Assembly (NCBI GenBank): GCA_036274595.1
Contig: DASUFL010000056.1
Coordinates: 28,030 to 92,029, forward strand
DNA: 64,000 bases
From: Candidatus Eiseniibacteriota bacterium
GTDB lineage: Bacteria; Eisenbacteria; RBG-16-71-46; SZUA-252
Direction: 5' to 3'
Each line of letters starts with the position of its first letter. Position 1 is the first letter of the stretch. The notes under the pieces are model-generated. The model was not told the origin of the DNA. It saw only the letters and a program-made list of their open reading frames with translations, and searched no databases. The translations under genes and the position numbers were made by a program. Below are positions 1-64,000 of this stretch, in pieces.

Positions 1-92
1 TCGCGCGCGGGAGCCGGGATCCGATCGCGCCGCGGTATCGCGCTACCGTCGATGAGTACTTCCAGTCGATTCTCGAGGGCAAAGCCCGATGA
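1..92 (+). CDS. 3' end of an unidentified upstream ORF (…VDEYFQSILEGKAR*), truncated by the window edge
   Basis: Open frame from the window edge to TGA at 90-92. The TGA overlaps an ATG at 89 (ATGA). No family recognised. Confidence 0.25.
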   Translation, partial: ARGSRDPIAPRYRATVDEYFQSILEGKAR

Positions 93-226
93 TTCGCGCG
101 AGCTTGCGGTGGGAGGTCGAGGGCCAGGGAGCGATCTCCGGCCGCGGCTCAGTCCGCGCTCCGCGCGGACCGAGAGGCGTCCTCCGATCGTCCCTGGTCC
201 TCGACCTCCTTCGGCGGCACGGCACA

Positions 227-1015
227 ATGATCGCCGCAATACTCGCGGTTGGCCTGGCTCTCGCGGTCGCGTCACACGCGGCGGCGAAGCCGAAGCCGGC
301 GGAGGACAAGACGTCGAAGTCGGCGGAGCCCAAGGGCGCGATTCCGAACGTGCCGGAGCTGCAGAAGCCGGGACAGCCGCAGCCTCAGGATCCGAGGGCG
401 ATCGACGTGTATCGCGCGATCCTCCGGTCGGGGGCGGCGCGCGGGGCGGCGGATACGCTCGGGGACGGGATGTACCACGCGGCGCTCCAGGCGTTCTACG
501 AGGGGCAGATCGAGGTGGCGCAGGTGACCGCGAACCAGTTCGCGCGGACCTATGTGCGGAACCTCAAGGTGAACGAGGCGCTCGAGCTCGTGCTCCTCGC
601 GAAGAACTGCCGCGATTTCGACTACCAGCCGCTCCGCGCGTACGGCCGCGTGCTTTCGCTCCGTGCGGCGGGGCATCCCGATTCCGCGGCGTCGGTGGCC
701 AAGGCGACGCTCCAGACGTGGCCCGGCTCCGCGGTGCGCTATCACCTCCGCTATCAGCTCGCGGATCTCGCGCGCGAGCGCGGCGACCACACGGAAGCGG
801 TGGCCCAGGCGCTCGCGGTGGCCGACTCCACATCGAAGAGCCGGCTCGCGCCGGCGGCGCTCAAGCTCGCGGGGGACGAGACCATCGCGATGGGGCAGGG
901 GCAGGAGAAGGCGCTCAAGATCTACCAGGAGCTGCTGGAGCGCTATCCCGACTCGCCGCTCGCGCCAGGTGTCCGGTCGCAGATCCTCGACATGAGAAAG
1001 AAGCTCCAGCTATGA
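227..1015 (+). CDS. Secreted/lipoprotein-like TPR-helical protein (hypothetical)
   Basis: ATG at 227 gives MIAAILAVGLALAVASHAAA|KPKP, a typical signal peptide. The rest is helical and repeat-like (…YHAALQAFYEGQIEVAQ…ALKIYQELLERYPDSPLA). The stop overlaps the next ATG by ATGA (1012-1015). The in-frame ATG at 89 would add 46 residues before the signal peptide, so it was not chosen. Confidence 0.55.
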   Translation: MIAAILAVGLALAVASHAAAKPKPAEDKTSKSAEPKGAIPNVPELQKPGQPQPQDPRAIDVYRAILRSGAARGAADTLGDGMYHAALQAFYEGQIEVAQVTANQFARTYVRNLKVNEALELVLLAKNCRDFDYQPLRAYGRVLSLRAAGHPDSAASVAKATLQTWPGSAVRYHLRYQLADLARERGDHTEAVAQALAVADSTSKSRLAPAALKLAGDETIAMGQGQEKALKIYQELLERYPDSPLAPGVRSQILDMRKKLQL

Positions 1016-2286
1016 AGCGATTCCTCGCGCGGGCGTCGATCCTGCCGCTCCTCGTCGCGTTCGCGATCCTCGGCCCCGCGCCGGCCTGGGCCCGCATCCT
1101 CGTGCCGATGGATCAGGGGCAGACCGATCACCTTCGCGCGTACGGCCTCACCTACTGGGCGCTGAGCCACGGCCTCCGCGGCGAATGGCTCCTCAACTAC
1201 CGGGGCGGATCGTTCCTCCTGCCGGACAACGCGCAGCTCCAGTCGGAGGCGGTCGTGCGCGGGGTGAGCATGGAGGTGATCGACGAGGCGGCCGTGGCGC
1301 GGATCATGGCCGAGATCGCGGACAACAACATGGAGGCGATCAAGCTCGAGACCACCCCCCGGGTCGCGGTCTACGTTCCGCCGAGCGCGCCGCCGTGGGA
1401 CGACGCGGTGCAGCTCGCCCTCGACTACGCGCAGATCCCGTACACCAAGCTCTGGGACGCCGAGGTGCTGGACGGGAAGCTCGCCGAGTACGACTGGCTC
1501 CATCTCCACCACGAAGACTTCACCGGGCAGTACGGGAAGTTCTTCGCCGCCTTTGCCGCGACCGACTGGTATCGCCGCCAGGTGGTCGAGAACGAGGCGA
1601 TGGCGAAGTCGCACGGCTTCGCCAAGGTCTCCGAGCTCAAGAAGGCGGTCGCGCGCACCATCAAGAGCTACGTGGCGAATGGCGGGTTCCTCTTCGCGAT
1701 GTGCTCGGCCACGGACACGTTCGACATCGCGCTCGCGTCGGAGGGGGTGGACATCGTCGGACCGGAGTACGACCACGACGGCTTCGACCCCAATGCCAAC
1801 GCCAAGCTCGATTTCTCGCAGTGCCTCGCCTTCCAGAATTTCGAGCTGGAGATGAATCCGCTGGTCTACGAGTTCTCGAACATCGACACGACGACGAAGG
1901 CTTCGACGCGCGGCCAGCGGAACGACTTCTTCACCCTCTTCGACTTCTCGGCCAAGCAGGATCCGGTGCCATCGATGCTGGTGCAGGACCACGTCGCGAA
2001 CGTCCCCGGCTTCATGGGGCAGACGACCGGATTCGAGAAGAGCATGCTGAAGCCCGGGGTCACGATCCTCGCGGAGACCCAGGGGGCCGACGACGTGAAG
2101 TACCTGCATGGCCACTACGGGAAGGGAACGTTCACGTTCTACGGCGGCCACGATCCCGAGGACTACCAGCACGCCGTCGGCGATCCTCCCACCGACCTCG
2201 CCCTCCACAAGCACTCGCCCGGCTACCGGCTCATCCTGAACAACGTCCTCTTCCCCGCCGCGGAGAAGAAGGAAAAGAAGACCTGA
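1012..2286 (+). CDS. Secreted class-I glutamine-amidotransferase-like (ThuA/DJ-1-like) protein
   Basis: ATG at 1012 gives MKRFLARASILPLLVAFAILGPAPAWA, a signal peptide. GGFLFAMCSATDTF is a nucleophile-elbow-like Cys motif typical of the GATase1-like fold. 424 aa. Confidence 0.55.
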   Translation: MKRFLARASILPLLVAFAILGPAPAWARILVPMDQGQTDHLRAYGLTYWALSHGLRGEWLLNYRGGSFLLPDNAQLQSEAVVRGVSMEVIDEAAVARIMAEIADNNMEAIKLETTPRVAVYVPPSAPPWDDAVQLALDYAQIPYTKLWDAEVLDGKLAEYDWLHLHHEDFTGQYGKFFAAFAATDWYRRQVVENEAMAKSHGFAKVSELKKAVARTIKSYVANGGFLFAMCSATDTFDIALASEGVDIVGPEYDHDGFDPNANAKLDFSQCLAFQNFELEMNPLVYEFSNIDTTTKASTRGQRNDFFTLFDFSAKQDPVPSMLVQDHVANVPGFMGQTTGFEKSMLKPGVTILAETQGADDVKYLHGHYGKGTFTFYGGHDPEDYQHAVGDPPTDLALHKHSPGYRLILNNVLFPAAEKKEKKT

Positions 2287-2290
2287 CCGG

Positions 2291-5200
2291 TTACCTGGCG
2301 ATTCTCAGAACGGGCAGGCGGCGCACGTAGGAGGCGTTTCCCACGCGCATCCGTACGAAGTAGATGCCGTGGGCCAGGTGGTCCAGGGGAAGCGAGGTGC
2401 GGTGGATCCCCGCCTCGCGCGACGTGAGGCCGAGGCCGGCCACCAAGCGGCCGGTGACGGCGTAGATCCCGAGGGAGACCTCGCCCGGCTGAGCGAGCGT
2501 GTACTCCAGAACGGCGCGCCCTCCTTCGACGCGAGGGCGCCCCAGGGATGTCCGGAAGGATGGGCCGGCGCTCCGCGGCTCCTCCATCGTCATCGCCATC
2601 TCCATGCCAGGGCCATGGTGGTCCGGGCAGCCCTCGAGCGAGTTGTAGGCCTGCCCGTCGTCCGACGCGCGATGCACGTAGGACTCGCGCGGAACCCCGA
2701 CGACCACCGACCCATCCGCGACTCCTCCGCCTCGCGTCACGGCGGTGAAGAAGACGCGGTAGACGCGGCCGTTGCCGCCGTCCACTCGCTCCCTGCGAAG
2801 ATAGAGCTGGCCTCCGACGACCGCGGCGTCCGTGCAGGGACGGTCCGCGCCGTCCCGCCGCAACGGCTCGTCCTGCGTCACGCGCGTCACGTGGATCGAA
2901 GCGGGAGCGCCGTCGGAGTCGATCACGCCCGCGATCTCCACCGGAGCCAGCGCGCGATCGGGAGGCCAGAGTCGCGATGGCTCGGCGCGCGCGGTCGCCA
3001 CTTGAGGCTTCGGGCCCTTGGGCGGAACCACGGTGAACTGCCGCATCATGTCGTTGTCTTCGTGCTCGAGCATGTGGCAGTGGAAGACGTAATCCCCCAG
3101 ATAACCGTCGGGGCCGAAGCGCATGATGACGCGCAGGAGCTCGTGCGGCTTCACCCGCGCCGTGTCCTTCCAGCCGGCCTCGTCGGGATCCGGCGGCCGC
3201 CTGTCCGGGCCCGGGATCACCTGGCCATCGACGACCTCGAAGCTCGAGCGGTCGAGGACCTGGAACTCGACCAGATGCACGTGGATGGGGTGCTCTTCCA
3301 GCGTCTCGTTCGCGAACTGCCAGATCTCGGTCGTGCCCAGAGCAGGGAACTCGGTGGCCTCGCCCCAGCCGAAGTCTCCAAAGAGGAACTTCTGCCGGAC
3401 CTGGTCGAAGCGGAGCTGGAACGTCCGGGTTCGGACGGCCTGGCTCTCGGGGGTGCGCTCCACGGTCTCGAGCGAGGAAGGGAGCGGCGCCGTCCAGCCC
3501 GCATTCCCCGAGACGACGAACTTCATGACCCTGGATGCGGCAGGATCGTTGCGATCCATCTGACCCGACTCGAGCCTGTCCTCGAGGAGCAGCTCCGAGC
3601 CCGGGGCGTCATCGCCGAAGTCGATCACGATGTCGGCCCGCTCCGCGGGTCCGAGCGTGAGCTCGCGGACCTCGACCGGCGCGGAGAGGAGGCCGCCGTC
3701 GCTCGCGATCACGTGGAACGGGCGCCGATCCGAAAGGGCGAGCGTGAAGATCCGGTGGTTGGAGCCGTTCACCACGCGAAACCGATACTTCCCTCGGTCC
3801 ACGCTTAGCTTCGGCCACACCATGCCGTTCACGAGGACCTTGTCGCCCAGGAACGGCTTCATCTCCCACATGGCCGGGTAACGAAGCGACCCGTCCGTAT
3901 GGAACGAGCGGTCCTGGACGAGGAGCGGGACCTCGTACCGACCGCGCGGGAGCGGGAGCGACTCTTCCCCGCGGCCGCGAATCAGGTAGAGACCGGCCAG
4001 CCCCATCATCACGTTGTAGCGCGTGATGCCGAGGGCGTGATCGTGGTACCAGAGCGTCGTCGGCAGCTGCGTGTTCGGATACCGGTATAGCCTCGAGCCG
4101 CCGGAGACGAACGTCGACTCCGGGAATCCGTCGGAGTCGGACGGGACGTGACCTCCGTGGAGATGCACCACGGTGCGCGGTGACGCTCCGTCCGCGTCGG
4201 GACCGCCCATGTGAGTGTCGATCTCGAAGTAATGCGTCGTCCGCGCAAGACCGGTCTCGATGTCCCGGAGATCGTTGATCCAGCGGACGTGAACCGGCTG
4301 ATTTTCGGAGGCCTCGATCGTGGGCCCCGGGAATCTCCCGTCGTAACCCCAGAGCGTGGTGGGTGGCAGATCCCGGTGGAGCTTCTGCCGAAACTCCTTC
4401 ATCGCGAGGTCGTACCAGGCGGCGCCTCCCGAGCGGCCGCGGAGCGGCCGCGCGACCGGCGGGATCGGGAGATCGTCCACGTAAGGCTCCAGGCAGACCT
4501 GTTCGTCGCAGGTGGAGTTGTCCCCGGCGTAGGACCCCGACGCGGCGTCGCATTCGTCGTGGGTCAGGAGGTCGCACGTGCCGTCCGGCTTGCAGCAGGC
4601 TCCCGCGGGATGGGTGAAGAAGACTGTCAACGTGGGGCGGAGTTTGGGATCGGGATGCTGGCGGCTCGCGTATCGCGCTCCCGTTCCTCCCCGCGTCTCG
4701 TCCCCCCGCAAGATCCAGCCGTGATTCGACGACGGATCCTCGGCCCAGCCGACGACGTCCCGCACGATCCCGCTGCCTTCCAGGATGACGACCTGCATCC
4801 ACCCCGGGAACGATCCGGAGTCGCTGAACACGCTCTCGAAATTTCCGCCATGCAAGGGTTCGCCCGCCTCCGTCGACCAGACGGTCCGCGCCCCGAAGAA
4901 TCGGTAATGCCAGGTCGAGGCCATCTCGGTCGGAGTCCGGCCCCATTGCTTGGGGCGGGCGGTGCATACGTCCAGGGCGCCCTCATCGCCCTCGCCCCAA
5001 TCCTGGTTCAGCCTGTGAACGTAGAGGCGATCGCCCGGGCCACCCGGCAGGAACCGGAACAGGTTGAGTCGCGCGGAGACGATCCGACTTCCCGCGGGAA
5101 TGGCCGAGAGGTCGAACTGGAGGAGCGATCGTCGGATGAGCGGCTGGCGCTCCGTGGAGATGGTGGGGCGCCCCACCTGGAGGCACTCTCCCGCCCCGTA

Positions 5201-5344
5201 GCTCAGGTTGGACTCCGAGTAGATCACGTTGTCCCGGACGGCCGGCAGCGTCATCTCGTCGGAACGCGATGGGCGGGGGTGGGCGATCACCATGAGGATC
5301 AGGATCGCGACGAATGGCCGTATCGGGGCGCGATGACGGGGCAC
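2291..5344 (-). CDS. Multicopper oxidase (three-cupredoxin, CotA/bilirubin-oxidase-like) with N-terminal beta-sandwich domain, Cys-rich linker and T9SS-type C-terminal sorting domain
   Basis: Copper-ligand motifs are HLHGGHV, WYHDHALGITRYNVMMGLAG, HPIHVHLVEFQV and HCHMLEHEDNDMM. The N-terminal region (…RRSLLQFDLSAIPAGSRIVSARLNLF…) looks like a DNRLRE-type beta-sandwich domain. A linker CCKPDGTCDLLTHDECDAASGSYAGDNSTCDEQVC follows. The C-terminus (…GEVSLGIYAVTGRLVAGL…HGIYFVRMRVGNASYVRRLPVL) resembles a Por secretion tail / FlgD-Ig-like CTD. The start is uncertain: GTG at 5344 immediately precedes the hydrophobic signal-like segment PIRPFVAILILMVIAHP; the in-frame ATGs at 5419 and 5596 give long non-signal N-termini. 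Confidence 0.75.
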   Translation of the reverse strand: MPRHRAPIRPFVAILILMVIAHPRPSRSDEMTLPAVRDNVIYSESNLSYGAGECLQVGRPTISTERQPLIRRSLLQFDLSAIPAGSRIVSARLNLFRFLPGGPGDRLYVHRLNQDWGEGDEGALDVCTARPKQWGRTPTEMASTWHYRFFGARTVWSTEAGEPLHGGNFESVFSDSGSFPGWMQVVILEGSGIVRDVVGWAEDPSSNHGWILRGDETRGGTGARYASRQHPDPKLRPTLTVFFTHPAGACCKPDGTCDLLTHDECDAASGSYAGDNSTCDEQVCLEPYVDDLPIPPVARPLRGRSGGAAWYDLAMKEFRQKLHRDLPPTTLWGYDGRFPGPTIEASENQPVHVRWINDLRDIETGLARTTHYFEIDTHMGGPDADGASPRTVVHLHGGHVPSDSDGFPESTFVSGGSRLYRYPNTQLPTTLWYHDHALGITRYNVMMGLAGLYLIRGRGEESLPLPRGRYEVPLLVQDRSFHTDGSLRYPAMWEMKPFLGDKVLVNGMVWPKLSVDRGKYRFRVVNGSNHRIFTLALSDRRPFHVIASDGGLLSAPVEVRELTLGPAERADIVIDFGDDAPGSELLLEDRLESGQMDRNDPAASRVMKFVVSGNAGWTAPLPSSLETVERTPESQAVRTRTFQLRFDQVRQKFLFGDFGWGEATEFPALGTTEIWQFANETLEEHPIHVHLVEFQVLDRSSFEVVDGQVIPGPDRRPPDPDEAGWKDTARVKPHELLRVIMRFGPDGYLGDYVFHCHMLEHEDNDMMRQFTVVPPKGPKPQVATARAEPSRLWPPDRALAPVEIAGVIDSDGAPASIHVTRVTQDEPLRRDGADRPCTDAAVVGGQLYLRRERVDGGNGRVYRVFFTAVTRGGGVADGSVVVGVPRESYVHRASDDGQAYNSLEGCPDHHGPGMEMAMTMEEPRSAGPSFRTSLGRPRVEGGRAVLEYTLAQPGEVSLGIYAVTGRLVAGLGLTSREAGIHRTSLPLDHLAHGIYFVRMRVGNASYVRRLPVLRIAR

Positions 5345-5521
5345 GTGCTCTCGCAAGGAGGATGGGCCGCTGCTCAGCCGGGGTCGAAGCAAGCCCCTAC
5401 GGGGGGCTGGTCCACACATTGAGGGTAGAGGGGCTCGCGCGGACCCGACAAGGTAGCCGAAGGTGGCATGCCCCCGTCGGCGCCGAGCGAATCGCCTCGC
5501 GGCCCGCGCGGCCTCCCGCAC

Positions 5522-5550
5522 TTGAGCCGTCCGCGTCGGCGCGGTACACT
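5522..5550 (+). promoter_or_regulatory. Sigma70-like promoter TTGAGC-17-TACACT, 8 nt upstream of the ATG (leaderless transcript predicted)
   Basis: TTGAGC lies at 5522-5527, a 17-nt spacer follows, and TACACT lies at 5545-5550. ATG is at 5559 and there is no SD. Confidence 0.35.
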
Positions 5551-5558
5551 GCCCGGCC

Positions 5559-6608
5559 ATGTCCGAGTACGACAAGAACAACCCCGAGCCCCTCAAGCCC
5601 CTCTACGATCCCGTGGGCGACCACGCGCCTGCCGCGCTCGTGACCGGGCCGACCGGCGCCATCGGCCGCGTCGTCTGCCGCGAGCTCGTGCAGAACGGCT
5701 ATCGCGTGCTCGGGCTGACCCGGAACTCGGACCAGTTGGCGCGTCTTCCGTACGCGGTCGTCCCCGTGCTCGGCGACATCCGGGATCCGGGGCGCTGGGA
5801 CTCGGCGATCACCCGCGCGGACGTCGTGATCCACGCGGCCATTCCGGCCGCTCCCAAGGGACCCAAGGACCGCGCGTACGCCGCGCGCGAAGCCGAGGAG
5901 CTGGCCTTGATCGCCACGGGCATCGCGACGGCTGTCCGGAAGAAGAAGAAGCGGCTCATCGCCACCTCGAGCGCGATCCTGTTCGAGCCGAACAGGGACG
6001 GCTGGGTGACGGAGTCGAGCGGCTACTCCGAAGGGAAGGGCTATGGCATCCGCCAGCGCCGGATCTATCGCGCGATCCAGGACCAGCGAAGGAAGGGGCT
6101 CAAGGCGATCGTGATGTGCCCCGCATTCGTCTACGGGCCGGGCGGATGGTTCGAGAAGTCGATGCTCGAGCCGATGGGCCGCGGCGAATCGCGGATGATC
6201 GGCGAGGGCAATCAGACGATGCATTATGTCGAAGGGGGCGATGTCGGCCGCGCCTACCGGCTCGCCATCGAGCACGGCGTGGACGGCGACGACTACCTGA
6301 TCGGCGACGACAAGCCGACCACGCACGGAGCCTTCACGCGGCTCGTGGCCCGCGAGATGGGCGCGCCGTCGCCGGTCTCCGTGCCCGAGGAAGATCTCAT
6401 CCCGATCCTGGGAGAATGGGGCCTCGAGGCGATGACCACGTGCCCCAAGATCGACTCCACGCGCGCGCGCGAGCGCCTGGGCTGGACCCCAGAGTACAAG
6501 ACGACCGAGGAAGGCGTGCCGGTCGTCGTGCGCGACTACAAGTGGCGCCGCGAGATGGCGCCGGACCTCGAGCCCTTCCGACCGGTCCAGCACCGAAGCT
6601 GGACGTGA
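5559..6608 (+). CDS. NAD(P)-dependent epimerase/dehydratase family oxidoreductase (SDR)
   Basis: Rossmann motif LVTGPTGAIGRVVCREL is followed by …VLGDIRD…; the protein is about 349 aa. ATG at 5559. Confidence 0.8.
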   Translation: MSEYDKNNPEPLKPLYDPVGDHAPAALVTGPTGAIGRVVCRELVQNGYRVLGLTRNSDQLARLPYAVVPVLGDIRDPGRWDSAITRADVVIHAAIPAAPKGPKDRAYAAREAEELALIATGIATAVRKKKKRLIATSSAILFEPNRDGWVTESSGYSEGKGYGIRQRRIYRAIQDQRRKGLKAIVMCPAFVYGPGGWFEKSMLEPMGRGESRMIGEGNQTMHYVEGGDVGRAYRLAIEHGVDGDDYLIGDDKPTTHGAFTRLVAREMGAPSPVSVPEEDLIPILGEWGLEAMTTCPKIDSTRARERLGWTPEYKTTEEGVPVVVRDYKWRREMAPDLEPFRPVQHRSWT

Positions 6609-6630
6609 CCCTCCTGGGGCGCGTCAGCGC

Positions 6631-7761
6631 TCACGGAATGAAGTAGAACGCCATTCCCAGGATCACGTAGACCGCCACCATCAGCGCCCCTTCCAGCCAG
6701 TTCGATTCGCCATCCTGCGCCACCAGATTCACCACCGCCGTCGCGAGGAGCACGGAGAGCACCTCGAACGGCGTGAAGCGCAGGTCCATGGGTCCGTGCT
6801 TCATGAAATGGGACGCGAACACGAGGACGGGGGCGACGAAGAGCGCGATCTGGATGCTCGAGCCCGTCGCGATCTGGAGCGCCAGGTCCATCTGGTTGCG
6901 CATGGCCACGAGGACGGCGGTCGAGTGCTCGGCCGCATTCCCGATCACCGCGACCACGATCACTCCGACGAAGATCTCCGTGAGTCCCAGTGCGTGCGAC
7001 GCCGCCTCGACCGCGCCGACCAGGATCTCGCTCATCCACGCGACCAGCGCGGTGGCGACGAGGAGGAGGACCACCGAGCGCCACGTGGGCACGGCCGGCC
7101 CGTGCGCCTGGTGCTCTCCTCCTTGGTAGAGGTGCCGGTGCGTGCGGAGGCTGAAGAGGAGATAGGCTCCGTACGCGATGAAGAGAACCACGGCGATCTC
7201 GAGCGAGAGCCCGGTCTCGAGAATGCCCTCGCGCTCGGGCGTCACGCGATTCGAGGCGACCGCGCCCATCGCGATCGGGTGGAAGATCGCGGGAACAAGG
7301 AGGCCGGTCGCGGCCAAGGCGAGGAGGGTCGAGTTCACGGCGGCGGCCGCTCGATCGAACGTCTGCGACGGTCGCTTCAACCCGCCCGCGAAGATGGCCA
7401 CGCCGAGCACGAGCAGGACGTTCCCGATGATCGACCCGGTGAGCGATGCCTTCACCACGTTGTAGAGTCCGCGCTCGAGCGCGGCGAAAGCGATGATCAG
7501 CTCGGCGGCGTTCCCGAAGGTGGCGTTCAAGAGGCCGCCGACGCCGGCGCCGAGCTTGGCCGCGAGCTCCTCGGTGGCGCGTCCCATGAGCCCGGCGAGC
7601 GGAACGATCGCGATCCCGGCGCACCCGAACACCGCGAGCGGTCCCCAGTGGAGGCGCTCCGCCAGGACGGCGATCGGGATGAACACGAGCAGGAGCTGGA
7701 GCGCGTTTTCGGGAGCGAACAGCCGCGTGCCCGCCCCCGTATGCCCGGCCGCCGGTCCCAT
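6631..7761 (-). CDS. Ca2+/H+ (cation/proton) antiporter, CaCA/ChaA-CAX family
   Basis: Two alpha-repeat motifs are present: [17 protein letters not shown] and [17 protein letters not shown]. The protein is multi-TM. ATG at 7761 (cat at 7759-7761) gives MGPAAGHTG…[13 protein letters not shown]. Confidence 0.8.
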
Positions 7762-7818
7762 GCGCGGGGCAGTATAACCGCGATGCCACGGGCGCGCCCC
7801 TTGGAGTAATCTCCCGCC

Positions 7819-10431
7819 ATGAGCGGAATCTCGGGGACCGTCGTCTCCTTCCTGATGGGCTTGAGCGCGCTGGCCATGCCGGTTGGAGTCGCGCTCGCCG
7901 CCGAGCGGGATTCCGTCACGGTGACCGCGGGGGCCCATTACGGGCGCTCCGGCTTCCACCGATTCTTCTTCGGCACCGACTACCGGAAGGTCTGGACCAC
8001 GCCGATTCGCGTTCCCTTACTCGACCTGAGCCGGGAGGCGGGAGGACTCCGCCCCGTGCGGCGCGTCGGGGGCCGGCAGACCCAGGCGCTCGCGCTCGCC
8101 GGCGCGGACGGCCGGAGCTACACCTTCCGCGGCGTGGCGAAGGACGTCACCGGGCTCATCGACGAAAGCCTTCGCGGCACGATCGTCGAGAGCATCCTCA
8201 AGGATCAGATGGCGGCGCAGCATCCCGCCGGCGAGCTGATCGCCGGAAGCCTGGCGAAAGCGGCGGGGATCCGGGCGCAGGAATGGGTGCTCGTCGCGCT
8301 CCCGGACGATCCCGCGCTCGGGGAATTCCGCGACGAGTTCAAGGGGGCGATCGGATTCTTCGGGGAATATCCCACCGCGCCGACGGGCGATCGCCCGGGC
8401 ACCTTCGGTCTCAAGGAGATCGTCGGGCACAAAGAGCTCTATCTCAAGCTCGAGACCGATCCCTCCGCGCACATCGACGCGGACGAGTTCCTGTACGCGC
8501 GGCTGTTCGACCTCGCGATCGGCGACTGGGACCGTCACCGGCGCCAGTGGCGCTGGGCGCGATTCGAAGGCGATCCGCTCTGGCATCCCATTCCCGAGGA
8601 TCGCGATCAGGCGTTCTCGCGGTACGAGGGATTCTTCATGGGCATCGGCCGCCGCACGCGCGAGCAGCGCTTCCAGAAGTACGACGATCAGTACAAGAGC
8701 GTGTCCGGCCTCACGTGGAACGGACGCGACCAGGACCGCCACCTCCTGAGCGGAGTCACGCGCGAGCAGGTGGACCAGGCCGCGCGCGCGCTCCAGGCCA
8801 AGCTCACGGACGAGGAGATCGAGCGCGCGGTCGCCACCATGCCCGAGCCGTGGCGCGCGATCGAAGGGTCGAGGCTCACGGCCGATCTTAAGGGCCGCCG
8901 GGGCCGGCTTCCGGAGGCGGCGAAGCGGTTCTACGAGCTCCTCTCGGACAAGGTGGACGTGACGCTCACGAGCGAGCCGGAGCGCGTGGACGCGGTGCGT
9001 CAGGCGAATGGCGACCTCGATCTCACCGTGCGCCCCGTGACGGCGGCGCCGCAGGCCGCGGACCCGCCCGGGGATCCGCCGTCGGGCGAGCCTTCGTTCC
9101 ATCGCGTCTTCCATCGCGGCGAGACGAGCGAGGTCCGGCTCTATTGCCTGGCCGGCGACGATCGAGTGACCGTCACCGGGCCGGACGGCGGGATCAAGCT
9201 CCGCGTCGTCGGCGGTCCCGGCGACGACGTCCTCGCCGCGCGCGGCTCGGGGCCGGCGAAGCTCTCCGACTCGGATGGGCGCAACCAGGTGGACGGCGCT
9301 TCGTATGACGACCACGTCTACGTCCCGCCCCCCGCGCCCGCGACAGCCCCCTGGGTGCCCGCACGCGACTGGGGCTCGAAGACCAACCGCACGCCGTTGC
9401 TCTCGTACGGTCCCGATCTCGGGTTCTTCGTGGGCCTGGCGCTCGACCATCGCGCCTACGCGTTCCGGAAGCACCCGTACGGCACGCGCCACGTGCTCAG
9501 CGCCGGTTGGGCCTTCGGGAGCTCGAGCGGCAAGGCGGAGTACGAGGGCGAGTTCCGCCGCGAGAACCGGCGCGACTTCTGGTCGTTCCGCGCGTACGCG
9601 TCGGGCATCGACGTGCTCCGCTTCTACGGGCTCGGCAACGGCACCGCGAACCTGGAAGGGGATCGGAGCCGCGTGCGCGCGATCCAGTTCCTCGCCTATC
9701 CCAGCTACAACGCCCTGTTCGGGAAGCACTCCACGTTCCAGATCGGCCCCGTCCTCAAGCAGAACAAGGTGCGCCAGGACAAGGCGGAGGACGACTCATC
9801 GTTCGTCTTCTTCACGCAGCCCTACGGCTACGGCAACTTCGCGACGCTCGGCGCGCACACCGAGGCGGTGTTCGACAGCCGCGACAATCCGGCGTTTCCG
9901 AGGAAGGGATTCGTGCTCGCCGCGCGCGGCACGGTCTACCCCAAGGCGCTCGACGCTGACGAGGCGTTCGGCGAGGTGAACGGCAACCTGAACACGTACG
10001 TCTCGACGGGCAGCCGCCTCACGGTCGCGCTCCGCGGCGGCGGAAAGAAGCTCTGGGGCCAGTATCCCTTCTACGAGTCGGCGAAGATCGGCGGCGGGTC
10101 GGTGGGCGAGGGCACCTTCGGCGAGCCCGACTACACGCTCCGTCCGTTCGCGGTCGCCCGCTTCCAGGGCGACGCCTCGCTCTGGGGCAATGCCGAGGTG
10201 CGGCTCCGGCTCTTCAGCACGACGATCCTCCTGCCGTCGCATATCGGCCTCCTCGCCTTTGCCGACGCCGGCCGGGTCTGGTACGGCGGAGAGGACTCGG
10301 ACGTGTGGCACGGCGGCGGCGGCGGTGGCGGCTGGCTCTCGTTCCTCGGCGATCGGGGCGCCCTATCCCTCGGCTACGCCACGTCGGGTGAGGACAACCG
10401 CCTGTACTTCAAGGGCGGCTTCACGTATTAG
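7819..10431 (+). CDS. Outer-membrane Omp85/D15-superfamily-like beta-barrel protein with large non-POTRA N-terminal region
   Basis: Signal peptide [27 protein letters not shown]. The C-terminal ~350 aa are rich in alternating aromatic beta-strand patterns (…[14 protein letters not shown]…[39 protein letters not shown]) and end in an aromatic residue. The N-terminal ~500 aa are unrecognised. Confidence 0.5.
10312..10332 (+). repeat. Short (GGC)n-like trinucleotide tract encoding a Gly7 run
   Basis: The tract cggcggcggcggcggtggcggc lies inside the Omp85-like CDS ([12 protein letters not shown]). Confidence 0.5.
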
Positions 10432-10435
10432 GCCG

Positions 10436-10888
10436 ATGCGGATCGGCGTCATCTCCGACACGCACGGCCTCCTCCGCCCCGAGGCGCTCGACGCGCTCCG
10501 CGGCTCCGAGCAGATCATCCATGCGGGGGACGTCGGTGACGCGGCGATCTTGGACGCACTCCGCGCCCTGGCGCCGCTCACCGCGGTGCGCGGGAACGTG
10601 GACGGAGACCTTGCCGCGCTCCTTCCCAAGACGGCGATCCTCCGCGCGGGAGAGCTCGCGATCTACGTCCACCACGGGAACGATCGGCGGAACCTGTGGC
10701 CGCCGCCCGGAACGGACATCGTGATCAGCGGGCACACGCACGAGCCGAGGGTGGACGAAGTGGACGGAGTGCTCCATTTGAACCCCGGGAGCGCCGGGCC
10801 CAGGCGGTTCCATCTGCCGGTGACGGTCGCGATCTTGACCGTGGAGGGCGGGCGGGCGAGCGCGCGGATCGTGCCGCTCTCCATCTAG
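10436..10888 (+). CDS. Metallophosphoesterase, YfcE/MJ0936 family
   Basis: MRIGVISDTHG…IIHAGDVGD…GNVDGD…YVHHGN…GHTHEP are canonical calcineurin-like phosphoesterase motifs. ATG is at 10436, 5 nt after the preceding stop. Confidence 0.8.
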   Translation: MRIGVISDTHGLLRPEALDALRGSEQIIHAGDVGDAAILDALRALAPLTAVRGNVDGDLAALLPKTAILRAGELAIYVHHGNDRRNLWPPPGTDIVISGHTHEPRVDEVDGVLHLNPGSAGPRRFHLPVTVAILTVEGGRASARIVPLSI

Positions 10889-10959
10889 CCCCGTAGACCT
10901 ACGCGGCGGGACGCGGTACGCTTCCCCGCCTCCCCACAACACCGACCCCGGAGACGCGC

Positions 10960-13236
10960 TTGGACCTGGAACCGGGTAAGAAGCTCTCGCACTACAAGAT
11001 CCTCGAGAAGCTCGGGGAAGGGGGCATGGGCGTCGTCTTCCGCGCCCATGACGACCGCCTCAAGCGAGACGTCGCCATCAAGGTGCTCCGCGGCGGCCGC
11101 TGGGGCGACCAGAGCCTGCGCGAGCGATTTCGCCTCGAAGCGTTCGCGCTCTCCCGCGTCAATCATCCGAACGTGGCCGTGATCTACGAATTCGGCGAGA
11201 GTCACCGCGTCCAGTTCATCGCCATGGAGTACATCCCCGGAATCACGCTCGGCCATCGGATGCGGTCGGGTCCCGTGGCGCAGGCGGAGGCGATCGATCT
11301 CGCCATCCAGATCGCGGACGGTCTGTCGGCCGCCCACGTGGCGGGTGTCGTCCATCGCGATCTCAAACCGGCCAACGTCCGGCTCCTGAACGAGACCTGG
11401 GCGAAGATCGTCGACTTTGGCCTTGCGAAGCGCCTCCCCCGTCCTTCGGATAGCGATCCTCGTTCGCTCACCGAATCCGACAAGATCGTAGGCACCGTGC
11501 CCTACATGGCTCCTGAGCAGATTCGCGGCCAGTGCGACGTGCGAACCGACGTCTACGCGCTCGGAGCGGTGCTCTACCAGATGGCCACGGGCCAGCGGCC
11601 GTTCCCTCAGGAGGACATGCCGCGGCTCATCTACGCCATCGCCTACGAGCCCCCTCCGCCGGTTCGATCCCTCAACCCGGGCGTGTCGCCGCCGCTCGAA
11701 CGGCTCATCCTTCGCGCGCTCGAGAAAGAGCCCGATCTGAGATACGCGACCGCGCAGGAGATCGCTGTCGCCCTCAAAGAGATCCGGGATCTGATCCGCT
11801 CCGGCGGCTCACCCCATGCGGCGCCGGCCCGGCCGCGCCCCATTCGCACGCTGGCGGTGCTGCCACTCGAGGAGATTTCGGGGAGCTCCGACGGGGACTA
11901 CTTCGCGGATGGGATCACCGAGGCGATCATCAGCGACTTGTCGAAGTTGAAGGGGCTGGGCGTCACCGGACGGACGTCCATCATGCGCTACAAGCGGACG
12001 ACGAAGCCGATCCCCGAGATCGCTCGCGAGCTGGGCGTCGACTCGGTGCTCGAGGGTACCGTGCAGCGCGTGGGAGACCGCGTGCGCACGGGCGTGCGTC
12101 TGGTTCGCGCGGCGCCGGAGGAGTCGATCTGGGCCGAGACGTACGACCGCCGTCTCATGGACCTCCTGACGCTCCAGAGCGACATTGCGCGCTCGGTCGC
12201 GCGCGAGATCGAGCTGCAGATGAAGCCGAGCGAGCCGGCGTTCGCGGTGCGCTCGCCCGCGGTGGATCCCGAGGCCCTCGTCCTCTACATGACGGGACGC
12301 CAGCAGTGGAACCGCCGCGACATCGACGGGCTCAGGGCGGCGATCCGGTGCTTCGAAGGAGTCGTCGCCAAGTCGCCCGACTTCGCGCTCGCGTTCGCGG
12401 GGCTCGCCGATTGCTACGCCATTCTTGGGAATTGGAGCGTTCTTCCCCCTCGCGACGTCTACCCGAAGGCCAAGAAGGCCGCGCTCCGAGCGCTCGCTCT
12501 CGATCCCAATCTGGGCGAGGCTCACGTCGCCCTCGCGTTCGCCGAATACCTCTACGACTGGAAGTGGGAGCAGGCGGAGCAGGGGTTCCGGCGCGCGATC
12601 GAGCTCAGCCCGAGCTATGCGCAGGGCCACCTGTGGTACGGCAACTTCCTGTCGGCCATGGGGCGACACGACGAGGCGATCGCGGAAGCCCGACGTGGAC
12701 AGGAGCTCGATCCCCTGAGCCCGATCATCTCCGCGATTGCGGCCTGGATCCACTACGAGGCGGGCCGCTACGAGGAGACGGTCGAGCGTTGCCGGCGCGA
12801 TCTCGAGATGAATCCGATCCCGCAGTACTACCTGTTCATGGGGCTCGCGCTCACACAGCTCGGCGAATACGATGAGGCGATCGCTTCATTCGAGCGCGGC
12901 GTTTCGCTCTCCGGTGGGATCACCGAGATGTATGCCGGGCTCGGTTTCGCGTACGGCGTCTCGAAGCGCACGGCGGAGGCCTATCGCGTGCTCGACGAGC
13001 TGGACCGGCTCTCCAAGAGCCGCTACGTGCCCCCCTACTCGCGCTCCATCGTGCACATCGGGCTCGGCGAGCGCGCGAAAGCGCTCGATCTCCTCGAGCA
13101 GGCGTGCGAGGAGCGCAACACATGGCTCATCCTTCTTGGAGTGGAGCCCCTCTTCAACTCCATCCGCGAGGAACCCCGCTTCCAGAGAATCCTGGATGTG
13201 ATCGGGCTCCCGAGCCAGCAGACCGCCGCCGTCTAG
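10960..13236 (+). CDS. Ser/Thr protein kinase with central TolB-N-like domain and C-terminal TPR repeats
   Basis: GEGGMGVVFRA, AIK, HRDLKPAN, DFG and APE are Hanks kinase motifs. The middle region LAVLPLEEISGSSDGDYFADGITEAIISDLSKLKGLGV…IWAETYDRRL matches the TolB-amino-terminal-like pattern. TPR-like helices occupy the C-terminal ~300 aa. The start is TTG at 10960. Confidence 0.85.
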   Translation: MDLEPGKKLSHYKILEKLGEGGMGVVFRAHDDRLKRDVAIKVLRGGRWGDQSLRERFRLEAFALSRVNHPNVAVIYEFGESHRVQFIAMEYIPGITLGHRMRSGPVAQAEAIDLAIQIADGLSAAHVAGVVHRDLKPANVRLLNETWAKIVDFGLAKRLPRPSDSDPRSLTESDKIVGTVPYMAPEQIRGQCDVRTDVYALGAVLYQMATGQRPFPQEDMPRLIYAIAYEPPPPVRSLNPGVSPPLERLILRALEKEPDLRYATAQEIAVALKEIRDLIRSGGSPHAAPARPRPIRTLAVLPLEEISGSSDGDYFADGITEAIISDLSKLKGLGVTGRTSIMRYKRTTKPIPEIARELGVDSVLEGTVQRVGDRVRTGVRLVRAAPEESIWAETYDRRLMDLLTLQSDIARSVAREIELQMKPSEPAFAVRSPAVDPEALVLYMTGRQQWNRRDIDGLRAAIRCFEGVVAKSPDFALAFAGLADCYAILGNWSVLPPRDVYPKAKKAALRALALDPNLGEAHVALAFAEYLYDWKWEQAEQGFRRAIELSPSYAQGHLWYGNFLSAMGRHDEAIAEARRGQELDPLSPIISAIAAWIHYEAGRYEETVERCRRDLEMNPIPQYYLFMGLALTQLGEYDEAIASFERGVSLSGGITEMYAGLGFAYGVSKRTAEAYRVLDELDRLSKSRYVPPYSRSIVHIGLGERAKALDLLEQACEERNTWLILLGVEPLFNSIREEPRFQRILDVIGLPSQQTAAV

Positions 13237-13706
13237 AGGCCGCCGGGGCCGATGATCCGGAGCGTCGCCTTGGTCGGGCTCGTGCGAATCACGTAGGTGC
13301 GGGTCATGAGCGACTGGATCGTGTCGAGGAGCTTCGGGTCGTTCGAGACGACCGAGACGCCGACCAGGACCGCGGAGCGCGGATCGCCGGGCGCGTGGGG
13401 CTGGCCGATCCAGTTGTCCCAGTCGAGCCGGTAGTCGCGCCGCACGAACGCGAACCCCACCGGCAGGCGGCTCACGAGCTCCAGGGGAGGAATTCCGGGG
13501 GACAGGTCCGCGGGCCACTTCGACGTATCCCCGTAGTTCATGTACGCCGCGGCACGGATGGCGTAGAGATCGCCCACCGCCTGCATGGCGTGCGTGCTCC
13601 GCATGATGCTGAAGTAACCCGTGATCGAGATGGCGCCCACGATCGAAACCACGAGGAGCGCGATCGACAGCTCGATCAGGGTGAACCCTGACTGCCCCTG
13701 CCTCAT
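13233..13706 (-). CDS. Prepilin-type N-terminal cleavage/methylation domain protein (type IV pilin or pseudopilin-like)
   Basis: ATG at 13706 gives MRQGQSGFTLIELSIALLVVSIVGAI, the class-III signal / N-methylation motif. 157 aa. Its 3' end overlaps the kinase stop by 4 nt (convergent). Confidence 0.7.
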   Translation of the reverse strand: MRQGQSGFTLIELSIALLVVSIVGAISITGYFSIMRSTHAMQAVGDLYAIRAAAYMNYGDTSKWPADLSPGIPPLELVSRLPVGFAFVRRDYRLDWDNWIGQPHAPGDPRSAVLVGVSVVSNDPKLLDTIQSLMTRTYVIRTSPTKATLRIIGPGGL

Positions 13707-13836
13707 CCCTGGAAACCCCTGTGGTGCTCTCTGGCGCGCGGCGCGGACACCCCTCGGCGCTCGACCTATCGGCAGATGGGGCGCGTTGTTTACCGCGAAC
13801 GGGTCCCGCGGTCCTCGACCGGAACCGGGGGTCTCT

Positions 13837-14595
13837 CTAACGACCGTCGATCCGTCCCAGAAGGCGGAGCAGCCCGTCGAGGATCGTGACCGGGTGCGGC
13901 GGGTGCCCGGGCACGAAGAGATCCACGGGCACGACCGACGCCGCGCCGTCGAGCACCTCCGGATGTCCCGCAAAGGGCCCGCCCGAGATCGCAGCCGCGC
14001 CCACCGCGATCACGATCTTGGGCGGCGGGATCGCATCGTAGGTCTTCTCGAGCGCGAGCCGCATGTTCCGCGTGACGGGGCCGGTGATGAGGAGCCCGTC
14101 GGCGTGGCGCGGCGACGCGACGAACTGGATGCCGAAGCGGCCGAGATCGAACACGACATTGCCGAGCGCGGCCGCTTCCAGCTCGCACCCCGCCGATCCG
14201 CCAGCGCTCACTTGGCGCAGCCTGAGCGAGCGGCCGAACAACCGCCGGGCTTCGCGGTCCAGCGCCTGGGCCAGGCGGTAGGGCTCCTCCCCGACGACGA
14301 GGTCCTCGCGTTCCCGCGCGGCCATGCGGTAGTCGGATCCGAAGCGGATCGCGCCGGTCGGGCAGGCGGCGACGCACTCCGCGCAGAACAGGCATCGGCC
14401 GAGATCGAGAGTGAGCGCGGGCTCGAGGCGGATCGCGTCGGTGGGGCACCGCTCCGCGCACGCGCGGCATCCCTCCTCGCAGCGGGACGGGTCGAGCACG
14501 GGCCGCCCGCGGAACGTCCCTGGCAGCGAGACGTCCGCCGGGAACGGAATCGTGCGGCGCCCCTGGCGGAGACGCTCGAGAAACGCTTTCAGCAT
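13837..14595 (-). CDS. Fused 2x[4Fe-4S] ferredoxin (HycF/NuoI-like) and NuoB/HycG-like small subunit with degenerate N2-cluster site
   Basis: The N-terminus carries CEEGCRACAERCP and CLFCAECVAACP, two intact CxxCxxCxxxCP motifs. The C-terminus aligns to NuoB (FDLGRFGIQFVASPRHADGLLITG…YDAIPPPKIVIAVGAAAISGG…VPVDLFVPGHPPHP). The canonical cysteines of CCxxE, GxCxxGG and GCPP are replaced (only one Cys remains, in GCELE). ATG at 14595. Confidence 0.8.
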   Translation of the reverse strand: MLKAFLERLRQGRRTIPFPADVSLPGTFRGRPVLDPSRCEEGCRACAERCPTDAIRLEPALTLDLGRCLFCAECVAACPTGAIRFGSDYRMAAREREDLVVGEEPYRLAQALDREARRLFGRSLRLRQVSAGGSAGCELEAAALGNVVFDLGRFGIQFVASPRHADGLLITGPVTRNMRLALEKTYDAIPPPKIVIAVGAAAISGGPFAGHPEVLDGAASVVPVDLFVPGHPPHPVTILDGLLRLLGRIDGR

Positions 14596-14623
14596 GCGCG
14601 GATCCTGACCGGCGCGGGATCGT

Positions 14624-16111
14624 TCACAGGTCGTGTCCGCTGTAGGAGAGGTTGAAGCTCTTGTTGCAGAGCGGGAAATCGGAGATCGGCTGGTCCCGCA
14701 TCGCCATCGCGAGCCCGGTCCAGTTGTGGAACGAGGGATCGACGATCTTGTATCGACGGAAGCGGCCTTCGCCGTCGGTGACCGCCGTGTGGCAGATCTC
14801 GCCGCGCCAGCCCTCCACGAGCGACACGGCGATGCACTCGGGCGCGAGCCTGGGCAGGGCGCCGTCCCGCCGCGCCGCTCCTTCCGGAAGCGACGAGAGG
14901 ACCCGCGCGATGAACTCGGCCGAGTGCGCAACCTCGAGCGAACGCACACCTGCCCGCGCGAACGCGTCTCCCGTGTCCCGTGTCGCGACCGGGATCGCGG
15001 CCTCCCGGTAGAGACCCTCGGGATGGTCGCGGCGAACGTCCCGATCGAGACCGGACGCGCGCGCGGCGGGCCCCACCATTCCGAGCGATTCGGCGATGTC
15101 GCGCTTGAGGACCCCGGTCTCCTCGAGCCGGCCGCGGACGGTCGCGTTGGCCCGGATCAGCTCGAAGGAGCGCGCCAGCTCCGCGGTCAGGGCCAGGACC
15201 GCGCCGGCGATGGCTCCCGTATCGGCCGGCGACAGATCGGCACCGACTCCGCCGGGACGCACCCACCCGACTCCCATCCGGCTCCCGCAGGCGAGCAGCG
15301 TGAGGTTGAGCAGATCGCCCCGGATCCGGCCGCAGTAGGAGGCGGCGGGAAGGTAGCCGATGTCCCCCGCGAGCGCACCGAAGTCACCGGCGTGGTTCGC
15401 CATGCGCTCCAGCTCGAGCGCCGCCGCCCGCAGCGCGCGTCCCCGTGCCGGAACCTCGATCCCGGCGAGCGCCTCGACCACGATGGAGTAGGCGAGCGCG
15501 TGCCCCACCGACGTGTCGCCCGCGATCGCGTCCACGAGGTGCGGGGTTCGCTTCCCCGGTCCGCCTTCGAGGGCCCGCTCGATCCCGCGGTGCTGGTAAC
15601 CGAGCGAGATCTCGAGGTGGAGCACGCGCTCCCCGTGGCACTGGAACCGGAAGTGTCCCGGCTCGATCACCCCCGCGTGCACGGGGCCGACCGCCACCTC
15701 GTGCACCTCGTCTCCCGCCACACGGAAGTACTCCATGACTCCCGGTCCCGGCCCGTTGGGGTCGTTGAAGCGGACCGGCTTGAGCCACGGATGCCCCTCA
15801 GGCAGCACCCCCCACTCCTCCGCGATCTCGCGCTCGAAGAGATGGGCCTGCGGGAACCGGGGCGTCAACGCGGGGAAGGCGCTCTCGGCCCGCGTCGACG
15901 TGAGCATGAGCTCCTCCCCTCCGGAGTGCGCCACCACGGCGATGAGGCGGAGTCCCGCGTCCCGCTCCGGCAGGCCGAAGAGCGAGACGAGCCGTGCGCC
16001 CGGAGCCGTCGTGACGGCATCGGCAAACCGGTCCGGCGTGACCCGGGGGATCGTCGCGAGCGGAGCGGTCCCGCCGTTGGCCATCGGGACGCAGGCCTGG
16101 ATGGGTGTCAT
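14624..16111 (-). CDS. NuoC-NuoD / HycE-like large subunit of a group-4-hydrogenase-related complex, lacking the NiFe cysteine ligands
   Basis: GPVHAGVIEPGHFRF…LGYQHRGIE is typical of group-4 hydrogenase and NuoD. The region equivalent to the N-terminal RxCGxC motif reads AIAGDTSVGHALAYSIVVEAL, with no Cys. The C-terminal DPCxxCxxH equivalent reads SDFPLCNKSFNLSYSGHDL. ATG at 16111 overlaps the upstream stop (ATGA). Confidence 0.8.
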   Translation of the reverse strand: MTPIQACVPMANGGTAPLATIPRVTPDRFADAVTTAPGARLVSLFGLPERDAGLRLIAVVAHSGGEELMLTSTRAESAFPALTPRFPQAHLFEREIAEEWGVLPEGHPWLKPVRFNDPNGPGPGVMEYFRVAGDEVHEVAVGPVHAGVIEPGHFRFQCHGERVLHLEISLGYQHRGIERALEGGPGKRTPHLVDAIAGDTSVGHALAYSIVVEALAGIEVPARGRALRAAALELERMANHAGDFGALAGDIGYLPAASYCGRIRGDLLNLTLLACGSRMGVGWVRPGGVGADLSPADTGAIAGAVLALTAELARSFELIRANATVRGRLEETGVLKRDIAESLGMVGPAARASGLDRDVRRDHPEGLYREAAIPVATRDTGDAFARAGVRSLEVAHSAEFIARVLSSLPEGAARRDGALPRLAPECIAVSLVEGWRGEICHTAVTDGEGRFRRYKIVDPSFHNWTGLAMAMRDQPISDFPLCNKSFNLSYSGHDL

Positions 16112-17580
16112 GGCGCGAGCATGCCGGCCGCCGAACGGAGCGCGTGCGCGAGGCCCGAGGGAATGTATAGGCCGATCGCGAGCACCGCCGCGGCGAGGAC
16201 CAGCGGAGGCAGGACGGCGAGGCGGCTCTCGCCATGTGCGGATCCCGCGGGCAGGGGCGGCGCCTCTCCTTGCGCCATCCGCGACATCGTGGACGCCATA
16301 CCGATGAAGATCACGGCGAGGAGGACGAGGTAGAGCACGCCGATCACGATCCGTCCCTGCTCCATCGCCCCGCGCAGGATGAGGATCTCGCTCACGAACG
16401 TTCCGAACGGCGGCGAGCCCGTGATCGCGAAGAGCCCCGCGATCCAGAGCGCGCCGGTCGCGGGGACGCGCGCCAGGACGCCGCGGACCTCTCTCGCGGC
16501 CTTGGTGCGGTAGGCGGCCAGGATGTTGCCGGCGAGGAGGAAGAGCATCGCCTTCGTGAGGGAGTGGCCCAGGACATGGAGCATCGCTCCGAACGTGGCG
16601 ACCCCTCCGAGTCCCACGCCCAGGGCCAGGATGCCCATGTGCTCCACGCTCGAGTAGGCGAGAAGGCGCTTGTAGTCCGCCTGGGCGATCACGAACGCGG
16701 CGGCGATCGCCATCGAGAGGAGCCCGAAGACGACCAGCATCCCGCGCGCGTAGGTGTCGAGGCCCGCCGCGCTCATGACCTGGAGCGCCCGCAGGATGCC
16801 GAGGAACGCGCAGTTGAGGAGCGCGCCCGAGAGGAGGGCCGAGACGACCGAGGGCGCCTCGCTGTGGGCGTCGGGAAGCCACGTGTGAAGCGGAGCGAGT
16901 CCCATCTTGGTGCCGTAGCCGACGAGCAGGAAGATGAACGCGCCCTTGAGCCAGGGCGTGTGCAGCAGAGCCGCGTGCGCCCGGAGCCCTTGCACGCTCA
17001 AGGGAATGCTCCCTCCGCCGTGGACCGTCGCGGACACGGCGAGGAAGAAGTTCCCCAGGAGCGCGAGGCCGATCCCCACCGAGCAGATGAGGAGATACTT
17101 CCAGGTCGCCTCGAGGGAGCGGTGGTGGCGGTGGAAGTAGATGAGCGGCGCGCTCGCGAGGGTCGTCGCCTCGATGGCCACCCAGAGGAGCCCCAGGTTG
17201 TCGCTCACGATCACGAGCGTCATCGTCGAGAGAAAGAAGAGGAGGCAGCCGACGAAGACCGCTTCGGGAGCATTCGTGAACCGGAAGCCTTCCACGAAGT
17301 CCTCGCGGGCTCCGGGCGACTCGCGGCGGAGGTAACCGACCGCGTAGACCGCGGAGACCAGGAAGAGGGCGCTCGTGACGCCGAGGAAGAGCTGCCCGAG
17401 CGAATCCAGGCGGAGCACGCCGCCCCACCCGGTGCCCGGCGGCCGGACCCACGTCGCGACCGTCAGTGCGGCGTGGGCGGCCGCCACGGCGATCATGAGC
17501 GCGCGGCGCCACGCCGCGGGCCGGAGAAAGAAGCTGAGGAGCCCGCCCAGAGCCGGGAGGAGCACGAGCGCGGAGAGCAT
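16108..17580 (-). CDS. NuoN/NuoM/HyfF-like proton-pumping antiporter subunit
   Basis: The protein is multi-TM. …GILALGVGL…HSLTKAMLFLLAGNI… are Mrp/NuoMN family signatures. ATG at 17580. Confidence 0.8.
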   Translation of the reverse strand: MLSALVLLPALGGLLSFFLRPAAWRRALMIAVAAAHAALTVATWVRPPGTGWGGVLRLDSLGQLFLGVTSALFLVSAVYAVGYLRRESPGAREDFVEGFRFTNAPEAVFVGCLLFFLSTMTLVIVSDNLGLLWVAIEATTLASAPLIYFHRHHRSLEATWKYLLICSVGIGLALLGNFFLAVSATVHGGGSIPLSVQGLRAHAALLHTPWLKGAFIFLLVGYGTKMGLAPLHTWLPDAHSEAPSVVSALLSGALLNCAFLGILRALQVMSAAGLDTYARGMLVVFGLLSMAIAAAFVIAQADYKRLLAYSSVEHMGILALGVGLGGVATFGAMLHVLGHSLTKAMLFLLAGNILAAYRTKAAREVRGVLARVPATGALWIAGLFAITGSPPFGTFVSEILILRGAMEQGRIVIGVLYLVLLAVIFIGMASTMSRMAQGEAPPLPAGSAHGESRLAVLPPLVLAAAVLAIGLYIPSGLAHALRSAAGMLAP

Positions 17581-17582
17581 CG

Positions 17583-18227
17583 CTATTCCTTGAGCGTCGC
17601 GAGCCGGGTCGTGTCGATCGAGTCGAACTCGCGGCTGATGTGGAAGACCGTGATCCCCATGACGAACACGGCGACGAACACGTCGAGGAGGATGCCCAGC
17701 TCGACGAGGGCGGGCGCCTCGTACGCGATGCCCACGCCGAACGCATAGATCCCGTTCTCGAAGACGAGATAGCCGAGCGCCTGGCTCAGAGCCTTCTTCC
17801 GGCTCACCACGAGGAAGAGGCCGACGAAGAGGATCGAGAGCGAGGTCGGGACGAGCAGATCCGACGCCGCCGTGCCCGGCAGCGGCAGCCGGCCCGCCAC
17901 CCACAGCGCGATCAGGAACGAGCCCACGCCGGCGAGCACCGACGGCACGTACCCGACGAAGGGCTCGACCTCGCGGCGGACCTTGGCGCCTCGGAGCGCC
18001 CGGAGGAGGAGCCAGGGAAAGACGACGCCCTTGAGCGCGATCCCCGCCAGGCCGATCGCGATGAAGCGGAGCGTCAGGTGACCCGAGTTCGCGAGGAGGG
18101 CGACGATCCCGAGCAGCACCCCCTGGGTCGCCACGGTGCGGATGCTCGCGTTCAGCCGGCTCACACCGAGCAGGCGGAGGTTCGTGAACACGAGCAGGAC
18201 CATCAGCGTGTCGAGGAGGACGCGCAC
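17583..18227 (-). CDS. HyfE/NuoK-like small membrane subunit
   Basis: About 215 aa with 6-7 TM helices (LLGIVALLANSGHLTLRFIAIGLAGIALKGVVFP…). The start is uncertain: GTG at 18227 lies 2 nt after the upstream stop, or ATG at 18203. Confidence 0.6.
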   Translation of the reverse strand: MRVLLDTLMVLLVFTNLRLLGVSRLNASIRTVATQGVLLGIVALLANSGHLTLRFIAIGLAGIALKGVVFPWLLLRALRGAKVRREVEPFVGYVPSVLAGVGSFLIALWVAGRLPLPGTAASDLLVPTSLSILFVGLFLVVSRKKALSQALGYLVFENGIYAFGVGIAYEAPALVELGILLDVFVAVFVMGITVFHISREFDSIDTTRLATLKE

Positions 18228-18229
18228 GG

Positions 18230-19141
18230 CTATCTCAGGATGAGGGCGATCGCGACGATCGCGAACGCCCCCGCTCCGATCAGGAACTGCGGCACCCGCG
18301 CCATGCGGAGCCGCGCGATGGTGGATTCGATCACGCCGATCGCGACCGCGAGCCCGGCCATCGCGGCGAGGAATGAGGCCGCGTCCAGCCACGCCGAGCC
18401 GGTCCGGATCGGAAGCATGACCCCGACCGACAAGGCCCCCATCACCCAGAGCTTGAGCGCGGCGCCCCACTGGATCCACGCGAGGTCGGGGCCGCCGTGA
18501 TCGAGCACCATCACTTCGTGGATCATCGTCAGCTCGAGGTGCGTGGCGGGGTCGTCCACGGGAATCCGCGAGTTCTCGGCGAGGAGCACACCGAGGAGCG
18601 CGACGCCCACGAGGAGGAGCACGGGCGCGCCCCGCTGCCAGTCCGCCTCGGTCAGCCCGCCCACGATGCCGGTGAGCGACGCGCTCCCCGAGACGCGCGC
18701 CGCGGCCGCGAGGCAGAGGAGGAGCACGGGCTCCGCCAGCGCCGAGAAGGTCGCTTCGCGGCTCGCCCCCATGCCCTCGAAGCTCGAGCCCGTATCGAGC
18801 GCGGCCGCCATCGTGAGGAAGCGGGCGGACGCGAGCAGCGCCGCGAGGAGGACGAAGTCCCCCGGAAACGCGATCAGCGAGGGGAAGCCGGCCTGGGGGA
18901 GGAGGCTGAGCGCGGCGATCGGCGCGCCGATCGCGACCGCGGGCCCCAGCGCGAACACGCCGGTCGTGGTGCGGCTCAGGACCGCCCCCTTGCGGAGGAG
19001 CTTCGCGAGGTCGAAGTAGACCTGGAGCATCGGCTGCCCGTTGCGCCCCGCGAAGACCGCCTTGGTTCTGTGGATCACGCCGAGGAAGAGCGGCGCCGCC
19101 AGCAACGCGACGACGGGGCCCACGAGTCCTGGCGTGTTCAT
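18230..19141 (-). CDS. NuoH/HycD-like membrane subunit (formate hydrogenlyase subunit 4 family)
   Basis: 303 aa, multi-TM, with NuoH-like architecture. ATG at 19141. Confidence 0.75.
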   Translation of the reverse strand: MNTPGLVGPVVALLAAPLFLGVIHRTKAVFAGRNGQPMLQVYFDLAKLLRKGAVLSRTTTGVFALGPAVAIGAPIAALSLLPQAGFPSLIAFPGDFVLLAALLASARFLTMAAALDTGSSFEGMGASREATFSALAEPVLLLCLAAAARVSGSASLTGIVGGLTEADWQRGAPVLLLVGVALLGVLLAENSRIPVDDPATHLELTMIHEVMVLDHGGPDLAWIQWGAALKLWVMGALSVGVMLPIRTGSAWLDAASFLAAMAGLAVAIGVIESTIARLRMARVPQFLIGAGAFAIVAIALILR

Positions 19142-19163
19142 GCGCCCACCCCCGCGGAGCGGC

Positions 19164-21158
19164 TCATGGATTCACCAGGAACTGATAGACGAGGACGGCC
19201 AGGAGCGTGAGCGCGATGTAGAGCACGTAGATCTGAACGCGTCCTTCCTGGATGCGCCGGAAGTGCCCGAGGCGCCGGCCCATCTCGTTCGCGATCGGCG
19301 TGACGACCCGCTCGCGGAAGGTGTCGGTCGTGGCGGTCGCGTGCGACGCCTGCGCGGGAAAGAGCCCCGTCGGCTTCAGGGACGAGATGCGCGTCCCCAG
19401 GACGGGGGCGAAGATCTCGAGAACAGGCTGCGCGAACGAGGAGCCGGTGTACTGCATGCGTGAAGTCGGGGCGGCGTAGCCGCAGCCCCACGTCGGAACG
19501 CGCGCGGGCCGCCGCCGCGCGAGAAGGGCCGCCCGGGTGGCGAGAGCCAAGAGCGTGAGAACGAGGAAAGCCGCGGCCACCGCGGCGATCCTCGCGAGGA
19601 TGGCGGCCGCGGTGTCCAGCTCGGCGGTGACGGCCGCCTTGGAGAGCGCTGATGCTGCATCGAGCTCCCCGATGGGCGCGGCCGTGGCGACGTAGGGCAC
19701 GGCCGGCGCGAGCGCGCGCAAGACCCAGGGCCCGCCGAGGCCGATCGCGAGGCAGAGCGCAGCCAGGATGGCCATCGGCGCGCGAAGGAGCGCGCCCGAC
19801 TCGTGGGCCTCGCGCGCGGCGGCGGTTCGTGCTTCCCCCAGGAACGCGATGCCGAACGCCCTCACGAAACAGACCGCGGCGAACCCGCCGATCAGGGCCA
19901 GCCCGGCAATGAGCACGAATCCGGACAGCGCGACCTGGCTCGACGAAACCGCCGCCGCGCGGAAGGGGCCCAGGAGGATCAGGAACTCTCCCAGGAACCC
20001 GTTGAGCGGCGGGAGCCCCGCGATCGCCATGGCGCCCGTCAGGAAGACCCCTCCGGTCCAGGGCATGCGACGGAGGAGTCCCCCGAGACCCTCGATCTCC
20101 CCCGTGCCCGTCCCATGGATCAAGGAGCCCGCGGCGAGGAAGAGGAGCCCCTTGAAGAGGGCGTGATTCAAAACGTGGAGGAGCGCTCCCGCGAACCCGA
20201 GCGCCGCGAGGAACGGCACATGGTGGGACACGCCGATCAGACCCACGCCCATGCCGCACGCGATGATGCCGATGTTCTCGATGCTGGAATATGCGAGCAG
20301 CCGCTTCAGCTCGCTCTGCGCGAGCGCGTAGAGCACCCCCAGGATCCCGGAGATCAGGCCGATGCCGAGGAGGAGCCAACCCCACCAGGGAGGCGGCGGT
20401 CCGAGGAGCGGAAGCGTGCGCAGGAGCCCGTAGATTCCCATCTTGATCATCACGCCCGACATCACCGCGGAGACATGCGCCGGCGCGGCGGGGTGCGCCT
20501 CCGGAAGCCACATGTGGAGCGGCATGAGCCCCGCCTTGGTGCCGAAGCCCACGAGGGCGAGCAGGAAGAGCGCGCCAGGCGCGAGGAGCGGCGGGGCGGC
20601 GCCCTGCTCGATCGGGCCGAAGTCGAGCGAGCTGGACGTCCCGGAGAGCGCGAGGAAGAAGACCATGAGGAAGGCGGTGCCGATGTGCATCGCGATGAGG
20701 TAGGTCCGCCCGGCGTGCCGCACCTCGCGCCGGCCGTGGTGCAGCGTCACGAGGAAATAGGACGCGAGGGTCATGCCCTCCCACGCGACCAGGAACAGGA
20801 TCCCGTTTCGCGCGACGACGACGAGCGCCATGCTGGCGATGAGAAGGTTGAACCAGAGCCACGCGGCGGTGCGGGCTCCGGCGTCGTGCCGGAGATAGCC
20901 TGCGCCGTAGATCGCGGCCAGAGCGGAGAGGCCAAAGACCAGCAGGAGGAAGAAGGCGGACAGCGGGTCGACCCCGACGCTGAAGGACGCGAGCGGGATG
21001 CTCCAGGGGAGCGTGAGCGACTCCGGCGTGGACCGGAGGAGCACTCGGAACGCCGGGATCAGGCCGAGCGCGCACCCTAAGACCGCGCCGGCGGAGCCAA
21101 CCCAGGCGGCGCGCCGTCCCCGGGAGAGCCATGACGACACGCCCGAGAGGACGAGCAC
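19164..21158 (-). CDS. NuoL/HyfB-like large antiporter-type membrane subunit
   Basis: 664 aa. …WLPEAHPAAPAHVSAVMSGVMIKMGIYGLLR… and …LLAYSSIENIGII… are complex I L/M/N-family motifs. GTG start at 21158. Confidence 0.8.
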   Translation of the reverse strand: MLVLSGVSSWLSRGRRAAWVGSAGAVLGCALGLIPAFRVLLRSTPESLTLPWSIPLASFSVGVDPLSAFFLLLVFGLSALAAIYGAGYLRHDAGARTAAWLWFNLLIASMALVVVARNGILFLVAWEGMTLASYFLVTLHHGRREVRHAGRTYLIAMHIGTAFLMVFFLALSGTSSSLDFGPIEQGAAPPLLAPGALFLLALVGFGTKAGLMPLHMWLPEAHPAAPAHVSAVMSGVMIKMGIYGLLRTLPLLGPPPPWWGWLLLGIGLISGILGVLYALAQSELKRLLAYSSIENIGIIACGMGVGLIGVSHHVPFLAALGFAGALLHVLNHALFKGLLFLAAGSLIHGTGTGEIEGLGGLLRRMPWTGGVFLTGAMAIAGLPPLNGFLGEFLILLGPFRAAAVSSSQVALSGFVLIAGLALIGGFAAVCFVRAFGIAFLGEARTAAAREAHESGALLRAPMAILAALCLAIGLGGPWVLRALAPAVPYVATAAPIGELDAASALSKAAVTAELDTAAAILARIAAVAAAFLVLTLLALATRAALLARRRPARVPTWGCGYAAPTSRMQYTGSSFAQPVLEIFAPVLGTRISSLKPTGLFPAQASHATATTDTFRERVVTPIANEMGRRLGHFRRIQEGRVQIYVLYIALTLLAVLVYQFLVNP

Positions 21159-21234
21159 TCCTACCGAGAGCAGAACGTAGGAAATCGGGCGAGCCCCTTG
21201 CCTAGTTCGTGATGTTCACGGATCGCCCGCTCAA

Positions 21235-21277
21235 CGAGACAAACGGGCCGGCCGCACGTTAGCAGCCGGCGGGCCCC
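21235..21277 (-). terminator. Imperfect GC-rich hairpin plus T-rich tail downstream of the CBM9/DUF5916-like gene
   Basis: On the minus strand, GGGCCCGCCGGC…GGCCGGCCC is followed by GTTTGTCTCG. Confidence 0.3.
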
Positions 21278-21293
21278 GATTCAAGCCCGGGCG

Positions 21294-23897
21294 TCAGATC
21301 GCGATCCAGTAGGTGACCTTGGCGAGGACCCGGTTCTCGGGCTCGTTGTGGAAGGCCTGGCCCCCGCCGATGTCGGGGCTGAAGTGGGTGCTGCCCATGT
21401 TGTACCGGTCTTCGTAGGTCGAGCGGCTCTGGGTCCAGACGAGGTAGAACGTGCTCCCCGGCCGGTACTCCCAGCGGTAGACCAGGTTCAGGTTGACCGC
21501 CGCGTAGCTGAAGTCCCAGTCGTTGACCGTGTAGCCGGGCTGCCCGGACTGCACGATCACGGGATCGGCGAACGGCAGGAAGTCGTAGCTGTCGGGGTGG
21601 ATCAGCTCGCGAACCCGCGTGTAGTCGCCCGTCGTGATGAAGGGCTGCGCGTAGATCTCCAGCGACTGGTTCCGGCTGAAGAGGACGTTGGACCGGAGCG
21701 TGATGTCGAACGTCTCCTGGTGGATGTCGCCGAAGATGTAGCTGGTCCCGCCGATCCCGCGCGCGTTCGGATAGTCGGCCGAATTCAGGTTCGCGAGCCA
21801 CTGGGTGTCGTCGATACGGCGGTCGAAGTTCAGCGAGATCGAGTGGTTGATCGAGCTCGACTGGTTCCACTTCACCGTGCCGGTGTAGTGGTTCCCGATG
21901 TTCTTGGCCGTGTCGACGAAGTAGTTGCCCTCGAGGGTCAGGACGAAGTTCTTCCTCGAGTCGCTCGAGATGCCCATCCAGCCGCCGTACGTGTGGGGCT
22001 CCCGGATCAGCGGGCCGCCTCTGGTTTCGTACCGGTGCGTTCCCTCCCCGTTGTACGAGAGCCCCATCCAGAACTCCCGGTAGTTGCGGAACTGGAGCCA
22101 CGTGCTCGTCTCGACGTGCGAGTACTGTGGGTGCGCGGCGCCGTACGACCACGCCGGCAGCCCCGTGTTGACGTCGTATCCGGTCCGCGCCGCGTAGATC
22201 CAGCTCCGATTCGCGTTCAGGTTGAACTCGCCCCGATTCCAGGTCTTGCTCTTCCCCTCGGGGTTGTACGGCTTGTAGAGGTAGACGCTCGTATTGATCT
22301 CGTCGGGGGACTCGAGGAAGCCCATGTCGTTGATCTGGAGCTTGTCCGACTCCCACCGTCCGCTGATCCCGCCCTGGAGCTTCCCACCGCGCTTGCGAAT
22401 GTCGAGCGCGCCTCCTGTGCCGTACGCCGGGGCGCCGGTGATCGTGGGATCGGACGTCGACGTCTCCGGGTCGATGATCGAGCCCACCATGGACCCTTGC
22501 ATGTTGAACTGGCGGTTCTTCGAGTTGAGATCGAAGTCGAACCCGCTCGTGTAGGCCTCGCGCGATCCCGCGTCGCCGTAGAGGTCGCGGCTCCCGGTGC
22601 GGAGCACCGCAGTCTGCATCAGGTTGAACCGGTTCCGTCCGCCCGTGAACTCCTTGCCGAAGCGCCCCACGAAGTAGCGCGTGAGCTGGCCGCCGTTCTT
22701 GAACAGGTTGTGCGCCTGCCCCTCCTGCGTGATGTCCGTGGAGGCGGCGAGGGCGGCGACCGAGACGCCGCCGAAGCTCTTGCCCGTCAGCTTGGCCGCG
22801 TAGCGGATGCGCGTGTTCTCGTCCCCCGTCCCGATGCGTCGCGAATAGAAGAGATTGAAGTCGGGATGCTGGAAGAAGCGGCTCCCCTCGATGAAGAAGG
22901 GCCGCTTCTCGTCGTAGAACGTCTCGAACGGCGAGAGATTGAGGACGGCCGGATCGGCTTCGACCTGGCCGAAATCGGGCTGCACGGTCGCGTTGAGCGA
23001 GAGGTCGGGGGTGATGCCGTACCGAACGTCCGCCCCCACGTTGCGGAACCCGTGCACGTCATCTCCCGACCCCTGGATGCTCGGATCCGTGGCGCTCTGG
23101 ACGAAGTAGGGAAGGAGCTCGATCTGGCGCGGCGAATGGACGCTCGCCAGCCCGGTCAGATTGCCCCACCGGCTCACCGTGCCGTGCTCCTTCCGATCCC
23201 AGATCACCCACCCGGTGTTCTCGCCCCGCCCCTGCATGTACCGATAGACCTGGAGCCCCCACGTCATCACGGGCTCGGTGCGATACTTGATCGCGGAGAA
23301 GGGAATGCGGATCTCGGCGTACCAGCCCCGCTCGTCGCGCGAGGTCTCCGCCTGCCAGACCGCGTCCCAGTCCACGTCGGTATCGCCGTCGTTGAAGATG
23401 TAGGCGTCCTGCTGGACGCCGGTCGCGCTGACCTTGAAGTTGTAGCCCGTCGTGTGGTCGTGATACGGGTCGATGAACACGCTCACGATGTCGCAGCCCG
23501 CGTCGCGATCGCGGCGTGAGAGCTTGGCGACGATCTTCGACGGATCCTTCTCGAGGCACGCGATCCCGAAGTAGACCGCGTCCTCGTCGTAGACCACCTT
23601 GAACACCGTCTGCTCCGACGGCTCGGCGCCGCGATCCGGGTCCCACTGGCGAAATCCGCGCGCCGCGGGGACGTCCTTCCAGGCTAACTCGTCGAGCTTG
23701 CCGTCGAGGTTCACGTTGCCGCTGCCGTTCAGGCGGTGCGCCGAGACCGTCGGGGCCGCGGCCCGACGCCCGTCCGAGCTGTCCGTGTCCGCCCCGCCCG
23801 GGATCGCGGGGTCGAAACCCTCGAAACCCTGAGCGGCGGGGGCGAAGAGGAGCGCCGCCGCGAGGCCGAGGAGGCCGGAAACTCGTTTGTGCCGCAT
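21294..23897 (-). CDS. Secreted/outer-membrane protein with N-terminal CBM9-like domain and DUF5916-like C-terminal region
   Basis: Signal peptide MRHKRVSGLLGLAAALLFAPAAQG. …KLDELAWKDVPAARGF…VYFGIACLE…FIDPYHDHTTGYNF is a CBM family-9-like pattern. The long C-terminal region is strand-rich and ends …VTYWIAI. SD AAGGAG lies 10 nt upstream of the ATG at 23897. Confidence 0.6.
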   Translation of the reverse strand: MRHKRVSGLLGLAAALLFAPAAQGFEGFDPAIPGGADTDSSDGRRAAAPTVSAHRLNGSGNVNLDGKLDELAWKDVPAARGFRQWDPDRGAEPSEQTVFKVVYDEDAVYFGIACLEKDPSKIVAKLSRRDRDAGCDIVSVFIDPYHDHTTGYNFKVSATGVQQDAYIFNDGDTDVDWDAVWQAETSRDERGWYAEIRIPFSAIKYRTEPVMTWGLQVYRYMQGRGENTGWVIWDRKEHGTVSRWGNLTGLASVHSPRQIELLPYFVQSATDPSIQGSGDDVHGFRNVGADVRYGITPDLSLNATVQPDFGQVEADPAVLNLSPFETFYDEKRPFFIEGSRFFQHPDFNLFYSRRIGTGDENTRIRYAAKLTGKSFGGVSVAALAASTDITQEGQAHNLFKNGGQLTRYFVGRFGKEFTGGRNRFNLMQTAVLRTGSRDLYGDAGSREAYTSGFDFDLNSKNRQFNMQGSMVGSIIDPETSTSDPTITGAPAYGTGGALDIRKRGGKLQGGISGRWESDKLQINDMGFLESPDEINTSVYLYKPYNPEGKSKTWNRGEFNLNANRSWIYAARTGYDVNTGLPAWSYGAAHPQYSHVETSTWLQFRNYREFWMGLSYNGEGTHRYETRGGPLIREPHTYGGWMGISSDSRKNFVLTLEGNYFVDTAKNIGNHYTGTVKWNQSSSINHSISLNFDRRIDDTQWLANLNSADYPNARGIGGTSYIFGDIHQETFDITLRSNVLFSRNQSLEIYAQPFITTGDYTRVRELIHPDSYDFLPFADPVIVQSGQPGYTVNDWDFSYAAVNLNLVYRWEYRPGSTFYLVWTQSRSTYEDRYNMGSTHFSPDIGGGQAFHNEPENRVLAKVTYWIAI

Positions 23898-24020
23898 AGG
23901 GATCGACTCCTTGGCGAAACGGGCTCGAAAGCGGGAACGCGCCGGAGGGAACGCTCACCTCGAGTACGTGGACCGGAATGTATTCGTTTCGACAGAGGGG
24001 AGGGGGAAAGCGTTGAAAGA

Positions 24021-25211
24021 CTAGCCCGAGGTTCCGTCCTCGGCCAGCGATTCCATGAGGAGCTGGTGGAAGTGGTGGACCCCCTGCTCCCGCTTGGGGG
24101 AATAGCGGCCCCGGTCGTAGAGCCTGGACCGAACGCCCTTCTGGACGCTCTCCACCACGGATTCGTCCTCGCGCTCCACGCGATCGAGCGCGGCCCCCGC
24201 GCCGCGGTCGAGCTTGGACGGATCCCACACGAAGGGGAGGAAGTGGACCTTGGTGCGGTCGACCGCGAGCGGGCGGACCACGTTGATCGAGATCCCCCAC
24301 GGATAGAAGTTGAACATCGTGTTCGGGAAGAGCCACCAGTAGTAGGCGCCGATCCGCTGACCATCGTCGGGATGACCCGCGGGGAGCTCGAACGCGTCCT
24401 CGCCGTCCGCGGCCACGCCGACCTGAAGGTTGGAGAGCGGGAAGACCTCGGTGCGGTAGCTCCCGTAGTCGAGCGCCCCCGCGAGTCCCGCGTGGACGAA
24501 GGGAATGTGGAAGCCTTCGAGGTAGTTGTCACAATAGAGCGCCCAGTTCGCGCGGACCACGTACTCGCGCGCGCGCGTGGCGTCGAACGACGATTCGCGA
24601 ATGGGAAGGAAGCCGCACCGCTCGCGCATCGGCTGGATGAGCTTGTCGAGCGTTGTGGCCGGGTCGAGGGAGGCGAAGATGAATCGCTCCCATTCCGCGT
24701 ACGGAACCTTGGGAAGGTTGTCCGCGGCGGATGGAAATCCCTCGGCGCCGTCGAACTCCGGCATCGACTGGAATGTCCCGTCGAGCGTGAACCGGCGCCC
24801 GTGGTACCGGCACCGAAGGACCTGGGCGACCGCGTCGCCTTCCGCGACCAGGTTGCCCCGGTGCGTGCAGACGTTGGAGAGGCAGTGGAGCTGGTCCTTG
24901 GAATCCCGGGTCAGGAGGAGCGGCTCGTCGAGGAACCCCTCGAGGAGCGTGACCGGATGGACCGCCCCCGGCACGCGCACCCGCTCGAGGTCGGCCACGA
25001 ACTGCCAGGAGCGCGCGAAGACACGCTCCCGGATCCGGTCGAACACGGCCGGGTCCGCGTAGAAGCGGGAGGGCAGGGTGTGGGCCCTGCGGATGTCGGA
25101 TTCTGCTTGGGTGGACGCGGGGTTCAGGGCTCTCTCCTCAGAGCGTTTCGGCGCGCTCCAGCCGGAAAACGAGTGCCATACTATAGATAAGTTTGCGGCC
25201 ACCCGCAGCAC
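24021..25211 (-). CDS. Rieske [2Fe-2S] non-heme-iron oxygenase (ring-hydroxylating dioxygenase alpha-subunit-like)
   Basis: The Rieske motif is CTHRG…(17)…CRYHG. The mononuclear-iron motif is DNYLEGFHIPFVHAG. The start is uncertain: GTG at 25211 has no SD, while the strong SD GAGGAGAGAG at 25131-25140 precedes an in-frame CTG at 25127. Confidence 0.75.
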   Translation of the reverse strand: MLRVAANLSIVWHSFSGWSAPKRSEERALNPASTQAESDIRRAHTLPSRFYADPAVFDRIRERVFARSWQFVADLERVRVPGAVHPVTLLEGFLDEPLLLTRDSKDQLHCLSNVCTHRGNLVAEGDAVAQVLRCRYHGRRFTLDGTFQSMPEFDGAEGFPSAADNLPKVPYAEWERFIFASLDPATTLDKLIQPMRERCGFLPIRESSFDATRAREYVVRANWALYCDNYLEGFHIPFVHAGLAGALDYGSYRTEVFPLSNLQVGVAADGEDAFELPAGHPDDGQRIGAYYWWLFPNTMFNFYPWGISINVVRPLAVDRTKVHFLPFVWDPSKLDRGAGAALDRVEREDESVVESVQKGVRSRLYDRGRYSPKREQGVHHFHQLLMESLAEDGTSG

Positions 25212-25300
25212 CCGCGATTGTCGCTCCGTGCACCTCCCTAAGTACCTTCCGCTGGTCCACTTTCGTCCCCGGTCATGGTCGCACGCCCTTCTGCCGATAC

Positions 25301-25310
25301 CTTGTATACT
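25301..25310 (+). promoter_or_regulatory. Candidate -10 element (TTGTATACT) upstream of fadE
   Basis: TATACT at 25305-25310 lies in a locally AT-richer divergent intergenic region, 53 nt before the fadE ATG. No good -35. Confidence 0.3.
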
Positions 25311-25362
25311 CGATAGCAGTTAGCGCCGTTTTCCAGGGACCGGAACAAGGGGTGATTCGAGC

Positions 25363-27639
25363 ATGGTTCTCCTCTATGTCCTGATCGCCATCGCGATCGT
25401 CTTCGCCGTGCCGCCCATCCGCCGCGCTCTCGTCACTCGCTGGGTCATGCCCATCCTGGCCGGGGCTCTCCCGAAGATGGGCGAAACAGAGCGCATCGCG
25501 CTCGAGGCGGGGACGGTCTGGTGGGACGCCGAGCTCTTCTCGGGCCGACCGCGCTGGAAGAAGCTCCTCGAGTTCAAGCCGAAGCCGCTCAGTCCCAAGG
25601 AGCGGGCGTTCCTCGACGGGCCGGTCGAGGAGCTGTGCCGCATGGTCCACGACTGGGACGTCCTCCAGAAGGGGGACCTCTCACCCGAGACCTGGGCCCA
25701 CCTCAAGAAGCATCGCTTCTTCGGCATGATCATCCCCGAGTCGTATGGCGGCCTCGGCTTCTCCGCGCTCGCGCACTCGGCGGTGATCACGAAGATCTCC
25801 AGCCGCAGCGTGACCGCCGCGGTCACGGCGATGGTGCCGAACTCGCTCGGGCCGGCCGAGCTCCTCCTCCATTACGGGACGGAAGCGCAGAAGAACCACT
25901 ATCTGCCACGCCTCGCGACGGCGGAGGAGATCCCGTGCTTCGCGCTCACCGAGCCGGGCGCGGGGAGCGACGCGACGGCGCAGCGGAGCGAGGGGGTCGT
26001 CTGCAAGGGGACGTTCGAGGGGCGCGAAGTCCTCGGCATGCGTCTCAACTGGAACAAGCGCTACATCACGCTGGCTCCGGCGGCCACGGTGCTCGGCCTC
26101 GCCTTCCGCCTTCGCGATCCCGACAAGCTGCTCGGCGGCAAGGAAGATCTCGGGATCACGTGCGCGCTCCTGCCGGCCCGTCTTCCGGGCGTGATGATCG
26201 GTGAGCGGCACGATCCGCTCGGCGTGCCGTTCCTGAACGGCCCCACGTTCGGCACCGACGTCTTCGCCCCGCTCGACTTCATCATCGGCGGCCCCGCGAA
26301 TGCGGGGAAGGGCTGGCGGATGCTCATGGACTGCCTCGCGGCGGGGCGAGGCATCTCGCTGCCGTCCCTCTCGGTGGGTGCCTCGGAGCTCGCGGCGCGC
26401 ACGACCAGCGCGTACGCGAACGTGCGCGAGCAGTTTGGCCTTCCGATCGGGCGCTTCGAGGGGATCGAGGAGCCGCTCGCGCGCATCGCGGGCTTGACGT
26501 ACATGCTGGACGCCGCGCGCAAGCTCACCGCCGGCGCCATCGACGCGGGCGAGAAGCCGGCCGTGATCTCCGCGATCGTGAAGCGCTACGCCACCGAGGG
26601 CATGCGCGCGGTCGTGAACGACGCGATGGACATCCAGGCGGGCGCGGCGATCAGCCGCGGGCCGCGCAACATCCTCTCGTCAGCGTATGCGTCGGTGCCG
26701 GTCGGGATCACGGTCGAGGGGGCGAACATCCTCACGCGGTCGCTCATCGTGTACGGCCAGGGTGCGATCCGCTGCCATCCGTACGTGCAGTCGGAGATGC
26801 GCGCCGTGGCGGAGAAGGATCTCGTCGCGTTCGATCGCGCGTTCTTCGGACACGTGGGGCACACGATCGGGACGGGATTCCGAGCCTTCGGGATGGCGAT
26901 CTTCGGCGGCGGCACGGGCGGCTCCGGTGTGAGCGGCCCCGCGGGGCCGATGTTCGGAAAGCTCTCGCGCTACGCCGCGGCCTTCGCGCTGGTCTCGGAC
27001 GCGGCCATGGTCACGCTGGGCGGCACGTTGAAGCGGCGCGAGCGGCTGAGCGGCCGGCTGGCCGATGCGCTCGCGTGGATGTACATCGCATCGGCGATGC
27101 TGAAGCGCTTCGTCGACGACGGCCAGCCAAAGCGCGACCTGCCGTACGCGCGCTGGGCGGCCGCGCATGCGTTCCATCAGATCGAGGTCGCGCTCACGGG
27201 CGTGCTCGAAAATCTCCCGAGCCGACCCGCCGCGTGGCTCCTCCGCCTTGTCGCGTTCCCGCTCGGAGCGCACGTGCGTCCCGTGCCCGATCGCGAAGTC
27301 GCGGCCGTCGCGCACAGCGTGCTGAGCGATGCCGAAGCGCGCGAGCACCTCACCGCCGACATCTTCGTTCCGCCGCCGGGCGAGCCGGGGCTGGGGGCGC
27401 TCGAGGCCGCCTACCGCCTGGCGATGGCCGCCGCGCCCGCCGAGAAGAAGCTCAAGGATGCGATCCGCGCGCGGAAGCTCAAGCCGCTCGACGGCTGCGC
27501 GCTCTTCGACGCCGGAGTCGAGGCGGGGCTGATCTCGGACGCCGAGCGCCGGCAGCTCTGCGAGGCGCTCAAGGCCCGCGAGGACGTGGTCCAGGTGGAC
27601 GCCTTCGGGGCGAAGGAGTACGCCGAGCAGAGGCGGTAA
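25363..27639 (+). CDS. fadE: Acyl-CoA dehydrogenase FadE (long, membrane-anchored type)
   Basis: Collinear similarity to E. coli FadE runs along the whole length. Shared segments include TWWDAELFSGRPRWKKL, FLDGPVEELCRM, NSLGPAELLLHYGTEAQKNHYLPRLA, IPCFALTEPGAGSDA, LGMRLNWNKRYITLAP, GEKPAVISAIVK, TVEGANILTRSLIVYGQGAIRCHPYV and LGGTLKRRERLSGRL. Confidence 0.9.
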   Translation: MVLLYVLIAIAIVFAVPPIRRALVTRWVMPILAGALPKMGETERIALEAGTVWWDAELFSGRPRWKKLLEFKPKPLSPKERAFLDGPVEELCRMVHDWDVLQKGDLSPETWAHLKKHRFFGMIIPESYGGLGFSALAHSAVITKISSRSVTAAVTAMVPNSLGPAELLLHYGTEAQKNHYLPRLATAEEIPCFALTEPGAGSDATAQRSEGVVCKGTFEGREVLGMRLNWNKRYITLAPAATVLGLAFRLRDPDKLLGGKEDLGITCALLPARLPGVMIGERHDPLGVPFLNGPTFGTDVFAPLDFIIGGPANAGKGWRMLMDCLAAGRGISLPSLSVGASELAARTTSAYANVREQFGLPIGRFEGIEEPLARIAGLTYMLDAARKLTAGAIDAGEKPAVISAIVKRYATEGMRAVVNDAMDIQAGAAISRGPRNILSSAYASVPVGITVEGANILTRSLIVYGQGAIRCHPYVQSEMRAVAEKDLVAFDRAFFGHVGHTIGTGFRAFGMAIFGGGTGGSGVSGPAGPMFGKLSRYAAAFALVSDAAMVTLGGTLKRRERLSGRLADALAWMYIASAMLKRFVDDGQPKRDLPYARWAAAHAFHQIEVALTGVLENLPSRPAAWLLRLVAFPLGAHVRPVPDREVAAVAHSVLSDAEAREHLTADIFVPPPGEPGLGALEAAYRLAMAAAPAEKKLKDAIRARKLKPLDGCALFDAGVEAGLISDAERRQLCEALKAREDVVQVDAFGAKEYAEQRR

Positions 27640-27681
27640 GCGCCCACGGCGCTGACACGGACACCGGCCGGGGCCCGACGT

Positions 27682-30303
27682 CTACCGAAGCAGCTGCTCC
27701 CGCGCCATCGCCAGTCCCAGCACCGCCCCCTCGTTTCCCACCGCCTTCGCCCGCGCCGCGGCGTCCGCCAAGATCCCAGCCGCCTTCCCTCGATCCGACG
27801 TGATCGACGCCGCGAGATCCGCCGCCACGTCCGGCGACCAGGCCATCTCGCCTTCCGACGTCGCGCCCGCCAGGAGATCGAACGGCGCCTTGTGCTCCAG
27901 CCAGCCGTTGTCGTCCGTGTTCACCGGACCGCCGTCGGCCTCTCGCGCCACGCGCTCCAACCGTCCTCGGTAGTAGCGCATGAGGTCGGGCAGCGACGAC
28001 ACGCCGACGCGCGCGAGATTCCCGGCCACCTTCTCGTCCTGGAACCACGCTCCAAGCCGATCCAGGTCGAGTCCGATCTCGCGGTCGGGCGAGGCGAGGA
28101 TCACGAGATCGGCGGATCCATCCACGAAGAAGAGCTGCCCCTTGGGAAAGCGCGTCGCGAGCGTGCGGAAGATCGTGCGGAGCGTGGCCGGGGACGTCTG
28201 ATAGCACTGCACCCACTGGCAGAAGATGCCGCCCGGCTTCAGCTTCGACGCCGCGGTTTCGTAGAAGTCGCGCGTGAAGAGGTCGGCCATGCCGGCGATC
28301 CAGAGGTTCGACGGCTCGGAGATGATGACGTCGTACTTGTTGCGTGTGGACCTGAGATACGTGCCCGCGTCCTCGATCAGCAGTCGATGCCTCGGATCCG
28401 CGAGCGGCTTTCCCGCGTCCGCGTCGAAGTAGGGCGCGGCTTCCGCCACGGCGCCTTCCAGCTCGATCGTGATCACATCGCGTACGGGGTGCGTGAGCAC
28501 GGCGCCGGTCGTGACGCCGCTTCCGTAGCCCACGATGCAGACCGACTGCGCCTGATTCGCGAGCAGCACCGGGAGCTGCCCGACCAACACCTGCTGCGCC
28601 ATGTCCTCGCCGACCCCGGTCGTCGCGTCGGTCTTTCCGTTGATGAGGAGCGCGCGGCGCTTTCCGGTCTCGATCACCGTCACGGCCGCGACGCGTCCCT
28701 CCTTGTAGAAGAGGAGTCGCTCCAGCTCCTTCGATGCGCCCACCCGGTCGATCATCCGGTGCGTCACGCCCTCCTCGCCGAACAGCCAGTACGATCGTAG
28801 GAGCCGCACCAGGCCGAGACTCATCCGCTCCGCGTTCCAGGACGGCATCCCGACCCACGCGTACGCACCCGCCGCGATCACGACCAGCAACGCGGCCGCG
28901 CGGCGGGGCAGCGCGCGCCCTTCGCCCGTGAGCAGGGCCAGGACGCCGAGCGCGGCGTTGAGAGCCGCCGCCGCGAGGATCGAATGGAGCGTGCCGAGCC
29001 ACGGGATGAGGATGAAGGCGGTGAGGATCGATCCCGCGATCGAGCCGATGGTGTTGAAGGCGTAGACCGCGCCCACCGAGGCGCCCGCTTCGCTCCGCGC
29101 CGTGCGGCGTATCGCGACGGCCGTCGGGAAGAGCGCTCCGAGGAGAAAGCAGGCGGGGAAGATGATCCACGCCGTGATGCCCGCCTCCCCCCAGAGGAGC
29201 GAAGACGTGCTTCCGTTCGCGCGCACCATGACCGTCGTCTGCCAGTGGGGGAGATGCTCGAATTGGTGCGCCGCGATCCCGACCGCGGCGGCGAGCAGCG
29301 CCTGCAAGAGTCCGAAGAGCGTGACCGGCGCGCGCCACAGCTTCAAGACACGCGACGCGGTCGCGGCGCCGAGCGCGATGCCCGCGAGATAGATCGCGAG
29401 GATGGCCGAGAACGCGTAGATCATGCCGCCGAAGGGCACGGCGAGGATGCGCGTCCAGGAGACCTCGTAGAGGATCGCGGTGAACCCGGAGAGCGCAAAC
29501 AGGGGAAGAATCCAGCGGTGCCACGGGCGGGCCGCCGCGCCGTCGTCCTGGACCACCGCGGCCGCCTCCGCCCCATCCATCGTGACGGCAGGCGGAGCCG
29601 CCGGACGCCCGAGGAGGATCGTCGCGAACACGATGAGATCGATCGCGGCGGCGACCGCGGCCGTCTTCCAGAGACCGAGCGCCGGGATCGCGAGGAATCC
29701 GGCCGCAACGACACCGAGCACGGCGCCCGCGGTATTCACCGCGTAGAGGCGCGCCACCGCGGCTCCGGATCCCTCGCGATCCCGGCGCGAGAAGTCGGAT
29801 ACGAGGAGCGGCAGGGTCGCTCCCATCGCGGTGGTCGGGACGAGGAGCGCGGCGAAGAGGACCAGGAATCGCAGAAGCAGGAAGACGGCGCCGTGGCCGA
29901 GGAAGAGGCCGTTCAGCCACGCGAACAGCGGCTTCGCGAGCGCGAATCCCAGCGGACTCATCAGGCCGAGCACCGCCACCACGAGCTCGAGCCGCGCGTA
30001 CAGCAGCAGAGGCTCCCGCGTTCGCGCGGCCCATCGTCCGCCGATCGCCGCTCCGATGCCGAGCCCTCCCAGGAACGCCGCGACCACGGTCGAGACTCCG
30101 TAGATCGAGTTCCCGAGCAGGAGGGAAAGGTACTTGGACCAGACGATCTCGAGGATCAGTCCGGCCGCTCCGGAGGCGAAGAAACAGCCGTAGAGGAGCA
30201 GCCGTCGCGATCCCGGGCGCGCTGCCAAGTCCCGATGCTGTCTAGCGCTATGCGCTGTCGTCGTTCGCCGCGAGGGGGTTCGGTTTCTCTTGGATTGGGT
30301 CAT
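27682..30303 (-). CDS. Fused multi-TM (MFS-like) / spermidine-synthase-like domain protein
   Basis: The N-terminal ~500 aa have about 12 TM helices (LLLYGCFFASGAAGLILEIVWSKYL…). The C-terminus (…VCIVGYGSGVTTG…VITIELEGAV…DVIISEPSNLW…) is a SpeE-like methyltransferase fold. ATG at 30303 (start uncertain). Confidence 0.75.
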   Translation of the reverse strand: MTQSKRNRTPSRRTTTAHSARQHRDLAARPGSRRLLLYGCFFASGAAGLILEIVWSKYLSLLLGNSIYGVSTVVAAFLGGLGIGAAIGGRWAARTREPLLLYARLELVVAVLGLMSPLGFALAKPLFAWLNGLFLGHGAVFLLLRFLVLFAALLVPTTAMGATLPLLVSDFSRRDREGSGAAVARLYAVNTAGAVLGVVAAGFLAIPALGLWKTAAVAAAIDLIVFATILLGRPAAPPAVTMDGAEAAAVVQDDGAAARPWHRWILPLFALSGFTAILYEVSWTRILAVPFGGMIYAFSAILAIYLAGIALGAATASRVLKLWRAPVTLFGLLQALLAAAVGIAAHQFEHLPHWQTTVMVRANGSTSSLLWGEAGITAWIIFPACFLLGALFPTAVAIRRTARSEAGASVGAVYAFNTIGSIAGSILTAFILIPWLGTLHSILAAAALNAALGVLALLTGEGRALPRRAAALLVVIAAGAYAWVGMPSWNAERMSLGLVRLLRSYWLFGEEGVTHRMIDRVGASKELERLLFYKEGRVAAVTVIETGKRRALLINGKTDATTGVGEDMAQQVLVGQLPVLLANQAQSVCIVGYGSGVTTGAVLTHPVRDVITIELEGAVAEAAPYFDADAGKPLADPRHRLLIEDAGTYLRSTRNKYDVIISEPSNLWIAGMADLFTRDFYETAASKLKPGGIFCQWVQCYQTSPATLRTIFRTLATRFPKGQLFFVDGSADLVILASPDREIGLDLDRLGAWFQDEKVAGNLARVGVSSLPDLMRYYRGRLERVAREADGGPVNTDDNGWLEHKAPFDLLAGATSEGEMAWSPDVAADLAASITSDRGKAAGILADAAARAKAVGNEGAVLGLAMAREQLLR

Positions 30304-30318
30304 GGAATGTGGTATAGT
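30290..30318 (+). promoter_or_regulatory. Sigma70-like promoter TTGGAT-17-TATAGT for the downstream T9SS-cargo gene
   Basis: TTGGAT lies at 30290-30295, a 17-nt spacer follows, and TATAGT lies at 30313-30318. The element overlaps the start codon of the divergent minus-strand gene. The GTG start of the plus-strand gene is about 75 nt downstream. Confidence 0.45.
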
Positions 30319-30392
30319 ACCTCTTTCCACGCGCGGGTCCTGAGCCCACGCACCGAATCGTAGAAAGCATTCCCCAGTTTTCTCGAGACACA

Positions 30393-33275
30393 GTGCGGAG
30401 ACCCGCTCCCTTAGCCAGACACCAAGCTCTCGTGTCCGCAGGCTTTCCTCTCCGTCTCGCGGCCACGGGCTTTCTGACCCTCCTCTGGATCGCTTTCGAG
30501 GCGGCTCGCGCATTCTCTGCGCCGTCAGCCACGAATCCCATCGATCAGTGGCCGCGCCGCGTCTACCGCACCGAGGTTCCCGCTCCGCTCAAGAGCGAGC
30601 CGTCCTCCCCGATGGTGTACCGGCGTCTCCTCCTCACTCCGCCGCCGCTGGAAGAGGTGTACGTCTTCAACGACAGCCTGGACGGGCATCCGCTCGACGA
30701 CGAGGGGGGCTGGAGCCACTACGACAACTCCGCCGGACCGACCGCCTGGCACATCGACACCTTCATGGCGTGCAACAACCACGCGTGGTGGTGCGGGGTG
30801 ATCGATTCGAGCTGGACGAACGACACGAACCGCGCGGGCTACGACAACAGCTGGACCCAATATCTCCAGCACGACGCACCGACGGCGAGCGTGCCCGCCG
30901 GCTCCGTCATCGAGCTGACCGCGAAGTACAAGATGAACGTCGAGCAGGGCTATGACTACGGCGAGGTGGAATACAACGACCTGGACGACCTGTGGCTCCC
31001 GCTCCTGCACCTGACGGGCAAGATCCCGGCCAGCGGCGTGGGCTGTGATTCGTTCACCGTGGAGCTGCCGGAGTCGAGCTGGGTGAAGTGGCAGAACCAT
31101 CCGACCGGCGCCAAGCCCATGCCCTTCCGCTTCGTCTTCCACTCCGACATCGAGTACTCGTCCGCCGACGGCCTCTACAACGGGGACGGCTGGATCATCG
31201 ACGAGGTCCGGGTCACGAAGGACGGCAACCAGATCCTGTTCTACGACAACATGGAGAACGGGATGGGGACCTGGACCCGGACGACCCTCCCCGCGGTGGG
31301 GGACTACTATGCGCTGGAGAACAACGTCGTCACCGAAGACCAATGCACCGACAACCGGACGAACATCTGGGTGGACTGGGACCAGGTCACCCGAAGTCTC
31401 GTGCCCCGGATCGACAACCGCCTGCTGACGCCACCCGTAGACATCGACCGATCGGGCGAAGTGCTGATCGCGTTCGACGTGTACCGAAATCTCCCGCTCA
31501 ATGCGTGCTTCTACTATTCCGCGAACTATCGGACACGGATGATCGGGGGCAACTGGAGCGCATGGATGGATCCGACGAATCTTCTCTACTACGGCTCCAG
31601 CAAGGACTGGATCCGTCAGAAGATCGAGCTTCCGTTGGCGGCGGGCAAGGACTCGGTCCAGTGCATGTTCATCGTGAAGGACTACGGGCAGATCTACTGC
31701 GGCGGATCGACCGGGTATTCGAACCTGTACCCGCTCTTCGACAATGTCGCCATTGGCGTGCGCGCGACCACGCCTCCCATCTTCATCCCGCGCGATCTGG
31801 ATCTCTTCCAGGACACGTTCAAGACCACGGCGTTCTTCGGCAACGACAACTTCAACACCCCGCTCGGCGACAGCGCGGTCGTGCAGGTGAGCACGTCGCG
31901 CGGCTACAAGAGCGGGTTCATGTTCTACCGGTTCGGAACGTCCGGATCGTGGCTCTCCACGCCCCTCCTCATGAGCAGCACGGCGGAGCCCACGTACCGG
32001 TATGCCGACCCACCGCCGGGGAACTATCCCGCCGGCACCGTGCTCCAGTACTACTTCGCGGTCACGGACAGCGTGGATTCCACCGCGTACCTTCCGGCGA
32101 AGGCGCCGCAGACGGCGACGTACCTCTCCGCCTCGATCCTGCCGGTGAAGTCCGCCGTCAATCCGGTCCTGGGGTGTACGGACAGCCTCGCGACCGTCCT
32201 CTTCGTGAACAACAACTCGGGGCGGGAAGCCGAGGCGACCATCGCGAAGGTGCTCACGGCTCAGGGATACAAGTACGACACGTGGGACGTGAACGGACCC
32301 ACCTCGGGGGCGGGGAACACGCCGGGAGGCACGGCCCCAGGCGATCCCTTCAATATCTGGCCCGGGGCCACGGTCAACGACCTCCTCCGCTATTCGGCCA
32401 TCATCTGGCACGCGGGAAGTCTGAGCCAGTTCACGATTTCGCAGACGGATCAGCAGCTGCTCCAGTCCTGGGTCCAGCAGCCCGGGAAGAATCGTAATCT
32501 CTTCCTGGCCGGTGACAACGTGGCGCAGGAGCTGATCACGCTCGGCGCGGAGTACAATGCCTTCCTCAGCTTCACGATGGGCACACGGCTCCTTCGCGGC
32601 CTATGGGAGAACACCCCGCAGGACACGCTCCACCCGGTCTTGACCGGCTTGGCGGGCTCACCGTCCGCGGGACGAATCATGCACTTGAACCTGGGCTGCC
32701 CGCAGATCGATGACCCGGATCTCATGGCCGTCGCCACGACGGCACCGAGCCGTGGGAAGACCGGGCTCTGGCTCAAGTATCCGAACACGTTCGCGGCGGG
32801 AACGCGCTTCGCCACGAAGTACGTGTCCTTCGGGTCGGACAGCTCGCGGAACCTCTACTTTGCCTTCAACTACAACAACATCGAAGAATCGGGCGAGCGC
32901 CTGCGTTCCATCAAGGACATCATGCTCACCTACTTCCAGATCCCGGCCTGCTACTTCGCGACCGCGGTCGAGGAGGACCAATCTCCCGCGCCGACCGGAG
33001 TCGACGTTCTCTATCAGAACGCTCCGAATCCGTTCAATCCTGAGACCGTCATCCGCTATTCCGTGGGGCAATCCGGGCCCGTCACGCTGCGAATCTTCAA
33101 CGTGCAGGGCGCGCTCGTCCGGACGCTCGTCAACAAGCAGCACGCGGCGGGGAGCTATCGCGTGAGGTGGGACGGCACGAACGACTACGGCGAGCATCTC
33201 GGGAGCGGCGTCTACTTCTACAGGCTCGAGACGAGGACCGGAGCGGACTCCAAGAAGCTCATCATGCTGAAGTAG
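30393..33275 (+). CDS. Large secreted protein of unknown function with T9SS-type C-terminal sorting domain
   Basis: GTG start with a signal-like N-terminus (FLTLLWIAFEAARAFSA). The last ~90 aa (VLYQNAPNPFNPETVIRYSVGQSGPVTLRIFNVQGALVRTLVNK…GSGVYFYRLETRT) match the Por_Secre_tail / FlgD-Ig pattern. The interior is Cys- and aromatic-rich and unassigned. Confidence 0.7.
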   Translation: MRRPAPLARHQALVSAGFPLRLAATGFLTLLWIAFEAARAFSAPSATNPIDQWPRRVYRTEVPAPLKSEPSSPMVYRRLLLTPPPLEEVYVFNDSLDGHPLDDEGGWSHYDNSAGPTAWHIDTFMACNNHAWWCGVIDSSWTNDTNRAGYDNSWTQYLQHDAPTASVPAGSVIELTAKYKMNVEQGYDYGEVEYNDLDDLWLPLLHLTGKIPASGVGCDSFTVELPESSWVKWQNHPTGAKPMPFRFVFHSDIEYSSADGLYNGDGWIIDEVRVTKDGNQILFYDNMENGMGTWTRTTLPAVGDYYALENNVVTEDQCTDNRTNIWVDWDQVTRSLVPRIDNRLLTPPVDIDRSGEVLIAFDVYRNLPLNACFYYSANYRTRMIGGNWSAWMDPTNLLYYGSSKDWIRQKIELPLAAGKDSVQCMFIVKDYGQIYCGGSTGYSNLYPLFDNVAIGVRATTPPIFIPRDLDLFQDTFKTTAFFGNDNFNTPLGDSAVVQVSTSRGYKSGFMFYRFGTSGSWLSTPLLMSSTAEPTYRYADPPPGNYPAGTVLQYYFAVTDSVDSTAYLPAKAPQTATYLSASILPVKSAVNPVLGCTDSLATVLFVNNNSGREAEATIAKVLTAQGYKYDTWDVNGPTSGAGNTPGGTAPGDPFNIWPGATVNDLLRYSAIIWHAGSLSQFTISQTDQQLLQSWVQQPGKNRNLFLAGDNVAQELITLGAEYNAFLSFTMGTRLLRGLWENTPQDTLHPVLTGLAGSPSAGRIMHLNLGCPQIDDPDLMAVATTAPSRGKTGLWLKYPNTFAAGTRFATKYVSFGSDSSRNLYFAFNYNNIEESGERLRSIKDIMLTYFQIPACYFATAVEEDQSPAPTGVDVLYQNAPNPFNPETVIRYSVGQSGPVTLRIFNVQGALVRTLVNKQHAAGSYRVRWDGTNDYGEHLGSGVYFYRLETRTGADSKKLIMLK

Positions 33276-33280
33276 GGCCC

Positions 33281-33303
33281 CGCGCGCCCTGCGCGCTGTT
33301 TCG
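33281..33303 (+). terminator. Short GC hairpin (GCGCGC-CCT-GCGCGC) plus TGTTTCG tail after the T9SS-cargo gene
   Basis: It begins 6 nt after the TAG at 33273-33275. Confidence 0.4.
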
Positions 33304-33520
33304 AAACACTCCCTCCGCCGACCCCCGAAAGAACAAATCACAATCCCGGAAGGACCGGAAACTACATCCCCGGGACCCCGGTCCGGCCTCTCTGGGCTAC
33401 CTTTTAACTCGTTTCATCCCAACGCCTAACACCCCCAAATCGACCTCCATCGGCTCCATGGCACGTCCCTTGATGTAGTCCCTGGTGAATCCCGGAACCA
33501 TCCGGAGGAAGGAGATCTCG

Positions 33521-34093
33521 ATGAACGGACAACTACGCATACGCAGCGGGCGCTTCGCGACCCTGCTTCTGGGACCGGCCCTCACGGCCGCGCTCCTCGC
33601 GGCACCGATGGGCCGCGCTCTGGCCGGCGAGATCATTCCGTCCGTCGGGCTCACACGCTCCGTCGACGGCGATGAAGCGAAGTCACTGGTCGGGCTCGCC
33701 CTTCGCGGCTCGCTCATTCCGGGCGTGGTGAAGACGGAAGTCGGCGTCCAGTACCGCCAGGAGTCGCTCTACAACGGCGATCTCAAGCTTCGGCAGTGGC
33801 CGGTGACGGCTTCTCTCTGGCTTGCTCCGGTCCCGGCTCTCTATGCGGGCGCCGGCGTCGGCTGGTACCAGACCACGTTCGATTACGCAGACGACACGGG
33901 CATCAACAACACCACGCGTCAGGACTTTGGAGTGCACGTTGGTGGAGGTGTGCGCGTTCCCATCGTGCCAAACGCGAATCTCGACCTGAACGGCCGCTAC
34001 GTCTTCATGCAGGACCAGGAGTCGCATCTGATCCCCGAGAAATTCAATCCCGACTTCTGGAGCATGACCGCCGGCGTGGCGATCGGCTTCTGA
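33521..34093 (+). CDS. Small outer-membrane beta-barrel protein (OmpW/OmpA-like porin-family fold)
   Basis: SD GGAGGAAGGAG lies 6 nt upstream of the ATG at 33521. Signal peptide MNGQLRIRSGRFATLLLGPALTAALLAAPMGRALA. Alternating aromatic/hydrophilic strands follow. The C-terminal …GVAIGF ends in Phe. Confidence 0.65.
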   Translation: MNGQLRIRSGRFATLLLGPALTAALLAAPMGRALAGEIIPSVGLTRSVDGDEAKSLVGLALRGSLIPGVVKTEVGVQYRQESLYNGDLKLRQWPVTASLWLAPVPALYAGAGVGWYQTTFDYADDTGINNTTRQDFGVHVGGGVRVPIVPNANLDLNGRYVFMQDQESHLIPEKFNPDFWSMTAGVAIGF

Positions 34094-34106
34094 TGAGGGG
34101 GGACCC

Positions 34107-34628
34107 ATGAATCCCATGAATCCGAATTCGAAGAAGTTTCTCGCGATGGCGACGGCGCTCATGATGGGAGCGATCCTCATGGCGCTCGCGATCCCGCACC
34201 CCGCGAACGCGTTCCATCTCGTCGGCGTCGGCCCGCGGGTCGGCTTCACGGATCCCGACGGCGTGGACAACACGGTGAACGTGGGCGGCGGCCTCGACTT
34301 CGAGCAGGGCGGAAGCCGCATTCATCTCGTCCCGAGCTTGCTCTACTGGAACAACGAAGGCTTGAGTGACATCAATCCGAACTTCGACGCCATGTACCAC
34401 TTCAGTCCCGCCGGTCGCGTGAGCCCCTACGTAGGCGCCGGCCTCGGGATCCATGCCTATTCACAGGACGGTCCGGGTGATCCCGGAACGGATGTGGGAG
34501 CGAATCTCTTCGGTGGGCTTCTCTTCCCGTCCCGCGGCACCAGCTTCTTCGTGGAAGGCCGCGCCGTCATCGCCGACCGTGACCAGATTGGCGTGCTCGG
34601 CGGAGTGAACTTCAACCTCGGTCGGTAA
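34107..34628 (+). CDS. Small outer-membrane beta-barrel protein, paralog of the preceding gene
   Basis: Signal peptide MNPMNPNSKKFLAMATALMMGAILMALAIPHPANA. Shared strand motifs are YVGAGLGIHAY vs YAGAGVGWYQT. Ends …NFNLGR. Confidence 0.6.
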   Translation: MNPMNPNSKKFLAMATALMMGAILMALAIPHPANAFHLVGVGPRVGFTDPDGVDNTVNVGGGLDFEQGGSRIHLVPSLLYWNNEGLSDINPNFDAMYHFSPAGRVSPYVGAGLGIHAYSQDGPGDPGTDVGANLFGGLLFPSRGTSFFVEGRAVIADRDQIGVLGGVNFNLGR

Positions 34629-34674
34629 GCCTCGCGAGCGCACGTTTCCCCGCGCACGCCGCTCCGGCCAGTAT

Positions 34675-34711
34675 GGGCCCGCCCCAATCGGGGCGGGCCC
34701 CCTCGCTTTTC
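34675..34711 (+). terminator. Rho-independent terminator (GGGCCCGCCCC-AATC-GGGGCGGGCCC + CTTTTC)
   Basis: A perfect 11-bp GC stem with a 4-nt loop is followed by a T-tract, 47 nt after the OMP paralog stop. Confidence 0.7.
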
Positions 34712-34857
34712 GGACCGGCGACCCCTAGAATTCAGGGACGTCAGGGTCGACCTCGAAGCGAACTCCTCCCCGCCTGGAGACGCCCGTCAGCGATTCCCCG
34801 GTCCCGCCGGGACCGCCTCGCGATTCCGGTTCGAGGACTGACTCCACACCCACCGAG

Positions 34858-37128
34858 ATGCTCCGCACGAACGCCGAGCCGCATCCCGCGCGCCCGCCGT
34901 CCTCCCCGTCCGCGCGCTGGGGCGAGTTCTCGCTGCTCGAGCGCCTCGGATCTGGCACGTTCGGGGAAGTGTGGAGGGCCTGGGATCCGGCGCTGCGGCG
35001 CGAGATCGCCGTGAAATTCCTCCGCGAGCGAGCCGATGCGACGGGCGCGGTCCACCAGGCGGCTCTCCTCGACGAGGCGCGCGCCCTCGCGCGGATACGG
35101 CACCCCGGAGTGGCGGCGGTGTACGGCGTGGCGGAGTTCGACGGAAGAGCCGGGCTGTGGATGGAGTACCTGCGAGGGCCCAGTCTCGCCTCCGTGCTCG
35201 AGGAGAGAGGGGCGATGCCGTGGCGCGACGTGATTCGCGTAGGCTGCGAGCTCTGCTCCGCGCTCGAGGCCCTCCAGCACGCAGGTCTGGTCCACCGGGA
35301 CATCAAGCCCGCCAACGTCGTGATGGAGTCCGACGGGCGGGCGGTGCTCGCCGACTTCGGACTGGGCATGCGCCGCCGGCTCCTCGAGCCGAACGAGATG
35401 AAGCAGGGCTGGGGAACGCCGCTCTTCATGGCGCCGAGCCTGCTTCGTGGCGGTGCCCCCACGTTCCGGACGGATCTCTATGCCGTGGGTGTGACGCTAC
35501 TGTGGGCCCTCACCGGCCGCGCCCCGTTCGAGTCGCGCACCCTTCCGGATCTCCAGATCGAATCGGCCCGGGGACCGACCATCGTGCTTCCCAACTTGAA
35601 CCGGGACGCGCCGATGGCCCTCGTCGACCTGATCGGGAAGAGCCTCGAGGAGTCCGACCCCGCGCGGCTCACGGCGTCGAAGATGCGCGCCGGCCTCGAG
35701 TCGCTTCAGAGCCCCAAGCAGGCCCTGGATCTCGCCGTCCGGCCCTCGATCGCCGTGCTGCCGTTCCTGAACCGGAGCGCGGACGAATCGACCGACTACT
35801 TCTCGGACGGACTCGCCGACGAGCTGGTGATGGTTCTCTCCAAGATCCAGGGGCTCCGCGTCATCGCTCGGACCGCCTCGTTCCAGTTCAAGGGCAAGAC
35901 CGAGGATCTCGCGGTGATCGGCGCCAAGCTGAACGTCGCGACCCTGCTCGAGGGAAGCGTCGTCAAGCAGGGCAGCCGGCTCCGCGTGTCGGTTCGCCTG
36001 GTCAAGATCCCGGAGGGCGACTCGCTCTGGTCCGAGAGCTACGACCGGACGTGGGACGACGTCTTCGCGGTACAGGACGACATCGCGCAGCGCGTTGTCA
36101 CGGAGCTGCGCGCCCGGCTCGTGGGCGCCGCCCTGGATCCGGACCGTGCCAAGGCGGAGATTGCCGAGGCGGTCCGCGGCCGCGGCGAGGATCCCGAAGT
36201 CCACCGCCTCCTGATGCGGGCGAGATACCACCTCGATCGCGTGACGTCCGACGACACGGCCCAGGCGCTCGAGTTCGTGGCACAGGCGATGGAGCGCGAT
36301 GCAGCCCATCCAGCGTTGTGGTGCGAGCTGTGCCGTGCGCGCAGCCTGCAGATGAACTTCGGATGGATCCCCATTGCCGAGGGGACCGTCTTGGCGCGCG
36401 AGGCCATCGACCGGGCGCTCGAGCTGGATCCGGAGCTGTCCGAAGCGCACGGGCTCCTGGGCTGGCTGCTCATGCACTACGACCGGAACTGGGCGGCGGC
36501 CGAGGCCTCCTTTCTGAGGGCGCTCGATCTGGATCCGGAGTCGGCCGGCAATCTGCGGAGAGCCGGGACTCTGGCCATGTGCCTCGATCGCCCGCATCAA
36601 GCGATCGATTACTACGACCGGTCCCTGATCGGGGATCCATTGAGCACCGCGGCGTACAACAATCTCGGCTTTTCCCACTACATCGCCGGGCATTACGAGG
36701 AGGCCGTGCGAGCCATTCAGAAGTCCATCGAGCTCGCGCCCCAGCGGGTGGGAGCGAGGGCGCTCCTGGCATTCACGCTCCGGGCGATGGGGCGTGGTGA
36801 GGAGGCGATGGCAGCGGCAAACGAGGAGACCATGGAGGTCTACCGAATTTGGAGCCTCGCCATCATCCACCACCACGAGGGCCGGCACGACGAGTCGAGC
36901 CGGATGCTCGCGCTGCTCGAGGGGAAGTACGCCGACGACGCCGCCTACCAGATCGCGGAAGTCCACGCCGCCCGGGGCGCGGTGGATCCCGCATTCGAGT
37001 GGCTCGAGCGCGCGTACCGGCAGCACGACGGCGGGCTCGCCGGCATGAAAGCGAGCGTCAATTTCCGCCCGATCCACTCCGATCCGAGATGGACCACGTT
37101 CCTGCTCAAGGTGGGGTTCGACGCCTAG
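34858..37128 (+). CDS. Ser/Thr protein kinase with central TolB-N-like domain and C-terminal TPR repeats (paralog of 10960..13236)
   Basis: GSGTFGEVWRA, HRDIKPAN, DFG and the TolB-N-like block PSIAVLPFLNRSADESTDYFSDGLADELVMVLSKIQGLRVIART…LWSESYDRTWDD. TPR-like C-terminus. Confidence 0.85.
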   Translation: MLRTNAEPHPARPPSSPSARWGEFSLLERLGSGTFGEVWRAWDPALRREIAVKFLRERADATGAVHQAALLDEARALARIRHPGVAAVYGVAEFDGRAGLWMEYLRGPSLASVLEERGAMPWRDVIRVGCELCSALEALQHAGLVHRDIKPANVVMESDGRAVLADFGLGMRRRLLEPNEMKQGWGTPLFMAPSLLRGGAPTFRTDLYAVGVTLLWALTGRAPFESRTLPDLQIESARGPTIVLPNLNRDAPMALVDLIGKSLEESDPARLTASKMRAGLESLQSPKQALDLAVRPSIAVLPFLNRSADESTDYFSDGLADELVMVLSKIQGLRVIARTASFQFKGKTEDLAVIGAKLNVATLLEGSVVKQGSRLRVSVRLVKIPEGDSLWSESYDRTWDDVFAVQDDIAQRVVTELRARLVGAALDPDRAKAEIAEAVRGRGEDPEVHRLLMRARYHLDRVTSDDTAQALEFVAQAMERDAAHPALWCELCRARSLQMNFGWIPIAEGTVLAREAIDRALELDPELSEAHGLLGWLLMHYDRNWAAAEASFLRALDLDPESAGNLRRAGTLAMCLDRPHQAIDYYDRSLIGDPLSTAAYNNLGFSHYIAGHYEEAVRAIQKSIELAPQRVGARALLAFTLRAMGRGEEAMAAANEETMEVYRIWSLAIIHHHEGRHDESSRMLALLEGKYADDAAYQIAEVHAARGAVDPAFEWLERAYRQHDGGLAGMKASVNFRPIHSDPRWTTFLLKVGFDA

Positions 37129-37155
37129 GCGCGGCTCGAATCAGGTTCTGCGCGG

Positions 37156-38544
37156 CTAGCTGTGGATCGCGCGGCCGTCGACGGCCAGCGCGGCTTCCTT
37201 GAGAGCCTCCGCCAGGGTGGGATGGGCGTGGCAGGTGCGGGCCACGTCTTCGGAGGTCGCGCCGAACTCCATCGCGGCGACGGCCTCGGCGATCATGTCG
37301 CCGGCCCGGGGGCCGATGATGTGGATGCCGAGGATGCGGTCGGTCGAGGCGTCGGCGAGCACCTTCACCCGGCCGTCGATCTGGCCGAGCGCATGGGCGC
37401 GAGCGTTCGCGCGAAAGAAGAAGACCCCCTTGCGGTACGCTGCGCCGTCCGCCTTCAGCTCGTCCTCGGAGCGGCCGACCGTCGCAATCTCGGGCTGCGT
37501 GTAGACCACGCCGGGAATCGCGTCGTAGTTCACGTGTCCGTAGCCGGTGACGATTCCCTCGACGCAGGCGACTCCTTCCTCTTCGGCCTTGTGCGCGAGC
37601 ATGGCGCCGCCGATCACGTCGCCGATGGCGTAGACGCCTTCGGCCGCCTGGTAGTGGGCGTCGACCGGGACCCGCCCGCGCTCGTCGACTTGAATGCCGA
37701 CCGACGCGAGGCCGAGCCCCTCCGTGTTGGGCGCGCGGCCCACGGCGACGAGGACGCGGTCAGCCTGGATCGGCTCCTGACCCTCGCACTCGACGACGCA
37801 GTCCTTCCCCTTCACCCTCGCCGCCGTGACCTTCTGCTGGAGGCGGATCTCCATGCCCTGACGTGCGAGGAGCTTCTGTCCCTCGCGCGCGATCTCCGAA
37901 TCCATGCCGGGAAGGATGCGGTCGAGGTACTCGACCACCGTGACCTTGGCCCCGAGGCGGAGCCAGACGGAGCCGAGCTCGAGTCCGATGTAGCCGGCGC
38001 CGATCACCACGAGATGCTTGGGCACCGACGCGTACGCGAGCGCTTCCGTGCTCGAGCCGATCCTCTCGCCGCTCCACTCGACGCCTGGCAAAGAAGCCGG
38101 CTTGCTCCCCGTCGCGATGAGGATGTTCCTGGCCGCGAGCGTCGTCGTCTGGGGCCCGCTCTTCACGCGCACGCGCCCCGGTCCGTCGATCGTGCCCACG
38201 CCCTTGTAGCGGGTGACCTTGTTCTTCTTGAAGAGGAAGTCGACGCCCTGCGTGCGGCCGCGGACGACCTCGTCCTTGCGCTTGAGCATGGTCGGGAGGT
38301 CCAGCTCGACCTGGCCCACCTTCACGCCATGCGGTGCGAGCGCGTCCTTGGCTTCGTGGTAGCGCTCGCTCGACTCGAGCAGGGCCTTGCTCGGGATGCA
38401 GCCGATCCGGAGGCAGGTCCCGCCAAGAGCTTCCTCGAGCTCGACGCAGCCGACGTTGAGCCCGAGCTGCGCGGCGCGGATGGCGGCGACGTAGCCTCCC
38501 GGCCCGGCGCCGATCACGACCAGGTCGTGGGATGCGTCGGCCAT
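37156..38544 (-). CDS. lpdA: Dihydrolipoyl dehydrogenase (E3)
   Basis: DLVVIGAGPGGYVAAIRAAQLG…GGTCLRIGCIPSKALL is the redox-active disulfide. The second FAD/NAD motif is HLVVIGAGYIGLELG. A C-terminal …HAHPTLAEA… is present. Confidence 0.9.
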   Translation of the reverse strand: MADASHDLVVIGAGPGGYVAAIRAAQLGLNVGCVELEEALGGTCLRIGCIPSKALLESSERYHEAKDALAPHGVKVGQVELDLPTMLKRKDEVVRGRTQGVDFLFKKNKVTRYKGVGTIDGPGRVRVKSGPQTTTLAARNILIATGSKPASLPGVEWSGERIGSSTEALAYASVPKHLVVIGAGYIGLELGSVWLRLGAKVTVVEYLDRILPGMDSEIAREGQKLLARQGMEIRLQQKVTAARVKGKDCVVECEGQEPIQADRVLVAVGRAPNTEGLGLASVGIQVDERGRVPVDAHYQAAEGVYAIGDVIGGAMLAHKAEEEGVACVEGIVTGYGHVNYDAIPGVVYTQPEIATVGRSEDELKADGAAYRKGVFFFRANARAHALGQIDGRVKVLADASTDRILGIHIIGPRAGDMIAEAVAAMEFGATSEDVARTCHAHPTLAEALKEAALAVDGRAIHS

Positions 38545-38545
38545 G

Positions 38546-39853
38546 TCAGATCCCGAGCAGCATGCGGGTGGGCCGCTCGACCAGCTCCTTGATGTGCTTC
38601 AGGAAGGCGACCGACTCGCGGCCGTCGACGATGCGATGGTCGTACGTGAGCGCCACGTACATCATGGAGCGGATCACGATCTGATCGTCCACGACGACCG
38701 GGCGCTTCTGGATGGCGTGGAGCCCGAGGATGCCGCTCTGCGGCGGGTTGATGATCGGGGTCGAGAGGAGCGAGCCGTACACGCCGCCGTTCGACACGGT
38801 GAACGTGCCCCCCTTGAGCTCGTCCAGGTGGAGCTTGTTGTCGCGCGCGCGCGCGCCGAAGTCTGCGATCTGAAGCTCGATCTCGGCGAAGCTCAGCCGC
38901 TCCGCGCCCCGGAGCACGGGCACGACGAGCCCTTTTCCGCCGCCGACGGCGATCCCGATGTCGTAGTAGTTCCGGTAGAGGACTTCCTTGTCGCGGATCT
39001 CGGCATTCACTTGTGGATACTTCATGAGGGCGTCGATGGATGCCTTCACGAAGAAGGACATGAACCCCAGCTTGACGCCGAAGCGCTCCTGGAACGCCTC
39101 GCGCAGCTCCTCGCGCACGGCGATCACCTGGGTCATGTCGACCTCGTTGAACGTCGTGAGGAGCGCCGAGGTGTTCTGCGCCTCCTTGAGGCGCTGCGCG
39201 ATCCGGAGCCGCATCGGGCTCATCGGGACCGCTTCCTCGATCCGTTCGCCCGTGTCGGGCGGCGGTGTCCATGCGGGGACCGGAGCGGTGGGCTTGGACG
39301 GCGCCGCGGGCGCGGACGGCGCGGGTTTCCGCGTCATCTGCTCGAGAACGTCTTCCTTGAGGATCCGCCCGCCAGGCCCGGTGCCCTGGACGTCGCTCGC
39401 CTCACGTCCTTGCTGCGCGAGCTCGCGGCGTGCGGACGGCATGACGCGCGGCTCGCCGCGCATCGGGGGTGCGGCCGAGGAGCGTGCGGGGGCCGGGGCA
39501 GGCTTGGCGGCTTGGGGCGCGGCAGGCGCGGCAGGCGCGGGCTTCGGAGGCTCGCTCTTCGCGGGAGCGGGCGCCGGCGCCCGGGTCGACGTCGCGGAGG
39601 CCTTTCCGTCTCCCGTCCCCTCGCCGATCGTCGCGATGAGATCGCCGACCTTCGCCGACTCGCCCTTCTTCTTCAGCACCTGCGAGAGCGTGCCCGACAC
39701 GGGCGCGGGAAGCTCCAGCGTCGCCTTGTCGGACTCGATCTCGACGAGCGCCTCATCGCGCTCGACCAAGTCCCCTTCGTTCTTCAGCCAGGTGCCTATC
39801 TGCACCTCGGTAATCGATTCGCCCACCTCGGGAACGCGCAGCTCGACCGCCAT
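38546..39853 (-). CDS. sucB: Dihydrolipoyllysine-residue succinyltransferase (E2 of 2-oxoglutarate dehydrogenase)
   Basis: The lipoyl domain is …EIESDKATLELPAPVSG…. An Ala/Pro-rich linker follows. The catalytic domain is …LTYDHRIVDGRESVAFL…. ATG at 39853. Confidence 0.9.
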   Translation of the reverse strand: MAVELRVPEVGESITEVQIGTWLKNEGDLVERDEALVEIESDKATLELPAPVSGTLSQVLKKKGESAKVGDLIATIGEGTGDGKASATSTRAPAPAPAKSEPPKPAPAAPAAPQAAKPAPAPARSSAAPPMRGEPRVMPSARRELAQQGREASDVQGTGPGGRILKEDVLEQMTRKPAPSAPAAPSKPTAPVPAWTPPPDTGERIEEAVPMSPMRLRIAQRLKEAQNTSALLTTFNEVDMTQVIAVREELREAFQERFGVKLGFMSFFVKASIDALMKYPQVNAEIRDKEVLYRNYYDIGIAVGGGKGLVVPVLRGAERLSFAEIELQIADFGARARDNKLHLDELKGGTFTVSNGGVYGSLLSTPIINPPQSGILGLHAIQKRPVVVDDQIVIRSMMYVALTYDHRIVDGRESVAFLKHIKELVERPTRMLLGI

Positions 39854-39909
39854 CCGTGTCTCCTCGGAACCGTAGGGCTCTGCATCGGCCGGGCTCGGCC
39901 GGGCACCGA

Positions 39910-42783
39910 TTATGCCATGTCGAAGGCGGCGGTGAGGAGCCGCTCCTGCTCCAGGCGGTGGCTGCTCAGGGCGCCGCTCGCGGGAGTCGCGGCCTCGGGA
40001 CGCGTGACGCCGCTCAGGGGATGCCGTCCGAACAAGGATGTGCCGAATCGCGCCAGGATGTAGCTCCAGGCGCCCATGTTCTCGGCCTCCTCCTGGACCC
40101 AGACCACCGGCGTTCCGTCCCGCGCGCCCTGGACCACGGGCTCGAGCGCGCCCGCCGCGAGCGGGTAGAGCTGCTCCACGCGCGCGATGGCGATGTCCTT
40201 TCGCTTCAGCGATTCCCGCTTCGCCACGAGCTCGTAGTAGATCTTGCCGGAGCAGAGGAGGATCCGTTTCGCGTCCGCCGGCTTCACGATGAGATCGGGA
40301 ATCACGCGCTGGAACCTGCCGCGCGTGAGATCGGCGATCGGCGAGACGCAGGCGGGATGGCGGAGGAGGCTCTTCGGCGTCATCACGACGAGCGGCTTTC
40401 GCCAAGGGCGCACGACCTGGCGCCGAAGCACGTGGAAGTACTGCGCCGGCGTCGAGGGATAGACGACCTGGATGTTGTCCTTGGCCGCGAGCTGGAGGAA
40501 GCGCTCCAGCCGTGCGCTCGAATGCTCCGACCCCTGTCCCTCGAGTCCGTGCGGCAGGAGGAGCACGAGCGCCGAGAGCCGGCGCCACTTCTCTTCGCCC
40601 GACACCAGGAATTGGTCGATGATCACCTGCGCCGCGTTCACGAAGTCGCCGAACTGCGCCTCCCAGAGCGTGAGACCGGCCGGGCATTCGAGGCTGTAGC
40701 CGTACTCGAAGCCGACCACCCCGACTTCGCTGAGCGGGCTGTTGATGATGTCGACGGGCGCCTGATCCTTCGACAGGTGCTGCAGCGCGACGTGGAGCCT
40801 TCCGTTCTCCGCGTCGAAGAGCCCCGCGTGCCGCTGGCTGAACGTGCCGCGGAGGCTGTCCTGTCCGGACAGGCGGACGCGCGCGCCTTCGAGCGCGAGG
40901 CTCCCGAAGGCGACCGACTCCGCCGAGGCCCAGTCGAGCGGCTTCTCGCCGCGCGCCATCTGGCGTTTCAGCTCGAGGCCGCGCCGGGCCTTGGGATGGG
41001 GATGGAATCCCTCCGGCACGGAGGCCTGGGCCTCGAGGATCCTGGACGCGCGCTCGAGGGTGATGCCGGTGTCCGGCTCGGGGACGTCCGCGTCCGGGCC
41101 GCCCTTGTAGTCGGTCCACGCCTCCGTGAGCGATTCGACTGTCAGGTGCCCGTCGCCGTTCCTGGCGTGCGTCAGCTCCTCCTCGAGGAAGGCGCGCTTG
41201 GCCCGCGCGAATCCGTCGGCCTCGTCGCGCGTCACCCGGCCAAGGCGGATCAGCTCGTCCCGGTAGCGCTCGTGCACCGGCGCGCGGGCCGCGATCGTGC
41301 GGTAGAGCTGGGGCTGCGTGAAGGCGGGTTCGTCCCCCTCGTTGTGCCCGTGCCGGCGATACCCGTAGAGATCGATGACCACGTCGCGATGGAACTGCTG
41401 GCGGAACTCCATCGCGAGGCGCGTCACGTACAGGACCGCCTCGAGATCCTCGCCGTTCACGTGGAAGATCGGCACCTGGAGCATGCGCGCGACGTCGGTC
41501 GCGTACGGCGTCGACCGGCCTTCCTCGGGAAGCGTGGTGAATCCGATCTGGTTGTTCACGATGACGTGGAGCGTGCCGCCGGTCTTGTAGCCGGCGAGCT
41601 GGCTCATGTTGAGCACCTCCTGCACCACGCCCTCGCCCGCGAACGCGGCGTCGCCGTGGATCAGGAGCACCATGCCCATGTCGCCCGAACGATCGCCGAC
41701 CCTGTCCTGCTTGGCGCGCATCCGGCCGACCGCGACGGGATCGACGTACTCGAGGTGGCTCGGGTTGTAGCAGAGCGAGAGGTGCATCGCCCCCCCGCTC
41801 TCCGTCTCGAGATCGACGCTGTAGCCGAGGTGGTACTTCACGTCCCCCTTCCCCACGTACATCTCCGGATCGGCGTCCTCGAACTCGCGGAAGATGCGGC
41901 GAGGAGCCTTCCCCATGACGTTGGCGAGCACATTGAGCCGCCCGCGATGCGCCATGCCCATCACGATCTCGCACTGCCCCTGGCGCGATGCCGTCTCGAT
42001 CACGAGATCGAGGAGCGGGATCAGGGACTCGGAGCCCTCGAGCGAGAAGCTCTTCGAGCCGATGTACTTCTTCTGGATGAAGTCCTCGAAGACCTGCGCC
42101 TCGGTGAGGCGGCGCAGGACCTTCACCTGCTCCTCGCGAGAGAGGACGGCGTGATTCTGCGAGCGCTCCATCCGGTGCTGGAGCCACTCGCGGATGGACG
42201 TGTCCTCGATGTGGAGGTAATGCGCGCCCACCGACCCGCAGTAGGTCCGCTTCAGGCGCTCCAAGATCTGGCGCATCGGGACGGGCGCGCCGTCCGAGAT
42301 GGGATCGGCGATCGTCCGGTCGAGGTCCGCCTCGGTGAAGCCGAAGTAGGCGGGCTCGAGGTCGCTCGGCATGGGTCGCGGAGCGCCCAGCGGATCGACC
42401 TTGGCGATCAGGTGCCCGCGCGCGCGGAAGCTCCGGAAGAGCGCCTCCGCGCTCCTCGCGAACTCGGCGGTCGAGTCCACGGCTTCGGCCGTCGCGGGGG
42501 CGCCGTTCGACGGGGTGCGCGCGACGAAGGTCCCGATCATCCCGGCCCGATCTACGTTCGACGGCACGCGCGCCCTGGTCGCGCGTCCGAAGAGCCGCTG
42601 GGGCGGGAACGAGGGGTTGAGCTGGGGCCGGGAGGCGAAGCCGTTCGCTTCCGGCGCCAGCGTCTGGAAGTATTCCCGCCACGCCTCCGGAACCGACTCC
42701 CGATCGCGGAGGAATTCGGCGTAGAGGGCCTCCACGAAGGGGAGGCTCAGCGTATTGGGGCCTTGTGGGTCGAAATCGGACAT
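39910..42783 (-). CDS. sucA: 2-oxoglutarate dehydrogenase E1 component
   Basis: 957 aa. N-terminal …FVEALYAEFLRD…, the TPP-binding region (…HRGRLNVLANVMGK…GDAAFAGEGVV…) and the C-terminal transketolase-like domain are present. ATG at 42783. Confidence 0.9.
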   Translation of the reverse strand: MSDFDPQGPNTLSLPFVEALYAEFLRDRESVPEAWREYFQTLAPEANGFASRPQLNPSFPPQRLFGRATRARVPSNVDRAGMIGTFVARTPSNGAPATAEAVDSTAEFARSAEALFRSFRARGHLIAKVDPLGAPRPMPSDLEPAYFGFTEADLDRTIADPISDGAPVPMRQILERLKRTYCGSVGAHYLHIEDTSIREWLQHRMERSQNHAVLSREEQVKVLRRLTEAQVFEDFIQKKYIGSKSFSLEGSESLIPLLDLVIETASRQGQCEIVMGMAHRGRLNVLANVMGKAPRRIFREFEDADPEMYVGKGDVKYHLGYSVDLETESGGAMHLSLCYNPSHLEYVDPVAVGRMRAKQDRVGDRSGDMGMVLLIHGDAAFAGEGVVQEVLNMSQLAGYKTGGTLHVIVNNQIGFTTLPEEGRSTPYATDVARMLQVPIFHVNGEDLEAVLYVTRLAMEFRQQFHRDVVIDLYGYRRHGHNEGDEPAFTQPQLYRTIAARAPVHERYRDELIRLGRVTRDEADGFARAKRAFLEEELTHARNGDGHLTVESLTEAWTDYKGGPDADVPEPDTGITLERASRILEAQASVPEGFHPHPKARRGLELKRQMARGEKPLDWASAESVAFGSLALEGARVRLSGQDSLRGTFSQRHAGLFDAENGRLHVALQHLSKDQAPVDIINSPLSEVGVVGFEYGYSLECPAGLTLWEAQFGDFVNAAQVIIDQFLVSGEEKWRRLSALVLLLPHGLEGQGSEHSSARLERFLQLAAKDNIQVVYPSTPAQYFHVLRRQVVRPWRKPLVVMTPKSLLRHPACVSPIADLTRGRFQRVIPDLIVKPADAKRILLCSGKIYYELVAKRESLKRKDIAIARVEQLYPLAAGALEPVVQGARDGTPVVWVQEEAENMGAWSYILARFGTSLFGRHPLSGVTRPEAATPASGALSSHRLEQERLLTAAFDMA

Positions 42784-43012
42784 AATCCTCGTCTCGGTCG
42801 GGTCCTGGATGTTTGGATGGCGCCCGCCCCGCGGAGCTTCGGCAGTCACCACGCCCGCGGGAGAGGGGGCGCGAAAAGGATCGCCCTCCTCGCCCGGCCG
42901 AATATGATGCCAGAGCGGGACGGTCGGTTCATCAACTTAGTCGATGGCAATAGCTTCCAGCCGATTCCGGAGGGCCCGATGGGGTCCGTTCAGGGTCGAG
43001 GTCGAGGGCCGA

Positions 43013-44377
43013 ATGATCTCCAGTATCAATCCGGCGACGGGTGAGACCCTAGCGACTTACGAAGCGATGTCGCCGGCCGAGACGGTGCGGGTGGTCGAGC
43101 GGGCCAACCAAGCCTTTCGGACGTGGCGGCGGCTCGGCTTCATCGAGCGGGCCAGGCCGATGAAGCGAGCGGGCGACCTCCTCGACGAGCGGAAGGACGC
43201 GCTCGCCCTCCTCATGGCGCGCGAGATGGGAAAGCCCATCGCCCAGGGAATCTCCGAGGCCGAGAAGTGCGCCTGGGTCTGCCGCCATTACGCGGAGCAC
43301 GCGCAGACGTTCCTCGTTCCCGAGGAGATCCCGAGCGACGCGGCGAAGAGCTACGCGGCCTTTCAGCCGCTCGGCGTCGTGCTCGGCGTGATGCCGTGGA
43401 ATTTTCCCTTCTGGCAGGTCTTCCGCTTCGCCGCGCCGACGCTCATGGCGGGAAACGCGTGCGTGCTCAAGCACGCATCCAACGTGACCGGGTGCGCGCT
43501 CGCGATCGGGGACGTCATGCGCGACGCGGGATTCCCGGAGGGGCTGTTCGGCGTGCTCCTCGTGCCGGGAGACCAGGTCGCGCGCGTGATCGAGATGCCG
43601 CTCGTGCGCGCGGTGTCGCTCACGGGGAGCGCGGCGGCCGGGCGCTCGGTCGCGCGCGAGGCGGGGCGCGTGCTCAAGAAGTGCGTGCTCGAGCTGGGCG
43701 GGAGCGATCCCTACGTCGTGCTCGAGGACGCGGAGCTGGGCCCGGCCGTCGAGACCTGCGTGGCCTCGCGGCTCATCAACGCCGGCCAGAGCTGCATCGC
43801 GGCGAAGCGATTCATCGTGGTGCGTTCGCTCGAGCGCGCGTTCACCGAGCGCATGGTCGACCTCATGCGCGAGAAGACGCAGGGCCAGCCCACCGAGCCG
43901 GGCATCGACCTGGGGCCCCTCGCGCGCCGCGATCTCAGGGACCAGCTCCATGCGCAGGTCACGGAGAGTGTGCGGCGCGGTGCGGTGCGGGCGCTCGGAG
44001 GCACCGTGCCGCCCGGCGCCGGAGCGTTCTACCCGCCGACGGTCCTCACCTCGGTGCGCCCCGGCATGCCCGCGTACGAGGAGGAAACGTTCGGCCCCGT
44101 GGCCGCGGTGATCACGGCCGACGACGAAGCGGACGCCATCCGGATCGCGAACGACAGCCCGTTCGGGCTCGGCGCGGCCGTCTTCACCAAGGACCGCGCG
44201 CGCGGCGAGCGCATCGCGGCCGAGGAGCTCGACGCGGGCGCGTGCTTCGTGAACGCGTTCGTGCGGTCCGATCCGCGGCTCCCGTTCGGCGGGGTCAAGG
44301 ACTCCGGCTACGGACGCGAGCTCTCCTCGTTCGGCATCCGGGAATTCGTGAACATCAAGACGGTCTACGTGGCGTAG
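43013..44377 (+). CDS. NAD(P)-dependent aldehyde dehydrogenase, succinate-semialdehyde-dehydrogenase-like
   Basis: The ALDH fold includes …FQPLGVVLGVMPWNFPFWQV…. The catalytic Cys is in LELGGSDPY…GQSCIAAKRF, together with …EETFGPVAAV…. ATG at 43013, SD-like GAGG upstream. Confidence 0.8.
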   Translation: MISSINPATGETLATYEAMSPAETVRVVERANQAFRTWRRLGFIERARPMKRAGDLLDERKDALALLMAREMGKPIAQGISEAEKCAWVCRHYAEHAQTFLVPEEIPSDAAKSYAAFQPLGVVLGVMPWNFPFWQVFRFAAPTLMAGNACVLKHASNVTGCALAIGDVMRDAGFPEGLFGVLLVPGDQVARVIEMPLVRAVSLTGSAAAGRSVAREAGRVLKKCVLELGGSDPYVVLEDAELGPAVETCVASRLINAGQSCIAAKRFIVVRSLERAFTERMVDLMREKTQGQPTEPGIDLGPLARRDLRDQLHAQVTESVRRGAVRALGGTVPPGAGAFYPPTVLTSVRPGMPAYEEETFGPVAAVITADDEADAIRIANDSPFGLGAAVFTKDRARGERIAAEELDAGACFVNAFVRSDPRLPFGGVKDSGYGRELSSFGIREFVNIKTVYVA

Positions 44378-44417
44378 GCCCGGTCCGCGCCGCGGCTCGT
44401 TTCGAGCGACGCGCCCG

Positions 44418-46241
44418 CTATGAAGCCTCGTCCTTGGTCCAGGGTCCGAACGGAAACGCGATCCGGACCTGCATGATCCGCTCCCTCCGGTGCTCGGCCT
44501 CGAGGTGGTACACCCGTGCCCGGAGCAGGTCCTCGAGGGAGACCATGCCCACGAGCCTCCGGCCCGGGCCCCGTTCCACCACCGGAAACCGGGTGAGTCC
44601 CGTCGTGGCCATGCGGTGCACGGTGACGCGGAGCGGCTCGTCCGGATAGGCGACGACCGGATCGGCGCGCAGGATTCCCTCGAGCTCCACGGCCGCATCC
44701 GTCCGTGGGCCATCCGCGAGCACGGTCAGCTCGTACCGGGTGACGACGCCGTCGAGTCGCCCGTTCGCGTCCACGACGGGGAAGAGCCTCTGCGGGGCCG
44801 AGCCGGGGACGACGTGGAGCGACCGGTCGAGCTCCGGGAACGACAGTCGAGGGGGGAGCGCCGCGACGTCCGCGCGCATGACCTCGCGCACGAACAGGAT
44901 CTCGAGCGGATCGGTGGCGTATTCGCGGCTCAGGTGAAAGCCGCGCCTCGAGATCTTCTCCGTCAGGATCGAGCGCTTGAGCAGGAGCACCGTGAACCCG
45001 TGCGCGATCGAGACCGCGACCAGGAGCGGCAGGAGCATGTTCACGTCGTGGGTCAGCTCCAGGGAGAAGACGATGCCGGTGAGCGGGGCGCGCATCGTCC
45101 CCCCCAGGATCGCGCCCATGCTCACGAGCGGCCAGAATCCGGCGCCCCGGTCGGGCAGCACCCAGGCTTCGATCCCTCCCAGCGCGCCGCCGAGCATGAG
45201 GAGCGGCGCGAGGACGCCCCCGGACGTTCCCGAGCCGAGCGACACCGCCCAGATCAGCGCCTTCACGCCGAGGATCGCGAGCAGGACGGGCCCCGCGACC
45301 GAGCCCTGGAGCAGATCGCCGATCGTGTCGTAGCCGACCCCGAGCGCGCGCGGGAAGAAGAGGCCGCCGATCCCGACGACCAGTCCGCCGATCGCGGGCC
45401 ACCACATCCAGTGGATGGGGAGCCGGGCGAAGGCGTCCTCGGACGCGTAGACGGCGCGGGTCAGGAGGCCCGAGAGGACGCCGGCGAGGAGTCCCGCGAC
45501 GACGCAGCCCGCGAGCGCGTCGGGGCCGATGAAGGCGGGATGGGGCGCGACCGGGAAGAGAGGTCCCAGGCCCAGGATGTAGCGCCGCGCCGCCGCCGCG
45601 GTCGCGCTCGCGAGCGCGACGGGCACGAGGCTCCGCGGCTTCCACTCGAAGAGGAGGAGCTCCACGGCGAGAAGCGTCGCCGCGACCGGGGCCGCGAAGG
45701 TGGCGGCCATGCCCGCCGCGGCTCCGGCGACGAGGAGCGTCTTCCGCTCCGCGCTCGTCAGATGGAAGAACTGCGCGACCAGCGATCCGACCGCGCCCCC
45801 CGTCATGATGATCGGCCCCTCGGCGCCGAAGGGACCACCCGATCCGATGGAGATGGCGGAGGAGAGCGGCTTGAGCAGCGCGACCTTGGGCTCGACCTTG
45901 CTCCCGTGGAGGAGGATCGCCTCGATCGCTTCGGGAATTCCATGCCCCCGGATCCGCTCCGATCCATACCGCGCCATGAATCCGATGACGAGCGCGCCGA
46001 TCACGGGCACCGCCACGACCGCGAGGCCGAGCGCGTGGTCCGCGGGAGACGCGTGCGCGATCGAGATCCGGTGGAAGAAGAAGAGGTTGGTGAAGAAGTC
46101 GATGAGCGCCAGCAGGCCCTTCGCCACGAAGGAGGCGGCGAGGCCGATCGCGACGGCGATGAGACCGACGGGCAGAAGCCGGGGCGTGGCGGTGAAGTCC
46201 CCCAGCTCTTCCAGGGTGTCGGCGGCCGCCTTGGCGCTCAA
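44418..46241 (-). CDS. ClC-family chloride channel / H+-Cl- exchanger with C-terminal CBS pair
   Basis: ClC selectivity motifs are GHGIPE (GSGIP-like), GAEGP (GREGP-like) and …GSGTSGGVLAP…. Two CBS-like domains occupy the C-terminus. The start is TTG at 46241, overlapping the MarR stop (TTGA). Confidence 0.85.
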   Translation of the reverse strand: MSAKAAADTLEELGDFTATPRLLPVGLIAVAIGLAASFVAKGLLALIDFFTNLFFFHRISIAHASPADHALGLAVVAVPVIGALVIGFMARYGSERIRGHGIPEAIEAILLHGSKVEPKVALLKPLSSAISIGSGGPFGAEGPIIMTGGAVGSLVAQFFHLTSAERKTLLVAGAAAGMAATFAAPVAATLLAVELLLFEWKPRSLVPVALASATAAAARRYILGLGPLFPVAPHPAFIGPDALAGCVVAGLLAGVLSGLLTRAVYASEDAFARLPIHWMWWPAIGGLVVGIGGLFFPRALGVGYDTIGDLLQGSVAGPVLLAILGVKALIWAVSLGSGTSGGVLAPLLMLGGALGGIEAWVLPDRGAGFWPLVSMGAILGGTMRAPLTGIVFSLELTHDVNMLLPLLVAVSIAHGFTVLLLKRSILTEKISRRGFHLSREYATDPLEILFVREVMRADVAALPPRLSFPELDRSLHVVPGSAPQRLFPVVDANGRLDGVVTRYELTVLADGPRTDAAVELEGILRADPVVAYPDEPLRVTVHRMATTGLTRFPVVERGPGRRLVGMVSLEDLLRARVYHLEAEHRRERIMQVRIAFPFGPWTKDEAS

Positions 46242-46780
46242 CGGCGGGCCTTTCGGCCGACGGTCGGGCGAGCCTTGTCGGCCCCACGCCGCCCCGCGGG
46301 CTCCTCGAAGAACATCGCGGGGGGCTCGGCCGGCACCGCAAGCGTTCCCGCCACGTCATCGAGCGCCGACGCGAGCAGGCGGCGCCGGGAGGCGCCGAGC
46401 GCCTCGATCGCGGCGATCAGCCGGTCCTGCGCGGCCCCGGGGGCGCGGCGGAGGAGGCTCCGGCCGCGGGCGGTGAGGGAGAGCTCGAGCGCGCGGGCGT
46501 CGGCCAGGGACCGGAGCCGCTGGACCAGGCCACGCCGAACGAGGCGGGTCACCACGACGGACACGCTGCTCTGATGCGTGTGCGTCCGCCGCGCGAGCTC
46601 GTTGAGCGAGATGGCGGGGGATTCGCCCAGCTTCTGGAGGACGAAGAGCTGAGCCCCGCTCAAGCCCATGGAGCGCTCGGCGGAGCGCGAGGATTCCCGC
46701 AGGGCCTGGACCAGCGCACGAAGGCCGTCGAGCGCGCGCCGCGTATCCGGGGTGGGCTCGGTCGATATATTGGGTCCCAT
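46238..46780 (-). CDS. MarR-family transcriptional regulator
   Basis: The winged HTH is …LSGAQLFVLQKLGESPAISLNELARRTHTHQSSVSVVVTRLVRRGLV…. 180 aa. ATG at 46780. Confidence 0.7.
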   Translation of the reverse strand: MGPNISTEPTPDTRRALDGLRALVQALRESSRSAERSMGLSGAQLFVLQKLGESPAISLNELARRTHTHQSSVSVVVTRLVRRGLVQRLRSLADARALELSLTARGRSLLRRAPGAAQDRLIAAIEALGASRRRLLASALDDVAGTLAVPAEPPAMFFEEPAGRRGADKARPTVGRKARR

Positions 46781-46794
46781 ACATGTCTATGATG

Positions 46795-46814
46795 CCCCCG
46801 CGGCGCCGCGGGGG
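46795..46814. promoter_or_regulatory. Perfect 20-bp GC palindrome CCCCCGCGGCGCCGCGGGGG between divergent marR-like and ABC-F genes
   Basis: The sequence is self-complementary over all 20 nt. It lies 15 nt upstream of the MarR ATG and is preceded by the ACATGT palindrome. Confidence 0.4.
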
Positions 46815-46840
46815 CAAGGAAAACCGCGCGGCGGGCCGGG

Positions 46841-48853
46841 GTGGAAGGACGGGCGCGAACCGCTTATGATTTCACGCTCGATACGGCACGCGACATTCGC
46901 TCGATCCCCACGGGACAACCCTTGATCCGACTGAACGGCATCGGCTACTCCATCGGCACGCGGACCCTGTTCTCCGACGTGGACTGGGTCGTGGGGCCGG
47001 GCGACCGAGTGGCGCTCGTGGGTCCGAACGGAGCGGGCAAGACGACGCTCCTCAAGATCATCCTCGGCGAGGTCACGCCCGAGAAGGGCACGCGCGTCGT
47101 CTCGAAAGGGACGCGCTTCGGCTACTTGCCGCAGGAGGCCGCCGAGAAGTTCGAGGGGACGGTGCTGGATCGCGCGCTCGACGCGCACCGGCATCTGATC
47201 GAGATGCGCGAGGAGCTGGACGCGCTCTACCAGGAGATCCCGACCCTCGAGCCCGGCCCGGAGATGGAGCGTCTCCTCGATCGCGCCGGCGAGCTGCAGC
47301 ATCACCTGGAGCAGCACAGCGAGCACGCGCTCGAGCCCGAGGCGCGCCGGGTTCTCGGCGGGCTCGGCTTCTCGCGCGCCGACCAGGACCGGCCGCTGTC
47401 GGAATTCTCGGGCGGGTGGCGCATGCGCGCCGCGCTCGCCGCGCTCCTCCTCACCGATCCGACGCTCCTCTTCCTCGACGAGCCGACGAATCACCTCGAT
47501 CTTCCCGCGCTCGAATGGCTCGAGGATTATCTCGAGGACTTCCACGGCGGGCTCGTGGTCGTGTCGCACGACCGCGTCTTCCTCGACCGCGTGACGACCG
47601 AGATCTGCGAGCTGGACCACGAGGAGCTCACGGAATATCCGATGTCGTTCACCGGCTATCTCGAGGAGCGCGAGCTGAGAAGGGAGCGCATCGAGGCGCA
47701 GAACGTCCAGCTCGACAAGAAGATCGCGCAGCTCGAGCGCTTCGCCGAGCGATTCGGCGCCAAGAACACGAAGGCGGCGCAGGCCCACAGCAAGCGGAAG
47801 CAGGCCGAGCGCCTCAAGGCGCGGCGCGTCGTGTTGCCGCGGAAGCCGAGGGGCATCCGCTTCACGTTCCCGCCGCCGCCTCACGTCGGCCGCTCGCTCA
47901 TCCGGCTCGAGGACGCATCCTTTGGCTACGACAGGCGCGACGTCTTCTCGGGAGCTTCGTTCGAGATCGAGCGGGGCGAGAAGGTGGCGATCGTGGGAGC
48001 CAACGGGGCCGGAAAGACCACGCTCCTTCGCGTGATCGCGGGGCAGCTCGAGCCGCGCCAGGGCGAGCGCGAGATCCATCAGGCCGCGCGGCCGGCGTTC
48101 TTCGCGCAGCACGCGGCCGAGATCCTGGACGGGACGCTCACGGTGCTCGAGGCGGTGGAGGAGGTGGCGACCGACGACGCGCGTCCGAGGCTGCGATCGC
48201 TCCTCGGGAGCTTCCTCTTCGTGGGCGATGACGTGTTCAAGCATTGCCGTATCCTGTCGGGCGGCGAGCGGCAGCGGGTCGCGATCGCGCGGCTCCTCCT
48301 CCAGCCGACGAACCTGCTCCTCCTCGACGAGCCGACGCATCACTTGGACCTCGCGGGGAAGGAGGTGCTCGAAGAGGCGCTGTCGCAGTATCCGGGCGCC
48401 GTGGTCGTCGTGACGCACGATCGCTCGCTCATGGCCCGGCTCGCGACGCGGATTCTCGCGGTCAGGGACGGACGGGTGGAGCTCTATCCGGGCGGCTATG
48501 ACGACTACGAGGCGGCCCGGCTCGCGGAGTCGGAGGGCCGCGCTCCCCAGCCCTCGCCGGATGGGCACGCCACGTCGGGGAAGCCGGCCAAGCAGAAGGC
48601 CGAGCACGAGCGGAAGGACGACAAGCGCCGCGCCGCCGAATCGAAGCGGCGGACCCAGGAGATCGAGAAGCTGGAGCGGGAGATCGAGGGAAAGGAATCC
48701 GAGCTCAAGACGCTCGAAGCCCAGCTGGCCGACCCCCAGGTGTACGCTCTGCCCCCGCGCTCGCGCGAGCTGCTCGCGCGATACGAGCATCTCAAGGCGG
48801 ATGTGGAAGCGTCCTGGGCCAGGCTCGAGACGCTGAGCGAAGCGAAGTCCTGA
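46841..48853 (+). CDS. ABC-F family ATPase (Uup/EttA-like, two ABC domains, no TM)
   Basis: Two Walker A sites are GPNGAGKTTLLK and GANGAGKTTLLR. Two signatures are FSGGWRMR and LSGGERQRV, with Walker B LLFLDEPTNHLD and LLLLDEPTHHLD. A coiled-coil C-terminal tail is present. The start is uncertain: GTG at 46841 or TTG at 46922 (MIRLNGIGYS…). Confidence 0.85.
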   Translation: MEGRARTAYDFTLDTARDIRSIPTGQPLIRLNGIGYSIGTRTLFSDVDWVVGPGDRVALVGPNGAGKTTLLKIILGEVTPEKGTRVVSKGTRFGYLPQEAAEKFEGTVLDRALDAHRHLIEMREELDALYQEIPTLEPGPEMERLLDRAGELQHHLEQHSEHALEPEARRVLGGLGFSRADQDRPLSEFSGGWRMRAALAALLLTDPTLLFLDEPTNHLDLPALEWLEDYLEDFHGGLVVVSHDRVFLDRVTTEICELDHEELTEYPMSFTGYLEERELRRERIEAQNVQLDKKIAQLERFAERFGAKNTKAAQAHSKRKQAERLKARRVVLPRKPRGIRFTFPPPPHVGRSLIRLEDASFGYDRRDVFSGASFEIERGEKVAIVGANGAGKTTLLRVIAGQLEPRQGEREIHQAARPAFFAQHAAEILDGTLTVLEAVEEVATDDARPRLRSLLGSFLFVGDDVFKHCRILSGGERQRVAIARLLLQPTNLLLLDEPTHHLDLAGKEVLEEALSQYPGAVVVVTHDRSLMARLATRILAVRDGRVELYPGGYDDYEAARLAESEGRAPQPSPDGHATSGKPAKQKAEHERKDDKRRAAESKRRTQEIEKLEREIEGKESELKTLEAQLADPQVYALPPRSRELLARYEHLKADVEASWARLETLSEAKS

Positions 48854-48864
48854 AAGGGGCGAGG

Positions 48865-50520
48865 TTGGCGGAATCCAAGAAGAAGGCCATGGCGGCGCCC
48901 AAGCTCGGCACGCCCACCGGGATGACGACCACGGCCCGGAGCCGCTGGCACACGCTGCCGCCCGAGCTCTTGAACCAGGCGTGCAAGCGGGTGCGCATCA
49001 TGATCGCCTCGGTCGGGTGCCTCTGGCTCATCGCCTTCATCATGGACATTGTGATCGCGCGCGTCCTCAAGCACCATCACATGGGCGACATGATCATGAT
49101 GGACCGGTTCCCCGCGAACGTGATCGGATGGACCGGCCTCCTGTCCGCGATCGTCGTGCTGTTCGTGATCCGGCGCTTCAAGTGGGCGCCCCGCACGCTC
49201 ATCAACATCGGGGTCGTGTACCAGATCTTCACGGCCGCCCTCGTCGCGCTCCTGACCAACCTGAATCCGCACTTCGGCGAGGGACGGATCTCCTGGCTCT
49301 GCATGATCATCCTGATCCAGCCCGCGGTCGTTCCCACGCCGCCGATCAAGACGCTCGTCGCATCCCTGATCATCGCGACCATGGATCCGATCGCGGTGTG
49401 GATCGCCCACCTTCGGGGCGCGCCCATTCCCGCTGACGCGTTCATCCTCACGTGGGCGTTCCTCCCCAACTACATCTGCGTGGGTCTCGCGATGCTCCCG
49501 TCCGCGGTCATCATGGGGCTGAGCCGGCAGGTGAACGAGGCGCGGGAGCTGGGGAGCTATCTCCTGGGCGATCTGATCGGAAAGGGAGGCATGGGGGAGG
49601 TCTACCACGCCCGGCATCGCATGCTGGCGCGTCCCGCGGCCATCAAGCTGATCCGCCCCGAGTCGCTCGGCGCGGCCGACATGAAAGCCGCGCAGGCCAT
49701 GATCCAGCGCTTCCGCCGCGAGGCGCAGGCCGCGGCCTCGCTCAAGTCGCCGCACACGATCGTGCTCTACGACTTCGGCGTGACGGACGATGGGGTGTTC
49801 TACTACGTCATGGAGCTCCTCGATGGGTTCGACCTGGAGACCCTGGTGAAGCGGTTCGGGCCGGTCTCGCCGGAGCGCGCCATCCATCTCCTGAGTCACA
49901 CCTGTCAGTCGCTCGCGGAGGCGCACGCGCGCGGGCTCGTCCACCGCGACGTGAAGCCCTCGAACATCTTCACGTGCCGCCTGGGACTCCAGGTGGACTA
50001 CGCGAAGGTGCTCGACTTCGGACTCGTGAAGGTGGCGCGTGACGCCGAGATGGGCGCGGGCACGGTGCTCATGACCAATCCCGACGTCACGACGGGAACA
50101 CCCGCGTTCATGGCTCCGGAGATGGCGCTGGGCGACGCGGTCGACCACCGGGCCGACATCTACGCGCTCGGCTGCGTCGGCTACTGGCTCCTCACGGGCC
50201 GGCTCGTGTTCGAGGCCGATACTCCGGTCAAGATGATGCTCCAGCACATCCAGTCCACGCCCAAGCGGCCCTCGGAGCTGAGCGAGATCGCCATCCCGGC
50301 CGAGCTGGAGCGGGCGCTCCTCCGCTGTCTCGCCAAGAAGCCCGAGGATCGCCCGCAGACGGCGGACGAGCTCTACCGTCTCCTCGACTCCGTGCCGATC
50401 GCGGAGCGCTGGACGAAGGAGAGAGCCTCCTCCTGGTGGGACGTCCACAGTCCCGCGTCCGCGCCCATCACGAAGCTCCACGAGGAAACGCCGATCGCCA
50501 CGATGCACGTGGTGAAGTAG
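48865..50520 (+). CDS. Membrane-anchored Ser/Thr protein kinase (N-terminal multi-TM domain, C-terminal kinase)
   Basis: The N-terminal ~230 aa have about 6 TM helices. The kinase domain is GKGGMGEVYHARH…AIK…HRDVKPSNIF…DFG…APE. Confidence 0.8.
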   Translation: MAESKKKAMAAPKLGTPTGMTTTARSRWHTLPPELLNQACKRVRIMIASVGCLWLIAFIMDIVIARVLKHHHMGDMIMMDRFPANVIGWTGLLSAIVVLFVIRRFKWAPRTLINIGVVYQIFTAALVALLTNLNPHFGEGRISWLCMIILIQPAVVPTPPIKTLVASLIIATMDPIAVWIAHLRGAPIPADAFILTWAFLPNYICVGLAMLPSAVIMGLSRQVNEARELGSYLLGDLIGKGGMGEVYHARHRMLARPAAIKLIRPESLGAADMKAAQAMIQRFRREAQAAASLKSPHTIVLYDFGVTDDGVFYYVMELLDGFDLETLVKRFGPVSPERAIHLLSHTCQSLAEAHARGLVHRDVKPSNIFTCRLGLQVDYAKVLDFGLVKVARDAEMGAGTVLMTNPDVTTGTPAFMAPEMALGDAVDHRADIYALGCVGYWLLTGRLVFEADTPVKMMLQHIQSTPKRPSELSEIAIPAELERALLRCLAKKPEDRPQTADELYRLLDSVPIAERWTKERASSWWDVHSPASAPITKLHEETPIATMHVVK

Positions 50521-50532
50521 GGCGGCCCGCTC

Positions 50533-52266
50533 CTACCGGAGTAGCTCGTAGGCGGCGTCGTCTCCGAAGCGCGCGCGTGGAAGGAGCCGCTTCTGGAGGG
50601 CGAGCGATCTCTCGAGGTCCTCCCGTCGCTCGGGCGGGACATCTCCGAAATGGACGATCAGCAGCTTTCCGCCCATTCGACCCAGCGCATCGAGTGCCGG
50701 ATCGTTCGGGAAGTCCTGCATCGCGAGACGAAACGATCGGTACCTCGGCGAGATGAACCCACTCGATCCGTCGAGTCGCGGCTGGCCGTGCACCAGAACG
50801 AGCAATTGACGGTACGAATCGACCGCGGTCTCGTCGCTGTCCTGGCGCGGCACGGGTAGCTCCAAGAAGGGAGTCCCCGCAGGCTGGGTCGCGAGCCACG
50901 CGTACATCGCGGGGATCCTGTCCAGCTTCGGAATCGAAGCCGTCGGGATCGGGCGGATCCAGGAATCCAGGAACAGGAAGACGATCGCGAGCGCCACGAG
51001 CCATGCGGCGAGTCTCGCGTTTCGCTTTCGGATCCAGCTCCAGCTGTGCCCCGCGACCACGGCCAGGCCGAGAGCGACCAGAACGGACAGTCGGGCCGGG
51101 GCCCGCATGCTGGCGAACCCCGGAAGCGTCGAGTAGAGGAGAGCGTAGGGGAGAGGAATCCACAGGAGGCGTCCCGCGACGTGGAGAACGGGTCCCAAGG
51201 ACAGGACGAGGCCGATGGCGGACAAGAACAGCATGGCCCCGGGATCGCCCAAGAGGTTCAGCCTCGCGCGTAGCGAGGCCCAGGCCGATGCCTGCCGGTG
51301 GCCTACCGCCCGATCCGGCGGACGCTTCAAGCCTGCGACGAGCCAGATCGCCGTGAGTAGAACGACGGCCGTGCCGGGCCAATAGGACTGTTCTCCAGAG
51401 GGCGTCCCGAGTCTCGCCGCCGCCGGAGAGCTTGGGTTCCATCGCACATAGTCCGTGAGGTCGGCCGAGTACAGAGCGGTCTCGCCGAGCGACCGTCTGA
51501 ACTCGGGCAGCGCGTGCCGCTGCTCGATGTAGGGCCACGTGACCGGCACGATGGCCGCCAGGGCGGCCAGGAGCAATCCCACCCAGAGGAGGCGGTGCTC
51601 CCGTGGCGGTGTCTGCCCCCGCACGAGGGCCAGGTAGGAACCGACGACGACGACGGCAATCGCGAGATAGTAGGCGTAATACCACCCGAAGTAGACCTGG
51701 GCCGTGAGCGTGCCCACGACGCCGACCGCATCGCGGACCTTCCTTCGGCGCAGATAGCGGACCAGGAACAGGAGTCCAAGCGGGAGGAACTGGGTCTGGA
51801 GCTGATTGAGGAGATCGATTTGCGCGAGTCGGTAGGAGCTGAACGCGAACCAGGCCCCGCTCAGAACCGCCCCAGCTCGAGGGATTCCGAGAAGTCGGGC
51901 CAGCCGGTAGGTGGCCCACGCCGACAGGACGAACGAGGCCAGCAGCAGTCCGTTGTACGCCGCGGGCAATGAATTCCACCCTCGGAGAAGCGGCCAAGCC
52001 AGGATCGTTTCACCCGTCATGTGGTCCATGTACGTCAGCGTTCGGGGTTCCGGGAAGAAGATCGGCGGATGGAACAGTCGCGACGGATTCGTCGCGAGCG
52101 CCATCCGGTCCCACCCGATGAGAAACGTCTGCAGGAAGGGATCGAATTGGGTCTTGGACAGGGGAATGGACGACGAATAGCGGGCGACCACCGGCCATAG
52201 CCAGACGATGGTGATCAGGGCGTACGCGGGCAGCACGAACCAGGAGCGGTACCGGTCCCGGCTCAT
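50533..52266 (-). CDS. Polytopic membrane protein, possible GT-C-fold glycosyltransferase-like
   Basis: 577 aa with 10 or more TM helices. ATG at 52266 overlaps the upstream stop (ATGA). No family assigned with certainty. Confidence 0.55.
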   Translation of the reverse strand: MSRDRYRSWFVLPAYALITIVWLWPVVARYSSSIPLSKTQFDPFLQTFLIGWDRMALATNPSRLFHPPIFFPEPRTLTYMDHMTGETILAWPLLRGWNSLPAAYNGLLLASFVLSAWATYRLARLLGIPRAGAVLSGAWFAFSSYRLAQIDLLNQLQTQFLPLGLLFLVRYLRRRKVRDAVGVVGTLTAQVYFGWYYAYYLAIAVVVVGSYLALVRGQTPPREHRLLWVGLLLAALAAIVPVTWPYIEQRHALPEFRRSLGETALYSADLTDYVRWNPSSPAAARLGTPSGEQSYWPGTAVVLLTAIWLVAGLKRPPDRAVGHRQASAWASLRARLNLLGDPGAMLFLSAIGLVLSLGPVLHVAGRLLWIPLPYALLYSTLPGFASMRAPARLSVLVALGLAVVAGHSWSWIRKRNARLAAWLVALAIVFLFLDSWIRPIPTASIPKLDRIPAMYAWLATQPAGTPFLELPVPRQDSDETAVDSYRQLLVLVHGQPRLDGSSGFISPRYRSFRLAMQDFPNDPALDALGRMGGKLLIVHFGDVPPERREDLERSLALQKRLLPRARFGDDAAYELLR

Positions 52267-54188
52267 GGATCGGTCCGTTGCTTCACCCGCCACGTCTCGA
52301 GCTTCGCGAGCACCTCGGCGCTCTCCCTGTCTCCCGGCTTCACCTCCTGGAGCCGGCGCGCCATCTCCTTCGCCTGCGCGAAGTACTCGCTCCCGTAGAA
52401 CATCGCCATCCAGTAGCGGAGCGCCTCGGGATCGCGCGGTGAGATGCCAAACACGCGGTACGCCTGCCCATCGAGCGCGGGGGAGCGCGACGGCTGCGCG
52501 ATCACGCGGGCGATGGCGTCGATCGCGATGCCGTGAGGCAGAGGCGGCGCCGATCGGAGAATCCGCTCTGCTCCCGTCGAGTCCCCGCGCGCGTAGAGCA
52601 CCATGGCGGCGAGCCTCAGGTCGTGGGAGCGGACGAGGAGATGGGGCTCGGTGTTCGCGAGACGAAGGAGGATGCGGACCGCGCGATCGGGGTCGCCCGT
52701 GGCCGCGACGCCGCGCGCGTAGGTCCCGATCACGACCCGGATCTCGGGCATCCGGGGGGGTGCGCCGCTCGACCGGACCGAGGGGATGTCGGGATCGATC
52801 TGAATCAGGTCCCGATCCTCCGTGATGCGGAGCAGGATCTCGTGCGGCGCGCCCGCCATGCGCCGCTCCGGATCGAGCACCTGGATCGTCGGGTCGTTGT
52901 ACCAGATCCGCGCCGCCTGTCCGTCGACCAGGGTTCCGTGAATTCCCGCCATGCCGCTGGCCGCCACCGAGACGAGGACCTGGGTGCCATGGGGCAGCGT
53001 CGGGTAGAGCTCCCGAAATTTCCGCTCCAGGCCGCGCGTCGCGCGCTCGCCGTCGATGAAGCTCCGCTCGGTGAGGAGGGCGCCGCTCGGATCGTGCACG
53101 CCGCGGCTCCAGAGCCCGAGCGCCAGGTAGACGGCGAGCGCGAACGCGGACACCGCGGCCTCGGTCCGCGCGAGAACGATGCCCAGCGCGATCGAGGTGC
53201 CCAGAGCGGGAATGCAGACGAAGTACGCGGCCCACCGGCGGACCACGAGCGACGGAAGCAGGAGCGCCGGAATCGTGAGGAGCGCCCCGAGCAGGACCGC
53301 GCGTCGCGGGGTGAGCGCGCCTGTGGGGCCGTGTCCCGCCCGGCGCGTCAGGACGAGGGCCAGGACGCCCAGGACCCAGGCGGCGGCCGAATAGGCGATC
53401 CGGTCCGCGGGCCATGGCGTCCCGAGCCCCGTCGCCGGAGCGTTGAAGAGGGCGCGCCAGTAGCCCCTCCACTCGAGAAACACCATCGTCTGGTTCTGGA
53501 ATCCGACGTAGCTCTTCGGCTCCTCGTTCAACTGGCCGGTCACGAGAAGGCGGATGCCGGGATGGAGCGCGGCCCATGCAACCGCGACCGCGCCGAACGC
53601 GAGGAGCGGAACGAGCACGCGCGCCGGCTTCCGGCCGAGAAGGAGATCCCAGAGCACGAGCACGGGCAAAGCCGCGCCGATCGCTTCCTTGGAGAGGAGC
53701 GCCATCAGCATCGCGATCACGGCCCATGCGGTGTGTCCCCGGTCGTGGAGGTCGAGCGCCACGAGGAAGAAGAGGATCGCCGCGAGGTCCTGTGCGCCGC
53801 TCGCCCAGCCCACGAGGCTGGCGGCGGGCGCGATGCCGGCGAAGAGGAGCCCGGCGAGGAGCCCAGCGCGCGTGCCCGCATGCCGCGCGATGACGATCGC
53901 GAGGAGCCAGGCCGACAAAGCGAGCATCGCCAGGTTCGCGAGATGCGACGCGATCGCTCCCGCGTCACCGGCAAAGGCGAGCGGGAGGAAGTAGAGCCCC
54001 TGGGTGAGCGGCCGGTAGAACGCGGCGCCCTGTACGTACTCGAGGCACGCGGCAAGGCCGCGCTGCGCCCGCGTGAGGAAGTAGTAGTCGTCCCAGAAGT
54101 AGCCGAGCCGGAGCATCGGGAGCGCGAGCGCGATCGCCGCGAGTGGCGGCGCGAGGAGAGTCAAGCGCCGCGCGGCGCCGCCGCTCAT
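52263..54188 (-). CDS. Polytopic membrane protein with C-terminal TPR-like domain, GT-C (PMT/ArnT-like) glycosyltransferase candidate
   Basis: The first extracytoplasmic loop carries LRLGYFWDDYYFLT, a DD/DE-type motif characteristic of GT-C enzymes. About 10 TM helices, then a helical repeat tail (…ALRYWMAMFYGSEYFAQAKEMARRL…). ATG at 54188 overlaps the upstream stop (ATGA). Confidence 0.55.
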   Translation of the reverse strand: MSGGAARRLTLLAPPLAAIALALPMLRLGYFWDDYYFLTRAQRGLAACLEYVQGAAFYRPLTQGLYFLPLAFAGDAGAIASHLANLAMLALSAWLLAIVIARHAGTRAGLLAGLLFAGIAPAASLVGWASGAQDLAAILFFLVALDLHDRGHTAWAVIAMLMALLSKEAIGAALPVLVLWDLLLGRKPARVLVPLLAFGAVAVAWAALHPGIRLLVTGQLNEEPKSYVGFQNQTMVFLEWRGYWRALFNAPATGLGTPWPADRIAYSAAAWVLGVLALVLTRRAGHGPTGALTPRRAVLLGALLTIPALLLPSLVVRRWAAYFVCIPALGTSIALGIVLARTEAAVSAFALAVYLALGLWSRGVHDPSGALLTERSFIDGERATRGLERKFRELYPTLPHGTQVLVSVAASGMAGIHGTLVDGQAARIWYNDPTIQVLDPERRMAGAPHEILLRITEDRDLIQIDPDIPSVRSSGAPPRMPEIRVVIGTYARGVAATGDPDRAVRILLRLANTEPHLLVRSHDLRLAAMVLYARGDSTGAERILRSAPPLPHGIAIDAIARVIAQPSRSPALDGQAYRVFGISPRDPEALRYWMAMFYGSEYFAQAKEMARRLQEVKPGDRESAEVLAKLETWRVKQRTDP

Positions 54189-56425
54189 TCCCGCTTTTCC
54201 TCTCGCCGGATCTCGTCGAGCCGGATCACGATCGACGCGCTCGAGTCGAGAAGGTCGTTCAAGACCTGGTCGGGTGCGCGCGCTGGACCTGCCCGGCGGG
54301 GACGGTTGTCCTCGAGGTAGGGCCAGAGTGCCTTTCGAATGTCCGGCGGAAGGGTCGTCTCCAGGTATTCGAGCGCCGTGCCGCGGAGGAGCGGATCGGT
54401 CGCGTGGAGCCCTTTGAACGCGATCTTGAGCGGCTGCCTCGGCAGCGCGAGCGCGAGGAGCGTGAACACGTGTTCGAGGCTCCGGTTCGCTCTGTCCTTG
54501 AGCACCTCGTCCATGACCGGAGACCACGAGTCGTCGTCCATCCGGTCGAGCACCTTCCGGCTCTCCCAGACACCGGATCCCGCCAGCACCTCGCGCAGCA
54601 CGGCCGCGAAGGCCTCGTCCGGCGGGACCGTGAGCGTGGCCTTGAGCTCCGCCAGGTGGGCGAGTCCGCGCCCGCACCGATAGCGCACCTCGAATCGCGG
54701 ATCGCGGAGCCCTCCCAGGAGCGCCTGCACGGCGCGCGGATCTTGAAACGTCGCGAGAACGAGCGGGATGCGCCGGCGGATCGTGAACTCGACCTCGGGA
54801 TCGAGGAGCGAGTCCTCGAGCGCGCCGATGGCATCGGGGGTCGCGCGGCGCAGCGCCGAGAGCGCGTCGGACGCCACCTCGTCCCAGGCGAGCAGCGGGA
54901 TGACGTGTGTCGCGAGCGTCCCGTCGATCCGCACCGCGGCCAGCGCGCGGCGCACGCGCGGCACGTCGCGCGAATGGAGATCGCGGATGCGAGCCAGCTC
55001 GACCGCGGCCTCGCCGTCCGCCTCGACGCGGAGGGACGCCGTCGAGCCCGGCGCCACTGCGTCCGACCTGGGCACTTGGAGGATCTGGCTCAGGGCGAGA
55101 GGGCCCAGCGTCTGGAGCACCGTGGAGCGGGTGGTCGCATCCTGCACGTCTTGGATGTCGAGCTGAACGGCTCGCGACACGAGACCCCGCGCGAGCGCGC
55201 TCACGTAGCCCCGGTGGAGCCCCCACGCGAGGAAGAATCCGGCCGTGGAGATCGCCGAGGCCATGAAGAGGAGCACCGTGCCCTGCCGTCCCTCGAGGCC
55301 GACGAGGAGGACCGCCTGCGCGAGCCCGGCGGCGATGATGTCCCCCGCGCGCGCGGTCCCGACGTCGGCGAGCGACTTGATGGCCCGCTTCTCCCGCTGC
55401 GGGACAGGGGTGAAGAGCACCTCGTAGCCCGCGCGGAAGAGCGAGTTCGAGAGCACCGACTCGACCGCGCGGGCCGCGATGGTCGGGCCGAGCCCCGGGA
55501 TCGCGGCCGCCGTCGCCGAGGCGATCGCCACGCCTCCGGGAAGCGCCGCCGCGGATCGCGCCGGGCCGAGGCGCTCGAGCACCCAGCGGCTGAGCGACGT
55601 CTGCACCAGCACCGTCACGAGCGAGGTGGCCGTGTAGAAGTAGGCGAAGAACCGGAGCAGACTCCCCTGTTCGCTCATGGCCAAGGACGCCCGGCCCTTG
55701 AGCACGAGATCGATCAGCCCCTCGCTGATCGTGGCGAGGAGGACGAGGTTGATGAGCCCGCGGATGTAGGGCGTCCTCGCCACCACCGCGTGCGGATTCA
55801 AGTGCTCCTCGCGGGGCGTCGGGGTCTCCGGCCCGCGCACGCCCGTGATGGGGTGCGATGTCGACGCGACGCGCGCGATGGCGGCGGCGCAGACGAAGTG
55901 GAACGCCGCGAGGATCGGGATCATGGTGGTGAGCGGGAGCGCGCCCGCGATCTGCGACGCCACGAATCCGCCCAGGAGCCCGCCCACGGTCGCCGCGGCG
56001 GTGATGCGGCCTAGCTGGCGCTTGGCGGAGCGCGGATCGAACCGCTCGTTCATGAACTGCCAGAAGCCGGATACGAGGAGGGCGCCTAGGCAGCCGTAGT
56101 GCGCGTAGAGAAGGATCGACGCGGGCCCTGGGGCGACGAACGACACGCCCCACTCGACGAGCATCAAGAGACCGCTCACGAGAAACGCGGTCGGGATCAG
56201 GCGCTCCGGCCCCCACGCGCTGAGCGCCCGCGTCGACCCGTACGCCAGTGCGAGCGACGCGGCCGACGTCACCGCCACCATCGCGGGAAGGTACCGAACC
56301 GGATACATGGACAGGAAGAACGCGTCCCGGGTCGCCTTGGCGCCGACCTGGTAGGCGATCATGGCCACGGCCGCGACGCTCGCGGCGAGGAGGAACGAAC
56401 GGGTATCGCGCGGGGCGGAGGTCAA
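54185..56425 (-). CDS. Transporter-like 12-TM domain (MFS/TLC-like) fused to C-terminal HEAT-repeat domain
   Basis: N-terminal …RDAFFLSMYP… plus about 12 TM helices. The C-terminal ~300 aa have PBS-lyase-type HEAT repeats (…LLGGLRDPRFEVRYRCGRGLAHL…LHATDPLLRGTALEYLE…). The start is uncertain: TTG at 56425 or ATG at 56362. Confidence 0.6.
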   Translation of the reverse strand: MTSAPRDTRSFLLAASVAAVAMIAYQVGAKATRDAFFLSMYPVRYLPAMVAVTSAASLALAYGSTRALSAWGPERLIPTAFLVSGLLMLVEWGVSFVAPGPASILLYAHYGCLGALLVSGFWQFMNERFDPRSAKRQLGRITAAATVGGLLGGFVASQIAGALPLTTMIPILAAFHFVCAAAIARVASTSHPITGVRGPETPTPREEHLNPHAVVARTPYIRGLINLVLLATISEGLIDLVLKGRASLAMSEQGSLLRFFAYFYTATSLVTVLVQTSLSRWVLERLGPARSAAALPGGVAIASATAAAIPGLGPTIAARAVESVLSNSLFRAGYEVLFTPVPQREKRAIKSLADVGTARAGDIIAAGLAQAVLLVGLEGRQGTVLLFMASAISTAGFFLAWGLHRGYVSALARGLVSRAVQLDIQDVQDATTRSTVLQTLGPLALSQILQVPRSDAVAPGSTASLRVEADGEAAVELARIRDLHSRDVPRVRRALAAVRIDGTLATHVIPLLAWDEVASDALSALRRATPDAIGALEDSLLDPEVEFTIRRRIPLVLATFQDPRAVQALLGGLRDPRFEVRYRCGRGLAHLAELKATLTVPPDEAFAAVLREVLAGSGVWESRKVLDRMDDDSWSPVMDEVLKDRANRSLEHVFTLLALALPRQPLKIAFKGLHATDPLLRGTALEYLETTLPPDIRKALWPYLEDNRPRRAGPARAPDQVLNDLLDSSASIVIRLDEIRREEKRE

Positions 56426-56430
56426 GGCGT

Positions 56431-56458
56431 GAGAATAACCCGGCGAAGCAGCGCCGGG
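56431..56458 (-). terminator. Hairpin CCCGGCG-CTGCTT-CGCCGGG followed by TTATTCTC between the anti-sigma gene and the transporter-HEAT gene
   Basis: A 7-bp stem with a 6-nt loop and a U-rich tail on the minus strand, 20 nt downstream of the anti-sigma stop. Confidence 0.5.
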
Positions 56459-56477
56459 CGGAACGACCTTGGTGAGG

Positions 56478-56906
56478 CTACGGCCCGCGCCGGCCGGTGA
56501 GCGCGAGGATCAGGGCGCGCTCGGCCGCGCGCCAGGTGCGCCACAACAGGGCGACGATGAGGAGGGCGCTCATCACGATCAGCGTGAGGAGAGGGGCGGG
56601 GTCGAGATCTCGGGCGAGAGTCGCGGCCCCATTCCACACCCACGCGTTCACGAGAGCCGCGCCGCCGAAAAGCCGTTCCGGCCACCACGACTTGAGCAGC
56701 GCGAGGACGATGGCGGCGGTGAGCCCGACCGCGGCGACCGGATCGCTCGCCGCGAGCAGCCAGGTCGGGACGGGGCGCGCCTCCTCCACGGGGGTCGCGG
56801 CGACGCGGGCCATCACCCGGTCCGCGAAGTGGGTCGGCGCCGAGATCGGCTCCGGCTTCACGCGGAGCACCTCCTCCGCCCAGCGCTCGAGATCCCTATC
56901 GTCCAC
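56478..56906 (-). CDS. Putative anti-sigma factor (single-pass membrane)
   Basis: The gene overlaps the 3' end of the ECF sigma gene by 11 nt. The 142-aa product has TM helices (LTAAIVLALL…LLTLIVMSALLIVALLW). The call rests on context. Confidence 0.5.
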   Translation of the reverse strand: MDDRDLERWAEEVLRVKPEPISAPTHFADRVMARVAATPVEEARPVPTWLLAASDPVAAVGLTAAIVLALLKSWWPERLFGGAALVNAWVWNGAATLARDLDPAPLLTLIVMSALLIVALLWRTWRAAERALILALTGRRGP

Positions 56907-57495
56907 GGACAGCTCCCATCCGCTGGTCCCGCTCGTACGCCTCGCGAAGCGCCGCGCGGCCGCGGCTCATGTGGGTCTTCACCGTGTTCTCCGGCATGTC
57001 GAGCATCTGCGCGATCTCCGCGACCGGCCGGTCTTCATAGTAGAACAGCGTGAGCGCCGCGCGCTGCGCCGGCGGAAGCGTGGCCAGGAGCCGGTCCATC
57101 CGCCGCGCCAGGCTCGCGTCGGAGGTCGTGGCGGAAGGCTCCTCCTCGGGGTCCTCGACGGCGACCTCGCGCGCCCGGCGCGCTTTCAAGGTCGCCGCCC
57201 GGTCCAGCGCCAGCCGCACCAGAATGCGGTAGAGCCAGGTCATGAACGAGGCCTCGCCCCGGTACTCGCCGATGCCGCGCCACGCCCGGACGAACGCGTC
57301 CTGTGCGATCTCCTCGGCGTCGGACCGGGAGCGGACCATCCGGTATGCGAGCGCATAGGCGCGATCCTTGTAGCGCTCGACGAGCGCCCGGTAGGACCGC
57401 GCGTCGCCCGCTCGGCATCGCGCGATCCAGTCCGCTTCTTCGGGGGAGGTCTCCACCCCCGCCTTGGACGGGGCGGTCCCCGGCTCCGGTTTCAT
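56896..57495 (-). CDS. ECF-subfamily RNA polymerase sigma-70 factor
   Basis: Region 2 is YRALVERYKDRAYALAYRMVRSRSDAEEIAQDAFVRAWRG. Region 4 is LPPAQRAALTLFYYEDRPVAEIAQMLDMPENTVKTHMSRGRAALRE. ATG at 57495. Confidence 0.8.
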   Translation of the reverse strand: MKPEPGTAPSKAGVETSPEEADWIARCRAGDARSYRALVERYKDRAYALAYRMVRSRSDAEEIAQDAFVRAWRGIGEYRGEASFMTWLYRILVRLALDRAATLKARRAREVAVEDPEEEPSATTSDASLARRMDRLLATLPPAQRAALTLFYYEDRPVAEIAQMLDMPENTVKTHMSRGRAALREAYERDQRMGAVRGR

Positions 57496-57592
57496 GAAAC
57501 CCGCCAGGGGGGTCGCGCCCTCCAAGTCATCGAGCGCCGGAAGGGCGGCCCGCGGCCGCCCCGGCGGATCCTTCAACCCAAGGAGCGAAGCC

Positions 57593-58027
57593 ATGCGCGA
57601 CGTGTACCCTCTGATGTCCCTGATCATCCCGATCATCGCGGTGGCGGGCGGCATCACCCTGGCCATCGTACGAATCTTCACCCAGGCGCGCCTCGAGGAA
57701 CTCGCCCGCAAGGAGCGTATCGCGGCCATCGAGCGGGGTGTCGATCCGGAGAAGCTGCAACCCGTCCCCGCCTCGGACCATTACGGCTTGGGAAGCAGCC
57801 GGATCCGCCGCGCACACGGACTTCTCATCGGGGGACTCATCCTGCTGGCCATCGGCCTCGGTATGAGCGTGGTCTTCGCGTTCGTCGACCCGGAGAAGTC
57901 GAACTGGATCGCCGGCGTCGTGCCTGGGTTCGTGGGCATCGCACTTCTCATCTCGAGCCGCGTCGTGTGGCCGAAGGAAGGAGAGCGCGCCGGTGCGGCC
58001 GGCCGGCCGGGCGAAACCCGTTACTGA
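57593..58027 (+). CDS. Small integral membrane protein (hypothetical), divergent from the ECF sigma gene
   Basis: SD AGGAG lies 7 nt upstream of the ATG at 57593. Two hydrophobic helices (MSLIIPIIAVAGGITLAIV; GLLIGGLILLAIGLGMSVVFAF) flank a charged helix. Confidence 0.5.
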   Translation: MRDVYPLMSLIIPIIAVAGGITLAIVRIFTQARLEELARKERIAAIERGVDPEKLQPVPASDHYGLGSSRIRRAHGLLIGGLILLAIGLGMSVVFAFVDPEKSNWIAGVVPGFVGIALLISSRVVWPKEGERAGAAGRPGETRY

Positions 58028-58875
58028 ACCTCGGCGAGCCGCCGCCTCAAGTCGGCGCTGAGCGTGCCCTCGAAGACTTCCTCCACCGGGCCGGTCATGA
58101 TGATCGAGAGGTCTTGCGCGACCTCGACCTCCAGCTGGCCCCCCTCCATCACCACCGTCACGGCATTTCCGACCAAGCCGCGGTCGAAGCAGGCCGCGGC
58201 CACGGCGCACGCGCTCGTGCCCGACGCGAGCGTGTGCCCCGCGCCCCGCTCCCATACGAGCGCGCGCACGCGGCGGCGGGACTCGATCTCGGCGAGCTGG
58301 ACGTTGATGCGCGCGGGGAACTGCGCGTGGTTCTCGACCTGTGGCCCGAGCTCGAAGAGCTGCTTCCGCGTGTGGGGCTCCCCAAAGATCACGCAGTGGG
58401 GATTACCGACCGAGACGACGGTGACGTCGAGCTTCCGGCTCCGCACCGGCAGCGCCGTGACGGCGCGGTCGATCGAGGCCCGGCCCATCTCGAGCCGCAC
58501 CGCTTCCACGCGTCCCTCGGCCCGATAGACCTCGGTGCGCACCGGGCCCACGACGGTCTCGATGGAGAACACGGACTCGTCGGTGTAGCCGTGATCGCTC
58601 AGGAACTTCGCCACGATGCGGAGCCCGTTGCCGCTTCGCTCCGCGAGCGAGCCGTCGGGATTCCAGATGCGCACGGCGAAGCGGTCGTCGGCCGCCGTCA
58701 CCTCGAGGATGCCGTCGGAGCCGAGGCCCAGGTGGCGATGGCAGAGGAGGCGCACGCGCTCGGGTGTGAGGGTGATTCCGAGCCGCGCGGCGTCCATGAC
58801 GACGTAATCGTTGCCAAGGCCGTGCGACTTCACGAAATCGAGATCGAGCAAGTCATCCTCCCTGGCCGGAACCAT
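58021..58875 (-). CDS. dapF: Diaminopimelate epimerase
   Basis: The motifs are HGLGNDYVV, …SGNG… and …GNPHCVIF…, with two active-site Cys regions. The likely true start is TTG at 58851 (SD GGAGGA upstream, giving MLDLDFVKSHGLGNDY); the ATG at 58875 would overlap the upstream gene by 23 nt. Confidence 0.85.
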   Translation of the reverse strand: MVPAREDDLLDLDFVKSHGLGNDYVVMDAARLGITLTPERVRLLCHRHLGLGSDGILEVTAADDRFAVRIWNPDGSLAERSGNGLRIVAKFLSDHGYTDESVFSIETVVGPVRTEVYRAEGRVEAVRLEMGRASIDRAVTALPVRSRKLDVTVVSVGNPHCVIFGEPHTRKQLFELGPQVENHAQFPARINVQLAEIESRRRVRALVWERGAGHTLASGTSACAVAAACFDRGLVGNAVTVVMEGGQLEVEVAQDLSIIMTGPVEEVFEGTLSADLRRRLAEVQ

Positions 58876-59503
58876 TCTCGTCGAGCCCCGTGATGCCGAG
58901 CGCCTCTTCCACCACCGCGGAGCCCGCCCAGGGAGCGCAGAGCGTGATCGCCTCGCGGACGCCGGCGCGCTTGCCGCCGACGTTCACCGCGCCGATCGCG
59001 TGCGACCGGAGCTGCCGCCACGCTCCGGTGACGGTGAGGATCGCCACCACCGCGTACTCGCGCTCGACCGCGCCGAGGGCCGGACGAGAGAGCGTCTTGC
59101 CGTATCCCTCGAGCACCATCCACGACGCGAGGTCGGGCGAGAGCCCGCGCATCGTGGCGACCAGCTTCTCGTAGTTCGATCCGTAGACCCGCCGGCAGAG
59201 CTCCGTGCCTGCGCGCTCCCATTCCGCTGGATCGACCGGTGCCGCGGCCTTGGGAATGCCGCCCGCGCGCTCGAGCACGTCGCGCGCCGCGAAGAGCGCC
59301 TCGATCGCGCGCGGAAAGCCGACGAAGAGATAGGACTGGAGGATGGCTTCGTAGAGCGCGGCCGCCGGGACGCCTGACTCGAGCGCCAGCGCGGCCTCGC
59401 GGGCCACCGATTCGGAATCGGCCGCCGCGATCGCGGCCGACAGCGTGACGAGCCTGGCGACTCCTGAGTCGAGCGCTTGATCGGAGCCACGCGCGTCGCG
59501 CAT
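58853..59503 (-). CDS. Carboxymuconolactone-decarboxylase / AhpD-like family protein
   Basis: The all-helical 216-aa product (…AALYEAILQSYLFVGFPRAIEAL…) fits the CMD/AhpD-like fold. ATG at 59503. Confidence 0.6.
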   Translation of the reverse strand: MRDARGSDQALDSGVARLVTLSAAIAAADSESVAREAALALESGVPAAALYEAILQSYLFVGFPRAIEALFAARDVLERAGGIPKAAAPVDPAEWERAGTELCRRVYGSNYEKLVATMRGLSPDLASWMVLEGYGKTLSRPALGAVEREYAVVAILTVTGAWRQLRSHAIGAVNVGGKRAGVREAITLCAPWAGSAVVEEALGITGLDENGSGQGG

Positions 59504-59514
59504 CCTCGCAATCT

Positions 59515-60717
59515 ATGGGCCTGGGCGGGGCGTGTCAATCGATCGGGACCGCGCTCGCCGTCATCGCCGGCGCGACGTGGCTCGTCCTCGCCTGTCGCTT
59601 CGCGCTCGGTGGCCGCCGGCTCGCCAGCCTGGGGCGCGTCGAGCCTCTGCCGGACGCCCAGCTCCCCTCGCTCACGGTGATCGTCGCTGCCAAGGACGAG
59701 GAGCGGCGCGTGGAGCAGGCGGCGCGCTCGCTCCTCGCGCAGGACTATCCCGGGCTCAGGGTGTCGGTCGTCGACGACCGCTCGACCGACGCCACGCCCC
59801 AGATCCTCGGCCGTCTCGCGGTGGAGGATCCGCGCCTCACGGTGACGCGGATCGACGAGCTCCCGGGCGGATGGACGGGGAAGTCGCACGCGCTCGCCGC
59901 GGCCGCCGCGCGGGCCACGACGGAGTGGCTCCTCTTCACCGACGGCGACGTGGATCTCGCGCCCCACGCCTGCCGCCGTGCGGTCTCGCTCGCGGCGCGC
60001 GATGGAAGGGATCACCTCGCCGTCGGCCCGGATCTCGAAGTCGAGACCCTCGGCGAGGCGATCTTCATCGCGTACTTCGTGATCATGTTCCACGTGAGCC
60101 AGGAGCCCTGGAAGGCGCAGGACCCGCGGTCCCGGGGATCGATCGGGATCGGCGCCTTCAACCTCGTCCGCAGGGACGTCTACGAGCGCGCGGGCGGGCA
60201 TGCGGCCATCCGCTTCGAGCTGATCGACGATCTCGCGCTGGGACGGCTCCTCAAGCGAAGCGGCGCGCGCCAGGCGTTCGCGCTCCCGGCGGGGCTCGTC
60301 GGCGTGCGTTGGCACATCGGCGTGCGCGGCCTCGTCCGGGGAGTCGAGAAGAACGCGTTTGCCGCCGTCGGCTATCGTACCGTTCCCGCGATCCTCGCCG
60401 TCGTCGCGCAGCTCACGATCGCGGTCCTGCCGGTGTTCGGCCTCTTTCTCCCCGGGTGGATCCCCAAGGTCGGCGCGATCGCCGCATGGGCGGGCGCGGC
60501 TCTCGCCTACTTCGTCGCGTCACGGAGCGTCCGAGTGCGGCCGTGGCAGGTCGTGTTCATGCCGGTGGGCGGGATCCTCTTTTCCTACGCGTTCCTTCGG
60601 TCGACGCTCCTGACGCTCGCCCGAGGCGGGGTCGTCTGGCGGGGGACATTCTACTCGCTGCGTGACCTCAGGCAGCGTCAGGACAGGCAGGTCTCACCCG
60701 CAAGGACAGGCGACTGA
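59515..60717 (+). CDS. Family-2 glycosyltransferase with C-terminal TM segments
   Basis: PSLTVIVAAKDEE…VSVVDDRSTD…TDGDVDL fits the GT-A DxD pattern. TM helices at both ends. ATG at 59515, only 11 nt from the divergent AhpD-like start. Confidence 0.8.
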   Translation: MGLGGACQSIGTALAVIAGATWLVLACRFALGGRRLASLGRVEPLPDAQLPSLTVIVAAKDEERRVEQAARSLLAQDYPGLRVSVVDDRSTDATPQILGRLAVEDPRLTVTRIDELPGGWTGKSHALAAAAARATTEWLLFTDGDVDLAPHACRRAVSLAARDGRDHLAVGPDLEVETLGEAIFIAYFVIMFHVSQEPWKAQDPRSRGSIGIGAFNLVRRDVYERAGGHAAIRFELIDDLALGRLLKRSGARQAFALPAGLVGVRWHIGVRGLVRGVEKNAFAAVGYRTVPAILAVVAQLTIAVLPVFGLFLPGWIPKVGAIAAWAGAALAYFVASRSVRVRPWQVVFMPVGGILFSYAFLRSTLLTLARGGVVWRGTFYSLRDLRQRQDRQVSPARTGD

Positions 60718-60726
60718 ACCCTTGGA

Positions 60727-60763
60727 CAATAAAAGACCCCCGGGAGCGTGGGGCTCCCGGGGG
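60727..60763. terminator. Strong hairpin CCCCCGGGAGC-GTGGG-GCTCCCGGGGG with flanking A-tract (bidirectional; on the minus strand it is followed by TCTTTTATTG)
   Basis: A perfect 11-bp stem. It lies 20 nt after the GT2 stop on the plus strand and about 100 nt downstream of the small minus-strand peptide ORF. Confidence 0.6.
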
Positions 60764-60832
60764 GTGTCGTCGCGTATCACGTGGGGGGTCAGGGCATTTC
60801 GATACGCGACGCAAGTGCGTCATCAGCGCCTG

Positions 60833-60857
60833 CCGGGCTTCCTGGCCCGGTTTCGCT
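60833..60857 (+). terminator. Hairpin CCGGGC-TTCCTG-GCCCGG followed by TTTCGCTGCTT
   Basis: A 6-bp stem plus a T-rich tail on the plus strand. It is a possible plus-strand terminator downstream of the GT2 gene. Confidence 0.35.
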
Positions 60858-60862
60858 GCTTG

Positions 60863-60931
60863 CTACGCGATCAGCATCGGCAGCAGCGCGATGAAGAGGC
60901 TCGCCGCCACCAAACCCAGCTTTTTCATCAT
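60863..60931 (-). CDS. Candidate 22-aa hydrophobic peptide MMKKLGLVAASLFIALLPMLIA
   Basis: ATGATG follows an SD-like GAGG 11 nt upstream. The ORF sits in a lower-GC non-coding island with its own downstream hairpin terminator. The call is speculative. Confidence 0.3.
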   Translation of the reverse strand: MMKKLGLVAASLFIALLPMLIA

Positions 60932-61154
60932 CTCAAGAAACCTCAGGCTACCGTTGTCTAACGGCCGCCCCCCTGTCGCGTGAATCTCCGCATACCGTGT
61001 GCCATGGATGTCACCCCTGTCAGATTTACCTTCAACGCGATGCAACAGTTCGGTTAATGGCATCGGTAATTATTGAACCACAAGGGATTGTCGGCGGATT
61101 CGCGATCGCGAAGGTACAGGATCGTACGATCGAGTACGTTGCGGAGCGTCGAAC

Positions 61155-62306
61155 CTATTTCGTTTCGACACCTCGAGCGAAGAGCTCCGACAGCTCGTCG
61201 ACAACGGATCGATACGCTTCGACACCCGGAGCGCGGACACGCGCGCCGGCTGGAAGCGGTACGGTCCACTCAGCCAGCGGGGTGCCGAGCGCGTGCGTGA
61301 ACAATCCAGACGGCGTGACCCACGGCGCCGACGGCCAGATCTCGGCCCCCTCGGATCGGGCCTTCGCCGTGTGGATCAGAGCCTGCACCGACGGGTGATA
61401 GAGATTGAGCCGATCCCATCGGAAGCCCTCGGCCCGCTCCACCTTCGAGTCGGGCGCCAAGGCGCGAGCGCGCTCCAGGAGGGCGGCCGGATCCATGTCC
61501 TCGGCCCCCTCGATCGTGACCCAGGCCCTGGGGCGATCCGGGTGGGCCACCGGCGGCTTGGCGACGCGCCCGATCGGCGCGAACAGAGCGTTCCGGAGCC
61601 GATCCTCGCCGTCGCCAAGGAGCGGCTCGGCCACCGTTTCCTCCAGGAAGTCGAGCGCGTCCGGCTGCCCCGCGAGCTTTCGGAGGAGCTCGAAGTCGAG
61701 CGGTCTCGGCCCGTACGCGGCGTCGGCCAGCTCCGCCACGAGGCTGTCGCGAAGCCTGTAGGGATTCGACTCGCCGCCCCAGAGACCGAGCACGACCAGC
61801 CCTCGCGCGCCGAGGAAGACGCGTCGCCGCCGCAACGTTTGGGATCCGACGCGGGGCCAGAACGCCGCCTTGGCCTGGAGCGAGGGACGGTGGTCGCCGA
61901 GCACCGCCTCGAGCACGAGCGACCCATGGCCCGCCCCCGGCGGCACCACCAGGGCGGGCAGTCCCGGCAGCGCGCCAGATCCGATCGCCGCCGCGAGCGC
62001 GCCGACCGAGGCCGCGAGCGCGAGCCGTTCCCCCCCTTCCGCCGCCGCGGGTGCCACGGGGTGGGCTTCCGCGCTCCAGGAACCGAAGACTGTGAGACTG
62101 GGCGCGGCGGCGGCGGGTGGAAGGAGCAGGAAGGTCGGGACAGGTGACGTGGTTTCAATCAGTTCGAGCCCGAGAGCCGTGGCCGACCGACCGAGCGCTC
62201 GGCGTGCGGCGCCGACGGTGTGCTGCGGCAATGTCTCGCGGCCGAGCTCGATAAGCTCTTGGAAGTACGTCAGATGATCGTCGATTTGTCCCCGGCTGAG
62301 GGGCAT
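61155..62306 (-). CDS. Hypothetical protein (383 aa), family not recognised
   Basis: ATG at 62306 is preceded by SD GGGAGG 4 nt upstream. The upstream extension of the ORF to 62447 lacks an SD. Confidence 0.5.
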   Translation of the reverse strand: MPLSRGQIDDHLTYFQELIELGRETLPQHTVGAARRALGRSATALGLELIETTSPVPTFLLLPPAAAAPSLTVFGSWSAEAHPVAPAAAEGGERLALAASVGALAAAIGSGALPGLPALVVPPGAGHGSLVLEAVLGDHRPSLQAKAAFWPRVGSQTLRRRRVFLGARGLVVLGLWGGESNPYRLRDSLVAELADAAYGPRPLDFELLRKLAGQPDALDFLEETVAEPLLGDGEDRLRNALFAPIGRVAKPPVAHPDRPRAWVTIEGAEDMDPAALLERARALAPDSKVERAEGFRWDRLNLYHPSVQALIHTAKARSEGAEIWPSAPWVTPSGLFTHALGTPLAEWTVPLPAGARVRAPGVEAYRSVVDELSELFARGVETK

Positions 62307-62395
62307 GACGCCTCCCAATCGCTTCCGGTCAAGAACGAGCCGCACCCAAAGGGCAGGATAGCGCATCCATTCCCTTGAAATGACGTGATTTGTGC

Positions 62396-62424
62396 TTGAC
62401 ACCCCCTTGGGCCCGGTGGACGAT
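62396..62424 (+). promoter_or_regulatory. Candidate promoter TTGACA-17-GACGAT upstream of the zinc-ribbon gene
   Basis: A consensus -35 TTGACA lies at 62396-62401. The -10 is weak. Confidence 0.3.
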
Positions 62425-62491
62425 CGGCCCATGGGGGCGAGGTGCACCCACCGCGCCTCGCCGGGGATTTCGTGTGGAGGGGGAGAACCGT

Positions 62492-62683
62492 ATGGAAGCC
62501 AAGTTTCCTGAATGCCGAAAGTGTTCTGCGGGAGTCTTGATACCGCTTTCGGACTACGGCAGGGACGGCGCCCCGATCACCTACAAAGCCTGGGTTTGCA
62601 CCAACCCCACCTGCGGCTACAACGTCCGCATCGACAACGGTGAGATCAGTCTGGGCCGCGCCATCGGTCCGTCGAGCAAGTAG
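62492..62683 (+). CDS. Small zinc-ribbon protein (63 aa)
   Basis: SD GGAGGGGGAG lies 5 nt before the ATG at 62492. CRKC…(21)…CTNPTC gives a CxxC / CxxxxC pair. Confidence 0.5.
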   Translation: MEAKFPECRKCSAGVLIPLSDYGRDGAPITYKAWVCTNPTCGYNVRIDNGEISLGRAIGPSSK

Positions 62684-62757
62684 CTTCGCTCGCAGCCTCT
62701 GACGCGACCCGCCCCGCGTATGCTTCCGCGGGCGGACCTTGGCCCATCGGAACGATC

Positions 62758-63477
62758 GTGATCCGAGCCATCATCTTCGACCTCGACAACACGCTGACCG
62801 ACTTCATGAAGATGAAGCGGGCCGCGATCGACGCCGCCGTCGACGGGATGCGCGACGCCGGCCTCGCGCTCCCGCGCGACGAGGTCGCCTCGCGCATCTA
62901 TCAGGTCTACGACCGCGAGGGGATCGAGTACCAGCAGGTCTTCGACATCTTCCTGAAGGAGGCCCTGGGCCAGGTCGACTACAAGATCCTGAGCTCGGGC
63001 ATCGTGGCCTACCGGCGGGCCCGCGACTCCTATCTCGTCCTCTATCCCCACGTGAACCTGACCCTGCTCGAGCTCCTGAAGCGGGGGCTCAAGCTCGCCG
63101 TGGTCTCCGACGCTCCCAGGCTCCAGGCCTGGATGCGGCTCGCCCACCTCCAGCTCCATCACCTCTTCGACCACGTGGTCGCCTTCGAGGACACGGGCGA
63201 GAGGAAGCCGAGCCCGAAGCCCTTCCAGCGCGCGATCGAGATGCTGGGGATCGCCCCGCAGGAGGCCATCATGGTCGGCGACTGGCCGGAGCGGGACGTG
63301 GTCGGGGCCGCCCAGGTCGGTCTTCGCACGGCCTTTGCGCGCTACGGGGACACATTCGGCACGGCGAACTCCGGCGCCGATTTCGAGCTGAACGACGTCT
63401 ACGAGCTCGTCTCGATCGTCGATGAGCTGAACGGAACGCTCCTGTCGGCCGTCGACGGGCTGAACGGCAAGGACTGA
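62758..63477 (+). CDS. HAD-superfamily hydrolase (phosphatase/phosphoglycolate-phosphatase-like)
   Basis: Motif I is IIFDLDNTLTD. Motif II is …VVSDAP…. Motifs III and IV are K…MVGDWPERDV. GTG start at 62758. Confidence 0.8.
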   Translation: MIRAIIFDLDNTLTDFMKMKRAAIDAAVDGMRDAGLALPRDEVASRIYQVYDREGIEYQQVFDIFLKEALGQVDYKILSSGIVAYRRARDSYLVLYPHVNLTLLELLKRGLKLAVVSDAPRLQAWMRLAHLQLHHLFDHVVAFEDTGERKPSPKPFQRAIEMLGIAPQEAIMVGDWPERDVVGAAQVGLRTAFARYGDTFGTANSGADFELNDVYELVSIVDELNGTLLSAVDGLNGKD

Positions 63478-63484
63478 CCCCCGC

Positions 63485-63844
63485 GTGGCCTCGGTCGGCG
63501 TCGACATCGTCGAGGTGAGGCGCATCGCGGAAGCCATCCTCCGCTGGGGGGACAAGTTCGTGGAGCGCATCTACACCCCCGGCGAGATCGACTACTGCTT
63601 GAGGCGCGCCCGCCAGGCCGAGTCCTTCGCCGTCCGATTCGCCGCCAAGGAAGCGTTCGCCAAGGCGCTCAAGGTGGGGAAGGCCTCCATCTGGCGCGAG
63701 GTCGAGGTGGTCCGGAGTGAAGGACCCCGTCCCGCGTTCCAGCTCCATGGCACTGCCCGCTCGCTCGTGGGACACCGCAAGGTCGACCTCTCCCTCTCCC
63801 ACGCGCAGGCCTACGCGGTCGCGGTCGTGCTCGTCGAGGACTAG
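63485..63844 (+). CDS. acpS: Holo-[acyl-carrier-protein] synthase (4'-phosphopantetheinyl transferase)
   Basis: VGVDIVEVRRI…RFAAKEAFAKAL… at 119 aa fits the AcpS pattern. GTG start at 63485. Confidence 0.85.
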   Translation: MASVGVDIVEVRRIAEAILRWGDKFVERIYTPGEIDYCLRRARQAESFAVRFAAKEAFAKALKVGKASIWREVEVVRSEGPRPAFQLHGTARSLVGHRKVDLSLSHAQAYAVAVVLVED

Positions 63845-63845
63845 C

Positions 63846-64000
63846 GTGCACCTGCCTCCGGCCAGGTCGCGGGTCGTCACGGCCGACGAGATGATCGCGA
63901 TCGACCGCGCCGCGATCGCGCGCGGAGTTCCCTCGCTCACGCTCATGGAGCGGGCCGGGAAGGAGGCCTCGCGGCGCATCGTCGCCTGGTGGCGCTCCGC
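63846..64000 (+). CDS. nnr: NAD(P)H-hydrate epimerase/dehydratase N-terminal (YjeF-N) domain, 5' partial, truncated by the window edge
   Basis: VTADEMIAIDRAAIARGVPSLTLMERAGKEA matches the YjeF-N start. GTG lies 1 nt after the acpS stop. Confidence 0.6.
   Translation, partial: MHLPPARSRVVTADEMIAIDRAAIARGVPSLTLMERAGKEASRRIVAWWRS

Follow-up and report, generated by a model that had tools for sequence, protein, structure and literature searches.

The gap between the glycosyltransferase and 383-aa protein genes

The locus lies in a 64-kb stretch of DNA (hereafter the window, meaning the whole of the sequence that was analysed), in the gap between the convergent gene for an HpnB-like glycosyltransferase (GT2) and a gene for a 383-aa protein with no assigned function. 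This 383-aa protein had no sequence match in Pfam, NCBIfam or PDB, and its single-sequence AlphaFold model was unusable (pLDDT 36). The GC content of the gap drops to 0.525-0.53 at 60900-61199, compared with about 0.70 on either side, because the candidate promoter and enhancer of the unit described below lie there; the minimum falls in the AT-rich spacer between them.

The first-pass annotation had pointed to this lower-GC island, and every feature that it named is present in the sequence (Table 1). The ATGATG...TAG minus-strand ORF is found there, with a GAGG 9 nt before the first ATG; the 6-bp hairpin is present and is extended by a second block of complementary sequence; and the perfect 11-bp hairpin is followed by a T tract on the minus strand only. 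The inverted repeat also exists, with arms of 11 bp instead of the 10 bp given previously. Absent from that description were the promoter and the enhancer. Apart from the small ORF, the gap has just two longer ORFs, one of 99 aa on the plus strand and a 66-aa in-frame upstream extension of the small ORF. We rejected this extension, which spans the inferred promoter and has a start that differs or is missing in relatives.

Table 1. Features of the gap and its borders, in window coordinates
Feature	Position	Strand	Details
GT2 gene stop	60717	+	left edge of gap
Putative intrinsic terminator	60727..60763	-	11-bp stem (60737-60747 / 60753-60763), 5-nt loop, then UCUUUUAUUG
Predicted full transcript, about 250 nt	60729..60978	-	from promoter and terminator positions
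Core hairpin	60768..60811	-	11-bp stem (60768-60778 / 60801-60811) and 22-nt loop; loop holds GCCCUGACCCCCCA, 60795->60782
Clade-specific hairpin, CAGCG-CCGGGC...GCCCGG-CGCTG	60824..60858	-	between ORF stop and core hairpin; CCGGGC/GCCCGG 60833-60838 / 60845-60850, CAGCG/CGCTG 60824-60828 / 60854-60858
Small ORF, MMKKLGLVAASLFIALLPMLIA, 22 aa	60863..60931	-	read 60931->60863; SD-like GAGG 60941-60944
GGGGGG run	60968..60973	-	about +6 to +11 of predicted RNA
Sigma-54-type promoter, TGGCAC-ACGGT-ATGC, TGGCACACGGTATGC	61004->60990	-	-24 GG / -12 GC, canonical spacing
AT-rich spacer blocks, CCCTTGTG ... AATAATTACCGATGCCATTAA	61050..61086	-	between enhancer and promoter
Candidate enhancer (upstream activator site), CGTAC-TCGATC-GTACG-ATCCT-GTAC	61114..61138	-	three GTAC half-sites about 10 bp apart
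430/383-aa ORF stop	61155	-	right edge of gap

The promoter candidate resembles the canonical sigma-54 pattern that we used as a reference (TGGCAC-N5-TTGC). When both strands of the window were scanned with TGGCA[CT]-N5-NTGC, this site and one other were recovered; the second match, at 39917, spans the stop codon of sucA just before sucB and is probably due to chance. The candidate enhancer begins 16 nt past the stop codon of the upstream gene and is the single occurrence of GTAC-N6-GTAC-N5-8-GTAC in the window, where the enhancer and promoter motifs are both essentially unique. To our knowledge, CGTAC-N6-GTACG is unlike the sites of GlrR, LuxO, NtrC, NifA and CbrB.

Both motifs recur in the related loci that we collected (see below). 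TGGCA and TGC are invariant across 53 unique promoter segments in which the flanks are not conserved, and wherever a locus extends far enough upstream it has a promoter match, the one exception being L047, which has no canonical -24/-12 element. An aCGTAC-N6-GTACG consensus shows no variation among 52 unique upstream sequences, one locus (L083) is without the GTAC pair, and the distance from enhancer to TGGCA is 132-135 nt in 55 of 67 loci. The AT-rich blocks of the spacer are identical in all five sequences of the window's clade, where adjacent spacer positions vary, and T tracts or AT-rich runs occupy the equivalent place in other clades; these blocks are possibly a DNA-bending element or the site of a second regulator. 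Judging from these motifs, the unit appears to be transcribed from an enhancer-dependent sigma-54 promoter. Genes for RpoN or for enhancer-binding proteins (GAFTGA, RpoN-box) were found neither in the window nor in 502 kb of related loci, and 60500-61400 contains no sigma-70-type promoter-like site on either strand, although promoter types of this phylum may differ.

The promoter position predicts a transcription start near 60978 (±3). The 5' leader has a run of at least five G in most of the sampled long forms of the unit and of only four in a few. At the other end, 10 of the 11 pairs of the terminator stem are G-C, the minus-strand tract that follows it is TCTTTTATTG, and no further terminator-like site was seen in 60500-61400. 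The two-hairpin core has a predicted folding energy of -45.1 kcal/mol (z = -7.1 against dinucleotide shuffles), within an overall range of z-scores from -3.3 to -7.1. We assigned the RNA to the minus strand because the T tract is one-sided and because U-G pairs form there: 40 of 53 sequences have U-G at one position of the stem, which would be C-A on the opposite strand.

Conservation of the unit and its RNA structure

The unit occupies the equivalent position in 75 further loci, comprising 17 Eisenbacteria-type genome contigs and 58 metagenome contigs. We fetched the 17 usable genome loci through a neighbouring protein, independently of the loop motif, and all 17 carry the exact 14-mer of the core-hairpin loop although their flanking proteins are only about 50% identical (46-60% in most). 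The 58 metagenome loci were fetched using this exact 14-mer as the search pattern, so its invariance among them is in part circular, and the set does not extend to diverged members. A covariance model gave 65-102 bits for 58 of the 66 metagenome pattern matches, which have the full architecture, and 18 bits or less for the other 8; the window itself scored 100.6 bits (60726-60818). Each locus holds one copy, with constant neighbours wherever flanking sequence is present (there are few exceptions), and the model detected just the one copy in the window and no additional ones across 567 kb of the loci. Fourteen of 18 genome loci are labelled Candidatus Eisenbacteria, and the other four contigs, which have other candidate-taxon labels, share the synteny.

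Pairing of the RNA is conserved along with its position. The core stem is 94.7% paired with 3 compensatory pairs in a structure-blind MAFFT alignment. A model-fitted alignment of 55 sequences gave 94.3% and 4 compensatory pairs for the core stem; 99.1% for the terminator stem, whose sequence varies by clade and in which 7 of 11 pairs have compensatory changes; and 96.7% of cells paired for both stems together (35-55% with partners slid), 11 of the 22 pairs being compensatory, with the qualification that this alignment was fitted to the structure and its pair counts are inflated. The extended 6-bp hairpin shows a compensatory change in L003 (CCGGAG/CTCCGG) and is missing from other clades.

Based on the fold z-score of the two-hairpin core and on recurrence of the whole arrangement in 75 other loci, the features of the gap are not chance. 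The earlier suggestion of an sRNA locus was supported, as the flanking structures form an RNA element that is conserved and covaries. No Rfam family reached its gathering score in 8 related loci, and our literature search returned no description of an sRNA or regulatory RNA from Eisenbacteria. We conclude that the gap contains a putative, previously undescribed small-RNA gene that is conserved across the uncultured phylum Eisenbacteria and absent from Rfam 15.

The peptide ORF, its loss and the invariant loop

In the peptide encoded by the small ORF, a basic N-terminus precedes a stretch of about 17 hydrophobic residues. We found homologous ORFs, 18-24 aa in length, in 33 loci (25 unique DNA sequences), each after a G-rich SD-like stretch. 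Entropy across the three codon positions is 13.2 / 5.2 / 20.0 and pN/pS is 0.43; codons for Arg, Leu, Ala and Ser are swapped synonymously, with Ser encoded by AGC/AGT or TCC, and indels come in multiples of three. This substitution pattern indicates that the ORF, whose product would be a single-helix membrane peptide, is under coding (purifying) selection, in agreement with the prior proposal of a small hydrophobic protein missed by annotation, for which a comparison of synonymous and non-synonymous changes in relatives had been suggested. At 20-24 aa, such a peptide is probably too short for standard gene callers. Four representative peptides had no Pfam or NCBIfam match at E <= 10. A lipoprotein signal peptide ('LVAAC') was ruled out because only about 4 hydrophobic residues precede the Cys, and because both the window's clade and the L047/L048/L070 group have Ser in place of this Cys.

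Trees, together with remnants and a truncation seen in the loci, show at least three losses of the ORF and a 3' hairpin that stayed unchanged throughout; the RNA hairpin is therefore the conserved core and the peptide an accessory. One large clade lacks a stretch of about 160 nt that includes the ORF, and in two other lineages the ORF is decayed or truncated. About half of the lineages are without the ORF and keep promoter, hairpin and terminator as a unit with a predicted RNA of about 87 nt. The promoter lies upstream of the loop motif in both versions of the unit, with 47-51 nt from TGGCA...TGC to the loop in short forms and 113-235 nt in long forms. As the predicted start of the short forms is a few nt before the hairpin, and there is no gene downstream on that strand, a small RNA is the only product that they could have.

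The loop C-run is predicted to be unpaired in most lineages, and the loop sequence GCCCUGACCCCCCA is the proposed seed. An invariant loop could equally be a protein-binding site. Two further possibilities concerning the loop were considered and rejected. Long-range pairing between the 5' G run and the C-rich loop, which would mask the seed or the ribosome-binding site of the peptide, is part of the minimum-energy structure predicted for the window RNA and is not a conserved feature: duplex energies are no better than with shuffled leaders, and pairing in the partition function is close to zero for most lineages and, where high, mostly no higher than in shuffled controls (L027 is the one exception). 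Nor do the neighbouring genes make convincing targets, because loop complementarity to their start regions is not conserved; the GT2 start region ranks in the top 2-5% in the window's clade only, and median percentiles are 0.67 for GT2 and 0.73 for the 383-aa gene. A duplex scan of the whole window for targets returned many G-rich sites with about equal scores, a non-specific result in a genome of 70% GC.

Proposed function, alternatives and known systems

We consider it likely that the island is a stand-alone, minus-strand, sigma-54/enhancer-dependent gene for a dual-function sRNA, conserved throughout Candidatus Eisenbacteria. An AAA+ enhancer-binding activator encoded elsewhere would bind CGTAC-N6-GTACG and the third GTAC, loop over the AT-rich spacer of about 115 bp and open sigma-54 RNA polymerase at TGGCAC-N5-ATGC; here the sequence signals and their fixed spacing are what we observe. 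The RNA would start at the predicted site and run for about 250 nt to the observed terminator signal. Its 5' half, for which coding conservation is observed, would be translated into the 22-residue membrane peptide, and its 3' half would be the conserved core, in which the hairpin displays the predicted single-stranded 14-mer. This loop would most likely pair with G-rich, Shine-Dalgarno-like mRNA stretches and control translation or stability, as 6C RNA does; the expected partners are G-rich sites complementary to CUGACCCCCC at ribosome-binding sites.

A broader proposal, which we regard as possible and put forward only tentatively, is that a stress or envelope response under enhancer control has this RNA as its master regulator throughout the phylum, and that the RNA also records a transition from mRNA to sRNA, with peptide and seed acting in one pathway. 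That pathway might be membrane-lipid glycosylation, a suggestion that comes from the invariable adjacency of the HpnB-like glycosyltransferase. The ancestral gene would have been an mRNA for a small membrane protein whose 3' hairpin gained, or always had, an essential trans-acting role, so that the coding part was free to be deleted or to decay on at least three occasions.

Among the alternatives, we judge it unlikely that the element is simply the mRNA of a small protein, or the 383-aa gene's 3' UTR, with the hairpin acting as the site of an RNA-binding protein or as a stability/processing element. The ORF is under purifying selection, read-through from the 383-aa gene is possible because no terminator separates it from the element, neither the neighbouring genes nor the window scan produced a target, and the invariant 14-nt loop also fits a sequence-specific protein site; however, about half of the lineages have no ORF and yet retain promoter, hairpin and terminator, a conserved promoter and enhancer belong to the element itself, and a loop-exposed C6 run is a documented type of seed in high-GC bacteria (PMC6486639). 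Less probable still is the type I toxin-antitoxin module proposed in the first-pass annotation, with the 22-aa peptide as a membrane toxin whose translation is checked by an antisense or overlapping RNA. The peptide is Ibs-like in size and composition and may be toxic on overexpression, the mRNA is highly structured, and read-through from the convergent GT2 gene, for which no separate U-tract terminator exists, would be antisense to the RNA. Several results argued against this module, and we did not retain it: the peptides matched no Pfam or NCBIfam toxin family, and the locus is neither patchy nor multi-copy but occurs once, in strict synteny, and has been inherited across the phylum. With no sigma-70-type site on either strand, nothing points to an antisense partner, and we noticed no opposite-strand promoter-like site in 60500-61400 and no conserved partner. 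The candidate promoter is of the enhancer-dependent, sigma-54 type, and a toxin-centred module would predict the reverse of what is seen, namely repeated loss of the ORF beside an invariant 3' hairpin.

The two other readings have very little probability in our view. 6C RNA (RF01066), known as B11 in mycobacteria, is the best Rfam match to the element (60731-60811, minus strand) and is similar in shape, with two hairpins, CCCCCC in the first loop and a second hairpin that is the terminator, which could suggest a diverged member of this actinobacterial family. The match reaches only 25.2 bits against a gathering score of 47 (E = 0.57), no family attained its own gathering score in the 8 related loci, the organisms are Eisenbacteria-type and not Actinobacteria, and the second loop is C-rich (CCCAC) in the window's clade only, with CCAAAA, CAUCAAG and others elsewhere. 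In addition, 6C of C. glutamicum is SigA/SigB-driven (PMC5014011), as opposed to the sigma-54-type promoter of the present unit. A DNA-level element serving the flanking genes, such as a palindromic operator or a recombination site, would account for the inverted repeats in both hairpins and for the good folding of the plus strand (z = -4.8), and is about as improbable as 6C membership: the U-G position pairs on the minus-strand RNA only, the T tract is one-stranded, the invariant part is the asymmetric loop and not the repeat arms, and the promoter is positioned to transcribe the element.

If the island is the dual-function sRNA gene that we favor, it provides Candidatus Eisenbacteria, which has no cultured member, with a ready-made RNA family consisting of a covariance model, about 75 members and a predicted promoter, enhancer, seed and terminator. 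From its sequence, it would also be an example of sigma-54/enhancer control of an sRNA in a group other than the Proteobacteria. It suggests that seeds in C-rich loops, which have so far been documented for high-GC Gram-positives, may be a solution common to GC-rich genomes in general. The conserved scaffold exists in versions with an intact ORF, a decayed ORF and no ORF, and offers a comparative system for the gain and loss of the coding half of a dual-function RNA.

Like Ibs, Fst and TisB, the peptide of this locus is very short, combines a basic N-terminus with a hydrophobic helix, is encoded on a structured RNA and was missed by annotation. The locus differs from theirs in having no antitoxin RNA or family match that we could find, in being single-copy and vertically conserved, and in that evolution has dispensed with the ORF but not with the non-coding 3' hairpin. 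In 6C RNA, C-rich loops bind to ribosome-binding sites that are rich in G (PMC6486639). Like 6C, the core is about 80-100 nt long with two hairpins and a six-C run in a loop, and it comes from a high-GC organism; unlike 6C, it belongs to another phylum, has a sigma-54-type promoter, has a single loop that is both conserved and C-rich, has a longer conserved motif (GCCCUGACCCCCCA), and in many members carries a coding 5' extension.

Qrr1-5 (LuxO) and CrcZ (CbrB) are sigma-54-dependent sRNA genes, as are glmY/glmZ, whose sigma-54 promoter is accompanied by three activator sites for GlrR and by IHF sites (PMC3045617). Our unit resembles all of these in its candidate -24/-12 promoter, in the putative activator sites grouped over 100 bp upstream of it and in a spacer that could bend; its counterparts to the GlrR and IHF sites of glmY/glmZ are three GTAC half-sites and an AT-rich spacer. 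The RNA itself is unrelated to these sRNAs and has no Rfam match.

The dual-function sRNAs include SgrS/SgrT, SR1/SR1P, VcdRP and AzuCR. The sequence here is unrelated to them, the predicted product is a 20-24-aa hydrophobic helix instead of a protein of 43 aa like SgrT (PMC2760806), the promoter is of the sigma-54/enhancer type, the candidate seed sits in a hairpin loop, and both functions are predicted. The layout is nonetheless similar, with a small ORF in the 5' part and a candidate regulatory region beside the terminator in the 3' part. SgrS of Yersinia pestis has the 3' pairing region and no 5' sgrT part (PMC2760806), just as some of the lineages described here keep the 3' part alone.

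A conserved element in the low-GC gap

A search with the 383-aa protein encoded upstream of the gap brought up 18 genome contigs on which this protein is 46-91% identical; almost all of them bear the label Candidatus Eisenbacteria. At every locus, the DNA downstream of the 383-aa gene held four conserved elements in identical order: first a GTAC-repeat motif, then a TGGCA...TGC motif, next a hairpin with GCCCTGACCCCCCA in its loop, and last a terminator hairpin followed by a T tract. The loop 14-mer was exact in 17 of the 17 genome loci extending far enough to include it, and the window has a single occurrence. Scanning a metagenome collection with the pattern 14-mer + YG + 36-50 nt + TTTT gave 66 matches, 58 of which scored 65-102 bits against a covariance model that we derived from the genome loci (window: 100.6 bits); the other eight scored at most 18 bits and lacked the hairpin, so we regard them as chance. 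Each locus carried one copy; neither the window nor the 567 kb searched yielded another.

The first-pass annotation had described the gap as a lower-GC island holding a small peptide ORF with an SD-like GAGG, an inverted repeat, a 6-bp hairpin and a terminator, and we located each of these, the inverted repeat pairing over 11 bp rather than the 10 proposed. GC is 0.525-0.53 at 60900-61199, compared with ~0.70 in the surroundings.

Features of the gap 60718-61154 and its borders (window positions)
Feature	Position	Strand	Remark
GT2 glycosyltransferase gene	59515-60717	+	stop borders gap
Terminator hairpin	60737-60763	-	perfect, 11 bp
Inverted repeat (core hairpin)	60768-60778 / 60801-60811	-	11 bp, 22-nt loop
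6-bp hairpin	60833-60850		
Peptide ORF MMKKLGLVAASLFIALLPMLIA	60931 to 60863	-	22 aa; GAGG 9 nt upstream
Promoter motif TGGCACACGGTATGC	61004 to 60990	-	match to TGGCA[CT]-N5-NTGC
Enhancer-like GTAC triplet	61138 to 61114	-	only such triplet in window
Upstream ORF	61155-62447	-	stop borders gap; probable start 62306 (383 aa, 61155-62306)

The order of 383-aa gene, element and convergent GT2 gene was kept almost everywhere that flanks exist, except for a few loci with an additional inserted gene or without a downstream GT2 match. Extra sequence lies between element and neighbour at related loci L024 and L049 (GT2 ~1250 nt downstream), and also at L070 and L082, where the upstream gene ends ~800 nt before the motif. 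Contigs L008, L014 and L016 bear the labels Candidatus Binatia, Limnocylindrales and Omnitrophota. Their element and synteny are those of the Eisenbacteria contigs, with ~46-54% identity in the flanking protein, and we take the labels for probable errors of binning or classification, not for evidence of the element in other phyla.

The 383-aa protein, whose gene adjoins the RNA gene in all cases, had no sequence match in Pfam, NCBIfam or PDB; an AlphaFold model from the single sequence reached a pLDDT of only 36, too low for use, and no terminator was found between its gene and the element. GT2 gave a full-length match to the hopene-associated glycosyltransferase HpnB (171 bits versus a cut-off of 379). 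Just 11 nt separate the GT2 ATG from the start of a divergent carboxymuconolactone-decarboxylase-family gene (59503-59515 region), and GCGCATCCTCGCAGCCTATG ... TGTCAAT around both divergent starts is conserved even in loci with ~55% protein identity. Upstream of the 383-aa gene, another lower-GC stretch (62200-62700; 0.60-0.64) includes a 97-aa ORF (62390-62683, plus strand) that encodes two CxxC pairs and matches DUF1936 (zinc-ribbon) weakly, at E = 0.004, which misses the cut-off.

Putative promoter and enhancer, and RNA structure

Every locus with sufficient upstream sequence, with the sole exception of L047, carries TGGCA[CT]-N5-NTGC, which is the -24 GG / -12 GC arrangement of a putative sigma-54 promoter; the established consensus is TGGCAC-N5-TTGC. 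Across 53 unique promoter segments, TGGCA and TGC were invariant and the flanking positions nearly without information. Just one further match occurs in 128 kb (both strands of the window): TGGCATAATCGGTGC (39903-39917, minus strand) overlaps a sucA-like stop codon ~50 nt before a sucB-like start, lacks the GTAC enhancer and is probably a chance occurrence. In 55 of 67 loci, an invariant aCGTAC-N6-GTACG lies 132-135 nt further upstream of the promoter motif, usually followed by a third GTAC, a placement that is the geometry of a candidate enhancer-binding-protein site. AT-rich blocks in the intervening spacer (61050-61086) are perfectly conserved in the window's clade and account for the GC minimum of the island. 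As neither an activator gene nor an rpoN gene was found in the window or in 502 kb of related loci, we infer sigma-54 dependence from sequence.

Folding of the two 3' hairpins gave -45.1 kcal/mol (z = -7.1), and representatives of four clades formed this same pair of hairpins (z -3.3 to -7.1). In a structure-blind MAFFT alignment the core-hairpin stem was 94.7% paired, with three compensatory pairs, compared with 14-54% for slid partners. A 55-sequence alignment (53 distinct), fitted to the model and thus biased towards the structure, had 96.7% of cells paired versus 35-55% when slid, with compensatory changes in 11 of 22 pairs, seven of them in the terminator. Invariance is located in the asymmetric loop, not in the stem arms. 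At one stem position, 40 sequences have U-G, which could pair on the minus strand only; the T tract is also found on that strand only, so the 60737-60763 hairpin would terminate minus-strand transcription. These comparative data point to a minus-strand RNA.

Promoter and loop motif are 47-51 nt apart in ~35 loci; in all others the distance is 113-235 nt. For the short class, transcription is predicted to start a few nt ahead of the hairpin and that strand has no following gene, so the predicted product can only be an RNA, ~87 nt long, of hairpin and terminator. The window RNA is predicted at ~250 nt (~60978 to ~60729). Among the ORF-bearing long forms sampled, most carry five or more consecutive G (four in a few) in the 5' leader, either at ~+5 to +12 of the predicted transcript or as the peptide ORF's own SD (window 60968-60973, minus strand; equivalents in L027, L040, L048, L056, L070 and L074); short forms have no G-run. 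Masking of the loop by this run appears in the window's minimum-energy fold, yet failed comparative and shuffle controls.

The peptide ORF and its loss

Homologous ORFs of 18-24 aa occur in 33 loci (25 unique DNA sequences), each behind a G-rich SD-like stretch, with the consensus M-[LFIM]-[RK]-[KRH]-[LF]-x-L-[VA]-A-A-[CS]-L-[FP]-[LI]-A... The comparison of synonymous and non-synonymous change in related genomes that had been suggested as a check returned a coding pattern: over 15 aligned codons, summed entropy by codon position was 13.2 / 5.2 / 20.0 and pooled pN/pS 0.43. Arg, Leu and Ala codons are freely interchanged, one clade uses AGC/AGT for Ser where another uses TCC, and length differences are whole codons. 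The peptide had no Pfam or NCBIfam match, toxin families included. A lipobox reading of 'LVAAC' is not credible, because the hydrophobic stretch before the Cys is too short and this residue is Ser in the window's clade.

In neighbour-joining trees made from both flanking proteins, short-form loci form one clade and ORF-bearing loci occupy all other deep branches. Nested within the latter, the L015, L016, L029, L066 and L079 group has out-of-frame remnants (...LFLAV...) with no usable start. In L025, which groups with ORF-bearing L027 in the GT2 tree, a deletion relative to its close relative L040 takes out start and SD. Together, these patterns imply that the coding part has been lost at least three times, with promoter, loop and terminator retained. 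By this comparison, the peptide ORF looks real but dispensable.

Proposed function and known systems

What we count as demonstrated is that the signals and their spacing are conserved, that the hairpins covary, that the loop is invariant and that the ORF has a coding pattern. In the mechanism we propose, an enhancer-binding protein would activate transcription with sigma-54, and the ORF would be translated into a single-helix membrane peptide. The loop may base-pair with G-rich mRNA sites, as most lineages are predicted to leave its C-run unpaired (paired probability ~0.12-0.16) and as the C-rich loops of 6C RNA bind the panD ribosome-binding site AGGGGGG and other G-rich 5' UTRs (PMC6486639). 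Loop complementarity to the start regions of the two neighbouring genes was not conserved, and a target scan across the window was non-specific, identifying no targets.

The first-pass annotation had proposed a type I toxin-like small protein or an sRNA locus. The element matches no type I toxin-antitoxin family, no partner RNA was found, with no sigma-70-like promoter site on either strand in 60500-61400, and its distribution is the opposite of that expected. That annotation is partly right, in that an sRNA locus with a small protein is supported; its emphasis was misplaced, because the evidence does not point towards a toxin-antitoxin module and because promoter and enhancer had been overlooked. 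Rfam contains no family for the element; its best match was 6C RNA, at 25.2 bits against a gathering score of 47 (E = 0.57), and eight related loci reached no Rfam family at gathering score.

The element is well defined and its pattern of ORF loss informative; it is a predicted dual-function RNA of an uncultured lineage, phylum-wide and probably enhancer-controlled, and we would class it as a new family among sRNAs of a known kind. SgrS/SgrT offers the nearest parallel in layout, natural variants without the 5' coding part included (PMC2760806). Transcriptional control most resembles that of glmY/glmZ, Qrr and CrcZ; in glmY and glmZ, the sRNA gene lies behind a sigma-54 promoter with three activator sites plus IHF sites (PMC3045617). 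In seed chemistry the element is closest to 6C, but on score, second loop and taxon it falls outside that family.
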